This document shows, piece after piece, positions 1-64,000 of a DNA stretch of 64,000 nt. Position 1 is the first letter of the stretch, and every line of letters begins with the position of its first letter. The notes beneath the pieces were generated by a model, which saw only the letters and a program-made list of their open reading frames with translations, was not told where the DNA came from and made no database searches. The translations under genes were made by a program, and so were the position numbers. Location of the stretch: positions 64,001-128,000 of the IMG/VR virus record IMGVR_UViG_3300021364_000001. The stretch is one strand, 5' to 3'. The stretch comes from a virus.

Positions 1-278
1 AGCGAACGAACCATATAAATCTTTTCGTACGGAGACTCAGGATCTAACACCTGCTGCATAGCGAGGTAGAGACTAATGAAAGTCTTACCTGTACCAGCGG
101 CACCATGTAGCACCAGATTCTTCCCCTCAGCATATGCATTGAACACCTTCTCCTGATTATCAGTCAGGGGTTCGATAGTTTTAAGGTGATCAAGGTTGAT
201 CGGTTTCTTCCGTCTCATTTGCTTGGCAGTCATACCATTCATGTTCGGAGTCTTCTGACGCTTTCTTGCTGCTGGCAT
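1..278 (-). CDS. phoH: PhoH-family ATPase, 5' part (truncated by window edge)
   Basis: Manual translation MPAARKRQKTPNMNGM...KTIEPLTDNQEKVF...LVLHGAAGTGKTFISLY; Walker A motif with the typical phage PhoH N-terminus. Confidence 0.9.
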   Translation of the reverse strand, partial: MPAARKRQKTPNMNGMTAKQMRRKKPINLDHLKTIEPLTDNQEKVFNAYAEGKNLVLHGAAGTGKTFISLYLAMQQVLDPESPYEKIYMVRS

Positions 279-279
279 A

Positions 280-510
280 TCAAGTGTATCGTGAAAGGTT
301 AGCACCAGGGTGAGCCTGTTGGATCTTGGACATCACATCCTTGAATCCATCCGACTGCTTTGGTTTACCATAGGTAGTACCGTTGGTTTGATTACCAAGA
401 TACCGTTCTAGTTCTGGATGCTCTGCCTTGTATTTATCAAGGTCATGTATGGACATCCTGACTTCGGTGATCTCGTTAGTTTCTTTGTTTCTAAACTCGT
501 AGGTAGGCAT
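280..510 (-). CDS. Conserved small protein (FmdB-like, MPTYEF N-terminus)
   Basis: MPTYEFRNKETNE start; usual position upstream of phoH in T4-like phages. Confidence 0.65.
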   Translation of the reverse strand: MPTYEFRNKETNEITEVRMSIHDLDKYKAEHPELERYLGNQTNGTTYGKPKQSDGFKDVMSKIQQAHPGANLSRYT

Positions 511-512
511 TG

Positions 513-707
513 TTACTTCCTATTCTGTGGTTGTGCAATGGCACAGATGTACTTTGCCGATGGCATGTCTGCCTCGAAAAGTTTCTTTGCCTCATTCTGA
601 GATGCTGCCATGACTTTCTTGAAGTGATGACGATTTCCTGTGCTGTTCAGGGTGTAGGTAATCTGATAGGGATACTGTTTCATGGTGTGCTCAATGTGAT
701 GGGTCAT
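513..707 (-). CDS. Hypothetical protein
   Basis: 64-aa ORF packed between its neighbours. Confidence 0.6.
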   Translation of the reverse strand: MTHHIEHTMKQYPYQITYTLNSTGNRHHFKKVMAASQNEAKKLFEADMPSAKYICAIAQPQNRK

Positions 708-855
708 TAGATTTCACAAACTCTTCACGAATCTTTTGTTTGATCCAACCAGACCGCGACTGGTAGGTCTCTTTCCTACCTTGGTCCAGAAGTTCTAGAA
801 GTTCTAGTTCATCTTGTCCGAAAGAAATGCAGACAGTTTTGTTTGTTCTAGTCAT
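691..855 (-). CDS. Small ribbon-helix-helix-like DNA-binding protein
   Basis: TVCISF beta strand followed by two helices (ELLELLDQ..SRSGWIKQKIRE); ATG at 855 overlaps the thyX stop (ATGA). Confidence 0.5.
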   Translation of the reverse strand: MTRTNKTVCISFGQDELELLELLDQGRKETYQSRSGWIKQKIREEFVKSNDPSH

Positions 856-1553
856 GGTATAAGAAGTGCAGATTGGTAACAAGGATCATCATTCTCAGGG
901 CAGTCACAGTCAGAAGCACACCAACCCAATGCCTCAGCAACAGTCGGGAACTGACATACAAAGTGACGCTTACAGAGTTCAGCGATCTCCATGTGTTCTT
1001 TCTGTGTACCATTAGCAGTACGCAGATTGATATAATGGATCCATGATCTGAGATTTCCCGTCATGTAGAGTTTTGTTCCTACGGCGAGGGGAAGCACGAA
1101 GCGAGCACACTCCTTTGCAATATCATCTTCAAGCATCTGTTGATAGAGTTCCATACCACGCTTGAAGTAATCTTGCATGAGGATCTCATACTTCTGAACC
1201 AGAAAAGGATCCAGGTCATCGATACTATTCTGCCTGTTCTTGGTGTCTTGACGACGCAGTTGAGGCAGTTGGATGTCACCCAGTGCAGACGAGTCTGCAT
1301 ACCGTTGGGAAAACTCTTGGAAGCAGAACGAACGGTGCCTCAGAATTTGAGCCGCCAGTCCCCTGGTAGTCTCAATCTGCAACGTCATACTTGCCTGCTC
1401 AAACACAGACCAATGTCCATGCTTGATGCAATACTTCAACAGACCAGCAACCTTAGGGTTGTCCTGGTTTGCTGGGTTGCTTACGCGAGCAATGTAACCA
1501 ATGGTTTTCTCTGCATCAGGAGTGACAGAGACAAGACATACTTTTGCTTTCAT
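852..1553 (-). CDS. thyX: FAD-dependent thymidylate synthase
   Basis: RHRSFCFQEFSQRY motif; likely start MKAKVCL at 1553. Confidence 0.97.
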   Translation of the reverse strand: MKAKVCLVSVTPDAEKTIGYIARVSNPANQDNPKVAGLLKYCIKHGHWSVFEQASMTLQIETTRGLAAQILRHRSFCFQEFSQRYADSSALGDIQLPQLRRQDTKNRQNSIDDLDPFLVQKYEILMQDYFKRGMELYQQMLEDDIAKECARFVLPLAVGTKLYMTGNLRSWIHYINLRTANGTQKEHMEIAELCKRHFVCQFPTVAEALGWCASDCDCPENDDPCYQSALLIP

Positions 1554-1792
1554 TTTATAAGAAGACGCGAGACGATGTACAGTCCTAAGGATTGAAGATA
1601 TCCTATCATAGGTAGTCCAAAGATGGCAGGCATCGAAACATTCCACGCTGCCCAGATAACAAACGGAGCAACAATCATTCCACCAAGGAAACCAAGGGTA
1701 GTAAGTGCCACCATCTTACTATCTTGATCAGTCCAAGGTTGTTCTTCTTCATCAGGTTTCTTGATGTTGAAGGTATACATGGAGTTTTTCAT
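1550..1792 (-). CDS. Hypothetical membrane protein
   Basis: Two hydrophobic segments; overlaps its neighbours by 4 nt. Confidence 0.65.
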   Translation of the reverse strand: MKNSMYTFNIKKPDEEEQPWTDQDSKMVALTTLGFLGGMIVAPFVIWAAWNVSMPAIFGLPMIGYLQSLGLYIVSRLLIK

Positions 1793-2061
1793 TTCTTTTT
1801 CTTGTCCTTTTGCTGTGCCCCATACAGTTTAGGATTAACTCTTCCTTCTGTCTGGGTCATGTTTACAAAGTCATGGCGGTAATGATCCCAATAATGATCA
1901 AAGATGTCTACTCTCTTAGGAGCAACAGCAATGTCAAACTTGGTCATACCATCCAAGGTATATTCAATCAAGTAGGCAGTGTAAGGCAAGGACCTGTCTT
2001 GACTCAATGATGGGTCACAGTCCTCGAAGAGTATCTTAATCTTCAAGAGCGATTGCCCCAC
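1789..2061 (-). CDS. Conserved cyanophage hypothetical protein
   Basis: KILFEDCDP..LPYTAYL motif; probable TTG start at 2046 overlapping the upstream stop. Confidence 0.7.
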   Translation of the reverse strand: MGQSLLKIKILFEDCDPSLSQDRSLPYTAYLIEYTLDGMTKFDIAVAPKRVDIFDHYWDHYRHDFVNMTQTEGRVNPKLYGAQQKDKKKK

Positions 2062-2474
2062 TGAATGCTAGGAAATGCCTCAGTGACACATGCTTTGGTG
2101 ACTTTATACTTCTTACCAAGAGTCTTATCCTTGGCAGCAATGACAACCTCTGCCTCATCAGGATGCAGTCCTTCGAGCAGTTGAATGAACATCTGCTCAC
2201 GCTTCATGCCACTGATGTTAGATCCACCCTTGAAGAAGTGGTGGAGGATACGTGCTTCATGTTCCAGTCGTGTGTGCTCAGTGCCAGCAGGTGCTTCGTT
2301 CTTGTTGTATGGAGGAGCACCCTCGGGCAGCATGGACACGATGGATTCATCGTAGTTGATGATCAGAATAGATTTAAGTGCTTGACTTACGTTGTCTTGC
2401 AGGATCTTAATCTTTTCTGCCTTAGTCTTTGCGCTGTGTGCCTTTTGCAGGACTTCGGAGATTAACAGTTTCAT
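2043..2474 (-). CDS. Conserved T4-like hypothetical protein
   Basis: MKLLISEVLQK..LPEGAPPY..REQMFIQLLEGLHPDEA; typically downstream of rnh. Confidence 0.8.
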   Translation of the reverse strand: MKLLISEVLQKAHSAKTKAEKIKILQDNVSQALKSILIINYDESIVSMLPEGAPPYNKNEAPAGTEHTRLEHEARILHHFFKGGSNISGMKREQMFIQLLEGLHPDEAEVVIAAKDKTLGKKYKVTKACVTEAFPSIQWGNRS

Positions 2475-2475
2475 T

Positions 2476-3351
2476 TCAAAAGTCAGTGATGTGATCTAGC
2501 ATTTCGGTCAACTCATGTCTACCGAAGTAGACATACATCTGTCCTCGACCAGGAGGTTCAGTAGTTTCAAATGTATTTATGATGTTGGCATTGACCTCAT
2601 CAGGAATGCATTCAAAGTCAATGAGTTTACGATTGCGTTCGTAGTTCTGTGCAGTTACATCATCGCAGAACTGTTCGGGAGACATGTCCAACCACCGTTC
2701 AACTTTTACTTTGGACAGTGGACGTTGACGTTTGCCAGCAACGAAGGTGTCATCATCAGACAGATAGTTGGGGATACCATCTCCTCTGTCACCTTTGATG
2801 ATGTGCTCCAAGAGATACTTCTTGGGGTCTTCGCACATGACAAACTTCTTCTGGATAGGATTGTACTGTGAGACAAACTTATACCGTTGGAGTTGTTGAA
2901 AGTCTTTGTCTCCACTCATGATGAGGACTTTCTGTGGTGGTTGCATGTTGTTCTGCAACCTGATGTTACGGTATGCTTGGTCTTTTACAAGGGATGCAAT
3001 GACATCATCTGCCTCAGCACCATCGACTTCGATAACCTTGTAAGGAAGATTCTCTTTGATCTCGTCACGAATACGATTCAAGACTTCAAAGATCTCATTC
3101 CAATCCAGAGAAGACTTCTCTCGATCTTTCTTGCGTGTGCCTTTATAGTAGGGAAACTCTTTGCGTCGCCAGTAATGCTTGCTGTCATAACAAAGGACCA
3201 GTTCACCATACTCCTTACCAAACTTAGAGCGATAGAATCGCAATGAGTTCAGTACCATATGGCGGACTAGTCCTTCGCTGATAGTCTGACTGGTTGACAA
3301 AGAAACCATCAGGTTGCTGATGCTAACCTGATTCATATCAACAAGGATCAT
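2476..3351 (-). CDS. rnh: T4-type RNase H (5'-3' exonuclease)
   Basis: ILVDMNQ, EADDVIA, SGDKDFQQL and GDRGDGIPN motifs. Confidence 0.95.
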   Translation of the reverse strand: MILVDMNQVSISNLMVSLSTSQTISEGLVRHMVLNSLRFYRSKFGKEYGELVLCYDSKHYWRRKEFPYYKGTRKKDREKSSLDWNEIFEVLNRIRDEIKENLPYKVIEVDGAEADDVIASLVKDQAYRNIRLQNNMQPPQKVLIMSGDKDFQQLQRYKFVSQYNPIQKKFVMCEDPKKYLLEHIIKGDRGDGIPNYLSDDDTFVAGKRQRPLSKVKVERWLDMSPEQFCDDVTAQNYERNRKLIDFECIPDEVNANIINTFETTEPPGRGQMYVYFGRHELTEMLDHITDF

Positions 3352-3357
3352 TAGACC

Positions 3358-3597
3358 TCAATCGTCTTCGTCAAACATCATATCATCTTCGTCGTCGATG
3401 TGCAAGTAGATCAGAGGCTGATCAGTCAGTTCTCCGTTCTCGTCGTACATCTCAGGGTGCATAGCAATCTTGGCATACTCTGCACGGTCAACCCACACAT
3501 CAAAGATATGCTTTAAGTTCCAGGATGCCAAGAATCCCAGAACAAAACTTCCGATAGTGAGGAAGAAAGCAATGTAAAGAAATGAAGCATCTGCCAT
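3358..3597 (-). CDS. Hypothetical membrane protein
   Basis: N-terminal TM helix, acidic tail, AGGAGG RBS upstream. Confidence 0.75.
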   Translation of the reverse strand: MADASFLYIAFFLTIGSFVLGFLASWNLKHIFDVWVDRAEYAKIAMHPEMYDENGELTDQPLIYLHIDDEDDMMFDEDD

Positions 3598-3616
3598 GGC
3601 GTTCCTCCTATGTGGT

Positions 3617-3784
3617 CTAAGTATTTATGGGAGAATCCAGATAATTCTCTGAATATGCTACGTCCCACAACTCAGTGAGGATAGTTTCATACTCTTTGTA
3701 TGCTGTACCATCCACAATGCTGTTCACTTGCTTAGCACGAACAGCATCGTAGATAAGTTTCCACTGATGATGATTCAGATTCAT
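3617..3784 (-). CDS. Small hypothetical protein (55 aa, not in ORF track)
   Basis: Manual translation MNLNHHQWKLIYDAVRAKQV...DSPINT; fills the gap, ATGA overlap with the upstream stop. Confidence 0.6.
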   Translation of the reverse strand: MNLNHHQWKLIYDAVRAKQVNSIVDGTAYKEYETILTELWDVAYSENYLDSPINT

Positions 3785-4152
3785 TTCTTTTTCACTTTGG
3801 TTCCAGGTTTGCGTCCTGGTTTACGCTCTGCATGATAATCCCAAGCATCCTTCAAGATACCATAGAGATAGTCCTTGATCTTTCTTGCTTTGGGTTTGGG
3901 TAGGTAACCATACGCTTCACGTAGGGTCTTATCACCACCCTTGATATACTCTTCCAGTTCTAAGACAAGGAAGTTTAGGTTAGCAGCACACTGACTTTCA
4001 ATAAACTCATTGGTCTGTCGTCGTGTCCACTTGTTTGTTTTTAAGTATGGGTACAATCTGAACAGGAACTTCTGCTCAGTCATGGCAAGATCTATGGACT
4101 TGTCCACGAGTTCATATAGTTCCTGTTCATTATGCTGAGTCATCAGAGGCAC
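3781..4152 (-). CDS. Conserved cyanophage hypothetical protein
   Basis: LEEYIKGGDKTLREAYGYLPKPKARKIKDYL motif. Confidence 0.75.
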   Translation of the reverse strand: MPLMTQHNEQELYELVDKSIDLAMTEQKFLFRLYPYLKTNKWTRRQTNEFIESQCAANLNFLVLELEEYIKGGDKTLREAYGYLPKPKARKIKDYLYGILKDAWDYHAERKPGRKPGTKVKKK

Positions 4153-4394
4153 TTGTTCTCACGAAGATAGGCAATCGACTCGGTGCATCCACCGATCTTG
4201 TTCCCATTGATCAGAACCTGAGGGAAGGTAGCACGTTGACCAAACTCCTGTCGGAACTGGTCACGAGTGAAGTTCTGATCGAGAACGAGTTCACTATACT
4301 GCCAACCTCGCATCCTGTAAACCTCTTTGATCTTTGTGCAGTAGGGACACCCAGGACGAGTGTAGATAACTGTACCACCAGGATTCTTAGCCAT
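4143..4394 (-). CDS. nrdC: Glutaredoxin
   Basis: CPYC active site, TFPQV and IGGC motifs. Confidence 0.93.
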   Translation of the reverse strand: MAKNPGGTVIYTRPGCPYCTKIKEVYRMRGWQYSELVLDQNFTRDQFRQEFGQRATFPQVLINGNKIGGCTESIAYLRENKCL

Positions 4395-4414
4395 AATAAT
4401 TTCAGGTAGAGATT

Positions 4415-4436
4415 AAAAAAGGGGACCGAAGTCCCC
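4415..4436 (-). terminator. Rho-independent terminator
   Basis: GGGGAC-TTCG-GTCCCC followed by a T-run on the minus strand. Confidence 0.85.
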
Positions 4437-4464
4437 TTTATATATTATATCAACGCGATTGGGA

Positions 4465-4836
4465 TCAGAAGGAATACTTCACACCCAGTTTACCGCCGTA
4501 GCCACGGTCGATGTCGCTGTCGCCAGAACCAACGAAGGAGACTTCACCATAGACGCCCAGGGACTCGGTAGCAGCGATGCCAATACCAGCCTTACCAGAA
4601 GGAACGGTGTCATCAGCAGCACCATCGGGAGCCAGGTAGGTAGCACCACCTTGGACGTACCAGGAAGCAGACTCACCCAGGGCACCCTCGTAGCCTACGT
4701 GGAAATCTGTCGCGGCACCGTTGTAGTCCGTGCCAGTCCAACCAGCATTGGTTTCCACGTTGACGTAGGGACCTGCAAGGGCAGCAGCAGGAGCGAAAGC
4801 AAGAGCAGCAGCGGCTGCGAAAGCAGTTTTGATCAT
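4465..4836 (-). CDS. Small outer-membrane beta-barrel (porin-like) protein
   Basis: Sec signal (AAAAALAFAPAAALA), alternating beta strands, C-terminal GVKYSF. Confidence 0.75.
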   Translation of the reverse strand: MIKTAFAAAAALAFAPAAALAGPYVNVETNAGWTGTDYNGAATDFHVGYEGALGESASWYVQGGATYLAPDGAADDTVPSGKAGIGIAATESLGVYGEVSFVGSGDSDIDRGYGGKLGVKYSF

Positions 4837-4851
4837 TGTTGTTTACCTTAG

Positions 4852-4902
4852 TTACTTGCGGAATGGTTACCCGCAGATGGATAGGGACTCGACTTGTCCC
4901 GT
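4852..4902 (-). promoter_or_regulatory. Structured 5' leader of the OMP gene
   Basis: Two hairpins on the minus strand: GGGAC/GTCCC and TGCGG/CCGCA. Confidence 0.5.
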
Positions 4903-4980
4903 TTGTTACAGACCGTTAAGTCTTAACGGTATATGTATAATACCACAGACTTCAAAATCGTTTGCCTTGTGACAGTTGAG

Positions 4981-5526
4981 TTAGGAAAACGTAACAACCA
5001 ACACAATTCGACGACCAGATGTCGGTGGAATCATACAATGCATACCATCAAAGACAACGATGTCGTCCTCTTTGGGGTGATGCATGTCTCGAACCAGATC
5101 GGTTCGTTCAGTAAGTATAGTAGGTCCCCCTGCGTCTGTCAAGTACACGATCAGATTCTTGTGGGGGAACTGGTGGTCCACATGAGGTGGGGTCATCTTG
5201 TCAGACCCAGGGTGGACTAGGTTGGCATTGACTCGGTACAGACAGTTCACAGGGATCTGATTGTACTCAAAGATCTCCTCAATAGCAGGATAGATCTTCT
5301 GGAAATGATTGGATGCAGGTGTGGGGAACAGAGTGCCAGAGATATTCTCCCACTTAGGACGTGCTAGCAGGACGTGACTGTAAAATCCATCCTGATTGAA
5401 GTCACTGAGTTCTGAGTTCTTTACTGTGAAGTCTGTCCAAAACCAAGGGAAGTCATTACCAATGATGAATCGTTTCATCTCTCGATACTGTAAGGTATCG
5501 GGAGCCTTATATAAAGTAAAGGTCAT
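4981..5526 (-). CDS. 2OG-Fe(II) oxygenase
   Basis: PHVDH..IVYL..H..RRIVLV (HxD...H...R). Confidence 0.8.
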   Translation of the reverse strand: MTFTLYKAPDTLQYREMKRFIIGNDFPWFWTDFTVKNSELSDFNQDGFYSHVLLARPKWENISGTLFPTPASNHFQKIYPAIEEIFEYNQIPVNCLYRVNANLVHPGSDKMTPPHVDHQFPHKNLIVYLTDAGGPTILTERTDLVRDMHHPKEDDIVVFDGMHCMIPPTSGRRIVLVVTFS

Positions 5527-5882
5527 TCTTTCCTCAGAGCATTACGAATTTGTTCAACTTGTTCTGGTGTTGGTTCTTGGTCCACCACAATAGGTTCCTC
5601 GGGCATGTCAGGTACGACCTGTTTAAGTTCTTCCATTGCCAGAGGAACGTTCTCCAACAGTTCTGGATCCTGTTCGAGACGATCCATCTCACCCAACCAA
5701 CCATAGTGATACTTCTTCCACGCTTTGAGCATCTTCTTACGACCCTTAGGATCGTCAGGATACTTGCGTAGAATCTTTTGTAGACCTGTCAGTTTCTTGA
5801 CACCATCTACAATCATACGATCTGTGTTCTTAGATCTACCACCGTTACCAGGACGGTCAGACCAACCAAAACCTTCTGACAT
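5523..5882 (-). CDS. Hypothetical protein
   Basis: 119-aa ORF coupled to both neighbours. Confidence 0.7.
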   Translation of the reverse strand: MSEGFGWSDRPGNGGRSKNTDRMIVDGVKKLTGLQKILRKYPDDPKGRKKMLKAWKKYHYGWLGEMDRLEQDPELLENVPLAMEELKQVVPDMPEEPIVVDQEPTPEQVEQIRNALRKE

Positions 5883-8800
5883 TAGTAAACTTCCTCAATT
5901 TCGATTCTAAATTTAACACGGTCCTTCTTCTTCTGGCAAAGATACCAGATGTTAGAACTCCTGTTGTGCGATTCTTGATAGAACACTGCCTTAGGTGAGT
6001 AAGAGTTGTTGTATCTATCATCAGGATCTTCACCCACAGTTTGTACTCTAATCTTCTTAGGTAATTTATCTGGGTGACCAGGTAAAACATTAGCACCTAC
6101 GTCCCTAGGGTTGTAAGGTGTTACAGAACCTGCCATCGCTGGAAAAGCATCTGCCTCGGCTTCTCGGGGTGGCCATACTAAGTCGAACGTCTGTCCAACA
6201 CCATATGCATACCCTTCATTGAGAACATCCATGATCTCAACACCACATGCCCAGTAGATAGAGTTAGAGTATCTCTGAGTACCCGCAGGCAAGTGAGATG
6301 GCATCACTGTATATGGCCAGAATGCCACACGTATCTTACCACTGCCGCCAGAATCTGTCGAGTTCTGGTTAGCACCATACTCACCCAGTCGATAGTCATG
6401 CATGAATGACATCTTACTGTACTGCCCATTGCCACCCACTGTATTGCCTTTTGGATATCCACTGCCACCTTGGTTGATACCATTAGCATAGTATTGATCA
6501 ATGACACCCATGACGTTGTTGAAATTGGTAGAACTACCTGCCTTGAACTGGGTGAACCATGCCATGAAACCATGGGTGTTAGACATGTGTACATATGTCC
6601 TGAGGTTATCATTATCCAGAACTGGTTTACAGATGAGACCTCTACCATATTCAAACAGTGCATTGTAATAGATACCACGACCACCTCTGACGTTTGGATT
6701 GCCATTGAATTTTCCTTCACCATCGATGTTAGAACTCAGGACATGTCCACGTCGGTTATCATTTCTCTCATAGAAGTTACCGTTGTAACCCTGATTGTCT
6801 GCCCACTCTTGACCATCGTAGTAGATGTCATTCCACTCTACTGACTGACCATTGGTGAGGTTAGCATTAGTATCTAACTGACCCTGATCCCAGACATAAA
6901 CCTTCGGAGTCCATTGTCTTCTAGGTTTATCCCAGAGACGAATAGAAAGTCTCTTGATTCTACCACCAGCAGAGATGCTACCACCAGTGTAGTCACCAAT
7001 CCTAGGACTATTAGAGGTTACCTCAGTCCTACCCATTGCCTCACCTGTGATAGGTGTGGTGCCAATGTCATACTGCCATGGTTTCTCGAAGACTTTATCG
7101 TCTCGGTCATAGATGATCCAGGAGACAGTAGAGATGCCTGCACTAGGACCACGTTTGATATCATCAATCTCAAACTCTAACTTATCGCCCTTGACAACAG
7201 AGAAGTCACCAAAGTTATGACCGATTGCTGGCCATGCTCCGATAGGTCCTTCGTAATTAATGATAGTAGATCCGTTCTTCTTCAACTTGAATCTGAATCT
7301 AATCTCTTCACTCTCAACAGATCGAATGAGGAGACCGAATGCTTTCAGACTGAGGTTAGCAGAGCGTCTACAACGGACAGTTTGTCTCCTGTAAAACTCG
7401 TGAGCATACTCACCACGACATTTACCAGAGTTTGACTGGTACTTCTCAGTGTTCTTATTAGGTGGTGTCTTGGGTCCACACTTAGAACGCATGACCATAC
7501 CCTGCTCAAACGCTTTGTTGAATAGTGGTTCAGAGCATTGATCTCTGACAAGGATGTCAATCAGTTCTGGTTCAGGTGCTGGTCGATCATACACATAGCA
7601 TTCAATACCTTCATACTTCCAAGTGGAACCAGGGTGTGCGACACGGTAGTACAGTTTGAAATCATCATAGTCTTCATCACTATCAGAACCATGAAGATCT
7701 TCCCACCACTGCTCACCAGGACCATGGAACTTCACCTTGTTTCTCTGGTCAGGATTCATCTTCTGGTTAGAGAAGAAGACCCAGTTACCCTCAACAGAGG
7801 CAGGGTGTTGATATGCATTACCATTCTTAGAGAAGGAGATGCTAGATCCATTGCTACCAACACCACCATTACCATCAGGAATCAGGAAGAACAAGATGTC
7901 CTTACCTGCATACTGCTTCAAGGTACTCACAGGGATGGTGTACTGAGTGTACTCAATGTCCCTCGTGGTGTTTGCTTCGATAACTCTCGCCCAGTGGACT
8001 TGACCACCATCTCTATCAGCAATACAGACACCCCAACTATTCTCGTACCCAGCAGATCCTTCCTTCACACTATATTGAATAGTAAAAGGAACATCAGCGT
8101 CACTAGGAATAGTAAATGACTGTCTTTTGTTATCAAACTTAGGCGGCGTCATGCTGCCTTGCATCTTCACAATGGAATACTTGTGATCAGTTGCAGTGCT
8201 GGGTCCAGGTTTGGTGCTACCGATAAACAGAGAAGCATTACAGTCACTACCAGAACCATCAAAGAGACAGAGTTTCTTACCGTTGTCTTGTACGCTAAGA
8301 CCTTGGAGTCCAGTGTAATTAACATTGATAGTCTGACCAGCAGTGACATTCAGAGAGACACCTTTGCTTCCCTTCTCCCCCTTTCGAGTGACAGTTTGTC
8401 CTTGTCCGAAGTCAATGGTCTTGAAGGACACACCCGAGTTACCAGGATCATCATCCCACTGCACGTTGACTTTCAGTTGACCACTACCATTACCACCAAC
8501 AACAATGTTTCCACTGCTGTTGAAGGTCGCACTGATCTCTGCCTTGCCACCGTTGTAGTAACGATGCAGTTCCTGAATCCTTTCACCTTCCAGGAGGTTT
8601 CCAGACGCGAGATCCTTGTTCGGGAACACATACCCCAGAACTATATCAAGCACCTGACCTGCTGCATCCATGGTGGCACGTTCACCAGGACCCTTGGAGT
8701 CAGGAGCACCAGGATTGATGGTCAGGAACGTGTCCTGTGTGGTCTCAGAGTAGGAACGGAACAGGGGCACGGTCCCTTTCACCCTTTCTTTCAGGATATA

Positions 8801-10477
8801 GAAAGCAGGTTCACCTTGGTTGGTGACAGTGTATCCACCCTTATCAGGTTGAGGTGTAAGACCATACCTGTGGTCACTGGTGCTACCACCAGCCTCGATG
8901 ACCTCAACCTTAAAGGTCAGGTCTCTCTTACCAGCGTTGAATGTATGTTCAACCTCTGTACCGATTGCAGGGAGATTGCCTGAGAAACTCTGCACCCACC
9001 ACCTACTATCAAACTCACCACCGTCAGCAACGGATTGAATCTTGACCTGCACTGTGGCACCACCAATGCTTACGTTCTGAGTGAACGTCGTAGCACTGTT
9101 GAAATACTTGTTACCTGCTTCACAGAATACCTTACCACCAGTGTAGTTACCTGCCACATCAGTGGTCTGGATACGCAGGTTGTGCTTCACGAATGAACCA
9201 GTACCATTGCCCAGAGCGTCAGCAACAGGTGTAACCATTACGTTGGGGACACCTGATGTCTTGTACTCGTAAATAGGAATACGTTCTGGGAAGCAGTTAG
9301 CAACACAGATCTTCTTAGTGACTGAGTTCTGACCACGGAAGTAGAAAGTATCACAGTCTGCTGGTGGAGATCTGTATGTACCTGTTGCATATGGTTTGAA
9401 CAAACAGTCTAGATAATTCTTGACGCAGGTCTCCCATTCCTCATCAGGGTTCTTAGGAACACCACCATCATCACAGATAAGTATCTGTCCTTTATTAGGA
9501 CCCTTAATATATTTCCATTGGTTCTTAACCTTAGGATAATTGTGCCTCTTAACAGTGCCTGCTAGTTTTCCAAGTTCCACTTCATTACAGTCGTTTCCCT
9601 CACCAATACCAGGACCAGGATAGGGAGGTTGAGGTGGAACAATAGGACCAGGATTCAGTTCACAGATAGGAAGGTATGGGAACAATTCACACAACCATTC
9701 CCACGGTGGTGGGTCAGGGAAGATAGGAATAGGATTCCTCGGATCAACATCATCAGGTTGTGGTTGAGGAGACGGGACAATCTCAGGATAGCATCGCTGA
9801 ACAATCTCCCTGATGACTTCACCAGGAGGAGTGTATGCAGGATCATCCTGTGGTCCCTTCCTAGGTCTAGGATAGTTAGGACCATCATCTGGTTCCAAGA
9901 AAGGACCAATGGGACCATAGCACTGACCAACCAGATCTCTAATGACATCAGAACCATTAGGGGGAATAGGTTCTAGGTCAATCTCTTTCTTAGGTCTTGG
10001 AAGGTAAGGACCAGGGTCAGGTTTCAGAGTGACAGGTTGACCATCGTAGCAGTTGTCTACGATAGAACGTACCAGGTCACCAGGTTGTGCCGCAGGAGGG
10101 GTGATGAGAGTGCCCTGCCTGGGTCTAGGAGTGCTTACAGCAGGGGTGCCTGCTTCCTGGGGAACGATCGCACGAGGCGGTTCACCAGGGATGTAGCAGT
10201 TACCTACTGTGATTTGAATTGGGTTGACGGGAGCAGGTGGTTCAGGTTCTACACCTCTCCTCGGTCTGGGATAAATGATGTTCCCTCCCACCTGGGGGAG
10301 GGGAGACTCGGGACCATAACATGATCCCACAGTGATACGAACTTGCTCACCAGGTTGTGGCGGTACAATCGCCTGTGGTACTCCTGTCCTTGGTTTGACA
10401 TACTGAGTAGCAGCAGACGTTGTACGCTCTGGTAGAGACGGCGGAGGACCGCTATAACAAGGATTGCCAGCAACCAT
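5882..10477 (-). CDS. Large multidomain virion structural / fibre-like protein
   Basis: 1531 aa; Pro-rich N-terminus with CY repeats, DUF5648-like and DUF4114-like motifs, beta-rich remainder; late promoter about 750 nt upstream. Confidence 0.75.
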   Translation of the reverse strand: MVAGNPCYSGPPPSLPERTTSAATQYVKPRTGVPQAIVPPQPGEQVRITVGSCYGPESPLPQVGGNIIYPRPRRGVEPEPPAPVNPIQITVGNCYIPGEPPRAIVPQEAGTPAVSTPRPRQGTLITPPAAQPGDLVRSIVDNCYDGQPVTLKPDPGPYLPRPKKEIDLEPIPPNGSDVIRDLVGQCYGPIGPFLEPDDGPNYPRPRKGPQDDPAYTPPGEVIREIVQRCYPEIVPSPQPQPDDVDPRNPIPIFPDPPPWEWLCELFPYLPICELNPGPIVPPQPPYPGPGIGEGNDCNEVELGKLAGTVKRHNYPKVKNQWKYIKGPNKGQILICDDGGVPKNPDEEWETCVKNYLDCLFKPYATGTYRSPPADCDTFYFRGQNSVTKKICVANCFPERIPIYEYKTSGVPNVMVTPVADALGNGTGSFVKHNLRIQTTDVAGNYTGGKVFCEAGNKYFNSATTFTQNVSIGGATVQVKIQSVADGGEFDSRWWVQSFSGNLPAIGTEVEHTFNAGKRDLTFKVEVIEAGGSTSDHRYGLTPQPDKGGYTVTNQGEPAFYILKERVKGTVPLFRSYSETTQDTFLTINPGAPDSKGPGERATMDAAGQVLDIVLGYVFPNKDLASGNLLEGERIQELHRYYNGGKAEISATFNSSGNIVVGGNGSGQLKVNVQWDDDPGNSGVSFKTIDFGQGQTVTRKGEKGSKGVSLNVTAGQTINVNYTGLQGLSVQDNGKKLCLFDGSGSDCNASLFIGSTKPGPSTATDHKYSIVKMQGSMTPPKFDNKRQSFTIPSDADVPFTIQYSVKEGSAGYENSWGVCIADRDGGQVHWARVIEANTTRDIEYTQYTIPVSTLKQYAGKDILFFLIPDGNGGVGSNGSSISFSKNGNAYQHPASVEGNWVFFSNQKMNPDQRNKVKFHGPGEQWWEDLHGSDSDEDYDDFKLYYRVAHPGSTWKYEGIECYVYDRPAPEPELIDILVRDQCSEPLFNKAFEQGMVMRSKCGPKTPPNKNTEKYQSNSGKCRGEYAHEFYRRQTVRCRRSANLSLKAFGLLIRSVESEEIRFRFKLKKNGSTIINYEGPIGAWPAIGHNFGDFSVVKGDKLEFEIDDIKRGPSAGISTVSWIIYDRDDKVFEKPWQYDIGTTPITGEAMGRTEVTSNSPRIGDYTGGSISAGGRIKRLSIRLWDKPRRQWTPKVYVWDQGQLDTNANLTNGQSVEWNDIYYDGQEWADNQGYNGNFYERNDNRRGHVLSSNIDGEGKFNGNPNVRGGRGIYYNALFEYGRGLICKPVLDNDNLRTYVHMSNTHGFMAWFTQFKAGSSTNFNNVMGVIDQYYANGINQGGSGYPKGNTVGGNGQYSKMSFMHDYRLGEYGANQNSTDSGGSGKIRVAFWPYTVMPSHLPAGTQRYSNSIYWACGVEIMDVLNEGYAYGVGQTFDLVWPPREAEADAFPAMAGSVTPYNPRDVGANVLPGHPDKLPKKIRVQTVGEDPDDRYNNSYSPKAVFYQESHNRSSNIWYLCQKKKDRVKFRIEIEEVY

Positions 10478-10485
10478 GTATCACT

Positions 10486-11139
10486 TTACTTTACGATGTA
10501 TTTATTCTCTTCCAACCACTCCCTTGTCAGAGGTGTGGGTTCATAGATCTCCCACATTGCACCAGTTGCACATGCTTCTAGTGCCTTTTGTGTCATACCC
10601 TCAGTCTTACCTGCCCAGGTTGCTTCCTTCTCCCATGGTTGTGCATATGCAGGGTAGGTACGCCTGACCATCTCTTGCCAGATCTCAGGAACATCTTCCT
10701 CAGGTAGGATGATAGCGATCATATTATTTTTGATGCTACCTGCCATACAATCTTGTGCAGCGTGCCATCCTTCATGACGTACAACACTCATCAAAATGTG
10801 AGGACGATGTACATATCTCTTGTTGAGATAGAAATGATTACTCACAGTATGGTACACACCACGATGTCCCACTGGGAAGTAACGCTCATCAGCAAGGTGA
10901 ACATCAACACCAATCTGCTTGAAAGCAATCATGATCTGATCAAACTCATCCTTGACTGCATCCCAGTTTGAATCGGGGAATGCATTCATAAGATCTATGG
11001 ACGAGTTGATCTTCTCAACATCCTTGGTACATTCTTTCAGGAGCATACAACCCATGGCATCCATGGTGAAGTATCCCTTAGTAGGTTCTGCCATTGCTGG
11101 TGCTCCCAGCAGTAAAGCAGGTAAAATATATTTGAGCAT
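10486..11139 (-). CDS. Secreted zincin-like (HExxH) protein, conserved in cyanophages
   Basis: Signal peptide MLKYILPALLLGAPAMA; VRHEGWHAAQDC. Confidence 0.7.
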   Translation of the reverse strand: MLKYILPALLLGAPAMAEPTKGYFTMDAMGCMLLKECTKDVEKINSSIDLMNAFPDSNWDAVKDEFDQIMIAFKQIGVDVHLADERYFPVGHRGVYHTVSNHFYLNKRYVHRPHILMSVVRHEGWHAAQDCMAGSIKNNMIAIILPEEDVPEIWQEMVRRTYPAYAQPWEKEATWAGKTEGMTQKALEACATGAMWEIYEPTPLTREWLEENKYIVK

Positions 11140-11164
11140 AAAAAAGAGGGTCCTAAGACCCTCT
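11140..11164 (-). terminator. psbD terminator
   Basis: AGAGGGTC-TTAG-GACCCTCT followed by T6. Confidence 0.85.
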
Positions 11165-11224
11165 GATGATAGCACACACCGTTGGATTTTGCCAACAGTG
11201 TTTAGCGGCGACGATATAAACTAT

Positions 11225-12280
11225 TTATAGAGCGTTTCCACGAGGAAGAACTTCTTCTGGGAAAATAAAGTTCTCATGTGGTTGGTCTACACTGGCCATC
11301 CAGTTACGGAGTCCTTCATTGAGGAGGATGTTTTTCGTGTAGAAGGTTTCAAATTCTGGATCCTCTGCTGCACGAATCTCCTGACTCACAAAATCATATG
11401 CACGAAGGTTGAGTGCGAGTCCGATGATCCCGATAGAGGCAGTCCAAAGACCCATAACAGGAACAAACAGCATGAAAAAATGCAACCAACGCTTATTGCT
11501 AAACGCAATACCGAAAATTTGCGACCAAAAACGATTAGCCGTAACCATTGAATAAGTTTCTTCTTCTTGTGTGCTGTCGAATGCCTTGAATGTGTTTGCT
11601 TGTTCACCATCTTGGTACAGAGTGTTCTCTACTGTAACACCATGGATTGCAGAGAGCAATGCTCCACCCAGGATACCTGCTACTCCCATCATGTGGAAGG
11701 GATTCAGGGTCCAATTATGAAATCCTTGGAGGAAGAGTAGGAAGCGGAAGATTGCTGCGACACCGAAGGATGGAGCAAAGAACCAACTGCTTTGCCCCAG
11801 AGGATAGATGAGGAAAACAGACACAAAGACAGCAATGGGACCAGAGAAAGCAATCGCATTGTAAGGACGGATACCAACGAGACGTGAGATTTCAAACTGA
11901 CGAAGCATGAAACCTATGAGAGCAAAGGCTCCGTGGAGCGCCACAAAATTCCAGAGTCCTCCAAGTTGGAACCACCTGACAAGGCTCCCCTGAGACTCAG
12001 GACCCCAAAGTAGAAGAAGAGAATGACCCATAGCATCAGCAGGCGTTGACACAGCCGCTGTAAGGAAATTAGCACCTTCAAGGTACGAACTTGCAAGTCC
12101 GTGGGTGTACCAACTTGTAACAAATGTCGTGCCCGTAAGCCAGCCACCGATTGCAAGATAAGCAGTGGGAAAAAGAAGAAGTCCAGACCAGCCCACAAAT
12201 ACAAAGCGATCCCGTTTAAGCCAGTCATCAAGGACATCGAACCACCCCCTTGTTGGTTGTTGTAGTGTTGAAGCGACCAT
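11225..12280 (-). CDS. psbD: Photosystem II D2 protein
   Basis: [16 protein letters not shown]...[10 protein letters not shown]. Confidence 0.99.
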
Positions 12281-12383
12281 CTTTTCTATCCTTTAAGTAG
12301 TACAGTTGTGGCCAAGTGTCGCGAATAATCTCAGCGAGTTTTGGCGGTGTCTCCGAAGTTATCATAACTTTACATTGTAGGAG

Positions 12384-12410
12384 AAAAAGAAAGGGACCCG
12401 AAGGTCCCTT
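12384..12410 (-). terminator. psbA terminator
   Basis: AAGGGACC-TTCG-GGTCCCTT followed by a T-rich tail. Confidence 0.85.
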
Positions 12411-12452
12411 AGTTGTTTTCTTAATAAACGTCAGTTATTAAGATTCCGAGTA

Positions 12453-13535
12453 TCAACCGATCGCAGGAGCGGTGAGTGCCACAGGAGTGGACTCAGCAGC
12501 AGCGAGGTCGAGAGGGAAGTTGTGAGCATTACGCTCGTGCATGACTTCCATACCCAGACCAGCACGGTTGAGCACATCTGCCCAAGTGTTCAGGACATGA
12601 CCCTGATTGTCTTGGATGGACTGGTTGAAGTTGAAACCGTTCAGGTTGAACGCCATCGTGGACACACCCAGAGCGGTGAACCAGATACCAACAACAGGCC
12701 ATGCTGCGAGGAAGAAGTGCAGCGAGCGAGAGTTGTTGAAGGATGCGTACTGGAAGATCAGACGCCCGAAGTAACCATGAGCAGCGACGATGTTATAGGT
12801 CTCTTCTTCTTGACCAAACTTGTAACCATAGTTCTGTGATTCAGTTTCAGTCGTTTCACGAACGAGCGAAGAAGTAACGAGACTTCCGTGCATAGCAGAG
12901 AAAAGAGATCCACCGAATACCCCAGCAACACCGAGCATGTGGAACGGATGCATAAGGATATTGTGCTCAGCTTGGAAGACCAGCATGTAGTTAAACGTAC
13001 CAGAGATACCAAGAGGCATACCATCAGAAAAACTACCTTGACCAAAGGGGTAGACGAGGAAGACGGCGCTTGCGGCAGCGACGGGAGCGGAGTAAGCAAC
13101 ACAGATCCAAGGGCGCATACCCAGACGATAGGACAATTCCCACTCACGACCCATGTAGCAGAAGACGCCAATGAGGAAGTGGAAGACTACGAGTTGGTAA
13201 GGACCACCGTTATACAACCATTCATCGAGAGAGGCTGCTTCCCAGATGGGATAGAAGTGGAGACCGATAGCATTGGAACTAGGGACAACAGCACCAGAGA
13301 TGATGTTGTTACCGTACATGAGTGAACCAGCAACTGGTTCGCGAATACCGTCAATATCGACGGGGGGTGCTGCGACGAAAGCAGTAATGAAACATACTGT
13401 TGCTGCCAGCAGCGTCGGAATCATCAGGACACCGAACCAACCGACATACAGACGGTTATTGGTGCTTGTGACCCATTCGCAAAATGATTCCCAGGTGGAT
13501 ACGCCACCGCGATTTGAAAGAGTTGAACTTGCCAT
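12453..13535 (-). CDS. psbA: Photosystem II D1 protein (no intron)
   Basis: [15 protein letters not shown]...[13 protein letters not shown]; uninterrupted 360 aa. Confidence 0.99.
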
Positions 13536-13544
13536 TGTTAGTGT

Positions 13545-13660
13545 ACTAAAAGTAAGACCATCAGGGAAATGGTGGAGTTACTATTTCCTCTGCACCCTTA
13601 GCAGAGGACATGAGAGACTGTTATTTAACGACGCTGTTTAGTCTCGGTAAGGCGTCGAGA
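13545..13660 (-). ncRNA. Structured psbA 5' leader, probably PhotoRC-II-type RNA motif
   Basis: Hairpins CCTCTGC/GCAGAGG, ACCAT/ATGGT and ACGC/GCGT directly upstream of psbA; PhotoRC-II is known from cyanophage psbA leaders. Confidence 0.6.
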
Positions 13661-13688
13661 TCACGTTACGTTTCGTAACCTGATCATG

Positions 13689-13722
13689 TATTTATATTAC
13701 GGCAAACCTCACTCGGTGTCAA
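13689..13722 (-). promoter_or_regulatory. psbA dual promoter (sigma70-type plus T4 late)
   Basis: TTGACA-N17-TAATAT overlapping TATAAATA. Confidence 0.8.
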
Positions 13723-14002
13723 CCCCTTCTTCGTCGGGATAGACCAGATCATCTTCTGGTCTAGTCTGTCCTGTCTCATGGCAGTAGGACAGGTATGCCT
13801 CATGGACATCCGTGAAGGCACGAGGGTCAGCATGACTGCCTTCATACTTTTTAAGCATACCCTCGCAGGCACCACTCGAAGTGAAGTCATGACAGAATGC
13901 ATAGACAGTCCTGTCCACTTGAACTCCCTTCAAAATAAGAGCAGCCAAACAAAAGCGCCTGTCATCCAGGCGCTCAGGGTTGTATCTCCAATCTTCATTC
14001 AT
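13709..14002 (-). CDS. Hypothetical protein
   Basis: Likely start MNEDWRY at 14002. Confidence 0.7.
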   Translation of the reverse strand: MNEDWRYNPERLDDRRFCLAALILKGVQVDRTVYAFCHDFTSSGACEGMLKKYEGSHADPRAFTDVHEAYLSYCHETGQTRPEDDLVYPDEEGVDTE

Positions 14003-14163
14003 AGTGATACACAACGTAGTTCTCGTTTCATTGTAGCATGGGTTTCGCACATTGCATGGCAGAGATGCATATAGAAATCTGCCTTGTGTTTGGTGAGGTT
14101 GGTGTAGTGGACCAGTCGGATCCACTTTCCATCGAGGTTAAATTCTAGTGCGTACCTTTCCAT
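13999..14163 (-). CDS. Small hypothetical protein (54 aa, not in ORF track)
   Basis: MERYALEFNLDGKWIRLVHY...RCVSL; ATGA coupling; TAAATA upstream. Confidence 0.55.
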   Translation of the reverse strand: MERYALEFNLDGKWIRLVHYTNLTKHKADFYMHLCHAMCETHATMKRELRCVSL

Positions 14164-14193
14164 TATCCATGCGTCGTTCGCACAGATATTTAG

Positions 14194-14268
14194 TTACTCA
14201 TCACCTGATTGTGTCATCATTGCTGCCACAAAGAAGGCAACGAAACATATCAAGGCAGTGGGAATCAC
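14194..14268 (-). CDS. Putative 24-aa membrane micropeptide
   Basis: GTG start overlapping the hli stop (GTGA); MIPTALICFVAFFVAAMMTQSGDE. Confidence 0.4.
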   Translation of the reverse strand: MIPTALICFVAFFVAAMMTQSGDE

Positions 14269-14372
14269 CAGATTCCAGGGATGAGTTGTCCAGTAACAGC
14301 ATAGGATCCCATTGCTGCTACGACTCCAAGCATTGCTGCCCAACCATTAATGCGTTCTGCGTTTTCGTTCAT
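14265..14372 (-). CDS. hli: High-light inducible protein (35 aa, not in ORF track)
   Basis: MNENAERINGWAAMLGVVAAMGSYAVTGQLIPGIW; ExxNGxxAMxG motif. Confidence 0.95.
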   Translation of the reverse strand: MNENAERINGWAAMLGVVAAMGSYAVTGQLIPGIW

Positions 14373-14866
14373 TGGTTTTCCTCCAACCATTTTAGTACGT
14401 TTTCAGGGGTGCTGATTTCATAAGGATCGGCAGGGCAGTTACCCACTCGGCCAGGTTCCTCAAACATCTGCTCAATTACTCCATCGTTTACAACCATAGC
14501 ATAACGCCAGGAACGGAAACCGAATCCAAGGTTTGCTTTGTTGACTGACATACCCATGGCATAGGTGAACTCACCACTACCATCAGGAATGTACTTTACA
14601 TTCTTGATCTCTTGATCTCGGAACCATGCATCCATTACAAAAGCATCGTTCACAGAGAGGCAGAAGACATCATCCACATACTTAACAAACTCAGGGTAGA
14701 GTTCTTCGTATCCAGGAAGTTGCTTACTGCTACATGTCGGAGTAAAAGCACCAGGAAGTGAGAAGACTACGACACGCTTGCCAGCAAACAATTTGTCGTA
14801 GGGTACATCAATCCAAGAACCGCTATTGCGATACTTGAAAGTTACATCAGGTACTAGTTGTGTCAT
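14369..14866 (-). CDS. Peroxiredoxin (Prx5 / type II)
   Basis: VVVFSLPGAFTPTCS, SVNDAFVM and RSWRYAMVVNDG motifs. Confidence 0.93.
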   Translation of the reverse strand: MTQLVPDVTFKYRNSGSWIDVPYDKLFAGKRVVVFSLPGAFTPTCSSKQLPGYEELYPEFVKYVDDVFCLSVNDAFVMDAWFRDQEIKNVKYIPDGSGEFTYAMGMSVNKANLGFGFRSWRYAMVVNDGVIEQMFEEPGRVGNCPADPYEISTPENVLKWLEENQ

Positions 14867-15092
14867 TGATCTTAGATGGTTCAAAAGGTGTACGACTTAC
14901 GTTTTTAATAACGATGAAGGCATCCTTGTTGTACTTACGTGTACCTTTAACGGGTGCCCACTTAGTGCCAGCACCTGGGATCTCATAGACCGAGGTGCCG
15001 CCAATATCAATTCGGATGTCATCGTTGCGAACATCCCAACCGAGTTCGGTTAGGGTTTCAGCGAGACCTTCCTGCGTAAGGGGTTTACTCAT
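14847..15092 (-). CDS. Conserved cyanophage hypothetical protein
   Basis: IGGTSVYEIPGAGTKWAPVKGTRKYNKDAFIVIKN. Confidence 0.7.
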   Translation of the reverse strand: MSKPLTQEGLAETLTELGWDVRNDDIRIDIGGTSVYEIPGAGTKWAPVKGTRKYNKDAFIVIKNVSRTPFEPSKINDTTST

Positions 15093-15310
15093 TAGATTCC
15101 GAATGCTCCGAAGAAGAATAGACTACCAGTGGTGGCATAAGACACCACGGCAGCAACGAAACCAAGCATAGCAGTGCGACCGTTCAGTTTCTCAGCACGT
15201 TCGGCATGAGACTCTAAACCGTAGCGAGCACGGTCTTCGTCGGTCATGTACATAGCAGGTTCGACTGCAAACATGTTGTTTTGACCGTGCTCGTTAGTTG
15301 TGACTGTCAT
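15092..15310 (-). CDS. hli: High-light inducible protein (long type)
   Basis: MTVTTNEHGQNNMFA..AEKLNGRTAMLGF. Confidence 0.95.
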   Translation of the reverse strand: MTVTTNEHGQNNMFAVEPAMYMTDEDRARYGLESHAERAEKLNGRTAMLGFVAAVVSYATTGSLFFFGAFGI

Positions 15311-15336
15311 GATTGTTAAGAAATGCAACACTTACT

Positions 15337-15365
15337 AACTATATAGTAAATGTTAAGGTTTGTCA
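15337..15365 (-). promoter_or_regulatory. Sigma70-type promoter of hli
   Basis: TTGACA-N17-TATAGT. Confidence 0.75.
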
Positions 15366-15674
15366 ACTGAATGTGATGACATCCTGACCGAATTGAGCAA
15401 TGACATCCTGTCCAGCGGCACCAGGCAGAGGAACTTCTCCTGCTGCAACGACGCCAAAGTCCAGTCCCTCAGAGGGGGAGTTCAGGTACTCATAGGAAGG
15501 AGGTTCTTCCTTAGGTGCAGGAAGTGCCTCATAGATTGCCAACCACCCCAGGTATGCTCGCCACACCTCAGTCAAGGTGCCACGGTTGAAGTCAGGGTCA
15601 TCGAGTGCTGCTTTGAGAGCAGACCGCATAGAAAATACAGCGGTCTCGAATTCTACTTTTACATTACGAGTCAT
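15363..15674 (-). CDS. Hypothetical protein
   Basis: 103-aa ORF coupled to the upstream gene. Confidence 0.65.
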   Translation of the reverse strand: MTRNVKVEFETAVFSMRSALKAALDDPDFNRGTLTEVWRAYLGWLAIYEALPAPKEEPPSYEYLNSPSEGLDFGVVAAGEVPLPGAAGQDVIAQFGQDVITFS

Positions 15675-15949
15675 CGGTCAGTATCGTGTGAAGAAACTTC
15701 GTCTTTAATATAGCATGGGACACCAGCAGGATCAAGCCATTTGGTGTACTCAAAATCATCCATGGCAGTGTCCAACTGCATGGCGTTGTCGCAGAGGTAC
15801 ATGTCCTTGTACTTTCCAGTGTATTCGTCTGCTTTCTGGATGCGATAGTCAGGTGTACCGTTGTCAAGGACGCCTGCTTCCACGTAACGATAGGGGAAGC
15901 GGGTCAGGAGGACGATGGGTTTCATGTATCGGTGGGATAACCTAGGCAT
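15671..15949 (-). CDS. Conserved cyanophage hypothetical protein
   Basis: RFPYRYVEAG..PDYRIQK..YKDMYLCDN..EYTKWLDP. Confidence 0.75.
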   Translation of the reverse strand: MPRLSHRYMKPIVLLTRFPYRYVEAGVLDNGTPDYRIQKADEYTGKYKDMYLCDNAMQLDTAMDDFEYTKWLDPAGVPCYIKDEVSSHDTDR

Positions 15950-15961
15950 AGGATAGCACGG

Positions 15962-16582
15962 TTAAAGGAAATGATACCACCCTGTTGCGATTAGTTTATC
16001 TGATGTGTCTGATTTGCGACCCCTATGATGATAGGTCCAGTCTGCTGGCCAGATTACTGTCAGTCCTTTCTCGGCAGGGATGTAAAGGTCCTGGTGGAAC
16101 CACTCGGTGCCGCCGTCAGGAACGTCATTAAGGTATGTCATCCATACCATATGTCTATATGTATTAGATCGACTACTTGACTGGCGTTCACAATGCCACA
16201 TGTGATACCCACCACCAGGTTTGTAGTATTGAAGATTGAAGAATTCTTCCATCTTCCAAATGTTTGTCTTAGCACAAAGAGGGAAGTGATCCACATAATT
16301 ATTCATTACACGGTTCACTTCCCCAGTGAAATCACGGACCCTAGTATCAGTAATTCCAATGAAGACAGGATTGTCCATGGAATCTTTGATGCTAGGGTCT
16401 ACCATCCCACCACCATTGTCGTCAATGGTTTCCCCAGGCCATTTCTCAAAGATCGTTTGAGTGTTATAGAAGTCAGCAATGCCGTCAACAATACCCTCAT
16501 CGATCTTTTCTGTGTAGATAAAATCAGTTCGGGGATATGCTACTCGACCATCATAGAATATAGGCTCTGGGTTTAGTTTCAT
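15962..16582 (-). CDS. 2OG-Fe(II) oxygenase
   Basis: YHMWHCE..WMTYLNDV..GGTEW..IWPADWTYHHRG. Confidence 0.9.
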   Translation of the reverse strand: MKLNPEPIFYDGRVAYPRTDFIYTEKIDEGIVDGIADFYNTQTIFEKWPGETIDDNGGGMVDPSIKDSMDNPVFIGITDTRVRDFTGEVNRVMNNYVDHFPLCAKTNIWKMEEFFNLQYYKPGGGYHMWHCERQSSSRSNTYRHMVWMTYLNDVPDGGTEWFHQDLYIPAEKGLTVIWPADWTYHHRGRKSDTSDKLIATGWYHFL

Positions 16583-16791
16583 TATGCAAGAACGTTGTCT
16601 GCGACTAGGTGATCAATAAGGTAGGCATAATCTTCTTCGATGTCCACTCCCCAGAACCTAACACCTTTATCTTCATAAAAGCGGCAGACTCGGGAGAAGA
16701 GGGATGGATACTGTGTCTCCAACTGGATGTTTCCGTTGGCAGCGTCCCGAAGAATTTGCAGACTGTCTGCAAACTTAGATTGGATCGTCAT
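16582..16791 (-). CDS. Hypothetical protein
   Basis: 69-aa ORF with RBS AGGAGGCG. Confidence 0.7.
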   Translation of the reverse strand: MTIQSKFADSLQILRDAANGNIQLETQYPSLFSRVCRFYEDKGVRFWGVDIEEDYAYLIDHLVADNVLA

Positions 16792-16834
16792 GATCGCCTC
16801 CTCTTATTCTACTGTTGGTCGGGCAGGTGCCCGA

Positions 16835-16906
16835 TGGGGGATACTGGGATCGAACCAGTGACTTATTGCTTGTAAGGCAACCACTCTACCGCTGAGTTAA
16901 TCCCCC
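16835..16906 (-). tRNA. tRNA-Val(TAC)
   Basis: Cloverleaf GGGGGAT/ATCCCCC, anticodon loop CTTACAA, GGTTCGAT T-arm; CCA not encoded. Confidence 0.95.
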
Positions 16907-16909
16907 ACA

Positions 16910-16983
16910 CGATCCAGGTAGGACTCGAACCTACGACCGACTGCTTAGAAGGCAGTTGCTCTATTCCACTGAGCTACTGGACC
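16910..16983 (-). tRNA. tRNA-Arg(TCT)
   Basis: GGTCCAG/CTGGATC acceptor stem, anticodon loop CTTCTAA, GGTTCGAG T-arm. Confidence 0.95.
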
Positions 16984-16990
16984 AGGGGAC

Positions 16991-17509
16991 TCAACGCCAG
17001 GCGGGACCTTGTACCCATCCAACGAGAGAATATCTTGTGCCGTCCTCTACTGGGGCGACTCTATGGTAATCATCTGAGTGAAAGAAAATCATCTGACCTG
17101 TTTTCATTTCGATTGGTTGATTGATAAGGTGGAAGTAACCACCTTGGAAGTCCTCGTTTAGCAGGAGAGTGAAAGAAATCTTACGAACCTTTTCACCTTT
17201 TCTCTTGTTGCGGGACCACTCACTTTCATCTTGGTGCCAGTCATAACTGTTTCCTTTCTCGTACTTGGTGAGTTGCAGTGGTTCTACGAAGTCAATATCG
17301 AAGAACCACTTTGCTGCCTCATTTACTCTTGATGCGTATGACAAAATAAGATCATAGAGAGTCTGATCTTCTACGAAAGATACTTCGCAGTCTCGGACGT
17401 TCTCGATCTCGGTGTGCTCAAAGTTCTGATAGCGTTGGAGGATAGATTTGATCTCTTCAAACTCATCGTCATTAAGATCAACGGTTACATAACGATCACG
17501 ATAGTTCAT
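16991..17509 (-). CDS. 2OG-Fe(II) oxygenase (prolyl-hydroxylase-like)
   Basis: YDWHQD..RKISFTLLLN..FQGG..HRVAPV..RYSLVGW. Confidence 0.9.
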   Translation of the reverse strand: MNYRDRYVTVDLNDDEFEEIKSILQRYQNFEHTEIENVRDCEVSFVEDQTLYDLILSYASRVNEAAKWFFDIDFVEPLQLTKYEKGNSYDWHQDESEWSRNKRKGEKVRKISFTLLLNEDFQGGYFHLINQPIEMKTGQMIFFHSDDYHRVAPVEDGTRYSLVGWVQGPAWR

Positions 17510-17630
17510 AGATGGATTTAATCTTCTCATTAACAGCGTGTGCCTGTACTTCGGCACCGTCCTCCAAGTGTTCATGGAGTTCATCGATCAAAACTTCTAG
17601 CAGAGAGAAGTCTTCCAGATAGTCTTCCAT
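17496..17630 (-). CDS. Small acidic hypothetical protein (44 aa, not in ORF track)
   Basis: MEDYLEDFSLLEVLIDELHEHLEDG...IYELS. Confidence 0.55.
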   Translation of the reverse strand: MEDYLEDFSLLEVLIDELHEHLEDGAEVQAHAVNEKIKSIYELS

Positions 17631-17666
17631 GGGTCGCTCAATGTTTCAGAACTCATATAATATATA

Positions 17667-18284
17667 TCAGGGAAAGTGCGGTGTCAAGGGGGGTTGTTGC
17701 ACCTGCACCCGTGGCACAACCTTGTGTGGGATCATCTCCTTGCCCATGACGTTGAAGGAAATGATGGTCCTAGGAACGTCAGTGAAGTTGGGTTCTTGCA
17801 GGTGTGCCAGGTAGGAAGGGAAGAATACAATGTCACCTTCCTGCACATCAGGGATGAAGTCAATGACTTCTCCATTGATGAAGTTTGTAAAAGGAGCAAT
17901 GAAAGTTGTTCCTTTATGTACCGAAGGATCGAACTGCACATACAGGACAGCAGTGACACCCACTGGTCCATGGTTATGAACACCATGAAACTTACCATTA
18001 GATGTAGTCTGATGCCACATTGCGACGACCTTTTGCATATCCAGTCCAGTCTCTTGTGCCATCTGATCTAGGATCGGAGCACAAGCATCCATCACATCCC
18101 AATAGTATTTGGGCATTGCTTTGTTAGCAACGAGGTCATGATAATCAGTGTCCATCTCATGGAGAGACACCCGACCATTGCTAATGATTGCCTGAGGACT
18201 ATTCTCGTCGCACTGAGAGAGGATTCTCTCGCGCCATACGTCCCAGTTGGGTACGCTAAATTTCTCGATTGGGATTGTGAACAT
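17667..18284 (-). CDS. Putative 2OG-Fe(II) oxygenase (HxH type)
   Basis: HGVHNH..AVLY..GDIVFFPSYLAH..RTIISFN. Confidence 0.85.
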   Translation of the reverse strand: MFTIPIEKFSVPNWDVWRERILSQCDENSPQAIISNGRVSLHEMDTDYHDLVANKAMPKYYWDVMDACAPILDQMAQETGLDMQKVVAMWHQTTSNGKFHGVHNHGPVGVTAVLYVQFDPSVHKGTTFIAPFTNFINGEVIDFIPDVQEGDIVFFPSYLAHLQEPNFTDVPRTIISFNVMGKEMIPHKVVPRVQVQQPPLTPHFP

Positions 18285-18603
18285 GTTTGATAAACCATTC
18301 AGCATCAACAACTGCAAGAGGTTTCTTTCCATTCTTCTTCATGAAGAGAATGGGAGTGTGTTCTCCTGCATTAGCACACGCTTGATCGTATGCATCGTAG
18401 ACATTTAATTTCTCTACGTTCTTACACTCTATACTGAATGGGAACTTCTGTCTAGCATCTCTTGCCATGATCAGATCTTCACCACCAGCACCCATGGATC
18501 GTGATTCAATATCCTCACGATGAATACCTCTGTGCTCGATGAGCATATCTCTAACCCATTGTTGGAACCTACGTCCCTTCGCTTTCGCGCTTTGAGGTCT
18601 CAT
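18256..18603 (-). CDS. PD-(D/E)xK endonuclease (resolvase-like), conserved in cyanophages
   Basis: SAKAKGRRFQQWVRD..SMGAGGED..SIECKNVE. Confidence 0.8.
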   Translation of the reverse strand: MRPQSAKAKGRRFQQWVRDMLIEHRGIHREDIESRSMGAGGEDLIMARDARQKFPFSIECKNVEKLNVYDAYDQACANAGEHTPILFMKKNGKKPLAVVDAEWFIKHVHNPNREI

Positions 18604-18790
18604 ACTCTTTATTCTTTTTGAAGTATACTTTGTACCAACGATCACACGCTGCACGTATATACTTATAATCCTCGTGCTCGGTCCCTACCAGAGCAGCGAG
18701 ATAGACACAGGTCCCCTCCATCTCTGAGATGAGTGTCAGGATAGGTATAGGGGACTCTGGGTCTATGTTCCACTGTGGTTTAATCGGCAT
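18569..18790 (-). CDS. Hypothetical protein
   Basis: Likely start MPIKPQW at 18790. Confidence 0.6.
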   Translation of the reverse strand: MPIKPQWNIDPESPIPILTLISEMEGTCVYLAALVGTEHEDYKYIRAACDRWYKVYFKKNKEYETSKRESEGT

Positions 18791-18944
18791 ACCCGTCGTC
18801 GTCATCCTCCAACTGGTAACCAAGTCTAGTACGTGGTTCGTATGGAGTTGTATATGACTCAGGATCCTCCTTGATGGCGTCTTCAAGAGACTGTGCCAGG
18901 AGTTTCAGGTTATGTGCGATCAGTTTTACCTTATCATAATTCAT
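18780..18944 (-). CDS. Small hypothetical protein
   Basis: MNYDKVKLIAHNLKLLAQSLEDAIKED. Confidence 0.65.
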   Translation of the reverse strand: MNYDKVKLIAHNLKLLAQSLEDAIKEDPESYTTPYEPRTRLGYQLEDDDDGYAD

Positions 18945-19596
18945 ATGCTTTCTCCACTTGTGCCCAGTCCTTCTCAAACTGTGCGAGACCTTCTCTGGTG
19001 AGAACATGATCGTACATCTTCCAGAATACTTTCGGAGGAAGAGTCACTACGTCAGACCCATAGAGGAAGCAACGTGATACATGATGTACGTCACGAAGAG
19101 ATGCTGAAAGAATCTCTGTCTTCACACCGTGTGCCTTGTATGTACCAGAGATAGCACGAACAAGTTCAACACCCGAGAAAGAGTTGTCATTACATCTACC
19201 CACGAAAGGAGAGACGAATGAAGCACCTGCCTTGGCGGCAAGGATTGCCTGTGCCACAGAGAACACAAGCGTTACGTTGGTGGGGATATCATCTTCTGAT
19301 AAGTTCTTACATGCTTTCAATCCTTGAACGTTGCATGGAACTTTGATCGTAATGTTGGGAGCAATTTGAATATACTCGTCTGCCATTTCTAGCATCTCTT
19401 CCCAGGTGTCCCCAGATACTTCTGCCGAAACAGATGCATCCCATGAGAACAGGTCTGTGATTTCTGCAAGAACATCGGCAGGATTCCTGCCTGATCTAAG
19501 CATGAGTGTAGGGTTGGTGGTTACACCATCAATGAGACCAGTATCTACTGCTTCACGGATTTCATCAACATTACTACTGTCGAGAAAGATCTTCAT
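18934..19596 (-). CDS. talC: Transaldolase (TalC type)
   Basis: MKIFLDS, GVTTNPTL, TNVTLVFS and VSPFVGR motifs. Confidence 0.97.
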   Translation of the reverse strand: MKIFLDSSNVDEIREAVDTGLIDGVTTNPTLMLRSGRNPADVLAEITDLFSWDASVSAEVSGDTWEEMLEMADEYIQIAPNITIKVPCNVQGLKACKNLSEDDIPTNVTLVFSVAQAILAAKAGASFVSPFVGRCNDNSFSGVELVRAISGTYKAHGVKTEILSASLRDVHHVSRCFLYGSDVVTLPPKVFWKMYDHVLTREGLAQFEKDWAQVEKAYEL

Positions 19597-19633
19597 TGGT
19601 TCGGACCATAGAGGTTACTTTATATAGTAACAT

Positions 19634-19656
19634 AAAAAAAGAGACCCGAAGGTCTC
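19634..19656 (-). terminator. Rho-independent terminator
   Basis: GAGACC-TTCG-GGTCTC followed by T7. Confidence 0.85.
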
Positions 19657-19661
19657 TCTTA

Positions 19662-19769
19662 TTATTTCTTTGTAGTGCAGTGCCCTGCCATACAAAGTTG
19701 AGCGTCGCGAAGTTTTTTCTTCTTGACTTCTTGCTGTTTGATAACAGTCAGCCAATTAGTTGTCTTCAT
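19662..19769 (-). CDS. Small basic protein (35 aa, not in ORF track)
   Basis: MKTTNWLTVIKQQEVKKKKLRDAQLCMAGHCTTKK; ATGA coupling to the DUF4278-like gene. Confidence 0.65.
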   Translation of the reverse strand: MKTTNWLTVIKQQEVKKKKLRDAQLCMAGHCTTKK

Positions 19770-19906
19770 TTTGTGACCTCCACTTGCTTAGTGTATACCA
19801 TACCACGATAGTTCATGGTTACGGTCTTGGTCTCGTGCTTTTCTTCCTTCTTCTTAGAAGTAGGAACGCCGCGATAAGCAGTGTGGGTGCTGTAAAGATT
19901 CAGCAT
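19766..19906 (-). CDS. DUF4278-like small protein (46 aa, not in ORF track)
   Basis: MLNLYSTHTAYRGVPTSKKKEEKHETKTVTMNYRGMVYTKQVEVTK; two YRG motifs; AGGAG RBS. Confidence 0.75.
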   Translation of the reverse strand: MLNLYSTHTAYRGVPTSKKKEEKHETKTVTMNYRGMVYTKQVEVTK

Positions 19907-19966
19907 GGTTTTAACTCCTGAAATACTAGGGTGTGCTTAACCTTCTCTCCGAAGAGGATCCGTTTA

Positions 19967-20157
19967 CCCGTTCCTTCAATCGTTTGCGTCCCAATAGAAC
20001 TCACATTCTGGTACAGATTCCTTTACGGTCTCTATTAGTTCTACCACGACTTCTCGTGGTAGTTCAACCTTGTTTAGTTTGATCCTGAACAGTATTTCGT
20101 CAGCATCAGTACACGCCATGGTCGAATATAGAAGTAGTTCTAACATGGGATGAACGC
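19967..20157 (-). ncRNA. Glutamine-riboswitch-like core 2, with an ORF inside P2
   Basis: GCGTTCATCCCA-(ORF)-TGGGACGCAAACGATTGAAGGAACGG: P1 CGTTC/GAACG, P2 TCCCA/TGGGA. Confidence 0.65.
19976..20146 (-). CDS. 56-aa ORF nested in riboswitch core 2 (not in ORF track)
   Basis: MLELLLYSTMACTDADEILFRIKLNKVELPREVVVELIETVKESVPECEFYWDAND. Confidence 0.7.
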   Translation of the reverse strand: MLELLLYSTMACTDADEILFRIKLNKVELPREVVVELIETVKESVPECEFYWDAND

Positions 20158-20158
20158 T

Positions 20159-20217
20159 CCGTTCCGCGATTTACTTGCGTCCTATTCGCTATTCGCAAAC
20201 AACGAATGGGATGAACG
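20159..20217 (-). ncRNA. Glutamine-riboswitch-like core 1
   Basis: CGTTCATCC-CATTCG...CGAATA-GGACGCAAGTAAATCGCGGAACGG. Confidence 0.7.
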
Positions 20218-20242
20218 TGATGTCATACTAACATGACAATAC

Positions 20243-20274
20243 TATTTATACAAGTCAAATGTATCACATGTTAC
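20243..20274 (-). promoter_or_regulatory. NtcA box plus T4 late promoter
   Basis: Exact GTA-N8-TAC at 20261-20274 and TATAAATA at 20243-20250. Confidence 0.7.
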
Positions 20275-20286
20275 CGTTTTCTCATC

Positions 20287-20763
20287 CTAGTCCCTGGTCT
20301 CCTCAGGTCTGCCTTCAAGTTCTTCAAAAACTTCAAGTGGTCCCTTGTACCACTGATCGGGTCCAGGCCAATTATACTTGACACTGATTGCGTCGAGTCC
20401 CTCCACCTCGGACGGTTCCGTTGTGTATGTTTCTTCCATGGTTTCTTGCTCATCCCACGCTTCATGCAGTTCTTCTATCTGTCTGTCAACACCAGACATC
20501 GTTTGCTTTACCTTGCCGTCCCAGTACCACTTCTCAACATAGGAGAACAAGTATTTTAAGATTGTATTCAGGGGTGGTTTCTGCTTAGAGATCCACCCCT
20601 TTATCTTTTGGAGTTGTGTCCGCTCCCCACCCCAGTGGTGCTCGAACTTATAGTGCCATGTTGTATCACCTGGGAGTGGTTCAGTACCATACTCCCATGT
20701 ATCGTAATCATCCTCGTTACGAGGATCAGAGTGAGAATCCTGCAAAGGTGCTTGCTCCGACAT
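20287..20763 (-). CDS. Hypothetical protein
   Basis: DTWEYGTEPLPGD motif; overlaps the nrdB end. Confidence 0.65.
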   Translation of the reverse strand: MSEQAPLQDSHSDPRNEDDYDTWEYGTEPLPGDTTWHYKFEHHWGGERTQLQKIKGWISKQKPPLNTILKYLFSYVEKWYWDGKVKQTMSGVDRQIEELHEAWDEQETMEETYTTEPSEVEGLDAISVKYNWPGPDQWYKGPLEVFEELEGRPEETRD

Positions 20764-21895
20764 CCTGTTTAATCCCCCCGACTACATAAGACTCAATCTC
20801 AGTTTCCTGAGGAGCGTTCTGCTGCCCTTTGCTATTTAGCCAGTGCTCTGTCCAAGGTAACGGATTGTTTTTAGCGGGGATATCGTAGAGGGGAGCGAGA
20901 CCAATCGATCTCATGCGACGGTTAGCGATCCACTCCACGTACTGAGACAGCAGTCGTTCGTTGAGACCGATCATGCTACCCTCAGTGAACAGGTAGTTCG
21001 CCCACTCCTTCTCTTCTTCTACTGCGACAGCAAACATCTGTCGAACAGTCTCTTTCTCTTCTGCTGCAATCTTCTCCATCTCAGGATCGTCACCGTCTGC
21101 CCACTTCTTCAAGATCTTCTGAGTCAATACCAGATGCTGTGACTCATCACGGGCGATAAGGGAAATGATCTTTGCCGAACCCTCCATGAGTTTGAGCTCA
21201 CCAAAAGCAAAAGAGCAAGCAAAAGAAACATAGAAGCGTATTCCTTCCAGGATATTGACATTGGCAACAGCAAGATAGAGTTTGCGTTTCAAATCACGAA
21301 GAGTCCACTGAGAAGATGGAGAGTCCTTCCAATCAGACTGCCACATATTACCTTGTGCCCAGTCACCAACAGCATCCAGGAACTCATCGTATGCTTTGGT
21401 CACAGACTGAGCACGTTTGATAATCTTATCATTGTCAAGAGTAGTATCCAGGACCTCAGCAGGATCAGGGTAGACATTCTTGATGATGTGAGTGTAGGAA
21501 CGAGAATGGATCTGTTCCATGAACTGCCACACACCCATGGCACCTTCCAACTCAGGAAGAGAACAGTAGGGAGAGAACGCCATGCCAGGTCCACGACCCT
21601 GCACAGAGTCCAGAAGGATTTGATACTTCAAGTTGGAAGTATAGATGTGTTTCTGTTGTGCATTCAACGTCTTGTAGTCTGCTCTATCCTTTTGGAGAGA
21701 GACTTCCTCGGGACGCCAGAAATATCCGAGTTGTGTTTGAGTCAGTTTATCAAAGTCAGGATACTTAAACTCAGCATACTGTTGCATTCCAAGAGGTGCT
21801 CCGAAGAACATTGGTTGCTTTTTTGTGTCAACCTTCTTGCTGTTGAATACCGTTACTCCCATCTGTGCTCCCATTTGTTCCGTAGTTTGACTCAT
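20726..21895 (-). CDS. nrdB: Ribonucleotide reductase class Ia beta subunit
   Basis: FWRPEEV, EQIHSRSY, EGIRFYVSF and RDESQH motifs. Confidence 0.98.
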   Translation of the reverse strand: MSQTTEQMGAQMGVTVFNSKKVDTKKQPMFFGAPLGMQQYAEFKYPDFDKLTQTQLGYFWRPEEVSLQKDRADYKTLNAQQKHIYTSNLKYQILLDSVQGRGPGMAFSPYCSLPELEGAMGVWQFMEQIHSRSYTHIIKNVYPDPAEVLDTTLDNDKIIKRAQSVTKAYDEFLDAVGDWAQGNMWQSDWKDSPSSQWTLRDLKRKLYLAVANVNILEGIRFYVSFACSFAFGELKLMEGSAKIISLIARDESQHLVLTQKILKKWADGDDPEMEKIAAEEKETVRQMFAVAVEEEKEWANYLFTEGSMIGLNERLLSQYVEWIANRRMRSIGLAPLYDIPAKNNPLPWTEHWLNSKGQQNAPQETEIESYVVGGIKQDVGASTFAGFSL

Positions 21896-22010
21896 AGTAT
21901 AGAAATGAATTAATCCTTGGGGAACACCCCAAAGATTTACAACACTCCAAGTAGGAATCGAATTCCTCTTGGAGTGCTTTGCTTAGTGTGATTGTAACTT
22001 GTCTAGACAT
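21828..22010 (-). CDS. Small hypothetical protein between nrdA and nrdB
   Basis: MSRQVTITLSKALQEEFDSYLECCKSL..INSFLYY. Confidence 0.55.
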   Translation of the reverse strand: MSRQVTITLSKALQEEFDSYLECCKSLGCSPRINSFLYYESNYGTNGSTDGSNGIQQQEG

Positions 22011-24294
22011 TACATGCGTCGCAGTCTGCTTCGCTTCCTGAATCAATATCAGCAAGCAACGCTTGGAGTTGCTCCTCTACATTGTCTTCATCCTTCTTGT
22101 TGTCGTATGTGTTCTGATAATAAGAAGTCTTCCAACCATACTTGTATGTAGTCAGGAAGTCCTGTGCCATAACCGAGACTGGGATCTCATTGTTGGGGAA
22201 CTGAGTCGGGTTGTAAGACCAGTTACCAGAGATCGCTTGGTCAAAGAACTTTTGCATAACAGCAACGATCTTAATGTATCCTTCGTTAGAAGGCATGTCC
22301 CAGAGTAAGGTGTAGTTGTTCTTCAATGTGTTGTATTGCGGAACAATCTGTTTAAGAGGTCCCTTCTTGGACTTCTTAATGGACAGGAAGTCACGGGGTG
22401 GTTCGATTCCGTTGGTTGCATTTGACACAACGGAACTGCTCTCCGATGGCATCTGTGCAGACAGAGTGCTGTGTCGCAGTCCGTGCTTCTGGATAGATAC
22501 CCGTAGAGAATCCCAATCATACTGATACTCAGGTGCTACGATTTCATCTACCTCCTTCTTATATGTATCGATGGGGAGGATTCCATCATGATACTTAGTA
22601 CGTGCGAAACCATCACATGGTCCCTTCTCGATAGCAATCTGGTTGGATGCTTTCAGAAGATTGTACTGGAATGATTCTGTCAGTTTGTGTACTTCCTGCC
22701 AGGCACTGGGATCTTCATACTTAAAACCTTTCTTGGCAAGGTAGTGTGCCAAACCGATGAAACCGATGCCTAGGGAGCGACGAGAGAGGGTGCTACGACG
22801 TGCTGCGTTGACGGGGTAGTCTTGGTAGTCGATGAGTTCTTCCAGACCACGAACAGCAAGGTCAGCAAGGTCTTCCATCTCATCCAGACTCTTCAACTTA
22901 CCAACGTTGATAGCAGACAGGATGCACAGAGCAATCTCACCTGCCTCTTCATCGATGTGATTGATAGGATCGGTAGGAAGAGTGATCTCCTGACACAGGT
23001 TGGACATGTTCACCTTATCCTTGAAGGACGAGTGTGAGTTACAGTGGTCGATGTTCATCAGGTAGATACGACCAGTCTCAGATCTCTCTTTCAGAAGGTC
23101 GAGGATAAGTGCTTGGGCATTGACGGTTGTTCTAGGGATTCGATCGTCTGATTCGTAATTAATGTACATCCAATCAAAGCGATCAGTCCCGAAAGCGTCG
23201 TAAAGGCCAGGGACATCATGAGGACTGAAAAGTGAAATCTCTCCGTTTGAGATGAAACGCTCATAGAATAGTTTTGAAATCTGGATTGAGTAGTCGAGTT
23301 TTCTAACACGGTTGTCCTCCGTTCCTTTATTGTTTTTAAGGACGATGATGTCCTCTATTTCTTGGTGCCAGATTGGGAAGTGGACAGTCGCGCTTCCACC
23401 TCGTATGCCATTTTGAGTGCAGCATCTGACAGTGCTCTCAAACTTTTTGAGGAATGGTACAACACCTGTGTGTTGAACCTCGCCGCCCCTGATCTTACTG
23501 TTGATGCCACGGATTCGACCTGCGTTGATGCCGATTCCTGCGCGTTGAGCAACATAATAACCGATAGCCATGTCAGAACTAAAAATGCTATCGAGGGTGT
23601 CATCAACATCAACAAGCACACAGCTCGCAAATTGTCGAAGTGGAGTTCTAACCCCCGCCATGATAGGTGTGGGAATGTTGATCTTGTGTCTGCTGATTGC
23701 GTCGTAGTATCGTCGGACATATTCGATCCTGGTGTCGTGGGGATACTGTGCGAACAGAGTGGCAGCGATCAACATGTACATGAACTGTGGGGTCTCATAG
23801 ACTTGCCCACTGCTTCTGTCCTGTACCAGATATTTATCTGTGACCTGTCTCAGTCCAGCATATGTAAACAGAAAGTCACGATCGTGATCGATGTAACCAT
23901 CCAGTTCTTCCCACTCTTCCTTAGAGTAATAGTTCAGGAGATCATCATCGTACACACCCCACTCAACACCACGGATCACCTGATCATATACAGACGGATG
24001 GTTGTCAGGGTGGTCCCAGTACACAGACTTCCTCAGCGAGAAGAGGAGCAGACGTGCAGCAACGAACTGATAGTTAGGAGCATCAAGAGTAATCAGATCA
24101 TTAGCAGAACGAATCAAGATCTCTTGAATATCAGATGTAGCAATACCATCAAAGAATTGCAGGTTAGCATTCATCTCAACCTGACTTTCAGACACACCAG
24201 CAAGGTCCTTGCAAGCGTGCTCTACCATTACATGAATCTTATCGAGAGTAAGTTCTTCAACTGTGCCGTCTCTCTTTACAACCGTGGTGCTCAT
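22003..24294 (-). CDS. nrdA: Ribonucleotide reductase class Ia alpha subunit
   Basis: ATP-cone, SNLCQEI, QMPSESSS and C-terminal CxxC (CDAC). Confidence 0.98.
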   Translation of the reverse strand: MSTTVVKRDGTVEELTLDKIHVMVEHACKDLAGVSESQVEMNANLQFFDGIATSDIQEILIRSANDLITLDAPNYQFVAARLLLFSLRKSVYWDHPDNHPSVYDQVIRGVEWGVYDDDLLNYYSKEEWEELDGYIDHDRDFLFTYAGLRQVTDKYLVQDRSSGQVYETPQFMYMLIAATLFAQYPHDTRIEYVRRYYDAISRHKINIPTPIMAGVRTPLRQFASCVLVDVDDTLDSIFSSDMAIGYYVAQRAGIGINAGRIRGINSKIRGGEVQHTGVVPFLKKFESTVRCCTQNGIRGGSATVHFPIWHQEIEDIIVLKNNKGTEDNRVRKLDYSIQISKLFYERFISNGEISLFSPHDVPGLYDAFGTDRFDWMYINYESDDRIPRTTVNAQALILDLLKERSETGRIYLMNIDHCNSHSSFKDKVNMSNLCQEITLPTDPINHIDEEAGEIALCILSAINVGKLKSLDEMEDLADLAVRGLEELIDYQDYPVNAARRSTLSRRSLGIGFIGLAHYLAKKGFKYEDPSAWQEVHKLTESFQYNLLKASNQIAIEKGPCDGFARTKYHDGILPIDTYKKEVDEIVAPEYQYDWDSLRVSIQKHGLRHSTLSAQMPSESSSVVSNATNGIEPPRDFLSIKKSKKGPLKQIVPQYNTLKNNYTLLWDMPSNEGYIKIVAVMQKFFDQAISGNWSYNPTQFPNNEIPVSVMAQDFLTTYKYGWKTSYYQNTYDNKKDEDNVEEQLQALLADIDSGSEADCDACNV

Positions 24295-25280
24295 ACTTGT
24301 TTCCAGTCTGTGAATTTTAGTTTGGCTTCTAAACCAGAGTAGGTGTTGTGTTTAATTATATCAGAAGGATTTAATCCTGCCAACACCATGTCATTGATGT
24401 CCTTTTGTTTTACTTCCCTTGGCCAGATAACCACCTTCTCCTTGCTTCCGATGGCAGCGTCAATCCGCTGCACGATCTGTCTATTACGCGGTTCGTTGTC
24501 GAAGACCCAGACCCTATCCTTATAAGGAAGAGTGCGGTGGTCAACATCGCTACCACACATAGCAACAGCATTGGTAATGAAAGCACTGTCGAAGGGTCCT
24601 TCTGTGACATAAACTGTTTCCTCAGGATTAATGTAGTCACATCCGAATAGTTTCAGATGATCGTCAAAGATGATAGTTACATATCGAAGATTCGACTTTG
24701 GTGCCAGAGAGCGACCCTGGCATCCAAACCAAGTACCATCCTCGCGAAGGAGAGGGATAATAATTCTAGGTCGATCGTTCTGTAAGTTCTCAAAGGTCTG
24801 CTTCTGGGTGTTGACCCACCTCTTGAATTTATCGACATAGAAAAACCTACCGAGTTGGTCCTCAGGTATCTGTCTGTCGATCAGGTATTGCTTGGCGGGA
24901 TGTCCATTATTTAGGTCATTGATACATGTAAGACCTGATACATCCTTCTTGGCAAAGTGTGGTTTACTGTCAGGGATCACTGGGTTAGCAGTAACTGTAC
25001 CTTTACCAGTCCTACCCTGACGATACTTCTCCATCTGGTACTCAGAGTACGTGTTGGGGTCAATATCTTTCAGGAAGTTAGGCAGCGTTCTACCCATGCC
25101 ACAGTTGTGACACTTGTAGACATAGCGACCCTTCATTTCAAAAAAGTATCCTCGTGCCTTGTTCTTATGCTTCTGTGAGTCGCCACAGTATGGACAACGG
25201 AAGTTGTAGAGTCCGTTCTTGACCTTCTTAAACTTTTCTAGTCTCCACGACAAGCGGGAGATGTACATCTCGTCCAGCAT
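24291..25280 (-). CDS. DNA primase (gp61)
   Basis: Zn finger CPYCGDS..CHNC; TEGPFDS; FDNEPRN. Confidence 0.95.
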   Translation of the reverse strand: MLDEMYISRLSWRLEKFKKVKNGLYNFRCPYCGDSQKHKNKARGYFFEMKGRYVYKCHNCGMGRTLPNFLKDIDPNTYSEYQMEKYRQGRTGKGTVTANPVIPDSKPHFAKKDVSGLTCINDLNNGHPAKQYLIDRQIPEDQLGRFFYVDKFKRWVNTQKQTFENLQNDRPRIIIPLLREDGTWFGCQGRSLAPKSNLRYVTIIFDDHLKLFGCDYINPEETVYVTEGPFDSAFITNAVAMCGSDVDHRTLPYKDRVWVFDNEPRNRQIVQRIDAAIGSKEKVVIWPREVKQKDINDMVLAGLNPSDIIKHNTYSGLEAKLKFTDWKQV

Positions 25281-25689
25281 GACCAAGCACTCCACTGCCT
25301 GTCATGGTAGCAGGGGATGCCATCTTTGTCCAGATGGGTACTGCCACCTGTGCGATCGTCACAACGGTCGCAAGCACAGCAGTGGCACCAATAACAAACT
25401 TAGTATTCCTTTCTACTTTCTTCTCTAACTCTCTGAACTTACCAGCCATGGACTCAAACATACGATCATCATACTTCTGATGATCCTCAATCATTCTTAT
25501 AATGGTCATGTTGGTACGTTCACCTTCGTCCAATCTGTTCTCATGTCTTTCAAGAACGATGGCAATCTTATTACTGTTGTCAGAGATAGTTGTAACGGCA
25601 CGCTCTAACTTATCCAGCATCTCTTTGGACAAGTCTTCGTAGATCTGGAACTTAGATTCCAGTACATCTAGTTTTCCTAACCCAAACAT
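25228..25689 (-). CDS. Conserved coiled-coil protein with C-terminal TM
   Basis: LESKFQIYEDLSKEMLDKLERAV; hydrophobic C-terminus. Confidence 0.75.
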   Translation of the reverse strand: MFGLGKLDVLESKFQIYEDLSKEMLDKLERAVTTISDNSNKIAIVLERHENRLDEGERTNMTIIRMIEDHQKYDDRMFESMAGKFRELEKKVERNTKFVIGATAVLATVVTIAQVAVPIWTKMASPATMTGSGVLGHAGRDVHLPLVVETRKV

Positions 25690-25690
25690 C

Positions 25691-26071
25691 TTACTGTGCC
25701 TGCAATGCCTGTTGTCTCTTATCCCAATAAAATTTTATGACTTGGTTAGGATACAATCTAGTAACCTTAAACTTCTTCGCCACCTCTGGGCGATACATCT
25801 TTCTCAGTTCAATCTTTACTTGTGCCTCAGACTTTCCGTAGAGAATGAAGTCTTGGGCATCGTCGTACTGTACTCGGAAGGGAAGATAGTTAGCGGGAGC
25901 ATGTTCTTGCAACTCCTCAGTCTTCAACATCTCACCAACAGACTTTTCAAAGCGACGCTTCTTTGGTTTCTTTCTAGTCAGACGTGTGATACCAGGCGGT
26001 TCATGAGACGGCGGGAGGGCAGTCTCAGCACCAGTACCAACTGAATTAGTAGGAGCGTCTTCGTTGATCAC
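25691..26071 (-). CDS. Hypothetical protein
   Basis: MINEDAPTNSVG start, typical of T4-like late proteins. Confidence 0.75.
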   Translation of the reverse strand: MINEDAPTNSVGTGAETALPPSHEPPGITRLTRKKPKKRRFEKSVGEMLKTEELQEHAPANYLPFRVQYDDAQDFILYGKSEAQVKIELRKMYRPEVAKKFKVTRLYPNQVIKFYWDKRQQALQAQ

Positions 26072-26433
26072 AATTTGTCCAAAGTATCTTGTATTAGTTT
26101 GTCAGTAGGAACCATGTCTAGGGTCCCACCGTCTGAATAACGGTTCAGATAGATCACAAAGGTCTTCAAAGATGACCAATACTCTCGTTCCAACTTGTAC
26201 ATCAGCAGAGGGAGAGTGCCCTCGCCAAATACATTGAAGAGAACAATCAAGTGATTCAATATAAGATTGGTTCTGAGAACCCCAGAACTGTGATAGCGTT
26301 TCAGTAATCGTTTGAGATACTTAAACTTCTTCATGTCTTCCATGAAGTCGTCCACTGTCACAGACTGGGGGTTCTCGTAATGCTTGATGGCAAACATCAA
26401 GTGGTTATGTTCGTTCAGTTCATCAAATCTCAT
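26068..26433 (-). CDS. Conserved T4-like hypothetical protein
   Basis: FAIKHYENP..KYLKRLL..LILNHLIVLFNVFG. Confidence 0.85.
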   Translation of the reverse strand: MRFDELNEHNHLMFAIKHYENPQSVTVDDFMEDMKKFKYLKRLLKRYHSSGVLRTNLILNHLIVLFNVFGEGTLPLLMYKLEREYWSSLKTFVIYLNRYSDGGTLDMVPTDKLIQDTLDKL

Positions 26434-26451
26434 AATATAGTAACGTCAAGA

Positions 26452-27078
26452 TCAGGTGCCGAAGGTCAGAGTTGCAGCGCCGTCACTGATGACTTCTTCT
26501 GTACCACCCGCTGAGGTAATCTTGACGCGATACTTGTAGCCATCGAGAGAATCATCAGCGAGACCACTGTAAGCAAGAGTTGCGGTCGTGAAGTCTGCAT
26601 AAGTGATACCTGCATCAGTGTCAGCGGCGATGTCAACCCAACGGACAGTAGCAGATGCGGTTTGGCGCTGCCACTGATAGGAGAGAGCACCAGGGGTTCC
26701 AGTTGTGCTAGTGGTGAGGGTGAATGTACCAGCACCAGAAGCGGATGTAGAAGCAGCGGGTTGTGCGTCGATGACGACTGCCGATGCTACATCTGCTGCG
26801 ATGGTGTCGTCGCTCAGAGTCTCGTCTGCGTTTGCCTCAGGGTTACTGAGAACCATCAGGTGCTCTGCCTTATGGCGTGTGCGACCATTGTGATCAGTGT
26901 ACGTTCTGTACGCCCACCAACCAGGAGCAGTAATACCGCGAGACTTGTTCTCGTCCAGTCCTGCCTCGGTGGCGTCTACGAAAACGATCGTCTCGGTAGC
27001 GGATCCAGATCCGTTACCACGGGTTCTGCTAACTGCTGTTTGATTTGTAGTTGAGTCTACTCTCCCGTAAAGAGACAT
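26452..27078 (-). CDS. Virion structural protein with C-terminal Ig-like domain
   Basis: MSLYG start, PGWW motif, LSYQWQR..YKYRVKITS Ig pattern; late promoter at 27109-27116. Confidence 0.75.
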   Translation of the reverse strand: MSLYGRVDSTTNQTAVSRTRGNGSGSATETIVFVDATEAGLDENKSRGITAPGWWAYRTYTDHNGRTRHKAEHLMVLSNPEANADETLSDDTIAADVASAVVIDAQPAASTSASGAGTFTLTTSTTGTPGALSYQWQRQTASATVRWVDIAADTDAGITYADFTTATLAYSGLADDSLDGYKYRVKITSAGGTEEVISDGAATLTFGT

Positions 27079-27117
27079 GTGTGCTTACTCCAATTCGGTT
27101 CCTATTACTTATTTATA

Positions 27118-27146
27118 AAAAAGAAGAGACCGAACTGGTCGGTCTC
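27118..27146 (-). terminator. Terminator
   Basis: GAGACCGA-N5-TCGGTCTC followed by T-rich run. Confidence 0.65.
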
Positions 27147-27152
27147 AGTGCA

Positions 27153-27353
27153 TCAACCCTCTCGAACTTCGAGAGCCTGTTTGACTTTCTCAAACAATTC
27201 ATCATCAGCGGTTGTCTTAGTGAGTTTAACTGCCTTGCCTACGATCAGAAGGCAGAGGTCGATGAGTTTCTCACCGAGTTCTGCATCATCAGGAATCTTA
27301 GCGACAGCAGCATCTACAACTTTATATGCCAGAGGCAGAAGAAAAGATACCAT
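27153..27353 (-). CDS. Conserved small hypothetical protein
   Basis: MVSFLLPLAYKVVDAAV..TTADD. Confidence 0.75.
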   Translation of the reverse strand: MVSFLLPLAYKVVDAAVAKIPDDAELGEKLIDLCLLIVGKAVKLTKTTADDELFEKVKQALEVREG

Positions 27354-27386
27354 GACCTTATAGAATAGACTATATTCTATATAGGC

Positions 27387-27785
27387 TTACTTGTACCCTT
27401 TTCTCTTGCGGTCGTGATCGATCGTCATCTGCATCATCTTTTGCTTCATACGCTCCTTTGACTTCTCCTTTGCTTTGGAGTCATCTGCCTTAGGGGCGGT
27501 GCCGCAAGATGCTTCGGCAACTGCTTCGGTCTCTTCCTTGCGAACGTCGTCGCCAGGCTCGTACCACTTGCCGTCGCCATCAGAGTCCTGCCAACGCTTT
27601 CCTGCCTTGGCAGCCTTGATATGCTTCTCTTTGGCTTTCTTCTTGGCGGATTCTCGGAGTGCCTCCACCTCAGAACGAATAGATTTTCTTAGAGATTCAG
27701 ACATGAGATCCTCTTTCTTTGGGTTAATGATGACGTTTCCTTTTTTCTTTGTGGTCGTCACCTCTTTGTTTTGATCAGGTTTCAT
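27387..27785 (-). CDS. Hypothetical late protein
   Basis: KRWQDSDGDGKWYEPG motif. Confidence 0.7.
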   Translation of the reverse strand: MKPDQNKEVTTTKKKGNVIINPKKEDLMSESLRKSIRSEVEALRESAKKKAKEKHIKAAKAGKRWQDSDGDGKWYEPGDDVRKEETEAVAEASCGTAPKADDSKAKEKSKERMKQKMMQMTIDHDRKRKGYK

Positions 27786-29296
27786 TCGTTGATTCCTAAT
27801 TCTGCTCGCCAGTTATATGTAGGTTCCTCGCTCATGCGACGTGCAACGTTGCGAGCACCACGGGATACTGCACGAGCAGCACCACCGACAACCTTCTTAA
27901 TACCTGACTTAATTCTATCGCGCAGTCGTACACGATTCTCGTTGCCACCACCAGAGGAGGAGGACGACGAGGAGTCACCAGGAGACTGAGACTTGGAGAC
28001 AGAGGAACCACCAGCAGGCTTGCTGTCGCCGCCAGATCCACTTGCACCACGCTCGTATCCCTTCTTGAAGTTGCTGACACCTGCCTTAGCAGCACGACCA
28101 GCAGCACCAGCAGCATACCCTGCTGCCTTAGCAGCACCAGCACCTGCCTTCTTCAAACCAGACTTGACGGCAGATCCAGCAGACTTCAATGCTGCCTTCA
28201 TCTTCTCGCCACGGCTGCTGCTAGAAGAAGAACCACTACCAAGGCGACTACGTGCCTCGGCACCAGCGTCCTTACCTGCGGTCTGACCTTCGCCAGATGC
28301 AGCAGAGGTCTTGTTCTTCAAACGAGCGGCATTGACCTTAGCAGGACTGGTGACCTCAGTCAACAGTTCCACATCATCGATCATGTCCAGTGCTTCGGTG
28401 AGATACTCACCATCCAGTTCCATCAGTGCCTCAACACAGATGTCATGGAGTTCTTCAAAGGAGAAAGAATCGAATGCTTCATCAGAGATAACATCTTCGA
28501 TGAATGCTTCAAACTCTTCCTTCTTCAAATTCGCTTTGCGGTATGCAAGATCTGCTTTGGTGCCTTTGTCCATCTTACCTTGGGACTTGGGCTTAGTCTT
28601 GCCACCTTCGTCAGGTTGGGAACCAGGGTTTGCTGCCTTAACTCTACGACCATGGGTGTACTCAGCACCACTCATCTTAGAGTCGCCAGAGATCATCTTT
28701 CCACCTTGGGAGCGATCATCCTTGTACTCAGCAGAAGACTGACCGTGCTTACCTTTGTAGCGTTCGTCAATCTGCTCCTCTTCCTTGACACAGTTAGGCA
28801 CTTCCTTGCCACCTTTCATCTTGGTGCCTTGTGCCTTGTAACCTGCCCAGCATGTCTTAGCGCCCACGTTCTTACGTGCTTGCTTCATACCCTCGTGGAG
28901 TTCGTCGATGTCAACGTGCTCACGTTGCATGTTGAGACCGATGTCCTCGGGTGCCTTGGCAGTCTTTTCCCCTTTCTTGCCTACAACCGAATAACGACCG
29001 TCTGCTTTCTTGCCAGTGATGACCATAGACTGACCACCCTGAGAAATCACACGACCGATGTTACGATCATCTTTGAACTTCTGCTTGTTCTTAGAGATCA
29101 GATCTTTCTCAATCGGGAACCCAGCATAACCTTCAACGACTTCCTCATGGGAGTCGATGATGTCTGCTACTGTCAGGACTGCCTCATGCATTCTGGCAGT
29201 AGGTGCCTTCTTGCATTCGTATACACAGTCGAGAATAGTTCTTTGCTCTGCCTCAGAAAACCCAAGCAGGGCGGCAGATACCTTGATATCGAGCAT
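27782..29296 (-). CDS. Large low-complexity late (probably internal virion) protein
   Basis: KTCWAGYK..KEVPNCV motif; Gly/Ala/Ser-rich C-terminal half; TAAATA upstream. Confidence 0.7.
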   Translation of the reverse strand: MLDIKVSAALLGFSEAEQRTILDCVYECKKAPTARMHEAVLTVADIIDSHEEVVEGYAGFPIEKDLISKNKQKFKDDRNIGRVISQGGQSMVITGKKADGRYSVVGKKGEKTAKAPEDIGLNMQREHVDIDELHEGMKQARKNVGAKTCWAGYKAQGTKMKGGKEVPNCVKEEEQIDERYKGKHGQSSAEYKDDRSQGGKMISGDSKMSGAEYTHGRRVKAANPGSQPDEGGKTKPKSQGKMDKGTKADLAYRKANLKKEEFEAFIEDVISDEAFDSFSFEELHDICVEALMELDGEYLTEALDMIDDVELLTEVTSPAKVNAARLKNKTSAASGEGQTAGKDAGAEARSRLGSGSSSSSSRGEKMKAALKSAGSAVKSGLKKAGAGAAKAAGYAAGAAGRAAKAGVSNFKKGYERGASGSGGDSKPAGGSSVSKSQSPGDSSSSSSSGGGNENRVRLRDRIKSGIKKVVGGAARAVSRGARNVARRMSEEPTYNWRAELGINE

Positions 29297-29318
29297 TGAT
29301 CTAGGGAAAAGTATAGTA

Positions 29319-30368
29319 TTATTTATTCTTGATAGACTTTTGGTTCTTAGTGAACTCACTGAACTTCTTAATTTCCTGTCCAGGAGTCATGTTTTGAACC
29401 GCCATTCTATATGTATCGGTGCCGACTTTCCAGTCATTACCACTGCCATCGTCAGCAGAATAATTGCTTTGGTTGTTTGGGTCGCGTACCTCGGTCACAT
29501 GCTGCAACCATGCACGGTGCTCACCGCCGAGACCATCTTCCATGATGATGTAATTAGGACCACGGTGTACGATCTTACCGAGCATACCGCTGTCATCATG
29601 CTCTACGATAGCACCCACCTTAAAGATGTGTTCAAGCATGTAGTAGTCGCGGAAAGATTCGAGATCTAGTTTAGGAGCATAGTCCCAGACAGACTCTGCA
29701 ACTGCCTTCTCCTTCTTCTTGGCAGGTTTCTTCTCTGCTTTCTTCGGCGGGACCATACCGTCCAGCACATGCTGCATCAACTCTTTGGACCTTTTGTATC
29801 CACCAGTTCCTGCATGAAAGGAGTCGTGGTCACCCCCTTGGGCATGGGCTCGCATCTTGGAAGCAGACAAGGTTTCGATAGGATCATCACTATCGTCATT
29901 TCGAGCACCAGCAGACTTAATGTTAATTGACTTGAAGTCATAGTGCTTACCATTATACTTCTGGGTCAACTTCTCAAACTCTTTCACACGGTCATCACCA
30001 ACTACCATGGTGACGTGCTCATGTCCCTCATCATGGAGGTCACGGAGAATGTCGAAGATGTTTCTATGCGCCTCGGAGTTCTGGATAGCATCCTTATGCT
30101 GCTTGAACATACCACGCATGTGTTCAATCTTCTGCTCGGGATGCAGAGGATTCTTCTTGTGGTCCTGAGATCTAGAAGGGTAGATACGATAGTTGCCAGA
30201 GTCACCAGCGTGTGCCTTCACAGCATCAAGTAACTTCCCATGTCCAGCATGAGGAGGATTGAATCTGCCGAAAGTGATGGCAACATGCTTGTCAATTACT
30301 TCATTCTTTTTTGAAGTTGCTTTCTTGGCAGCCTGTGCTGCTTCGATAATGAACTGACGAAATCTCAT
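29319..30368 (-). CDS. Cytidylyltransferase-like (HIGH superfamily) nucleotidyltransferase
   Basis: ITFGRFNPPHAGH, MVVGDDR and SASKMR motifs. Confidence 0.85.
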   Translation of the reverse strand: MRFRQFIIEAAQAAKKATSKKNEVIDKHVAITFGRFNPPHAGHGKLLDAVKAHAGDSGNYRIYPSRSQDHKKNPLHPEQKIEHMRGMFKQHKDAIQNSEAHRNIFDILRDLHDEGHEHVTMVVGDDRVKEFEKLTQKYNGKHYDFKSINIKSAGARNDDSDDPIETLSASKMRAHAQGGDHDSFHAGTGGYKRSKELMQHVLDGMVPPKKAEKKPAKKKEKAVAESVWDYAPKLDLESFRDYYMLEHIFKVGAIVEHDDSGMLGKIVHRGPNYIIMEDGLGGEHRAWLQHVTEVRDPNNQSNYSADDGSGNDWKVGTDTYRMAVQNMTPGQEIKKFSEFTKNQKSIKNK

Positions 30369-31561
30369 TTGCCCCAATCTTTTGCTACGGTGAAGTTTGC
30401 ACGAGAGAATTCAAGTCTATCAACAAGTTTGACAGCAGTGCCATCCTTGATTGCCACAAATCCTTCTGGACTAGTGACCTTGTATCCGTTCTCATCTTCT
30501 AGGAATGTGCCAACCCCCTCAATCTTTTTGAGACGGTTGATGATCTGTTCTTTCGCGGTGATAAGATTCTTGAATCCTGCCAGCGCACGATATATCTCAG
30601 ACTTATTATTATTTAGGTAATCAATCGCTTCCTGTTTCTTAATCTGCCACTTCTCTTTTGCCTTGGGTGTCTTCACACCTGCTTCTTTCATGGCATAACG
30701 AGACTCAACAAACAGTTTGAACTCAACTAGCATTTGCTGAGTAGAGGTGGGGATCTTTCCTTCCTTGATCTTCTGATTGAAGAAGATCTTAAACAGAGCA
30801 GCAGGTTCCATACCCGTCAGTCTGCCACCGATCTGGTTCAAGAAATTGCGAGACGCCCTGAGGTTCTGCTTAGCGACACGCATACTGTTATTGATCTTGC
30901 TCATCTCAGAAGGACTGAGGTTTGCGATGCCATTGGTGTTCTGGAACTCGGCAGAGAATACTGCCACATCAGAAACACCTTGAAGATTACGAACGTTAGC
31001 ACCAAAAGATGCCGCCATCTGAGCAAGTGTGGGTCCATTGTATGTTGTGTGGAAGACGATACCAACCTTAGACTTACCTACCTTAGCACCCATCTCAGTC
31101 GCTTTCTCAACACAGTAAGTAATCGTATTAGGTTTGAACTTATAGCACTGCTTACCACCCATGACAGTCAGAGGAGGAGTGTCTGTGTAGAGCAGGTCCC
31201 CTTGCAGCACACCAGTGATAGGAAGTTTAGACAGGTAGTCATAGGCAGCGATCAACTTAGGATGCACACCTGTACCACCGTACCACATGTCAATCTCTTC
31301 ATGTGAATAGCAGACCTTGGGTTCGGTCTTGGCGAACACAGATTTAGTACCGACAAAGAACATGTCAGTCTCAGGGTCGATACCACAGATGATAGCAGGA
31401 GCACCGTCCCACTTCACTGTCACCTTAGTATTGCCACCACCCTTACCAGTGGTCAGCATACCTTTGAGTCCTTCTAGGAATCCTAGTGCGTTCTCAGCAC
31501 CAGCATAACCGTTGTTGAAGATGTCATCTTCCAGGTGTTCGAGGTGAGTATTCTTGCTCAT
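30365..31561 (-). CDS. Conserved T4-like protein (DUF6267-like) with ligase-fold motifs
   Basis: KNTHLEHLED; TVKWDG; QGDLLY; PEGFV; VKLVDRLEFS. Confidence 0.75.
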   Translation of the reverse strand: MSKNTHLEHLEDDIFNNGYAGAENALGFLEGLKGMLTTGKGGGNTKVTVKWDGAPAIICGIDPETDMFFVGTKSVFAKTEPKVCYSHEEIDMWYGGTGVHPKLIAAYDYLSKLPITGVLQGDLLYTDTPPLTVMGGKQCYKFKPNTITYCVEKATEMGAKVGKSKVGIVFHTTYNGPTLAQMAASFGANVRNLQGVSDVAVFSAEFQNTNGIANLSPSEMSKINNSMRVAKQNLRASRNFLNQIGGRLTGMEPAALFKIFFNQKIKEGKIPTSTQQMLVEFKLFVESRYAMKEAGVKTPKAKEKWQIKKQEAIDYLNNNKSEIYRALAGFKNLITAKEQIINRLKKIEGVGTFLEDENGYKVTSPEGFVAIKDGTAVKLVDRLEFSRANFTVAKDWGK

Positions 31562-32886
31562 GGTTGGACTCCGACTTTATCGCGGTAGGGGTTGCCGATG
31601 GATGACTTTTCTCTCAGGTAATACTCATCATTGGGTTTGAGGTTGTTCTTCAAGTGGTTCTCCATGTAGAAGACAGGCATTCCTCTGTTCGTTGCGAACT
31701 TGTAGTAGGTCACCTCCTGCATCACGAAGTTCTGGATCACGTTACGGTAGACCAAAGCACCCTCCTTACTGATCTTACGAAGTGCCATCTGGCAGATGAG
31801 AGATGCGATACCGACCTGTCCACTGCTGTGCTTGGGTGCGTTCCAGTAGTCCTTGGCATCAGTATAGTACATGTCTGCCAGTTCCAACCACCAGGACTGT
31901 GCCGCTTTGACATCTGTCTCTGATGGGTCACCACCTTTGATCATCTTATCAATGTTGGTCACCACGTTACGAGGCAGTTTACTTTTGAGAGTAGTATCTT
32001 TGGCGATGACTTCCAGTGCCAAGAACGATCCTTGCTTCACTCTATTGTCGGCCAAGACTTTGAGGATCTTGAACTCAACAGTCTTCTTATAATCTTTAAC
32101 CCACTTAGAGTTTTTCTTCTTGTCAAGCAGACTGATAATGTCTTGTGGTTTGACAACGTTAGTTGTCTTGCTGATCTTCTTCACTGAAAAAGGATACTCT
32201 CTATCCTCATCGTCATAGATCATGAAGTCAATCAATGGTTCATTACCAGCACCAGGAAGAAAGACCTGTGCATTCTTCTTGGTTAGTTTTCCATACCCTA
32301 GTTTGTCAAGTTCAGCAGCACCACGTTCTAGGACACACAGAGGTGCAGTGATCTCAGAGAAGTCTTTCTCAATGTTGTTCATAATATCAATGTACTCAGA
32401 CGCTGCTAGGTCTGCATACGCTTTGACCAGTTCTTTCTTCTCAGTAGCACCATGATGCATACAGAACTCAGTCAGTTCTTTCAAGTATTCTTTGATGACC
32501 AGTTGTAGATCATCACGCTTCTCAATAGCAGCAAGAACTTTCTTGTAGTAAGTTTCAAATGACATCTTAGTGTCCAAAGGGATGTCAAACTCCTGAGGTT
32601 TCAACTCAGGCATCTTCTTCTTCCCTGTGGCAGACCTGGGTTTCCCCAGCATGGGGGTGGAGATCCACCCCGTCTTGTCATTGTCATAGATGACTTCTAT
32701 TCTAGCCTGGTAACTGTTACCACTGATGGGTTTCACATGAACCCCACTTCCTTTGGCAACAGTCCCTACTTTTTTTGTACTCTTTGCACCGTCGTAGACT
32801 GGGATATCCTTCTTGGCAAGAATCTCAAACCCTTTCATGTAGTGACGCTTGTAGTCGTCCCACGCTTCTTTGATTGTCCTTGCCAT
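31558..32886 (-). CDS. Hypothetical protein, SH3-like N-terminus plus PD-(D/E)xK-like core
   Basis: VGTVAKG..VKP..DKTGWI; GNEPLIDF..YPFSVKK. Confidence 0.55.
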   Translation of the reverse strand: MARTIKEAWDDYKRHYMKGFEILAKKDIPVYDGAKSTKKVGTVAKGSGVHVKPISGNSYQARIEVIYDNDKTGWISTPMLGKPRSATGKKKMPELKPQEFDIPLDTKMSFETYYKKVLAAIEKRDDLQLVIKEYLKELTEFCMHHGATEKKELVKAYADLAASEYIDIMNNIEKDFSEITAPLCVLERGAAELDKLGYGKLTKKNAQVFLPGAGNEPLIDFMIYDDEDREYPFSVKKISKTTNVVKPQDIISLLDKKKNSKWVKDYKKTVEFKILKVLADNRVKQGSFLALEVIAKDTTLKSKLPRNVVTNIDKMIKGGDPSETDVKAAQSWWLELADMYYTDAKDYWNAPKHSSGQVGIASLICQMALRKISKEGALVYRNVIQNFVMQEVTYYKFATNRGMPVFYMENHLKNNLKPNDEYYLREKSSIGNPYRDKVGVQP

Positions 32887-32907
32887 CGAAGAATTGATTC
32901 GTCGAGA

Positions 32908-33123
32908 CTATTTAGTCTCTTCCTTGGGTTGCTTGTTGAAACCAAATGGACCCAACTTATCTTTGACTCGTTCCTTGATAACCTGTGCAGACAGTGCTTC
33001 CATAACTTTCAAAACGTCCTCTGCCTTAGCACCAAGTTGAAGACGTTCCTTCACGAAGTCATACTTCTGGAAGAACTCATCTGATACGTTCTTGTAATCA
33101 TCAACTGTAATTGGTTCTGTCAT
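32908..33123 (-). CDS. Hypothetical protein
   Basis: 71-aa ORF ending LGPFGF. Confidence 0.7.
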   Translation of the reverse strand: MTEPITVDDYKNVSDEFFQKYDFVKERLQLGAKAEDVLKVMEALSAQVIKERVKDKLGPFGFNKQPKEETK

Positions 33124-33236
33124 CGTCCAAACCTCTTGTCCATTCTAAGTTTTACATAATACATTCCAATAACCCACAGGGAGAAGAGGAACCCCTCCCC
33201 GTAGTCCATAGAATTCCAAGCGTGTACAACGTCCAT
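33120..33236 (-). CDS. Small membrane protein (38 aa, not in ORF track)
   Basis: MDVVHAWNSMDYGEGFLFSLWVIGMYYVKLRMDKRFGR; coupled on both sides. Confidence 0.65.
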   Translation of the reverse strand: MDVVHAWNSMDYGEGFLFSLWVIGMYYVKLRMDKRFGR

Positions 33237-33919
33237 CAGATGTCACCCTCAGCACGGTTCTCAGACTCTTCAATAGAGAAACTACCGTCAGCATAGCGAG
33301 CAGCAAGTTTCAGGGAGTTGATGTAGAGAACATGATCCAGGGTCACGTCCAGAGCAAGACATGCTTGGGCAGCATACCAGAGGATGTCACCGAGTTCCTT
33401 GACCAGGTGCTCCTTGTTAGCATCGTTCCAGGGTTTACCTTGGAACTTCAACTTCTTGACAATCTCCATGAACTCACCAGACTCAGCAGAGAGACCAGAG
33501 GCAGCAGTATCAAGACGTGCAATGTTTACACCATCATCATGCAGATTACGGAGACGCTCGATGTACTTTACCTGATCTTTGCTGGGTTCAGAGCAAGTGC
33601 CATCAGCAAATTTCAGATACTTGTCAAGATCAACACGGAAGCGTTCTTCCTTCTTGCCTGCCTTTGCTGCTTTCTCTGCTTCCTTTTCTTTGATCTTTTC
33701 GGCAGTCACCCAGGCATTGAAACCTTTCTTGTTGATGAATTCCTCAGGAGTCTTGGGAGTATCCTCCTGCATTTCATTCAACTTTTTGTTCATGTCCTCT
33801 TTGAGGTCCTCTGCTTTGTTGTTGAGTTCCTCTGCTGCCTTTGCTTGGCGATCGGTCTCGTTGAAGTTTACGTTAGTGCCGCCAGCGGGGAAGGTGCGCT
33901 TGTTCTTTTCAGTAGTCAT
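33236..33919 (-). CDS. mazG: MazG-family nucleotide pyrophosphohydrolase
   Basis: GLSAESGEFMEIVKK..ELGDILWY..KLAARY. Confidence 0.92.
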   Translation of the reverse strand: MTTEKNKRTFPAGGTNVNFNETDRQAKAAEELNNKAEDLKEDMNKKLNEMQEDTPKTPEEFINKKGFNAWVTAEKIKEKEAEKAAKAGKKEERFRVDLDKYLKFADGTCSEPSKDQVKYIERLRNLHDDGVNIARLDTAASGLSAESGEFMEIVKKLKFQGKPWNDANKEHLVKELGDILWYAAQACLALDVTLDHVLYINSLKLAARYADGSFSIEESENRAEGDI

Positions 33920-35298
33920 ACTTGCCAGGAGTCAAATTTACTAGTGGATTTAGTCTCAATGATATTATCATCGATGTCTTGACCAGAGTCGATGATGTTG
34001 TCTTGGGCAGACTGATCACAATCATACAGTCTCATCTTCGCTCTGTCAATACCTATCACGAACCTCTTGTTCATGGTGGGGTCGTTGTATCTATTCTTCA
34101 ACTGCTTGACCATAATCTGACCTGCTGCTTCCATATCCTCAGTAGAGATCAGAGCAACCATGAGGTCAGCAGTAGCAGGCAGACCGAAGGACTCACTGGT
34201 GTCAGTAATCTCTACATCAGAGTTACCATAACCAGAGCGAGTGGTCTGGGTAGCAGATACGATAGGAACATTACATTCAACAGCAAGACCACGCAGTTCT
34301 TCTGCAATAGACTTGATGAATGTGTAAGAGTTGACCACAGCATTCTTGTATCGTGCAGATGCACAGATGTTCAGATAGTCAACGAAGATAATGTCAGGAG
34401 CGAACCCACGCTTCATGCTCAGTTCGTTCAACAGAGACTTGAAGTGGTTGACGTGAGCAGAAGCAGTAGGGTATTCCTTGATCACCAGACGACCTTTGGT
34501 CTTACTGTTGAGTTTATCTACCTTGTTCCTGAACTGCTGCTTCGTGAACATAGGATCGGAGAGTTGCTTGATTGGTACGTCGAGGAGGTTGCTGTCAATT
34601 CGCTCAGCAATTTTCTCCTCTGCCATTTCAAGTGTGATGTAGAGAACGTTCCTTCCCTGCATGAGACAGGCGCTAGCCATGTGGCACATGAATAGACTTT
34701 TCCCGACACCCGTACCAGCAAGAGCGATGTTGAGAGTCTTAGCAGGGAGACCACCTTTCGTAATCTTGTTGAAGTATTCAAGGTCGAACGGTATCTTATC
34801 TTCTTGTTTGTGGTAGAAGTCGTAGCGGTCATCTGCATCTAGTAAGTAATCGTGTCCAACAGTATCATCAAAGCATGTCCCCAGTGCCTCGCTCATGATA
34901 TGAGGGATAGCATCTTTGGAGCGAGTCTTGTCTTGCCCATCAGCAATCTTGATGGACTCCATCAAGGCAAGATAGATCGCACGTTCTTTACACCACTTCT
35001 CAGTGGTGTCCATCAACCACTCATCGTTATACTGAGTGTCATCAATCTTGTTATCAAGGAAGTCTTCGATCTCCTTGACAACTTCTGCACTCAGGTCTCT
35101 CCTCTTCTCGATCTCAATTTTGAGAGCGGTGGTTTCGGGAGCAGTATTGTACTCTGTTACATACTCATTGATCTCATTGAAGAGGATCTGATGAGGAACA
35201 GTATCGAAGTATTCATCTTTAAGGAAGGGCAGAACTGATCGGAGGTAGTTATCCTCGGTGATCAGTTTGCTCAAAGCAATTTCTTCGATCTTTTGCAT
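33916..35298 (-). CDS. Replicative DNA helicase (gp41)
   Basis: LAGTGVGKS, VDYLNIC, SATQTTR and QLKNRYND motifs. Confidence 0.97.
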   Translation of the reverse strand: MQKIEEIALSKLITEDNYLRSVLPFLKDEYFDTVPHQILFNEINEYVTEYNTAPETTALKIEIEKRRDLSAEVVKEIEDFLDNKIDDTQYNDEWLMDTTEKWCKERAIYLALMESIKIADGQDKTRSKDAIPHIMSEALGTCFDDTVGHDYLLDADDRYDFYHKQEDKIPFDLEYFNKITKGGLPAKTLNIALAGTGVGKSLFMCHMASACLMQGRNVLYITLEMAEEKIAERIDSNLLDVPIKQLSDPMFTKQQFRNKVDKLNSKTKGRLVIKEYPTASAHVNHFKSLLNELSMKRGFAPDIIFVDYLNICASARYKNAVVNSYTFIKSIAEELRGLAVECNVPIVSATQTTRSGYGNSDVEITDTSESFGLPATADLMVALISTEDMEAAGQIMVKQLKNRYNDPTMNKRFVIGIDRAKMRLYDCDQSAQDNIIDSGQDIDDNIIETKSTSKFDSWQV

Positions 35299-35861
35299 TA
35301 GAGATAATGTAGGTAAGTTCCAATGATATATTTGTTCTCAGACAGAGGTGGCAACCCTGCATGAGGGAAGGTCCAGGTCGGTGGGAACAGCAGACAGGTG
35401 CCTGCTTTGGGTTTGACCTTCATACCCAACTTAGTAAACCACGTCTCTCCCCCTTTGTCAACATCATTGAGATAGAAGAACAGTGCCAGGAAGCGACGGG
35501 CGCTGCTGTGGTCACCCACATCAACATGAGGATCAAAACGATCCTCATCAGCAGCAACATACTTCTTCAATCGAATCTGTTCCAAGGCATTTTCATGTGG
35601 CCAGTTCTCACTACACCCGACCTCTTCCATGTACCTGTTAGATACTTCCTTGATCGCTTCGATCAGTCGGTTGTGAACCTTGACCCACTTAGACTCGGTG
35701 TTCTTCTCAGCATACTCAGTCACGTTGAACTGATGGAACTGAGGACGACCCTGCCTGTCCCAGTATTCATAGTCGATATCACGCTGCATGTCCATGATGT
35801 TCTTGATAACATTTTCATCAAGAACGTTGTCATAAACTTTGATGTAGTCTTTAAGATCCAT
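35298..35861 (-). CDS. 2OG-Fe(II) oxygenase
   Basis: [32 protein letters not shown]. Confidence 0.9.
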
Positions 35862-36864
35862 AAGTGAACTCCTTCTCTGCTGCCTTATCAAGTTGATTCA
35901 TGATTTCGGGGGTGAAGTATTTCTCGGGATCAGCGAGAATAGACTTAGGAAAAAGATTAGATTCACCAATCTTGTAGCGATTCCCGATCCTCTCGAAGAC
36001 TCCGTGCTTCTCACCCAGTTCCAGTAGTCCGTAATACTTGTCCAGTCCACGCTCGTCATAGAACAACCTCGTTTCTACCTTGACATTTTCCTTGGTAAAT
36101 CGAGACTTCTTGGTCTCGCACTTGATGATGTTACCCACCACCTGTGTGCCATCCTTCTCCTTTGACTTGCTCAGATAGATAATAGTCGATGCAGCGTATT
36201 TGAGTCCACTACCACCGCCCATTTCTTTCATTGGCACATAGGCACCCACCACGTCATAGGTGTGGTTGGTCACGATCATGGGGATGTTTGCCTTACCCAG
36301 TTTCAGGGTCAGCACACGGAAGATAGACTTGACCACCTGAGCACGGGTCATGTCACGAGTATCCTTACCTGCCTCAGTGTCTTCCACTTCCTTAGACGTG
36401 GACAGCATACCCAGAGAGTCCAGGCAGAACATCAGAGGTTTACGTTCTGATTCTTTCTGTGCCAGATACTTGTCAACAATCTTGATTGCTTGCTGACGGA
36501 ACTCCTGCACAGTAACAACAGGAACGATGATCATACGAGATGAATCGATACCACGACTCTCGATCATGTCCTTACTAATGGCAGACTCGCTCTCAAAATA
36601 AATGCATCCAGCGTCAGGATCAGAATCAAGGAAATGACGAACGATGCTGAGAGTATAATAAGTCTTACCAGTGCTGCTTTCTCCTGCGATAGCAGTAACC
36701 TTGTTGGAAGGAATACCTCCATAGATCGAACCACTAACAACGGCATTAAAGAGATAGCAGCCAGTATCAATGAAAGATGCAACGTCGCCAGCAGCAACCC
36801 CCTCACTAACGACACCAGCATACTCATTGCCGATCTCCTTTACTACATCATTTAGGAAACTCAT
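35851..36864 (-). CDS. uvsX: RecA-like recombinase
   Basis: [15 protein letters not shown] and EMGGGSG motifs. Confidence 0.96.
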
Positions 36865-39365
36865 CCGAATAGAAACTCCAACGTGTGTACTTTTTCTGGT
36901 GTCCAACCAATGGCGTCAAGGACAACCCTGACGGGACTGAGGAAACTCTTCTCGAACTGTTGTTCATAGTCAACAGAACCATGGACGCCAAACTCTTTGG
37001 GTAGAGTCTGGAAGAACGAGACTACGTTCTCACCGATCCTGTTTGGTTTCCTGAGGTAGAGGAACTTGATCTTCTCTCCCTCTTGGATGAGGGGATACTT
37101 GTGAGCAAGTTTCAACTTCTTGACGTAGTAATTATACAGCAAACTACCACGTACGTGCATGGGACATCCCTTACCATAGATGTGACTAGGTGACGAGAAC
37201 TTACCGAGGTTGTTGCAACTGCGTGGGAAAGCAATGTCTTCCAGGGGGAGACTCTCGAACTCTCTACGGAACTTGGCAATGTATTTCTGCACCTCATCTT
37301 CCGTACCGTTCATGACCACTTTCAATGCTTCTTTAATAGCACCACGACAGGGAGCAGGAGTCGAAGACTTCACTGCTTCAATACCCATGATCTTCAACTT
37401 AGGTTTCTCATAACGCACACCCTCACTGTCCCAAACGTTGAGGATGTATCTCTTCTTAGCAGTCCAAACACCACGATCAGCGATGTTCTCCCGCTTCATT
37501 TGCATCTTCTGATCGTATGCCGAAACGTACGTTGCCAACTCTTGATATGAACGTTCAATAAAAGGTTCCAGTTTCTCGTGGCAGATCTTATCAAGTAGAG
37601 TGACAACCGCTGCTTTATCGCCAGACTTATCACTAAGAAATTTAGTAACAAGAGGTCCAAGATTAAGATAGATCGAATCAGTGTCAGATGCGATGACATA
37701 ATCCTCCCCCTCTGTTTGCAAAATCTTATTTAGGTAATCGTTTACCTTGTTCTCGATCCAACGAATCGAGACTTGACCCGAGAGAGTGATCGCCTCAGCA
37801 TTTGCCAGATTGTAGTAGCGGAAGTATTGGTTTCCGATGGCACCATAGGCAGAGTTGAGTTGGATCTTTCTTGCCATCTGGATGTTGTTGAATCTTGCAA
37901 CATCTTTTTGAAGTGCCACGGTCTCTGATGCTGACTTGGAATGTTCCAAGGACTGTTTGGCAGCAAGCATCTTCTTCTTGTATATCTTTCGGTCATCGTA
38001 GATACGTTGCATCATTTCAGGTAGAAACCCGTGGATGTCCTTACGATACTGAGCACCGTTAGCACACACGGCAAACTCCCCGTCAATCTCCACCTCTTTG
38101 TTAAGCAGTTTGTCAACAGTCACCGTGGGATGACGCCTCTCCACCAGGGTCTCTGGGGAGATGTTGTACTGCATGATCAGGTGGGGATACAGGGAGTTAA
38201 GGTCAAAAGATACCACCCAGTCATATCCTCCTGGGACAGGTTCCTTGACATATGCACCAGCATACTGATCGTTCTTACTGCTGCTGATCTTCGGGGGCAC
38301 AACAATGTTGCGCTGCTTCAAGTCATTGTAGATGAGGGTGTCCCACATCCTGACCTGAGAATACACATCAGTAAGGTTGACCTTAGCGTCATAGGCAAGC
38401 GTGAGTGCCAACTCAATTAGTTTCATCTTGTCTTCCAGACGGTCAACAAGTTCCACGTCAACGATGTTGTACTCAACAAACTTTTGCCAGTCCTTAGTAT
38501 AGAACTCTTTGAAGTTCTCATACTCACTGTGGTCGATCTTCGCCTGACCCAGTTCTACATTTGCAATGTGATCCAGACGATAAGATTCCTGAGCAGAGTA
38601 TGTGAACTTCTTGTAGAGATCGAGGTAGTCGAGGATAGCAACACCACTAATCTCGTAAGAAATGTGCTTACGATTGTGGATCTCGATCTCTCTTTCAAGC
38701 ACACGGTTCCAAGGGGAGAGGGACTTCTTCCACTTCTCCCCAAGCACCCTTTCAAGGCGACGGCAGATATAAGGAATATCATACAGGTTGCAGTTCCAAC
38801 CAGTAATGATGTCAGGCGTATGGTTGATCCACCAGGAGTGAAAGTCTTCCAGCATCTCCTGCTCCTTCCAGAAGACACGATACTCCGTGCCTGCTGGTTC
38901 AAATTCCCTAGTCCCCCAAGTTATCACCTCCTTGGTGGCGAGATTCTTAACGGTGATGCAAAGCATCTCTTCCTGGCAAGCCTCTACTGAGGGGAAACCG
39001 TTGTCACAACCCACTTCGATGTCGATCGTATAGATCTTCATCTGGGACATATCAAACCGAATCTCATCGGGGAATTTGTCTGCGATGAACTGATAGATGA
39101 ACCTATCATACCCATGCACTTCCATACCATCGACCGCCTCGTACTGTTCAATGAACTTACGGGCATCGCGTGCTCCATCGAACCGCTTCGCATGAGCATA
39201 GCGACCGTCCAGAGTCCTGAACTTGGACTCCTTGCTTTGATTCTGTGGCACAAAGTACAGAGTAGGACGAATCTTCTCCCTGTATTGAACAGGTTCTCCA
39301 TGTTCGTAACCCCGATAGAGGATGTCGTCACCGAGAAGAAGTACGTCCGTGTAAAATTTCATCAA
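36861..39365 (-). CDS. Family B DNA polymerase (gp43)
   Basis: DIEV exonuclease motif, [17 protein letters not shown] and ASDTDS. Confidence 0.98.
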
Positions 39366-39601
39366 GTCATCGCCTTGTAACTGTCTGCCAAGTCAGCAGA
39401 CGGATCAAGTATAGTAAAGATGAGGTCGGAAGTCAAGAAGAGATCACGTTGGTCTGTGTGTAGAGGGAACTTGGTCAGACTACCGTCTTCATGCACACGC
39501 ATACAATTCTCAATCAGAATCGACGGTTCCTCGTCCAGTTCCGTCATCGTCCCCAGCAGGTACAGACTCGGATCGTTCTTCAACAACATCAATTTCAGCA
39601 T
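39362..39601 (-). CDS. Hypothetical protein
   Basis: 79-aa ORF coupled to gp43. Confidence 0.7.
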   Translation of the reverse strand: MLKLMLLKNDPSLYLLGTMTELDEEPSILIENCMRVHEDGSLTKFPLHTDQRDLFLTSDLIFTILDPSADLADSYKAMT

Positions 39602-39926
39602 TTTTCGCAGTAAGTTCTTGGTACTTGGACACTACATTCTCCAAAGGAGTGTAGATAAATGACACTGAGGGCAGCGGCACATAGATGTAAGGAGAAGCAG
39701 AGAATGGCACGAATGCTTGGAACTCTACGTCAACGTTATCGAGAGTAGTAGGTTCTTCATCGTAACTAGGTTCTTCAAATAGGTTCTGTGCAGGTGCCTG
39801 AATCACCATGGTGTAAGGCATCTCCAACTTATATGCGAGAGGTGGTTGATCTTCACCTTGACGCATCTCGAATACATTAGCGATTACGTCCTCGCCGTTT
39901 TGCATTCTTACGATTCTTACGGTCAT
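39510..39926 (-). CDS. Conserved hypothetical protein (Sm-like fold)
   Basis: IVRMQNGEDVIA N-terminus resembles the ORF at 59958-60407. Confidence 0.7.
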   Translation of the reverse strand: MTVRIVRMQNGEDVIANVFEMRQGEDQPPLAYKLEMPYTMVIQAPAQNLFEEPSYDEEPTTLDNVDVEFQAFVPFSASPYIYVPLPSVSFIYTPLENVVSKYQELTAKNAEIDVVEERSESVPAGDDDGTGRGTVDSD

Positions 39927-40131
39927 AGTCTTTTTGCATCAGGTTTTCATAAGTGTACTTTACCATGTCGGTGAAAGCACGTCGAGCAGAAACATTCTTT
40001 TCTTCTGCCAGGATGTGAACATACTGCATAAACATATCCATCTCCTCAGGTGGAATGTCTAGGGTCAGTGTTTCACTCTTTTCTGTGTACGCAGGACACA
40101 GATTAACATACATGTTCATGGATACCTCCAA
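39877..40131 (-). CDS. Hypothetical protein
   Basis: 84-aa ORF. Confidence 0.65.
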   Translation of the reverse strand: MEVSMNMYVNLCPAYTEKSETLTLDIPPEEMDMFMQYVHILAEEKNVSARRAFTDMVKYTYENLMQKDYDRKNRKNAKRRGRNR

Positions 40132-40159
40132 ACAAAAAGAGGACCCTGGGGTCCTCTTT
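40132..40159 (-). terminator. pstS terminator
   Basis: AAAGAGGACC-CCAG-GGTCCTCTTT followed by Ts. Confidence 0.8.
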
Positions 40160-40182
40160 GGTTGTATTAGTATGTATACAAC

Positions 40183-41166
40183 TTATTTGAGGGTGTCAAC
40201 AGCAGCGAGTGCTTTCTGACGAAGACTCTCGGGGAGAGGAACATAACCAAGGGAGTCTGCCTTCTGTTGCTGAGTAGGTGTCAGCATCCAGCGAAGCATA
40301 TCCTTCACATCATCATTCTTTTCATACTCAGGGTATGCCAGGATCCAAGTCAAGGAGACGATAGGATAAGCATTGGCACCAGCAGGGTTAGCATCAGCAC
40401 CACGGAGTTGATCGTCAAGAACGATCTCACCAAGACCAGCAGAAGCAGTCTCAGCAGATGCCTTCACGAAGTTACCAGCACGGTTCTGAATAGCAACCTG
40501 TTGCAGGTCACCCTTCACATAACCATAGTTGACATAACCGATGCTACCAGGGGTGTTGGTGATAGCAGCAGCAACGCCACTGTTACCTTTACCACCGATA
40601 CCAACAGGCCACTTTACAGACTTACCTGTGCCGACTGTTTTCTTCCACTCAGGAGAGAATGCGGACAGGGAGTTGGTGAAACCTTTGGTAGTGCCAGAAC
40701 CATCAGAACGATGGACAGTAGCAATACGCTGATCAGCACAACCGAAGGCAGACCAGTTAGTAATCTTACCCAGGAAGACATCAGCAAGTTGAGTCTGAGT
40801 CATCTTGACTTCACAACCAGGGTTGTTGTAAGTCGGGACAATGGCACCACCAGTGATGGGGATGTGGACCATAGGCAGTTTCTGCTTAGCATCACTTACA
40901 GCACCATCAGAGGCACCGAAGTCAACGGTCTTAGCAGTGAACTGACGGACACCAGCACCACTACCAACTGCTTGGTAGTTGACTTGGTTGCCAGTAGACT
41001 TAGCAAGGTCCTGCAACATGTTGTTATACAACATAGCAGGGAAAGAAGCACCAGCGCCATTCAATTTGTATGGCTCTTTTTGACTGACTTCTGTGTTCTC
41101 GGTGGAAGCGCAAGCTACCATCAGGGGCGCTGCCAAGGCGGCAGCTGCGATTGCTTTGAGTTTCAT
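40183..41166 (-). CDS. pstS: Phosphate ABC transporter substrate-binding lipoprotein
   Basis: Lipobox MVAC; GAGASFP, GSGAG, RSDGSGTT and YPIVSLTW motifs. Confidence 0.97.
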   Translation of the reverse strand: MKLKAIAAAALAAPLMVACASTENTEVSQKEPYKLNGAGASFPAMLYNNMLQDLAKSTGNQVNYQAVGSGAGVRQFTAKTVDFGASDGAVSDAKQKLPMVHIPITGGAIVPTYNNPGCEVKMTQTQLADVFLGKITNWSAFGCADQRIATVHRSDGSGTTKGFTNSLSAFSPEWKKTVGTGKSVKWPVGIGGKGNSGVAAAITNTPGSIGYVNYGYVKGDLQQVAIQNRAGNFVKASAETASAGLGEIVLDDQLRGADANPAGANAYPIVSLTWILAYPEYEKNDDVKDMLRWMLTPTQQQKADSLGYVPLPESLRQKALAAVDTLK

Positions 41167-41177
41167 CAGTCAGTACC

Positions 41178-41537
41178 TCAGAACTTGTACTTGGTGCCGA
41201 CTTCTACTTTCCAGTCACGAGTATCATCATCTTGGAAGAGGTTCTCAAACTTACCATAAGCAGAGAAGGAATCAGTGATCTTGACTTTGCTGCCAACTTC
41301 CAGAGCAGTGAAGCTGGTGCTGTCAGCACCGTCAGGAACGCTCACACCCAGACCACCTTCGATGTAGGGGGAGAAGCGACCAGTTTTCCATTCATATCCG
41401 ATACGTCCTTGGTGAACTGCCTTGGAATAATCCTCGTCAGTACCTTTGAATTCGTGTTTGGACTCGACATAGGGTCCTGCAAGGGCAGGTGCTGCGATCA
41501 TAGGCAGTGCCAGAGCAGCAAGAGCGATTGCTTTCAT
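41178..41537 (-). CDS. Small outer-membrane beta-barrel (porin-like) protein
   Basis: Signal peptide, amphipathic strands, C-terminal GTKYKF; paralog-like to 4465-4836. Confidence 0.75.
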   Translation of the reverse strand: MKAIALAALALPMIAAPALAGPYVESKHEFKGTDEDYSKAVHQGRIGYEWKTGRFSPYIEGGLGVSVPDGADSTSFTALEVGSKVKITDSFSAYGKFENLFQDDDTRDWKVEVGTKYKF

Positions 41538-41573
41538 TTTAGTTACTTGTAGTGTGTACACATCTCAATAAGA

Positions 41574-41626
41574 GACCTCTGTATTGTACCAGAGGTCCGC
41601 TTATTTAGATTTAAGGGTAGGTTAAT
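41574..41626 (-). promoter_or_regulatory. Pho box and promoter of the porin-pstS unit
   Basis: TTAACCT-N4-TTAAATC (11-bp period), downstream TACAAT, overlapping TAAATA. Confidence 0.7.
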
Positions 41627-42083
41627 CCTGATTTCCTGACCCAATCTCGTAGAGTTTGAGTTTCTGGTGGTCGGGAATAATCTTCCGTAAGTTTACCACA
41701 AGCATTCCGTTCTTGAAATCAACTGATGCGACTTCCACATCGTCGGCTAGATTGAATCCTCTGGCGAAGGTTCGGGTGGCAACCCCGCGATGCATATACT
41801 CCTCCTCACCCTTGTTCTTCGCCGCCTTAGACCTGACCAGGAGGACGTTACTCTCAGTAGAGACTTCAATTTCGTCCTTGTCCCAACCAGCAAGTGCCAT
41901 TTCGATCCTCCACTTAACCTCAGATTCTTTCACGAGGTTGTAAGGGGGATACGCTTCGTTGACTGATCCCATTCCATAGGAATGCAGTCGGTAAAAAATG
42001 TCATCCAGTCCGACGCTGTATCTTTCAGCAGCATCCACCACGGCATTAAGATCTTTCGTGGTGAGTTTCCTCAGTCCAGTCAT
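41622..42083 (-). CDS. hsp20: Small heat shock protein
   Basis: YPPYNLV, MALAG and HRGVATRTFARGF..NGML motifs. Confidence 0.95.
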   Translation of the reverse strand: MTGLRKLTTKDLNAVVDAAERYSVGLDDIFYRLHSYGMGSVNEAYPPYNLVKESEVKWRIEMALAGWDKDEIEVSTESNVLLVRSKAAKNKGEEEYMHRGVATRTFARGFNLADDVEVASVDFKNGMLVVNLRKIIPDHQKLKLYEIGSGNQD

Positions 42084-42264
42084 TGTACTTCTCCTAGTAA
42101 GCGAGATTAGATTGTGTGGACCCCGAAGGCATCCACTGTTATTTAGAGAAAAGGGATCAAAGTTTAATAGTGGAGAACCGTATTAAAACTTTCGGTTTTC
42201 CGCAGTCACATTTCATGCACATGTTCTTTTTCCTAAATAGAGATAGGTTCCCAAATAATGCACG

Positions 42265-42768
42265 ATGAAGAAGTTCCTTCCTCTCGTTATGCTACTGATG
42301 ACCGCAAGTGCAGCAAATGCTGGCGGACTTGTTACTAAACATGCTTCTAGCACACAACTGACTGTTGATGCTGCTCGCTCTACTGCTTCCAGAATTGGAC
42401 ACACCTTCACCACTTCTGGCAGTGGCGTAAGCACCACTGATGGCACCACTTCGGGTGTTGTTGGTAACGGTGTGCTGATGACCAGCGATGGTTTTACTGG
42501 TGCTTCCAGTGTCGTCACTGCTTCTCAGGCAACCTCTGGCGATGCATTCTCTTACAGTGCTTCTTATACCCAAGGCGATGCTATCCCTACCTCTGCTGCT
42601 ACCGTAGGTGCTATTCCTAACTTCGGTTCGGTTACTTCTTACGAATCTGGCACTGCTGGATCATTGGCAGGCACAATCACAAGTGGTCATGCTATTACTC
42701 TGACTGCTGGTGGTGCAGGTACATCTGCAACGGGACAATTCGTTAGCGAGATCACCGTTATTGACTGA
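42265..42768 (+). CDS. Secreted Ser/Thr/Gly-rich beta protein, conserved in cyanophages
   Basis: Signal peptide ending AANA; TAAATA late promoter at about 42235. Confidence 0.8.
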   Translation: MKKFLPLVMLLMTASAANAGGLVTKHASSTQLTVDAARSTASRIGHTFTTSGSGVSTTDGTTSGVVGNGVLMTSDGFTGASSVVTASQATSGDAFSYSASYTQGDAIPTSAATVGAIPNFGSVTSYESGTAGSLAGTITSGHAITLTAGGAGTSATGQFVSEITVID

Positions 42769-42779
42769 GGAGGATCGCA

Positions 42780-43217
42780 ATGAATACTATGATTCGTTGG
42801 TCTGTCCTAAGTGTGGTGGGTGTATCTGCCACACTTGCTCCTGCCCTGGCGGTCCCCGTGGTCCCAAACTTCACACAGGGGTCAATGACCAGCCACACGG
42901 AGACGACACAAAAAATAACTGAGACCATCAATTCGATGGACTACAACACAGGATACCAATACTCTGCAACGGGTAGTGGTATTACTGCAAATGGAAAATT
43001 GAATCCAGGAACGGGTTCTACAAATGTAACTATTGACGGAGTGACATCATCATGGACGGGCGTAACATCAACACCTCAGTTCACACAAACAACACCAGGG
43101 GCAGCGTTTCAGTTCACAGAAACATATTCAGGACCTGGTTTGAGCAATCACACGATTATCCAGAGAACCACCGAGGTTACAAGCGTAACGGACACTACAA
43201 GTATCTTCTCGCAGTAA
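42780..43217 (+). CDS. Secreted beta-rich protein, conserved in cyanophages
   Basis: GAGGAG RBS; signal peptide ending PALA; VPVVPNFTQGSMTS. Confidence 0.8.
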   Translation: MNTMIRWSVLSVVGVSATLAPALAVPVVPNFTQGSMTSHTETTQKITETINSMDYNTGYQYSATGSGITANGKLNPGTGSTNVTIDGVTSSWTGVTSTPQFTQTTPGAAFQFTETYSGPGLSNHTIIQRTTEVTSVTDTTSIFSQ

Positions 43218-43951
43218 TCCTAAGTGGACTCTTCCCAACTGCATCTATGGCAGAGACTGTCGGTGGAGTATCAGCAACAGCATCCCCAGTCGCAAACAGC
43301 TCTGGCTCAGTGACCAACCAGGCAATCCAGGTTTTACAAGGTCCCTACATCACTAATACTTATGGGGGAGGAATCCAGTGTCAAGGACCCACCCGAAACT
43401 TTACCCCCTATGTAACAGGTAGTGCATCAGCATCTAAACCTTACGAACCGTACTATTGGGATCCTGTGTATGATGTAAGTGACCTAGATGAGGACGGTCT
43501 TATTGATAATCCAGGCGACATTCTCTTCCACAAGAAGACACGTACTGGTCAGAAAGATAATTATAGTCTCGGTGTAGGTTTCTCTATGACATGGAGCACA
43601 CCTACCGACAAGAAATTACAAGAACTGTGCAAGACAGCAGCGAAAGCACAGATTGAATTGAATCAACAACTAACTGCTAACAAGAGGCTTGACTTTGAGA
43701 TCGCGAGACTCAAAAATTGTGGTCAGTTGATAAAGGAGGGAATCAGTTTCCACCCCCAGAGTAAGTATTATGCTATCTGTGCAGACGTGGTAGTGCAGAA
43801 CGTGACTACCGTGAAGGACCACCGCCACTCGATCCCTTCCTCTTCTTCTTCCTCGGGAACACAGAACGCAATGCCTTCACTGCATGATTCATCTGACGCT
43901 GCTGCGCTCGGCGGTCCCCTACACTCTCACGAACATCGGGTTTCCCCCTGA
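43052..43951 (+). CDS. Secreted Cys-containing protein (start uncertain)
   Basis: SATASPVANSSGSVTNQAIQ..QCQGPT..RLDFEIARLKNCG. Confidence 0.75.
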   Translation: MDGRNINTSVHTNNTRGSVSVHRNIFRTWFEQSHDYPENHRGYKRNGHYKYLLAVILSGLFPTASMAETVGGVSATASPVANSSGSVTNQAIQVLQGPYITNTYGGGIQCQGPTRNFTPYVTGSASASKPYEPYYWDPVYDVSDLDEDGLIDNPGDILFHKKTRTGQKDNYSLGVGFSMTWSTPTDKKLQELCKTAAKAQIELNQQLTANKRLDFEIARLKNCGQLIKEGISFHPQSKYYAICADVVVQNVTTVKDHRHSIPSSSSSSGTQNAMPSLHDSSDAAALGGPLHSHEHRVSP

Positions 43952-44639
43952 GTTTCGCGATCTTCTTCATAACTTTCTTAACCGTTGGTTTGACTGCTTT
44001 CAAAAGTATGTCTGCCAACGGTTTTGCTAATAGTGCCGACGAGGTTGCAATGACAGCAATGCCGCCAACCTGTACGACCTGACCACCACTAGGAAGTCCA
44101 GCAATGATTTGTTGTGGCAGTGCGACTGCTTCTGTGATCTGTACACATTCGTTACCCACTAGTCGATACTCGGTAACTCTCTTACGATACCCCTCCACCA
44201 GTGTGCCAACAGGTTCTTTCAGTTGCTGTGCCTTAGTAGGACACTCTACCTTGGCAGTAGCAGGTGGTGCTGCTTTGGGAATCTCAGGTTGAGGGACCTC
44301 TGGTTTGGGTGGTTCCTTGGTTCTGGTATCCACCGCAGGAGGTCTGGTGATGATCATCTCATTGGGTTTGAATTCCATGGGATTAAAGTTAGGCATCCCT
44401 GCATCACAAAAGGTTATCGTACCCTTAGGATCATCACCGACTAGTTCATCATTTCTAGGATTGTTTTGTTGGTGTGCCTCTACACATCCAGGCATATCAA
44501 TGACAGGCACACCAATGTCCACCGTAACGGGTGCTGCAATACCTACATTGGGATTAGCAACATTACGAGAGAAGTCCCATACAGGAATTTCAATGGGATC
44601 GATACGAACCCCGTTAATCTCAATGTCAGGTATATCCAT
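43806..44639 (-). CDS. Membrane-anchored Pro-rich protein
   Basis: PVIDMPGCVEAH..CDAGMP; hydrophobic segment followed by a basic C-terminus. Confidence 0.75.
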   Translation of the reverse strand: MDIPDIEINGVRIDPIEIPVWDFSRNVANPNVGIAAPVTVDIGVPVIDMPGCVEAHQQNNPRNDELVGDDPKGTITFCDAGMPNFNPMEFKPNEMIITRPPAVDTRTKEPPKPEVPQPEIPKAAPPATAKVECPTKAQQLKEPVGTLVEGYRKRVTEYRLVGNECVQITEAVALPQQIIAGLPSGGQVVQVGGIAVIATSSALLAKPLADILLKAVKPTVKKVMKKIAKLRGKPDVRESVGDRRAQQRQMNHAVKALRSVFPRKKKRKGSSGGGPSR

Positions 44640-44640
44640 A

Positions 44641-44907
44641 TCAGAAAGGCATCACGCCACCAGTAGCACTAGGAACTTCGGGAACAACACCACCTGTCGC
44701 ACCAGGCAGTTCAGGAACCTCAGGCATCAGTCCTTCCATCAGTCCAGGCAAAGCACCCACGACTGCTTCGGTTGCTGCTTCGGTTGCTGCTTCCTTGGCA
44801 CGCTCAATCAGAGCGTCCTTTTGAATGTAGACATAGGCACCAGCACCAACGATGCTAGCAGTGCCCAGGAAGGAGAGCAGTGCTAGAACATTAATTAACT
44901 TCTGCAT
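44641..44907 (-). CDS. Bitopic membrane protein
   Basis: MQKLINVLALLSF TM helix, helical middle, Pro-rich tail. Confidence 0.75.
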   Translation of the reverse strand: MQKLINVLALLSFLGTASIVGAGAYVYIQKDALIERAKEAATEAATEAVVGALPGLMEGLMPEVPELPGATGGVVPEVPSATGGVMPF

Positions 44908-45172
44908 CTTTCTTCTCCTCTTTTTTAGGTGTTTCTTCTTCTTTCTTTTTAGCCGTAGCAACCCCGAAGGTACTAAGAGTCCCCGTGAAGACGCTGGCTA
45001 TGAAAGTTGGATCAATTTGTTTCTGTTGCAGACCAGGGATAGTTACATAATTAAGTGTAAGAATCGCTGCGGACCACGAAAGAATAACAACTCGCACCAA
45101 TGCTGACAGACCTTCGTCTGCCCAGTCAAACTTATCCTTTTTAGCCTGCTCCTTAATAGGAGTCTCAGCCAT
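44891..45172 (-). CDS. Small two-TM membrane protein
   Basis: Two hydrophobic segments and a highly charged C-terminal tail. Confidence 0.75.
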   Translation of the reverse strand: MAETPIKEQAKKDKFDWADEGLSALVRVVILSWSAAILTLNYVTIPGLQQKQIDPTFIASVFTGTLSTFGVATAKKKEEETPKKEEKKDAEVN

Positions 45173-45193
45173 TAGTAAGATAGTAAGGCACAG

Positions 45194-46657
45194 CTATTTA
45201 TGTAATACATCATTACCGATGGCAAGAAAATCCATGTTTGTCTTGGAAAACAATTCTTTCGCTTCCCAGTGCTTAGAACAGATAGGTTTACCACCCAGGT
45301 TGAGTGACGTGTTCAGTATGACACTGGAACCTGTCAGTTCTTTGTATGCTCTGAGCAGTCTGGCGTACTGTCCATCTCCTGATACAGTCTGAATCCTACA
45401 TGATCCATCAACATGAGTGACTGCTGAAAGACTCTCATCCTTACATTGGAATGATGCATTCATCCAGGGGATAGGTTGTGATACACCCACAAAATGTTCC
45501 CTCACATCCTCATCGAGCACTGATGCACCGAAGGGACGGAAGTGTTCACGATGCTTGACTCTGCTGTTCAGAGTGTCCTTCATGTTTTTGATCCTTGGAT
45601 TGCACAGAATGCTCCTATTGCCCAGTGCTCTGGGACCAAGTTCACCGTGACCCTGATACCATCCAACAATGTTACCTGCTGCGATCTCTTCTGCCATGGT
45701 GACGATAGTGTCATCGCTAACTTCCTCAGTCCCCTCATCATCTTGCCAGAATGGGAACCCAGATGAGTCAAATTCTTCTTCATGGAAGTGCTGACGTAGG
45801 AACTCAACAGCACCCAGTGACAGACCACAGTCATTAGCATGTGGAATGGTAGTCAACTTAGCACCATGCCTGATAGCATTGCCCACAAACACACAATTTT
45901 GTGCCACACCACCACTAAATCCTACCTTTTCAGTAGAATACACATGATCATCTGCACCCATCAATAGGTCAGCAAGTTTCCATGACGTGAGTTCATGTAC
46001 AGTTCTCAACCAGTTGATGTCAAAGTCATTATCCCACTTACGATCCCAAGAATCATAGTTCCAAATATCTTTGATCCTACTGAGAGGATACACACTCATT
46101 TTATTAAAGTATTCCTCGTCACATAGACCATATGCTGCCAGTCCCATGACCTTTCCAGCAAGATCTAGACCATCTGGGGTCACATCTTTGAGTCCCAAGA
46201 CAGCACCGACCTTTGCCATCTCGATACCGATGGATCCGTGCTTGTTGACGTTATACTCTACACCCAGGTCTGTGCCCACGAATAGTGAATGAGACCTCTC
46301 ATTGCTACCATACCCATCAAACACATAGTTTGTGTAAGGGATACCCACTGGCCATTGTGACAGGACATGTGCCCAGTGGTGATCTATTGCAAAGCAACGA
46401 CAGGGTAGACCTAGATCAATCTCTCTGTATAGTTCCCCTTTGTCAAACTCAACCTGATCACTGATGACAGCGATGGCATCTACATCATCGATGCTCAGAT
46501 CCCAATGATTAAGTATATCTTCCCACTGCCAGGTATTATTATACCCATGGTGCTTGATACCATAATACCTCTCCGTAGAGAGGTATTTTACTTTGGTGCC
46601 GTCAGTGTATGTGATGTTGGAATCATGATCTTCAACTCGCAATCCAAGAAATCTCAT
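45194..46657 (-). CDS. NodU/CmcH-family carbamoyltransferase
   Basis: HHWAH, DGYG, GKVMGLAAYG, GPRALGNRS, REHFRPF and LNTSLN motifs. Confidence 0.93.
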   Translation of the reverse strand: MRFLGLRVEDHDSNITYTDGTKVKYLSTERYYGIKHHGYNNTWQWEDILNHWDLSIDDVDAIAVISDQVEFDKGELYREIDLGLPCRCFAIDHHWAHVLSQWPVGIPYTNYVFDGYGSNERSHSLFVGTDLGVEYNVNKHGSIGIEMAKVGAVLGLKDVTPDGLDLAGKVMGLAAYGLCDEEYFNKMSVYPLSRIKDIWNYDSWDRKWDNDFDINWLRTVHELTSWKLADLLMGADDHVYSTEKVGFSGGVAQNCVFVGNAIRHGAKLTTIPHANDCGLSLGAVEFLRQHFHEEEFDSSGFPFWQDDEGTEEVSDDTIVTMAEEIAAGNIVGWYQGHGELGPRALGNRSILCNPRIKNMKDTLNSRVKHREHFRPFGASVLDEDVREHFVGVSQPIPWMNASFQCKDESLSAVTHVDGSCRIQTVSGDGQYARLLRAYKELTGSSVILNTSLNLGGKPICSKHWEAKELFSKTNMDFLAIGNDVLHK

Positions 46658-46839
46658 ACACAATCACCTTCTGTTTTGAATAGTTTACGACACTTCTTCA
46701 CTTCTTTCAACTCATCTTTAATCATTTGGTAAGCATCCTCGGCAGAGATCTTTCGTGCTACTTCCATAGCAGTAATGATCTCTACTCTGGTGCCGAAGTG
46801 TTTGAGTGCCTCTTCAAAACAGTTCAGTTCTTCGTACAT
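46654..46839 (-). CDS. Conserved small hypothetical protein
   Basis: FEEALKHFGTRVEIITAME..EDAYQMIKDELK. Confidence 0.75.
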   Translation of the reverse strand: MYEELNCFEEALKHFGTRVEIITAMEVARKISAEDAYQMIKDELKEVKKCRKLFKTEGDCV

Positions 46840-46841
46840 AA

Positions 46842-47261
46842 TTAAGATTCAGTGACGACTTTCTTCTTGCCGATGTTGTACTTGGATTCTAATGTCCATT
46901 CGGACTTATCCTTATATGATAGCACCTTAATCTGGTTGAGTGGTGCAATATCAACAAGACCTTCTGCTTCAAAGTCTACTAGACCCCAGTCAAACAAAAG
47001 TTTTGCGATGCGATTACGACGTTCGATGTCGTTCTTTGTGATGTTGGCGGGCTTGCCGTCCAACGCAAACAGTTCTTTGAAATGGACAATGTAATACTTG
47101 CCCTTCTTATGCAGAATATGACATGACTGATACAGTTTACGATCCTTACGGGATGCAACACCGATTCTAGTCAGAGTTTCACGCACTTTGAGAAAGTCAT
47201 CAGGTTCTTTCAGTGCCACCTCCAACATCATATCCTGAGACCAAGAGATCTCGTCACTCAT
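46842..47261 (-). CDS. regA: Translational repressor
   Basis: DDFLKVRETLTRIGVAS..LYQSCHILHK..YIVHFKELFALDG. Confidence 0.97.
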   Translation of the reverse strand: MSDEISWSQDMMLEVALKEPDDFLKVRETLTRIGVASRKDRKLYQSCHILHKKGKYYIVHFKELFALDGKPANITKNDIERRNRIAKLLFDWGLVDFEAEGLVDIAPLNQIKVLSYKDKSEWTLESKYNIGKKKVVTES

Positions 47262-47650
47262 CTTACTCCTCCAATGTTTAATTTAGATTTGATGACTTCT
47301 AACTGATCTTTGTTGAGCAGTTTCAGGGCATCTTTCGCCTTGTCGGTGCTGTATCCGTAGAACTGTTTTACTAGTTCTAGATCATTATCTGTCTGGACTT
47401 TGTTCCAAGGCGCAAAGCGTTTGGATTTCCTAATACTATATAGGTAATAGTTATATTGCATGTCTGGATCGAGTTCGTACATACGATTCATCTCGTTGAC
47501 ATGCATGATGCAGTCGATGTGTCCAGCAAGACACTTGTTCACCACAAAAGAGGGATACTTCTTCATCGCACGTTCGTCTTCGTGGATGTTTCCTTGCTTC
47601 AAGTTGATACCGTTAAGGTAGTCTTTCAGCTGGTACTCATACTCCTTCAT
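47258..47650 (-). CDS. Clamp loader small subunit (gp62)
   Basis: YPSFVVNKCL..KSKRFAPW..YGYS..KA. Confidence 0.92.
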   Translation of the reverse strand: MKEYEYQLKDYLNGINLKQGNIHEDERAMKKYPSFVVNKCLAGHIDCIMHVNEMNRMYELDPDMQYNYYLYSIRKSKRFAPWNKVQTDNDLELVKQFYGYSTDKAKDALKLLNKDQLEVIKSKLNIGGVR

Positions 47651-48497
47651 AAAACAGTGCTTCGAGTGGGTTAGGGGGTGCTACGTCGTAGTTAGATACC
47701 AAGAGTTCAGACTTCTTGTTGTTCTCTCGGTGCTTCATGCCATATGTGATGTCGAAGTATCTCTGATGATACCCTTCAAACATCTGTTCAATCTCTTCGT
47801 CTACATTGTAAGTGACCATCCACTTGTGAGGACACACCTTACATGCTTCTCCGAACTGCTCATGGTTAAAGTTCTTGTGCATCTCTGCATTAGTGCCATA
47901 AAGATAAGAACCAATCTTGTACGGTGGATCCAGGAAGCAGAACACACCATCATTGTCACCACCAGGTTCAATATCCAAGAGAGGATCTGAGTAATCAACA
48001 TTGGTAATCTCCCAATGCTGAATGATGTCCTGATACTTCCTCAGGTTCTGAGCACCACGCAGGGTAAAGTTCTGTTTGGAAGCAGACTCAGAGAAGGAGG
48101 AGTTCTCTGTCAACCCAGAGTAAGAACACTTATTAAGAACCCAAAATAACACAGCTTGACGAAAAGGATCGGCTTCGGAAATCTCTTCTTTACTTCGTAT
48201 GAACAACTCCTTAGCAAGGGGAGCGGTTGCATGGTCTTGCTTGATGCCATAGCAGACATCAGACAGTTCGTCACCTGCTTCTTGTAGGTGGACCCAGAAA
48301 TTATAGAGGTAATAGTATTTGTCATTGACCCAAACAGGAACATCAGGATGTAGTTGCGAGAAGTAGAGTGCCATGGAACCTCCACCTAGGAAGGGTTCTC
48401 GATACTCTTTGATTCCTGTTGGGAACCACTTATACAATGCTGCTGCTGCTCGCGACTTACCACCTGGGTAGCGGAGCGGGGTCTTCAATGGTTTCAT
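47637..48497 (-). CDS. dam: DNA adenine methyltransferase (Dam/D12 class)
   Basis: LRYPGGKS, EPFLGGG and LDPPY motifs. Confidence 0.92.
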   Translation of the reverse strand: MKPLKTPLRYPGGKSRAAAALYKWFPTGIKEYREPFLGGGSMALYFSQLHPDVPVWVNDKYYYLYNFWVHLQEAGDELSDVCYGIKQDHATAPLAKELFIRSKEEISEADPFRQAVLFWVLNKCSYSGLTENSSFSESASKQNFTLRGAQNLRKYQDIIQHWEITNVDYSDPLLDIEPGGDNDGVFCFLDPPYKIGSYLYGTNAEMHKNFNHEQFGEACKVCPHKWMVTYNVDEEIEQMFEGYHQRYFDITYGMKHRENNKKSELLVSNYDVAPPNPLEALFYEGV

Positions 48498-49012
48498 ACT
48501 GTTGACTCGATCAGATCATAAAGTTTAGTAGCGAAGTCTCCCTTCTCTACTGGAATAACATTCTCAGCAAGGAATGTTATATCATCAAAATGGACTCGGA
48601 AAGAAACAGAATCATCTTTCAGAGTGGTATGCTTCATGCAAGCATCCCAGGTGCAGATACCAACAGTATACTGCTTGGTATCCCACAATAGCATGTAGTC
48701 AAAAGTCTTCTCAGGTAAACCAGAATTTCTACCTTTGAAGTTTTTCAAAGTAATCTCTTTGGTCCAAGGAATTCTCTTACAGAAAAGACCATCCTGACCC
48801 TTGGATTCATAGTAAAGATCATCTACGAGTCCATAGAAGTCTCTACCGTTCTCTTTGTCCCCAACATATTCAAGTTGACCACCACTGTATTTGGCAATAG
48901 CAATTTCCTGAACTTCGGCACGAAGAGGTCTGGTTTGCTGCCTCTTCAATCCATCAGTAGACTTGACAACTCCAAAGATAGAACGAAAATCAAAACGCTT
49001 AGGGTCAATCAT
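48494..49012 (-). CDS. Hypothetical protein, possible PD-(D/E)xK nuclease
   Basis: AEVQE...GRDF...YESKG arrangement. Confidence 0.5.
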   Translation of the reverse strand: MIDPKRFDFRSIFGVVKSTDGLKRQQTRPLRAEVQEIAIAKYSGGQLEYVGDKENGRDFYGLVDDLYYESKGQDGLFCKRIPWTKEITLKNFKGRNSGLPEKTFDYMLLWDTKQYTVGICTWDACMKHTTLKDDSVSFRVHFDDITFLAENVIPVEKGDFATKLYDLIESTV

Positions 49013-49635
49013 AATACATTAATGTTTGCCATGGGTACACCCTGTGGTCCAGCGTTGACTGCACCATGAGGAAGAGAGTTGAACGACATGGTATAGCGTG
49101 ACTCTTCACTGACATGAGGATTGCTGTAATGCCTCAACCATCCAGGGAAGATAAGAAGTTTACCAGGTTCTGCCTTAAAGGTCTCAGTGGGTCCATCGAA
49201 GTGATCCCTAATGATCTCCAAGGTATCAAGATTACGGATGTCAACAGGGTCTTGAAAGACTGTCTCACTTCCTTCTGTGAAATAGAATACCCCAGAGAGA
49301 TAAGAATAATTATGACGATGAAGAGGATGACAAGCACCTGAGTTAGGTGGTGCCCAGTTTGCCCAAGAAAGTGCAATACGAAGTTCTTGGGCTTGAAGAC
49401 AAAGGTCGCAACGAATGTAGTCCAGACAGTCATGGAAAAATCCAATCAGCGGGAGCATAGGTTCCTCTTTATGTATGTCCCCACGACTGGTTCTGACACC
49501 CGCAGGGAAGTTATACATGGCCATCTCTAAGGTCTTGATGTATTCCAATGCCTGATCTGCCATCCACATGTCATCATCACCCAGGTTGAACTGGTAAACA
49601 GTAGTAGGGAATAGATCGTGCTTGGTAATGCTCAT
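49009..49635 (-). CDS. Putative 2OG-Fe(II) oxygenase (HxH type)
   Basis: HPLHRH..LSGVFY..PGKLLIFPGWLRH..RYTMSFN. Confidence 0.88.
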   Translation of the reverse strand: MSITKHDLFPTTVYQFNLGDDDMWMADQALEYIKTLEMAMYNFPAGVRTSRGDIHKEEPMLPLIGFFHDCLDYIRCDLCLQAQELRIALSWANWAPPNSGACHPLHRHNYSYLSGVFYFTEGSETVFQDPVDIRNLDTLEIIRDHFDGPTETFKAEPGKLLIFPGWLRHYSNPHVSEESRYTMSFNSLPHGAVNAGPQGVPMANINVL

Positions 49636-50573
49636 TTGAACTCACACCTCATCATGATTTCTGTCATGAATGCGACAAGGTTGATCTCCTGATCCATGAC
49701 AAAGTTTGCTTTGTACTGGTACTCACCGATCACAAGGACTGCTTCGGGAATACTTGCTGGTTTCAAATATGTATAGAGGGAGTCATAGACCTTTCTCATG
49801 ATTGAATGAGGTTCGTTGTCCATGTTGGCAACCACCCACTTCTTCACCTCAGTGAACTTACGATGCTTCAAGTATTCCATCAGGTCTGACATGGCAATGT
49901 CAGAGGAATTTCCCAGAATACCTGCATCAATGCTACCTTTTGAGGCATAGCGTTGCAGTTCGTTGAGAGTACGACGGAAGTCAGGGAAGTGTTTCAGCAC
50001 CACCTCACGCAGCACTGCCATCTCAAACTCCACACCCTCCTGAGCAAGGATTTGATGCACACGTTTGAAGAATGCAGCACCAAGCAACTGCTTCTCCTTG
50101 CCTCTGACGTTGAACTCGACCACCGAGCAGCGAGAGTGCAGTGGTTGGATGATCTTGTTCTTATAGTTGCAGGTGAAGATGAAGCGACAGGCACCCTGAA
50201 ACTCCTCCACAAACGCCCTGAGGAGCATCTGCACGTCAGGAGTGGTGTTGTCTGCCTCATCGATGATCAGCACCTTGTGCTTCGCCTCAGAGGTCAGAGA
50301 GACGGTGGACACAAAGGACTTAGCACGGTTCCGAACAGTGTCCAGAAAGCGCCCTTCGTCCGATCCGTTGATCACATAGTAGTCAGCACCCAGTTCATTG
50401 CAGAGTGCTTTGGCAATGGTAGTCTTGCCGATGCCAGCAGGACCAGCAAGCAAGAGGTTCGGCAGTTCACCTTGTTCGATGAACCCTTTGAACATCTTGG
50501 TAGTCTCTTCTGGCAGGATACAGTCGTCCACCTTTTGAGGACGATACTTCTCTACCCAAAGAAAGTCATTCAT
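49632..50573 (-). CDS. Clamp loader large subunit (gp44)
   Basis: WVEKYRP, GPAGIGKT and IDEAD motifs. Confidence 0.97.
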   Translation of the reverse strand: MNDFLWVEKYRPQKVDDCILPEETTKMFKGFIEQGELPNLLLAGPAGIGKTTIAKALCNELGADYYVINGSDEGRFLDTVRNRAKSFVSTVSLTSEAKHKVLIIDEADNTTPDVQMLLRAFVEEFQGACRFIFTCNYKNKIIQPLHSRCSVVEFNVRGKEKQLLGAAFFKRVHQILAQEGVEFEMAVLREVVLKHFPDFRRTLNELQRYASKGSIDAGILGNSSDIAMSDLMEYLKHRKFTEVKKWVVANMDNEPHSIMRKVYDSLYTYLKPASIPEAVLVIGEYQYKANFVMDQEINLVAFMTEIMMRCEFK

Positions 50574-50576
50574 AAT

Positions 50577-50807
50577 CTAGTTGAAGTTATTCAAGTTGTG
50601 CCAAACGGCACCGATGTTCATCTTACCATGGAAATACCCTGCCACAATGACACTGAGGGTGGCGATGATCACACCCAGGAACATTAGGACAGGGGTAAGG
50701 GGACCTCTTTTTGCTTTGCGGCGCTCTTCCACAGGGTCGAAACCCCTGCCTTCGACTACTTTACTCCAAGGAGCGTAGAGTGGTCCATCGTAGTCTTTCT
50801 TATCCAT
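50577..50807 (-). CDS. Hypothetical membrane protein
   Basis: YDGPLYAPWSKV plus a TM segment. Confidence 0.7.
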   Translation of the reverse strand: MDKKDYDGPLYAPWSKVVEGRGFDPVEERRKAKRGPLTPVLMFLGVIIATLSVIVAGYFHGKMNIGAVWHNLNNFN

Positions 50808-51544
50808 CAGTATTCGGAGTCGGGTTCCAATGCGAGCATCAGTTCGATGTTCTCAACAGTGTGAGAGGCAGTCTCATTGACGATCCCCACCAGTCTAGCA
50901 ACCTTCTTCTCGAACAGTTCAATGTCGTAACCCTTAGCAGCACGACAAGGTTGTCCGTTGGTCATCAGGATCGACATATTCTCGATCTTCATGCAGAAAC
51001 AGAAGTCCTTGTCTGCCTCACCCAGTTCGATCTCCAAGGAGTTGGAAGTGGCGTTACGCTTGTCGGTCACGATAGCAAAGAGTTTACCTTCTTTACCTTG
51101 GAAGCACAGATCAGGCAGTTGATAGTGCGATGCAGTACCAAAGATCTGGATCAGTTGATCGTTAGACAGTCGGGTGACAACAGCAGGTTCACCGAGAGAG
51201 TTGATGTTCTCAGGTGGGACAGTAATCATACGCTCTTCGGCGTAGTAATACTTCATTCGACTGCCGTTGTTGCTGATCTCAACACGGTTAGTGTTGAACT
51301 CAACCTCAGGGGAGGAAGTGTTGTTACGAGACAAGACCTTGATGGTCTTCATCATGTTACCCAGGTCATAGATGGGTGCTTTGCTCTCAAACTCTACGTC
51401 CTTGAACGTACAGGATCCCAAGATGTTTCTGTTGTTGGAGATAGTCGAGACTTTCTGACCTGGTTTGAACATAATCGAAGGATTGATGTTCATAAACAGA
51501 CTCAGAATCTCCATCTGAGGTTCGGAAAATTTCATACAGGTCAT
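50807..51544 (-). CDS. Sliding clamp (gp45)
   Basis: FMNINPSIMF..IYDL..YYYA..ALEPDS; position next to gp44. Confidence 0.88.
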   Translation of the reverse strand: MTCMKFSEPQMEILSLFMNINPSIMFKPGQKVSTISNNRNILGSCTFKDVEFESKAPIYDLGNMMKTIKVLSRNNTSSPEVEFNTNRVEISNNGSRMKYYYAEERMITVPPENINSLGEPAVVTRLSNDQLIQIFGTASHYQLPDLCFQGKEGKLFAIVTDKRNATSNSLEIELGEADKDFCFCMKIENMSILMTNGQPCRAAKGYDIELFEKKVARLVGIVNETASHTVENIELMLALEPDSEY

Positions 51545-51828
51545 CGGTTGGGATATTCGTCAGTTGGGGCAGCGTTTTTGTCGTTGAAGTACATCAACAG
51601 TACAGAGTAGTGTAACACCTTCATGATGTCACGTCTAGCAGTACCTTTGCGATCGTAACGGGTAGCATACTTCAAGATGTTGCTTCGACAGAATGCTTCA
51701 CCGTCACCACATGCTTCAATCAGATCCAGAGTTTGGAAACCATCGTTAGAATAGTGCTGATTGTAGGTGGAACTGATGTATTCTTTCAATTCTCTGAGGA
51801 TCTCGTCCTCATTGTACTTGTTGTTCAT
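51541..51828 (-). CDS. DUF3310-like protein
   Basis: QHYS..FCRSNILKYATRYDRKG..DIMKVLHY. Confidence 0.8.
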   Translation of the reverse strand: MNNKYNEDEILRELKEYISSTYNQHYSNDGFQTLDLIEACGDGEAFCRSNILKYATRYDRKGTARRDIMKVLHYSVLLMYFNDKNAAPTDEYPNR

Positions 51829-51831
51829 AAT

Positions 51832-52395
51832 TTAACAGAAGCGTTCAAGTGTAGCGGTGTGAAGATCAACTCGTTCAGGGAGTTTGGACAACTGGACGAT
51901 AGCATCGCGTGTAAATGGGTTCTGAACATTGGATTCATCCCACCAATGGACCACTTTGCGAACACCAGAGATAATTGGTTTCACTCGGTGGATGATTCCC
52001 GTAGGATATATGACGGCATACCCTGCGGGAAGTTTAATACTAACACCAAAGTCACCAAATCGCAACTCTAACTCACCACCTTCATAATCAGTTGGGTCAT
52101 TGAGGAAAAGTGTGGTAGATACATCCAATCTCAGACCATCGATGCTAGTAACCTCGTCCTGATGCCAGTCATAATCCTGTCCAGCAGTGTATTTTTTGTA
52201 GGTAAACCCTGTTCTGCCGCTGGATAGTGTTAGATCTGGTTGAAGAGACTCAGCAATCCTTTCGTCTAACCACTCTGGATCAATTCCTTTGTCTTCGTTG
52301 ACATTTTTGAGAGGATTTGTGACCAGAATAGGGTCAACTTGACCCAAGACTCGGGATACACCCGAGTCGTCAAGGATTTGTGTACGATACAGCAT
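51832..52395 (-). CDS. PKHD-type 2OG-Fe(II) hydroxylase
   Basis: YDWHQD..RLDVSTTLFLNDP..YEGGEL..YP..HRVKPI. Confidence 0.88.
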   Translation of the reverse strand: MLYRTQILDDSGVSRVLGQVDPILVTNPLKNVNEDKGIDPEWLDERIAESLQPDLTLSSGRTGFTYKKYTAGQDYDWHQDEVTSIDGLRLDVSTTLFLNDPTDYEGGELELRFGDFGVSIKLPAGYAVIYPTGIIHRVKPIISGVRKVVHWWDESNVQNPFTRDAIVQLSKLPERVDLHTATLERFC

Positions 52396-53486
52396 CAGTC
52401 TTGGAGCAGAGGGGATTCATCAAGGTCAATCTTAGCATCAATCTTGCTGTAAAGTTCAAGGAATGATGCTTTGGTCTCGTCATCGAAGCGATTCAGGCAC
52501 AGTTTGATCGCTTTCAGACGGTTGTTGAAGATAGCGAAGGCACGGATGACGTGGACCAGGCGACGGGTGCTGATAACCTCGTCACAACCACCCTCAGCGA
52601 AGGTTTTTCGGATGATTTCTGCCCAAGTAGTGAGGTTGGAGATGAATTCATCGTCGCAGCAGTTGAGTTCCTTGCAGTAGTTGTTGAGCATCTTGGTCTC
52701 GATGCTAGCAGTGGGGTACTCTTGCTCGAAAGTGAGGGGAAAACGCTCCAAGAATGCCTCATTGAGCACGTTTGTGCCGATGAAACGACCATCATCGCTA
52801 CCCTTACCCTTGGTATTGGCAGTAGCGACCACAGTGAACCCAGGTGCAGGGTTGATAGTGACACCAGTCTTCTTCAAGTAGACCCCTTTGCCTTCAAGAA
52901 TGGACTGCAAGCAGAGGATTTTGTTACTAGCAAGGTCGATCTCATCGAGAAGAAGCACTGCACCACGTTGGAGTGCCTCAATGACGGGACCATTGTGCCA
53001 AACAGTGTTACCGTCCACAAGGCGGAAACCACCAATAAGGTCATCTTCATCAGTTTCTACCGTAATGTTGACACGAATCAGTTCACGACCGAGTTGGGCA
53101 CATGCCTGCTCGACACCGAAGGTCTTACCGTTGCCAGACAGACCCGTGATGAACACAGGGTAGAAGATACCAGACTTGATGATCTTCTTAACATCGGTGA
53201 AGTTACCAAATGGAACGTAGTTTTTGTCTTTGGAAGGGATCAAGGTTGATACTTCAACGGCAGGTTGGGCAGAAGGGGCGGAGAAAGTCTTCTCGATCTC
53301 TTGTGCAGTCAGGCACCACTTGCCACGACCAGTCTTGTACTGGTCAAGACGCTTGCAGACGGTGGGATAGGAGACACCGAAGTGGTCAGAAGCGGCAAGA
53401 ACTTGCTCAGTCTTGACATCAGAACCGTAGGTTTCGGTGAGGAAGGAAACGATTTGAGTGGTGGTGAGGTCGGACTTGGCAGGCAT
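52395..53486 (-). CDS. cobS: CobS/MoxR-like AAA+ ATPase
   Basis: GLSGNGKT, LLLDEID, ATANTKG, FLERF and ISTRRL motifs. Confidence 0.88.
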   Translation of the reverse strand: MPAKSDLTTTQIVSFLTETYGSDVKTEQVLAASDHFGVSYPTVCKRLDQYKTGRGKWCLTAQEIEKTFSAPSAQPAVEVSTLIPSKDKNYVPFGNFTDVKKIIKSGIFYPVFITGLSGNGKTFGVEQACAQLGRELIRVNITVETDEDDLIGGFRLVDGNTVWHNGPVIEALQRGAVLLLDEIDLASNKILCLQSILEGKGVYLKKTGVTINPAPGFTVVATANTKGKGSDDGRFIGTNVLNEAFLERFPLTFEQEYPTASIETKMLNNYCKELNCCDDEFISNLTTWAEIIRKTFAEGGCDEVISTRRLVHVIRAFAIFNNRLKAIKLCLNRFDDETKASFLELYSKIDAKIDLDESPLLQD

Positions 53487-53521
53487 TGGTGTGTCTCTCG
53501 ATTACCTAGTAATCATACAAG

Positions 53522-53545
53522 AAAAAAGGGGGTCCGAAGACCCCC
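53522..53545 (-). terminator. Terminator hairpin
   Basis: GGGGGTC-TTCG-GACCCCC followed by T6. Confidence 0.8.
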
Positions 53546-53553
53546 TGTGGACA

Positions 53554-55782
53554 CTATGCGATCTGTCCCGCGAACGATGAGAGCATCCTTCGATTGACAG
53601 ACTTAGACTTCAAGGACTTCCTGAATGCTGACTTGATCTGAGTCTTGGTTGCATCATCAGCAACCTCCATTTCAGTGTCAGAACTGTACGAATTGGACTT
53701 CAAGACATACAGTTCAGTGTAAGGACTGTTGTGAACGATAGTAGACTTGTTCTTGCTAAAATCTTTGGAGTATTTATCAGTGTCCCAGATACCCAGGACA
53801 TGCAGATAGTGGACCATAGAACGATTCTGGCAGATACGGAACCCAAGAACACTACACTGAGGGTATGCAGAACGGAGGATCTTCAACAGACCAGCAGTAG
53901 CAGAGGAGTTAGCATTCTCGATGCCAGTGTGGTAGCGACCATTGTCACGAACAACAGTGTTGTAGGGCAGTGTGGAGATGTAAGGACGGTCAAAGTAAGG
54001 AGAATCCTCAGGAGACTTGGTATATCCAAGGCACTGAGACTCACCGTCAGTCAGGACCAGTAGATGGGTCTTTTCAACACCCTGCTTACGCTGCCACTCA
54101 CCAAGATACTGACGCATAACCACGAGAGCATCATTCAGAGGAGTGCCACCGAGACCCATGAAGTGAGGAGGAGCAGGACGGAAGTTGTAGAAACTCTGGG
54201 GTTTCCAGTAGTTTGCAACACGATAGAGGTACTTACACTGACGCTTGAAATTCTTGTTATTACCTTCGCTGGACAGCAGGTTTACAAGTTTGAAACGCTT
54301 GTCCAACCAGAACTCACCGTCGTTGCGAGTCTGAGGATCAGGAAGATCCTTCCACTCAGTGTCAGGTTCAAGACCGAAGAAGCGATTCTGCTGATGATCG
54401 GTGACAAAAGAGTACACATCGAAGGGGACACCAACTTTCTTACAGAATTGAGCAAGGTTGATGACCTGACATACTGTCTCGAAGATCTCCTGTGCCATAG
54501 AACCAGACCAGTCAAGCAGGAAAAGCATACCGTGGTTCTTACCATCAGGAGTACGAGTCACCTTTTTGAAGATATCATCGTTGAACTTGTAAGTATGCAG
54601 TTTGCCGAGGTCAAGAACACCAGTACGAGAGGTGGTAGACCGTGCATAAGCAGAAGCAGACTTCTTACATTCAAACTCCTTGACCAGGTAGTTCACATCC
54701 TTAGCAGTGTTGTTGCAGAACTGGGTGAAGTCAGCATCAACAGCGGCAAAAGGAGACTCATGATCAGAGTAGTATTCGTCCCACCACACCTCTGCTGCAT
54801 CCCACAGAGCAGCGTTGGGGGTGATGATCTTACTCATGTCAAACTTGGGGAAAGAGACATAAGTGGGAGGAAGGGCACCCTTGTTGATCAGAGACTGTGC
54901 CTTGGTATCAAAGTTGTCCTGAGTTGCAACGTTGTCAATGTCGGGTTCAGCATAGTCATAGGACGGAGTTTCCAGATCAGCGTCATCTTTGTCGAAGTTA
55001 CGCTCAGAACGGTGGTCTTCCTCAGGGTCACTGTCAGTGAACCAGGGGCGTGGTTCTTCACCTTCACCAGATGCTTCGTTCTGTTGCTCACGTTCCTGTG
55101 CTTTGTCAAGCATCTCTTCGTGAGTCATGCCAGAAGATTGTTGGTTACCCTGAGGTGACGGGGTGACAGACTTCTGCTTCTCTTGCTGCTGCTTGGCATA
55201 TTCGTAAATAGCAACAGCAGCGGCAATCGCTTCTTCAAACGTCTCAGCAGCGCCCACAGCGTCACGCAGAGGGGTCTCAGCGTCATTAAAAGGCAGCATT
55301 GCATAGGCACCGATCTTGAAGTGGAGGTTGATACGATCGATGAGAGTCATCTTGCTCAGGTCTTCGTCCTTGATGCAGAAGAAATCCTGATCATTGAGTT
55401 GCTGATACCCAGAATAGAAGTCCTTGGTCAGACCAGGATACTTACGCTTCATCAGTTTCTCGATACGAGCATCCTCAGTCACATTGATATATGCCTTCGG
55501 GCAAGGAGGATTGTCAAGGGTGTCATCGTTAGGGGTGAACAGGGCATGACCGACCTCATGACCGACCAGCATGGTGTACACCGTGTTGCTTGCACGTTCC
55601 CACAGAGGGAGAGTCAGGACACGCTTCTCAACATCGAAGGAAGCAGTGGAGACTTGCTTGTGCTGCACCAGCAGGTTTTCGGTAGCAAGCAGTCGTGCGA
55701 GGTTGCCTTTGATCTCTTGGGTGTTGTACATCGGTTCTCGTCTGTATGAATACAGTATAAGACCCCATGGGAGATCTCCCAC
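53554..55782 (-). CDS. CobT-like protein: N-terminal HExxH peptidase-like domain plus VWA domain
   Basis: GHEVGHA; LLDWSGSM MIDAS motif; GGTPLN; LTDGE; probable start MYNTQEI at about 55731. Confidence 0.85.
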   Translation of the reverse strand: MGDLPWGLILYSYRREPMYNTQEIKGNLARLLATENLLVQHKQVSTASFDVEKRVLTLPLWERASNTVYTMLVGHEVGHALFTPNDDTLDNPPCPKAYINVTEDARIEKLMKRKYPGLTKDFYSGYQQLNDQDFFCIKDEDLSKMTLIDRINLHFKIGAYAMLPFNDAETPLRDAVGAAETFEEAIAAAVAIYEYAKQQQEKQKSVTPSPQGNQQSSGMTHEEMLDKAQEREQQNEASGEGEEPRPWFTDSDPEEDHRSERNFDKDDADLETPSYDYAEPDIDNVATQDNFDTKAQSLINKGALPPTYVSFPKFDMSKIITPNAALWDAAEVWWDEYYSDHESPFAAVDADFTQFCNNTAKDVNYLVKEFECKKSASAYARSTTSRTGVLDLGKLHTYKFNDDIFKKVTRTPDGKNHGMLFLLDWSGSMAQEIFETVCQVINLAQFCKKVGVPFDVYSFVTDHQQNRFFGLEPDTEWKDLPDPQTRNDGEFWLDKRFKLVNLLSSEGNNKNFKRQCKYLYRVANYWKPQSFYNFRPAPPHFMGLGGTPLNDALVVMRQYLGEWQRKQGVEKTHLLVLTDGESQCLGYTKSPEDSPYFDRPYISTLPYNTVVRDNGRYHTGIENANSSATAGLLKILRSAYPQCSVLGFRICQNRSMVHYLHVLGIWDTDKYSKDFSKNKSTIVHNSPYTELYVLKSNSYSSDTEMEVADDATKTQIKSAFRKSLKSKSVNRRMLSSFAGQIA

Positions 55783-55796
55783 AGGGTCTGTGACGC

Positions 55797-56156
55797 TTAT
55801 TCAGGTGTCCCTTGCGGGTCTTCGTCCAACGGTCTTATGAACTGGGAAGCAACCATGTCTGTTGCTTGCAAGTAATCATACATATACCTGACTGCTGAGT
55901 CTGGCATCGTGTGGTTCCCGCAAGTAAACACATCACAGACTGCCATGTTCTTCTCTGGCCAAGTGTGAATGCTGATATGTGACTCTGCTAGGAGTGCGAC
56001 AGCAGTAACACCGAGTGGAGAGAACTTGTGACTGGTAATGTCTAGCAAGGTTGCTTGTGACATTACCGCTGCATTCACCAGACAGTTTCTAATATCTGCT
56101 TCATCGTCCAGTTTATAGAGTGGACAACCTTTGAGTGTGAAGAGTATGTGTTTCAT
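55797..56156 (-). CDS. speD: S-adenosylmethionine decarboxylase proenzyme family
   Basis: LAESHISIHTWPE..DVFTCG. Confidence 0.9.
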   Translation of the reverse strand: MKHILFTLKGCPLYKLDDEADIRNCLVNAAVMSQATLLDITSHKFSPLGVTAVALLAESHISIHTWPEKNMAVCDVFTCGNHTMPDSAVRYMYDYLQATDMVASQFIRPLDEDPQGTPE

Positions 56157-57868
56157 CCCTGTATAGATGCCATGGTGGAAAAGTCTCCGTCTTTCGAGAA
56201 CTCTACGATACGCTCAAACTTATCGTAGAGTACGTCACCCTTATGTGAGATCACAAAGAGGTTAGTCTTTTCCCCCAGACCCTTCAATATCCTCATCAGT
56301 TCGTCAGTAGCAGACTGATCGAGCGACGAGTCAAACACTTCATCAAGTAGAAGAAGGTTGGTTGACACACTGTTTTTAAGTTTGGCGACTTCACGCCAGG
56401 TGAACAGCAGTGCCAGGTCGATCTTTTGTTTCTCACCCTCAGAGAACGAAGCATAAGAGAAGTCGTCTCTGAAACGAGAAAGGATCTTCTCGTTGAAGTT
56501 ATCATCAAGCGTGAAATTCACATAGAAATCCATGCTTTGAAGATATTTATTGATACGCTGGTTGATAACAGGAATGAACTTAGAAATAATCTTAGTCTTG
56601 ATCCCGCCGTCTTTGAGCAGACCAGCGACAACTTTGAGATGATCCGTCTGCTTGTTTATATTAGAGCATGATTTCTGTTTGCTGTCAAGTAGTCCTTGCA
56701 TCTCAACCAGTTCTTGCTTTTCTTTCTCCAAAGAAGCAGAGTCACTACCCACATCAGTCATGATCTGTGTGTTCTCTTTCAAGAGACGCAGTTGTTCTTT
56801 GGTGAGAGACTGAATCTCGTACCTCATGTTATTGATCTTCGATGCTTTGTCACGAAGTTCTTTAACTTGCTTAGCAAATGTGGTGATGTTACCAAGAATC
56901 TTGGACTGTGCATCATGCAGTTCAACACATTTCTGATTGAGTTCCGCTTGCTTATCGATACGAAACTCTCTGTCGATATCTTGGGTGCATACAGGACAGG
57001 TTTTGTGCTCTACAAAGAAGTCATAGTCTTTCTTAGACTGCTCATACTTGTGATGCAGTTTAGACTTCATGTCCTTGAACTTCTCATGCTTTTCGACCAT
57101 GACATCCAGTTGTAGGATTTCTGGTTCCATAGCATTTACATCCTTCTCGATGAGTTTGATCTTCTCACCAATCTCCATCACACGATTTTCATTCTTGACA
57201 AAGCGTTCTTGCTTGTCTTCTACGTGCTTGGCATCAACTTCTTCCAGGTTCTGAATGTTACGAACCTGCATATCAACTTTCTGCTGTGCAAGTTCTAGTT
57301 CGTACTCACACTGGCGTTGCTCATCCTTTGCATCTTTGATCCTCTCTTTGAGGATACCATTCATTTGTGAGAAGATCTGGATATCAAGGAGGTCTTCGAT
57401 AACTTCTCTTCGATGAGCAGCAGGTAGTTGCATGAAAGGCACAAAAGTGCTACTCCCGAGAATAACAACCTGAGTGAAAGACTTGAAGTTAAGTTTGAGA
57501 ATGCTTTGTTCAAGATGTTTCTGGTAGTCCTTGTTAGCAGCGTTCTGATCAACCAGTTCATTATTACGGTAGATCTCAAACACGCTGGGTTTGATACCAC
57601 GAACTATTTTATAATCGACGGTGCCAATTTTGAACTCCACCTCCACCAGAAGTTCACGTTCATTAACACTATTGATCAGTTGTGGTTTGTTGATCTTGCG
57701 AAACGGTTTGTTGAACAAGACAAAACAAAGCGCGTCAAGAATGGTACTCTTGCCCGCGCCGTTATTTCCTACGATCAATGTAGTGGGTGACTCAGTGAGA
57801 TCGACTTCGGTGAACTGCTGTCCAGTAGACAGAAAGTTCTTCCATCGGATCTTCTCAAATGTGATCAT
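56153..57868 (-). CDS. SbcC-like recombination endonuclease subunit (gp46)
   Basis: GNNGAGKS, FSEGEK and LLLDEVFD motifs. Confidence 0.96.
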   Translation of the reverse strand: MITFEKIRWKNFLSTGQQFTEVDLTESPTTLIVGNNGAGKSTILDALCFVLFNKPFRKINKPQLINSVNERELLVEVEFKIGTVDYKIVRGIKPSVFEIYRNNELVDQNAANKDYQKHLEQSILKLNFKSFTQVVILGSSTFVPFMQLPAAHRREVIEDLLDIQIFSQMNGILKERIKDAKDEQRQCEYELELAQQKVDMQVRNIQNLEEVDAKHVEDKQERFVKNENRVMEIGEKIKLIEKDVNAMEPEILQLDVMVEKHEKFKDMKSKLHHKYEQSKKDYDFFVEHKTCPVCTQDIDREFRIDKQAELNQKCVELHDAQSKILGNITTFAKQVKELRDKASKINNMRYEIQSLTKEQLRLLKENTQIMTDVGSDSASLEKEKQELVEMQGLLDSKQKSCSNINKQTDHLKVVAGLLKDGGIKTKIISKFIPVINQRINKYLQSMDFYVNFTLDDNFNEKILSRFRDDFSYASFSEGEKQKIDLALLFTWREVAKLKNSVSTNLLLLDEVFDSSLDQSATDELMRILKGLGEKTNLFVISHKGDVLYDKFERIVEFSKDGDFSTMASIQG

Positions 57869-57869
57869 G

Positions 57870-58133
57870 CTAATCGGTATCTCGTGGAGGGAATACTATG
57901 TCGTTTGGTGTGATGACAGTGTAGTTGTAACCATACTGAGTACAGTTCTCTTTGACAATCTCTTCTTCGACTTCCATGACTTCTAACACACGTTTGTAGT
58001 CGTCTGCCATCAGGTAACCGTGATACCGCTCGGCATCATCTTCTTGTTCAAAGATCTGAACTACCCTTTCATCGATAGTGTCATCCCGAACAGCATACAC
58101 GCCACCTGATTTCTTGTCAACTAGAACGTACAT
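57870..58133 (-). CDS. Conserved hypothetical protein (DUF3110-like)
   Basis: GVYAV..FEQEDDAERY. Confidence 0.7.
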   Translation of the reverse strand: MYVLVDKKSGGVYAVRDDTIDERVVQIFEQEDDAERYHGYLMADDYKRVLEVMEVEEEIVKENCTQYGYNYTVITPNDIVFPPRDTD

Positions 58134-59167
58134 TATAGTCTTAGTGCCTCTACATACAAGGATTTGAGTATACCAAATACCTCTTCCTTATTGTCGATCT
58201 CTTTGACACAGTTTTGAAGAATGCTCAGTGTGTCCTCTTGTTCTAGATCCTCATCAACGTCATCAAGATGCACGAATGTATCTTCAATGATCTTCAAGTC
58301 AACAATACCTGAATCGTTGATTTGTTTGAGGGTCTTGTCAAACAGAACTTGGTCCTGTTTTTTCTCGACAATGAGTTTAACGTAACTACCTTCCAGTGAG
58401 TTGTAATCAATGGTGGCAGTTTCGGAATCCCGATAGTAGATCTTGTGGAACATACTGTTAGGATTCTTTACAAACGTGAGTTTCTTGGTATCAGTATTTA
58501 GTACATTGAACCCACGATCGCAACCGTAATCATTCCAGAACATTTGGTACGGATTACCCAAATAAACCACGTTACCTTTCTTAGATCTGTGGTGGAAATG
58601 ACCACTACATACTAGATCAAACTTGGAGAACATACTTGGATCATCCCCATGTTCCATGGTGTATCCAGGAATAGGTTCAAAAGAATTAAGTTCAAGATGG
58701 CCAAGACAGATAGGCGAATTACTGCTTGCAATCGCATCGAGTGCTCTTCTTCTATTGTCATCACATATCCAAGGCAGAAGAAGTATACTAGTACCACCAA
58801 TAGATAGTTCCCTAGGATTATCCACGACAGTGATGTTGTCATAATCCCCGAGCAAAAGTTGGGGACTATTAATTCTGAGAGTATTCTTGTAGTAGATGTC
58901 ATGGTTCCCCACGAGCATGTGCATTTTCACATCACGCTCGCGTAAAGGATCAAACCACATTGCTTTCGCTGCATCCAGCGAGTTGTAGTTGATACCTTTC
59001 CTTCTGTCGAACGTATCTCCCAAAGCGATCACATTAGTGATCTTATGCTTATCTATGTAAGGGAGTACGGTTTTAGAGTAGAACTTTTGATACTTGTTAA
59101 CATATGCCTGACTGTCGTTTCGAGCACCGAAATGCTGGTCAGTTATTAGAAGTATCTTCATACTCAA
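58133..59167 (-). CDS. SbcD-like recombination endonuclease subunit (gp47)
   Basis: TDQHFG, GDTFD, GNHD and SGHFH motifs. Confidence 0.96.
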   Translation of the reverse strand: MSMKILLITDQHFGARNDSQAYVNKYQKFYSKTVLPYIDKHKITNVIALGDTFDRRKGINYNSLDAAKAMWFDPLRERDVKMHMLVGNHDIYYKNTLRINSPQLLLGDYDNITVVDNPRELSIGGTSILLLPWICDDNRRRALDAIASSNSPICLGHLELNSFEPIPGYTMEHGDDPSMFSKFDLVCSGHFHHRSKKGNVVYLGNPYQMFWNDYGCDRGFNVLNTDTKKLTFVKNPNSMFHKIYYRDSETATIDYNSLEGSYVKLIVEKKQDQVLFDKTLKQINDSGIVDLKIIEDTFVHLDDVDEDLEQEDTLSILQNCVKEIDNKEEVFGILKSLYVEALRL

Positions 59168-59330
59168 TCACAAGTTTCTTGTACTGTTTGCCTGCACTGG
59201 TGACACAAGTCTGGGTGTATGTTACACCACCCAGAATGCTAGTCAGTTCTGCAATCAATTCTCTGGTGCGGTCTTCGGCAGTGCCACCCCGCCAATAGTT
59301 CTCCATGTAGTTGTCTGACATGTGTGCCAT
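59139..59330 (-). CDS. Small hypothetical protein
   Basis: 63-aa ORF coupled to gp55 and gp47. Confidence 0.65.
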   Translation of the reverse strand: MAHMSDNYMENYWRGGTAEDRTRELIAELTSILGGVTYTQTCVTSAGKQYKKLVIEYEDTSNN

Positions 59331-59821
59331 CAGTACCTCGTGTTGGATTCGACTCGGGACTTAATGTAGTTCATGTCTGCCATGTTGTCAAGGTCGTCAC
59401 TATGCATGACTTCCTCCCATCCCTTACGTTCTAGGATCTTCTCTCTAATTGACTGCTGCCTCTTCTCTTTGGCAATCCTACGCAGGTATGCATAGTACAC
59501 AATCTGTGTGAAGTATGCAAACGGGTTGGATGATTTCTCTGGATCAAAGTTATGGATGTACTGAATACAGTTCTCGATACCATCACCAATCATGTCCTCA
59601 CGGTACATGTAGTTGATGAAGTTGGGACGATAAGAGAGGTGCGTAGCAATTTTAAGGAAGCATTCACCAATATAGTTCGACACACGAGGTTTGGGTTCAC
59701 CCTTCTCTGCTGCCTGAGCACACTTGTTACGGTAGATAATCAGTTCATGAAGGAACTGCTTGTTATCTACATAGTGTTCTTTCTTTTTGGCGTTCTTCCG
59801 TGCTGGCATAGAAATAGTCAT
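59330..59821 (-). CDS. Late-transcription sigma factor (gp55)
   Basis: HYVDNKQF..KIATHLSYRPNF..Y..DMIGDG..NPFAYFTQI. Confidence 0.96.
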   Translation of the reverse strand: MTISMPARKNAKKKEHYVDNKQFLHELIIYRNKCAQAAEKGEPKPRVSNYIGECFLKIATHLSYRPNFINYMYREDMIGDGIENCIQYIHNFDPEKSSNPFAYFTQIVYYAYLRRIAKEKRQQSIREKILERKGWEEVMHSDDLDNMADMNYIKSRVESNTRY

Positions 59822-59957
59822 AGTGGTCCTTCACGGATAGCATAATGTTAACTTATGGTGACAAAAAAGTCAAGTGACAAAGTGACGGCTTGACAAGAAG
59901 AAGAATTATAATTATAGTAACACAGTCAGGGTTCAGAGACAGAGTACCTTTAAGTTA

Positions 59958-60407
59958 TTACTTAGAGGATGACTCACTATTGAATATCTTCTCTAAGAAA
60001 GATCTTGCTTCATCAACCTTAGACACCAGACCCATACTCTTGTTCATTGGAACTTCGGTCTCAGTGTCTTCTTCATTCATAATCTCTTTTCTAACCCAAC
60101 GCTTATACATCATCACTGCTTCCTTTGACATAGGAGCAATGGTAGTAACAGAGGATTCATCTAACACATAGAAGTCTTCATCAGAGAAGTTCATCCAGCG
60201 GATGAATGCCATAGCAACTTTCTGGTTCTTTGCATCTTCATCAGGATCCAACTCAATGACTTTTGTCTTAGCAGGATTCTGAATGAAGATCATATCTGTC
60301 TGAGTATCAGGATCTGTACTAACGAGGATCTCACCTAAGACCTCCTCCCCTGATGTCAGTTTGACTGTGCCGTAGAACTGTTCGTCGTGTCGAATGTAAT
60401 TAATCAT
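59958..60407 (-). CDS. Conserved hypothetical protein (Sm-like fold)
   Basis: FYGTVKLTSGEEV; usual position downstream of uvsW. Confidence 0.75.
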   Translation of the reverse strand: MINYIRHDEQFYGTVKLTSGEEVLGEILVSTDPDTQTDMIFIQNPAKTKVIELDPDEDAKNQKVAMAFIRWMNFSDEDFYVLDESSVTTIAPMSKEAVMMYKRWVRKEIMNEEDTETEVPMNKSMGLVSKVDEARSFLEKIFNSESSSK

Positions 60408-61878
60408 GTTTTAGTTTGATCTCCTTGATTTCGTAATTGAATGACTCTTCTTGATAGATCTTGATTCTTTCAGCAAGATGACGAAGGGTATAATTACTTC
60501 TGGATCCTCGGGAGCAGTTGTCTGCAATGTCATACAACACTGCCTGCGCCTTGTTTTCACCTTTACGAAGGACACGTCCAATAGATTGAAGGTTCCTTAC
60601 TCTCGACTTGGATGGACTAGCAAAAATTACATTGTGTAGATTCTTGATATTGATACCAGTAGAGAAAGTTCCATACGATGCCAGGATGATGGCATTGTTT
60701 TCTTTCTCACAGATAGATCGTGCTTGTTCACGATCGTAGGCGTCAATGCCACCGTGGATAAAGAAAGTCCTGCGTGGTTCAGGACCGCTCTTGACCTTAT
60801 TATTTAGCATCTCCCACAAAGGGTCCCCGTGCTTCTCCACGTAGTTGAACAGGATGAGAGTGTTACCTTTCAGATCACACGCTAGATTGGTGATCAGATT
60901 ATTTCTCTTACCATGACTGATGATGTAGTCCATCTCCTGATGGTAATCATCGAAAGGAACATACCCATGATTCAGCAGTAGGATATTTACTTTCAGTGGG
61001 GTGAGGTGTCCCTTCTTCATAAGGTCAGCAGTCTTTGTCACCTTGTCACATCGACCAAACAAACCTTCTAACACCAACTGATGAGTGTGCATACCATCGA
61101 GAGTACCTGTCAGTCCTACGCGGTATTTTGCATCATGGCACTTGGTGAGAATACCTGACAGACTTTTCGCTTTGTATAGGTGTGCCTCGTCACCGATGAC
61201 TACATCAAAGTCCTTGAAGAACTTACGAGGTTCTTTGTAGATACTCTGCCAGGTAGAGATGACCACAGGTGCGTTTGTGTACTTCTCTGTGCCACCCATG
61301 ATCTTGTGACAGTATGCATCTGCCTTCCACCCATATTGTTGGAAGTCTTTGTACATCTGTTCAACCAGAGATACAGTAGGTACAATGATCAGCACACGAC
61401 GATCTAGACCTAGGTGCCAACGCACCAGAGCGTAGATGATCAGAGACTTTCCTGATCCTGTCGGGGATAGTAGAAGTCTGCGATTGTACCTAAGTGCCTG
61501 GTAAATTGCTCGTAACTGGTAATCTCTTGCTTTGAAAGGGAGTCCGAGAGATCTAACAAACCCCGCAGTTGCCTCAGGAGATACGAGTAGTTCACATTCA
61601 TTTGGTTTACCATAGAACTTGCTGTCTTCAACTTCCCATTCATATCCCTTCTCATCCAGAAACTCACACAGATAATCAAAAAGACCCGCATATATCTCCC
61701 CAGTAGCAGGAGAGTATAAGCGGATCTTGCCATCCCATTTCCATTTTTGATACTGAGGCATGTACTTTGCCTGAGGAACTTCAAACTGGAAGTGATCACT
61801 CAGTTCTTGATGTACATGTGGTTCTGCTGTTACCTTGACATAGACTTCATTCTTTTTTTCAATCTTAGTAATCACCAT
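60400..61878 (-). CDS. uvsW: SF2 DNA helicase
   Basis: PTGSGKS, GDEAH, GLTGT and QSIGR motifs. Confidence 0.96.
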   Translation of the reverse strand: MVITKIEKKNEVYVKVTAEPHVHQELSDHFQFEVPQAKYMPQYQKWKWDGKIRLYSPATGEIYAGLFDYLCEFLDEKGYEWEVEDSKFYGKPNECELLVSPEATAGFVRSLGLPFKARDYQLRAIYQALRYNRRLLLSPTGSGKSLIIYALVRWHLGLDRRVLIIVPTVSLVEQMYKDFQQYGWKADAYCHKIMGGTEKYTNAPVVISTWQSIYKEPRKFFKDFDVVIGDEAHLYKAKSLSGILTKCHDAKYRVGLTGTLDGMHTHQLVLEGLFGRCDKVTKTADLMKKGHLTPLKVNILLLNHGYVPFDDYHQEMDYIISHGKRNNLITNLACDLKGNTLILFNYVEKHGDPLWEMLNNKVKSGPEPRRTFFIHGGIDAYDREQARSICEKENNAIILASYGTFSTGINIKNLHNVIFASPSKSRVRNLQSIGRVLRKGENKAQAVLYDIADNCSRGSRSNYTLRHLAERIKIYQEESFNYEIKEIKLKHD

Positions 61879-62287
61879 GTCGTCTCAGATCAATGAAATT
61901 CTTAATCTGGAACCCACGAGAGGAACACTGTTTAAGAATCTGTTCTAAGTAATTTATACAAGTTTCAAGGTAGTCGATCTTCTGCTTGTTTCTCAACCAG
62001 TCTTCGTCTGCCCAGATGTATGTGGTGATGTCAGTTTTGAGTACCTTATGATTGAATGGTTTCTCAGCGTATACCTTAGCGGGTGCCTTGCCTGAGTAGT
62101 ATTCAAACTTCTGTTTGTACAGCATCTTTGCTTTGGTCTCAGCATCCGATAGCATCAGTTTGAACTGGGACCAGATGTTCAGGTACTTCTCGTGGATAAC
62201 AGTGACCTTGAAGTTTTCAGTGTCGAGATCGTTCTGGTCTACAACACAGTCCTCTCTCCACATCTCACGGATTTCATCTAATGTCAT
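61865..62287 (-). CDS. uvsY: Recombination mediator
   Basis: HEKYL..YYSGKA..RGFQIKNFI. Confidence 0.9.
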   Translation of the reverse strand: MTLDEIREMWREDCVVDQNDLDTENFKVTVIHEKYLNIWSQFKLMLSDAETKAKMLYKQKFEYYSGKAPAKVYAEKPFNHKVLKTDITTYIWADEDWLRNKQKIDYLETCINYLEQILKQCSSRGFQIKNFIDLRRHGDY

Positions 62288-62856
62288 TCAAGTGTGGTCC
62301 TCCTTGCACCTTCTTTGTCTACGATGTCATACGAAGTATACCTGAACTCGACTGATGCCGTGGCATACTCTGTACCATCAATAGTAGCATTAAATTCCAG
62401 AGCATTCAACGACACAGGGAACAAGTCCTTGAAGTTGACAAAGAAGTTAGTCTGCATGTTAGAGTTCATGACAGCAAGAGAACCATCACAACGTGGTGTG
62501 TACTGCTCTTCATAGTCTCCACGTTCCCACGTATGGTTACCACCACTGATACCACGCATCCAGTTGTGGATAATCAAATAATTTTCTAAGTCTTCGTCTA
62601 CCAGGAACGTCAGTGTGAACGGTTCGTAGTTCAAACCATGAGCATCCCACGGTACAGGGCGACCCAGCATAGTAGGTTGCTCGATCGTGTTCAGTCCGAT
62701 ACCAGGAATGTTTGCAGACTGTGAGAAGTAAGGCACCTTGGGGAACTGTTCCAACAGCATCTTAAACCCAATAGGCGACAAGAAGTTTCTGTTATCCAGC
62801 TGCTTGGTCCACAGTGCTGTAAGATCCTGGTTGTTCTCTACGCCATACAGTGCCAT
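62284..62856 (-). CDS. Tail completion / tube terminator (gp3)
   Basis: NRNFLSPIGF..ANIPGI..LTFLVDEDLENY..FPVSL. Confidence 0.9.
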   Translation of the reverse strand: MALYGVENNQDLTALWTKQLDNRNFLSPIGFKMLLEQFPKVPYFSQSANIPGIGLNTIEQPTMLGRPVPWDAHGLNYEPFTLTFLVDEDLENYLIIHNWMRGISGGNHTWERGDYEEQYTPRCDGSLAVMNSNMQTNFFVNFKDLFPVSLNALEFNATIDGTEYATASVEFRYTSYDIVDKEGARRTTLE

Positions 62857-63038
62857 TACTTGTTCCTCAGGAGTTCTTCGATTCTTCTCCTGGTATTTAT
62901 GGCATCCTCTTTCTCTTTTTCACAATGACGATATCCTCCCTTTGAATGGTAGATCATATGACCTTGATAGATCATAGTGATACCAAACAAAAAGAGGAGA
63001 ACAACTCCAATCCAATCTATAAGTGTGGATTGATCCAT
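62856..63038 (-). CDS. Small membrane protein
   Basis: N-terminal TM helix. Confidence 0.6.
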   Translation of the reverse strand: MDQSTLIDWIGVVLLFLFGITMIYQGHMIYHSKGGYRHCEKEKEDAINTRRRIEELLRNK

Positions 63039-63235
63039 GGCACAACAGGAGGGATCACTCCAATAAGTCGAAGCAGACCCTCAGCAAAAAGTGCAAGAAC
63101 AACCCACCCAACACACATAGAGATAATTGAAGCATTACGATTGTGCTTTCGTATGGCAGCATCGATCATCTCCTGTACACGTTCTTCTGTGAGTCTCTCT
63201 GGGATCTCTACATCGTTACCCCAGTTCCATTTCAT
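63017..63235 (-). CDS. Small membrane protein
   Basis: QEMIDAAIRKHNRNA plus a TM segment. Confidence 0.7.
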   Translation of the reverse strand: MKWNWGNDVEIPERLTEERVQEMIDAAIRKHNRNASIISMCVGWVVLALFAEGLLRLIGVIPPVVPWINPHL

Positions 63236-63387
63236 GCTTCTTCTCCATACCAGAAGTCTGCCCAGTCCTCAGCATCTCCTTCGTATACTGGACAGGGTTC
63301 TTCCATAAGGATGTCTGTCTTCATCCTCAGAGTTCTCTCGTGCAACTCAGGAAGCATTTCGTCGATGAAGTCTAGATCCTTGTTCAT
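63232..63387 (-). CDS. Small acidic protein (51 aa, not in ORF track)
   Basis: MNKDLDFIDEMLPELHERTLRMKTDILMEEPC..WADFWYGEEA; ATGA coupling. Confidence 0.6.
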   Translation of the reverse strand: MNKDLDFIDEMLPELHERTLRMKTDILMEEPCPVYEGDAEDWADFWYGEEA

Positions 63388-63548
63388 TGGCGGTACTCAT
63401 TCAGAATATCTAGGACTGCATTATAGGCGGCATGGGCACCGTCGTGCCATTCCCCACTTTTGTCTTTATGTTCTCCGTCATAGAGAGCAGTCTTTAACTT
63501 GTAGATCCTCGCCTGAATTTCTGGTTTCAGCATGATTCCTCTCGGCAT
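63384..63548 (-). CDS. Small conserved protein downstream of gp23 (54 aa, not in ORF track)
   Basis: MPRGIMLKPEIQARIYKLKTALYDG..WHDGAH..VLDILNEYRQ. Confidence 0.7.
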   Translation of the reverse strand: MPRGIMLKPEIQARIYKLKTALYDGEHKDKSGEWHDGAHAAYNAVLDILNEYRQ

Positions 63549-63577
63549 GGTCTTCCATAGTATAATTACTATTTAAC

Positions 63578-63601
63578 AAAAAAGGGGTCCCGAAGGACCC
63601 C
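63578..63601 (-). terminator. gp23 terminator
   Basis: GGGGTCC-TTCG-GGACCCC followed by T6. Confidence 0.88.
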
Positions 63602-63628
63602 CAAGAAGACTCGTTTGTGAGCAATCGA

Positions 63629-64000
63629 TCACATGAGGTTATCGACCAGCACACGACGATAGTAGCGGTTGGCGTTAGCAGTAAGAGCACCGCTCCCCTG
63701 CGTTGTTCCTTCTGCAAACGGGTTCGCAACCATGCCGTAGCGGGTCTTGAAGCCGATCTTGGGCTGGAATGTATCCTGTCCAACGGCGCGAACCATTTGG
63801 AGGGGCACATAGGGGCAGTAGAACAGACCAGCATCGTAGGCGCTAGAACCTTTGTAACCAGCCACATAGAAGTGACGGTCAGAAACGTTAGCGGAATAGG
63901 GGTCAACGTAGACCTTGATGCGTCCGTTCAGTGTACCAGCCAGGGTGCTGCTGTTGTCATCGGGAAGCAGGTTGCTATTACCCGAGAGAGCAGGGGTGTA
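63629..64000 (-). CDS. Major capsid protein gp23, 3' end (truncated by window edge)
   Basis: AGLFYCPYVPLQMVRAVG..FQPKIGFKTRYGMVANPF. Confidence 0.98.
   Translation of the reverse strand, partial: YTPALSGNSNLLPDDNSSTLAGTLNGRIKVYVDPYSANVSDRHFYVAGYKGSSAYDAGLFYCPYVPLQMVRAVGQDTFQPKIGFKTRYGMVANPFAEGTTQGSGALTANANRYYRRVLVDNLM

Follow-up and report, generated by a model that had tools for sequence, protein, structure and literature searches.

What kind of RNA is formed when two glutamine riboswitch-like cores stand side by side in a phage genome and the second encloses an entire gene, and what would such an RNA control? The question is raised by positions 20217-19967, on the minus strand, of the 64,000-nucleotide stretch analysed here (the window), which is part of the complete 187-kb record of a marine T4-like cyanophage. 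The element is flanked by nrdB and a 158-aa gene on one side and by talC on the other. An earlier note read the cores as a pair of aptamers lying side by side, each forming a P1 of its own, with a pseudoknot across the enclosed ORF joining them, and proposed that ribosomes unwinding core 2 couple sensing to downstream translation. The motif positions given there all proved correct; the start codon of the ORF does abut the 5' P2 strand, with the correction that the A of the ATG had been counted twice and that CCC directly precedes the ATG.

At the gathering threshold, Rfam returned from the whole window a PhotoRC-II RNA and two tRNA genes, at 13573-13668 (-) and 16835-16983 (-), and nothing else. 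With relaxed thresholds both glutamine models matched core 1 at scores below their cut-offs, Glutamine-II (RF01704) with 19.2 bits (E 0.032, cut-off 33) and Glutamine (RF01739) with 16.5 bits (cut-off 35). The ORF-bearing element is missed because the ORF interrupts the model, and covariance scans overlook most copies because whole genes sit in the aptamer loop. One natural ORF-free homologue, with a 48-nt insert in L3, scored 38 bits on RF01739 in the nested register described below, which bears out the glutamine-riboswitch ancestry claimed for the locus; three other ORF-free homologues stayed below the cut-off.

Homologues were gathered in four ways, by protein, by a pattern spanning the ORF, by an ORF-free pattern and by a pattern anchored solely 5' of the ORF, the last of which was the unbiased test. 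In the viral scan with the 5'-anchored pattern, the 3' half lay beyond the ORF in 73 of the 75 distinct elements, the other two being one degenerate copy and one chance match. The arrangement is not a product of chance: for the middle motif 0.01 occurrences are expected in the window and one is present, both Rfam glutamine models match core 1, and 73 of the 75 elements carry the 3' half. Relatives of the nested protein were found in 311 phage records, all of them Synechococcus, Prochlorococcus or unspecified cyanophages, and the RNA was matched by 442, with the same gene-in-loop layout in hundreds of related phages. We parsed 316 distinct phage elements, the proportions among which mirror sampling and not natural frequencies. 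A strict element pattern gave no match in 185,579 genomes searched for a cellular origin, and a looser pattern gave four real matches in cellular genomes, two on phage-sized contigs of 188-194 kb and the other two on short contigs that belong to a single marine MAG. The element is carried by a 188-kb cyanophage-like contig with nrdA-nrdB context inside a Nonlabens assembly (L419) and by a contig of 194 kb from a Synechococcus MAG (L412); both are probably co-assembled phage genomes, and the element appears confined to phage DNA.

Pairing of the repeated cores

The P1 strands were named a and b (5' and 3' of core 1) and c and d (5' and 3' of core 2), with coordinates as in Table 1. On a 46-row alignment enriched for variants, a nested structure consisting of a-d, b-c, a shared P3 and both P2 helices was paired in 99.9% of 1009 cells, against 31-52% in slid controls, and 10 of the 22 pairs changed on both sides. 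The tandem structure on the same alignment left 11 mismatches in 46 rows in each P1. Across the parsed elements, b and c changed together from G-C to C-G in 18 of 316, with a and d either unchanged or independently co-changed from C-G to U-A (L082, L115), and wherever the variable P1 pair has changed in nature, the tandem pairing is lost and the nested one preserved. The linchpin pair is C-G in 312 of 316 elements and G-C in two; in L352 and L387 a G in the first junction is met by a C after d, which is the canonical glnA pair, with the inner pocket staying C-G, and this switch goes with the last GAACG and not with the first. Covariation thus pairs the 5' strand of core 1 with the 3' strand of core 2, and the 3' strand of core 1 with the 5' strand of core 2, so that the side-by-side aptamers with a P1 each did not stand. 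Both P1 helices and the linchpin covary in the nested register only, within the limits that P1 varies at one pair per helix among related sequences and that a tree of the ~50-residue nested proteins is too short for a reliable count of independent origins.

The pairing of AAUCG with CGAUU across the ORF, suggested from this one sequence, turned out to be real and to form the shared P3. The helix present here is a compensated version of the usual AGUCG/CGACU, four further compensated or wobble types were found, and in 8-bp versions both strands lengthen at once. The observation that neither core has its own P3 is right in that none is present locally, but P3 exists as this cross-ORF helix, with a normal E-loop at its base formed by AGUA (20175-20172) opposite GAA (19977-19975), an AAA variant occurring in a minority. 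The P1 and P2 halves that flank the ORF, whose lack of conservation had been named beforehand as grounds for giving up the idea, are conserved and covary in homologues.

The 48-nt L3 insert of the ORF-free homologue is the inner pocket, which read from c runs P1, bridging A, P2, CGCA, P3 backwards and then b. Because of this order, the inner pocket is, on the aligned sequences, a circular permutation of the outer glnA-type pocket. It is without an E-loop and depends on a 3-6 nt linker after b to supply its linchpin G. Ligand contacts in solved glutamine riboswitches are C1:G40, G18>G2:C39 and C19:G41 in glutamine-II numbering, and every ligand-contacting position listed there (PMC6698751) occurs in both pockets, in agreement with the two pockets first proposed. 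Covariation strongly supports one glnA-type aptamer in which the far end of P3 is a second pocket, the two lying back to back on a shared helix; both would be expected to bind glutamine, possibly cooperatively.

Folding software returned P3 in merely 3 of 49 ORF-free versions, so that the nested fold needs tertiary or ligand energy. For the window RNA, the minimum-energy fold is the off helix described below, at -99.4 against -91.4 for the nested fold, 8 kcal/mol apart without tertiary terms. In this genome's fold inner P2 extends into codons 2-4, a feature that was only partly consistent across 20 sequences and was set aside.

The tandem register with its cross-ORF pseudoknot can form, a and c as well as b and d being identical in most elements, and the ligand-free minimum-energy fold does pair a with b. 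The nested stop codon also overlaps the off-helix strand, where terminating ribosomes could free the downstream site, and coupling through this overlap keeps some plausibility. However, with every informative change in P1 and the linchpin running against it, and with ORF-free versions common, we regard two independent aptamers coupled by ribosomes that unwind core 2 as improbable, and the nested two-pocket fold is the one carried forward here.

Table 1. Features of the nested element and of its transcription unit, in window coordinates
Feature	Position	Strand	Remarks
NtcA box GTA-N8-TAC	20261..20274	-	pattern match; conserved in homologous promoters
Putative sigma70-type promoter	20225..20253	-	-35 at 20253-20248, -10 at 20230-20225, 17-nt spacer
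T4 late-type box TATAAATA	20250-20243	-	just upstream of -10 region
Outer P1 5' strand (a), first CGUUC	20213..20217	-	pairs with 19973-19969; C-G to U-A in L082, L115
Outer P2 hairpin, short loop here	20180..20211	-	homologous ORF in this loop in 104/316 elements
Outer J2/3 (CGCA, linchpin C) and E-loop 5' strand (AGUA)	20172..20179	-	linchpin C-G to G-C jointly with base after last GAACG in L352 and L387
Shared P3 5' strand, AAUCG	20167..20171	-	5-bp forms fully paired in 236/236; 8-bp forms longer on both strands
Inner circularly permuted P1 hairpin	20152..20164	-	b 20164-20160 (first GAACG), linker, c 20156-20152 (second CGUUC); G-C to C-G in 18/316
Inner P2 5' strand	20146..20150	-	last base is A of start codon; alignment of homologues
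Nested 56-aa ORF, PHROG 504	19976..20146, including stop; ATG at 20146	-	two invariant Cys, helix hairpin; dN/dS 0.21
Inner P2 3' strand, inner J2/3 (CGCA) and P3 3' strand (CGAUU 19982-19978)	19978..19993	-	encoded by codons W-D-A-N-D and stop
E-loop 3' strand, outer P1 3' strand d (last GAACG 19973-19969) and linchpin G	19968..19977	-	pairing across homologues
Expression platform	19915..19969	-	GGG/CCC stem, optional inner hairpin, anti-aptamer strand 19923-19918
46-aa DUF4278/IF17-like ORF	19766..19906	-	two YRG motifs; PF14105 E 0.002, below cut-off; PHROG 5049/545
35-aa ORF	19662..19769	-	overlaps preceding stop; weak likeness to N-terminal half of PHROG 545, E 0.011
Intrinsic terminator closing the unit	19637..19660	-	terminator prediction

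Genes in the P2 loops

That the P2 loop is filled by a complete ORF was borne out, the inner loop holding a 56-codon gene. Its dN/dS of about 0.21 over 981 pairs marks it as a real gene under selection at the protein level. The nested protein has no Pfam family, its matches in the Atlas are unnamed only, and a fold search gave no significant PDB match and, in BFVD, uncharacterised cyanophage proteins only; the predicted fold of the inner cargo is a helix hairpin (pLDDT 80). The nested-protein profile also has a weak second match elsewhere in the genome, outside the window (G000:C1:17391-17498, L405, E 0.006).

The last codons of the ORF, W-D-A-N-D, had been thought to be shaped by the RNA, and synonymous divergence is indeed 0.063 in the last four codons against 0.415 in the ORF body, with no synonymous change in the D, A and N codons among 57 protein-selected sequences. 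A compensatory change of inner P2 from U-A to C-G turns D into G (5 cases), P3 changes yield WDAQV or WDAKAD, and some ORFs end before the 3' half or read through past it. Judged by these substitutions, the last codons are dictated by the RNA, which prevails where RNA and protein needs conflict. WDAND was also considered as a protein motif and was rejected, as it becomes WGAND, WDAQV or WDAKAD, or is lost, while RNA pairing is kept.

Among the parsed elements both loops were empty in 49, the outer loop alone held an ORF in 24, the inner loop alone in 153 and both loops in 80; by inner loop, an ORF was present in 241 of 316 and absent from 75. The nested ORF is optional and the loops are cargo space; phage Bellamy, for one, has a natural version without an ORF. 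Translation coupling through the nested ORF as an essential feature therefore did not survive, with 75 of 316 elements lacking an ORF in that loop and the stop position varying over some 150 nt, reaching from ~74 nt ahead of the inner junction to 77 nt beyond it. The proteins carried in the outer loop are homologous to those of the inner loop (hhalign 87%, E 4e-6), the two families having two invariant Cys in common, and loop contents appear to have been exchanged between the two repeats.

Several single elements deserve mention. The inner P2 loop sequence of L206, L210 and L217 resembles the outer P2 hairpin loop of the present element (20180-20211), and the inner loop of L376 contains an outer-type cargo protein. 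Outer-loop cargo proteins (L001:1765-1962 and relatives) have a hydrophobic, signal-peptide-like N-terminal stretch, and their ORFs have a leader of only ~12 nt in which no ribosome site is evident.

For the nested ORF, GGAG at 20160-20157, within the b-c linker, is the likely ribosome site. This GGAG is present in 196 of 241 ORF-bearing elements (missing in 45) against 5 of 75 ORF-free ones, and since it tracks the presence of the ORF, the ribosome site used by the nested gene lies within the inner pocket. Nested start codons lie 3-5 nt into P2 in 161/161 cases examined, and 231 of 241 nested stops fall at the P3/E-loop boundary. The same nested riboswitch might nonetheless control the downstream gene only. 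In that case the nested ORFs would be passengers that came to rest in permissive loops downstream of a good promoter; their translation would depend little on glutamine, and their sole effect would be to reduce the share of RNA that can fold. The occurrence of all four arrangements of empty and filled loops, the spread of stop positions, and the swapping of cargo proteins and even short hairpin loops between P2 positions would all be in keeping with passengers. In contrast, the change of the linker from GAU to GAG with ORF presence, which puts the ribosome site in the pocket, and the fixed placing of start codons and of most stops argue against this, and we consider mere passengers unlikely.

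The movement of loop contents between two positions flanked by direct repeats would also suit an element that is not a glutamine sensor, whether another ligand or a protein is bound or the flanking repeats are DNA recombination sites that shuffle small genes. However, the conserved positions coincide exactly with the glutamine pocket seen in solved structures, there are G-U wobbles and covariation of the RNA type, the latter also in the alternative helix over the ribosome site, and host glutamine switches have a matching NtcA box and DUF4278 context, which makes such readings highly improbable. A glutamine-sensing RNA with two pockets is thus retained below.

Promoter, expression platform and proposed control

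The NtcA box was found in 152 of 210 distinct homologous promoters (72%) against 1 of 195 in the background, starting mostly 52-60 nt upstream of P1. A scan of this genome for consensus promoters found none and the promoter here is weak; near-consensus -35 and -10 hexamers occur at the same spacing in many homologues. An inverted repeat flanks the -10 box (20238-20233 and 20226-20221, minus strand), its sequence varying with pairing kept, and arms of at least 6 were present in 117 of 210 promoters against ~4% of shuffles; it could form a DNA hairpin, or an RNA hairpin solely in late or read-through transcripts. The centre of the NtcA box lies at about -50 relative to the inferred start (~-30 relative to the late promoter) and not at -41.5, the activating NtcA position (PMC5714215), so that repression is the likelier mode. 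By analogy with host gifB logic, NtcA most likely represses the promoter under nitrogen limitation.

At the other end of the element, the strand that runs through P3 3', E-loop and d can pair with a segment over the downstream ribosome site to form the off helix; this segment, the anti-aptamer strand, lies at 19923-19918 and overlaps AGGAG (19919-19915), the ribosome site. This duplex lies below -4 kcal/mol in 97.6% of elements against 7.5% of controls that were not composition-matched. Where the aptamer strand is CUAAAG its partner is CUUUAG in 36/36, and CUGAAG pairs with UUCAG or UUUAG; on these sequences, the anti-aptamer helix over the downstream ribosome site covaries. An optional small stem-loop at 19941-19961 (-), with conserved flanks and a covarying stem, occurs in only some homologues. 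The downstream ORF carries YRG in 170/170 distinct homologues, of which L328 passes the PF14105 cut-off, other DUF4278 matches being mostly below it. At 19662-19906 the usual single 54-aa PHROG 545 protein seems to be split and reordered, with the YRG-rich half first. In host glutamine on-switches such as the gifB leader, a YRG-containing DUF4278-type gene lies downstream and an alternative helix masks the RBS (PMC6212724), and the off helix covering the downstream ribosome site here points to an on-switch of the same kind.

We propose, with a probability of roughly 0.6, that the element is a phage two-pocket glutamine riboswitch heading a small nitrogen-responsive operon, in which glutamine would turn the DUF4278-like gene on and the nested gene probably off. 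Without glutamine, the aptamer 3' strand would pair over the ribosome site of the DUF4278/IF17-like gene and keep it off. Glutamine in the two linked pockets would stabilise the nested fold and free the downstream ribosome site, and the same fold would bury the ribosome site and start of the nested gene, which would probably be shut. In a nitrogen-replete host NtcA would be released, glutamine bound and the IF17-like peptide translated; in a nitrogen-poor host the promoter would be damped by NtcA and the off helix formed.

Most nested stop codons overlap the off-helix strand, and a ribosome halted there would itself open the off helix, blurring a reciprocal model. A full reciprocal translational switch, in which glutamine shuts the loop genes and turns on an IF17-like peptide that curbs host glutamine synthetase, is accordingly put forward only tentatively, as a possibility somewhat short of even odds; if true, it gives cyanophages their own nitrogen-sensing module. 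Taken together, the locus points to a widespread module in T4-like cyanophages under NtcA and glutamine control, whose output is probably a regulator of glutamine synthetase. Members of this phage group such as Syn9 are in culture, so that phage sensing of host nitrogen is directly testable.

Comparison with known riboswitches

The closest relative is the glutamine-I class (glnA RNA, RF01739), as in the Synechocystis gifB leader (PMC6212724), with which the phage element shares the P1/P2/P3 junction, covarying here in the outer pocket, the E-loop, the pocket residues and linchpin, a DUF4278-type (IF17-like) gene downstream, an RBS-masking alternative helix and an NtcA box at the promoter, at a window score of 16.5 bits that lies under the gathering threshold of 35. 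In contrast to glutamine-I RNAs, the phage P3 is closed by a second, permuted pocket and not by a loop, the linchpin is C-G and not G-C in nearly all elements, whole genes occupy the P2 loops and the element is found in phage DNA only. With glutamine-II (Downstream-peptide, RF01704; PMC6698751), both pockets have in common the CGCA linking strand with its C-G long-range pair, the inner pocket shares the lack of an E-loop, and YRG peptides lie downstream in both. Unlike glutamine-II, the phage element has no local pseudoknot to a 3' strand right after GAACG, and in place of an H-type pseudoknot with a P1 of the same core, P1 partners are swapped between cores and the inner pocket is circularly permuted inside another aptamer. 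Nor are there two independently folding aptamers in series, as in tandem riboswitches, the two pockets being nested on a shared P3.

Copies of the phage element were already on record. Tandem glnA RNAs are mentioned in Weinberg et al. 2010 (PMC2864571), and rows of its supplementary glnA alignment include marine metagenome copies with and without the ORF; in those rows each core stands as a single match, with the P3 strand unpartnered and the ORF as flank, and the part of the article's text covered here does not describe the nested fold or a gene in the loop. Glutamine riboswitch matches and NtcA boxes have been reported in cyanophages (PMC9964418, PMC9004378, PMC3037559). The 99-nt match in S-CREM1 (PMC9964418) and the 97-nt one-piece match in AG-345-P14 (PMC9004378) agree in length with the ORF-free form, and both were reported as ordinary single riboswitches, with inner pocket, targets and nested genes not noted. 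A literature search lying outside the tandem constructs of Ames and Breaker 2011 returned no account of a nested permuted pocket or of loop genes, and the architecture seems to be an undescribed variant of glutamine riboswitches. For riboswitch biology the element would provide a natural case of an aptamer that is circularly permuted and sits inside its parent on a common helix, and it indicates that whole protein genes can reside in an aptamer loop. The M. tuberculosis B12 and Mbox riboswitch-uORF systems, as presented in parts of PMC11260477 and PMC12810186, likewise link sensing to translation of a small ORF; there, however, the uORF appears to follow the aptamer, whereas here a full conserved gene lies within it.
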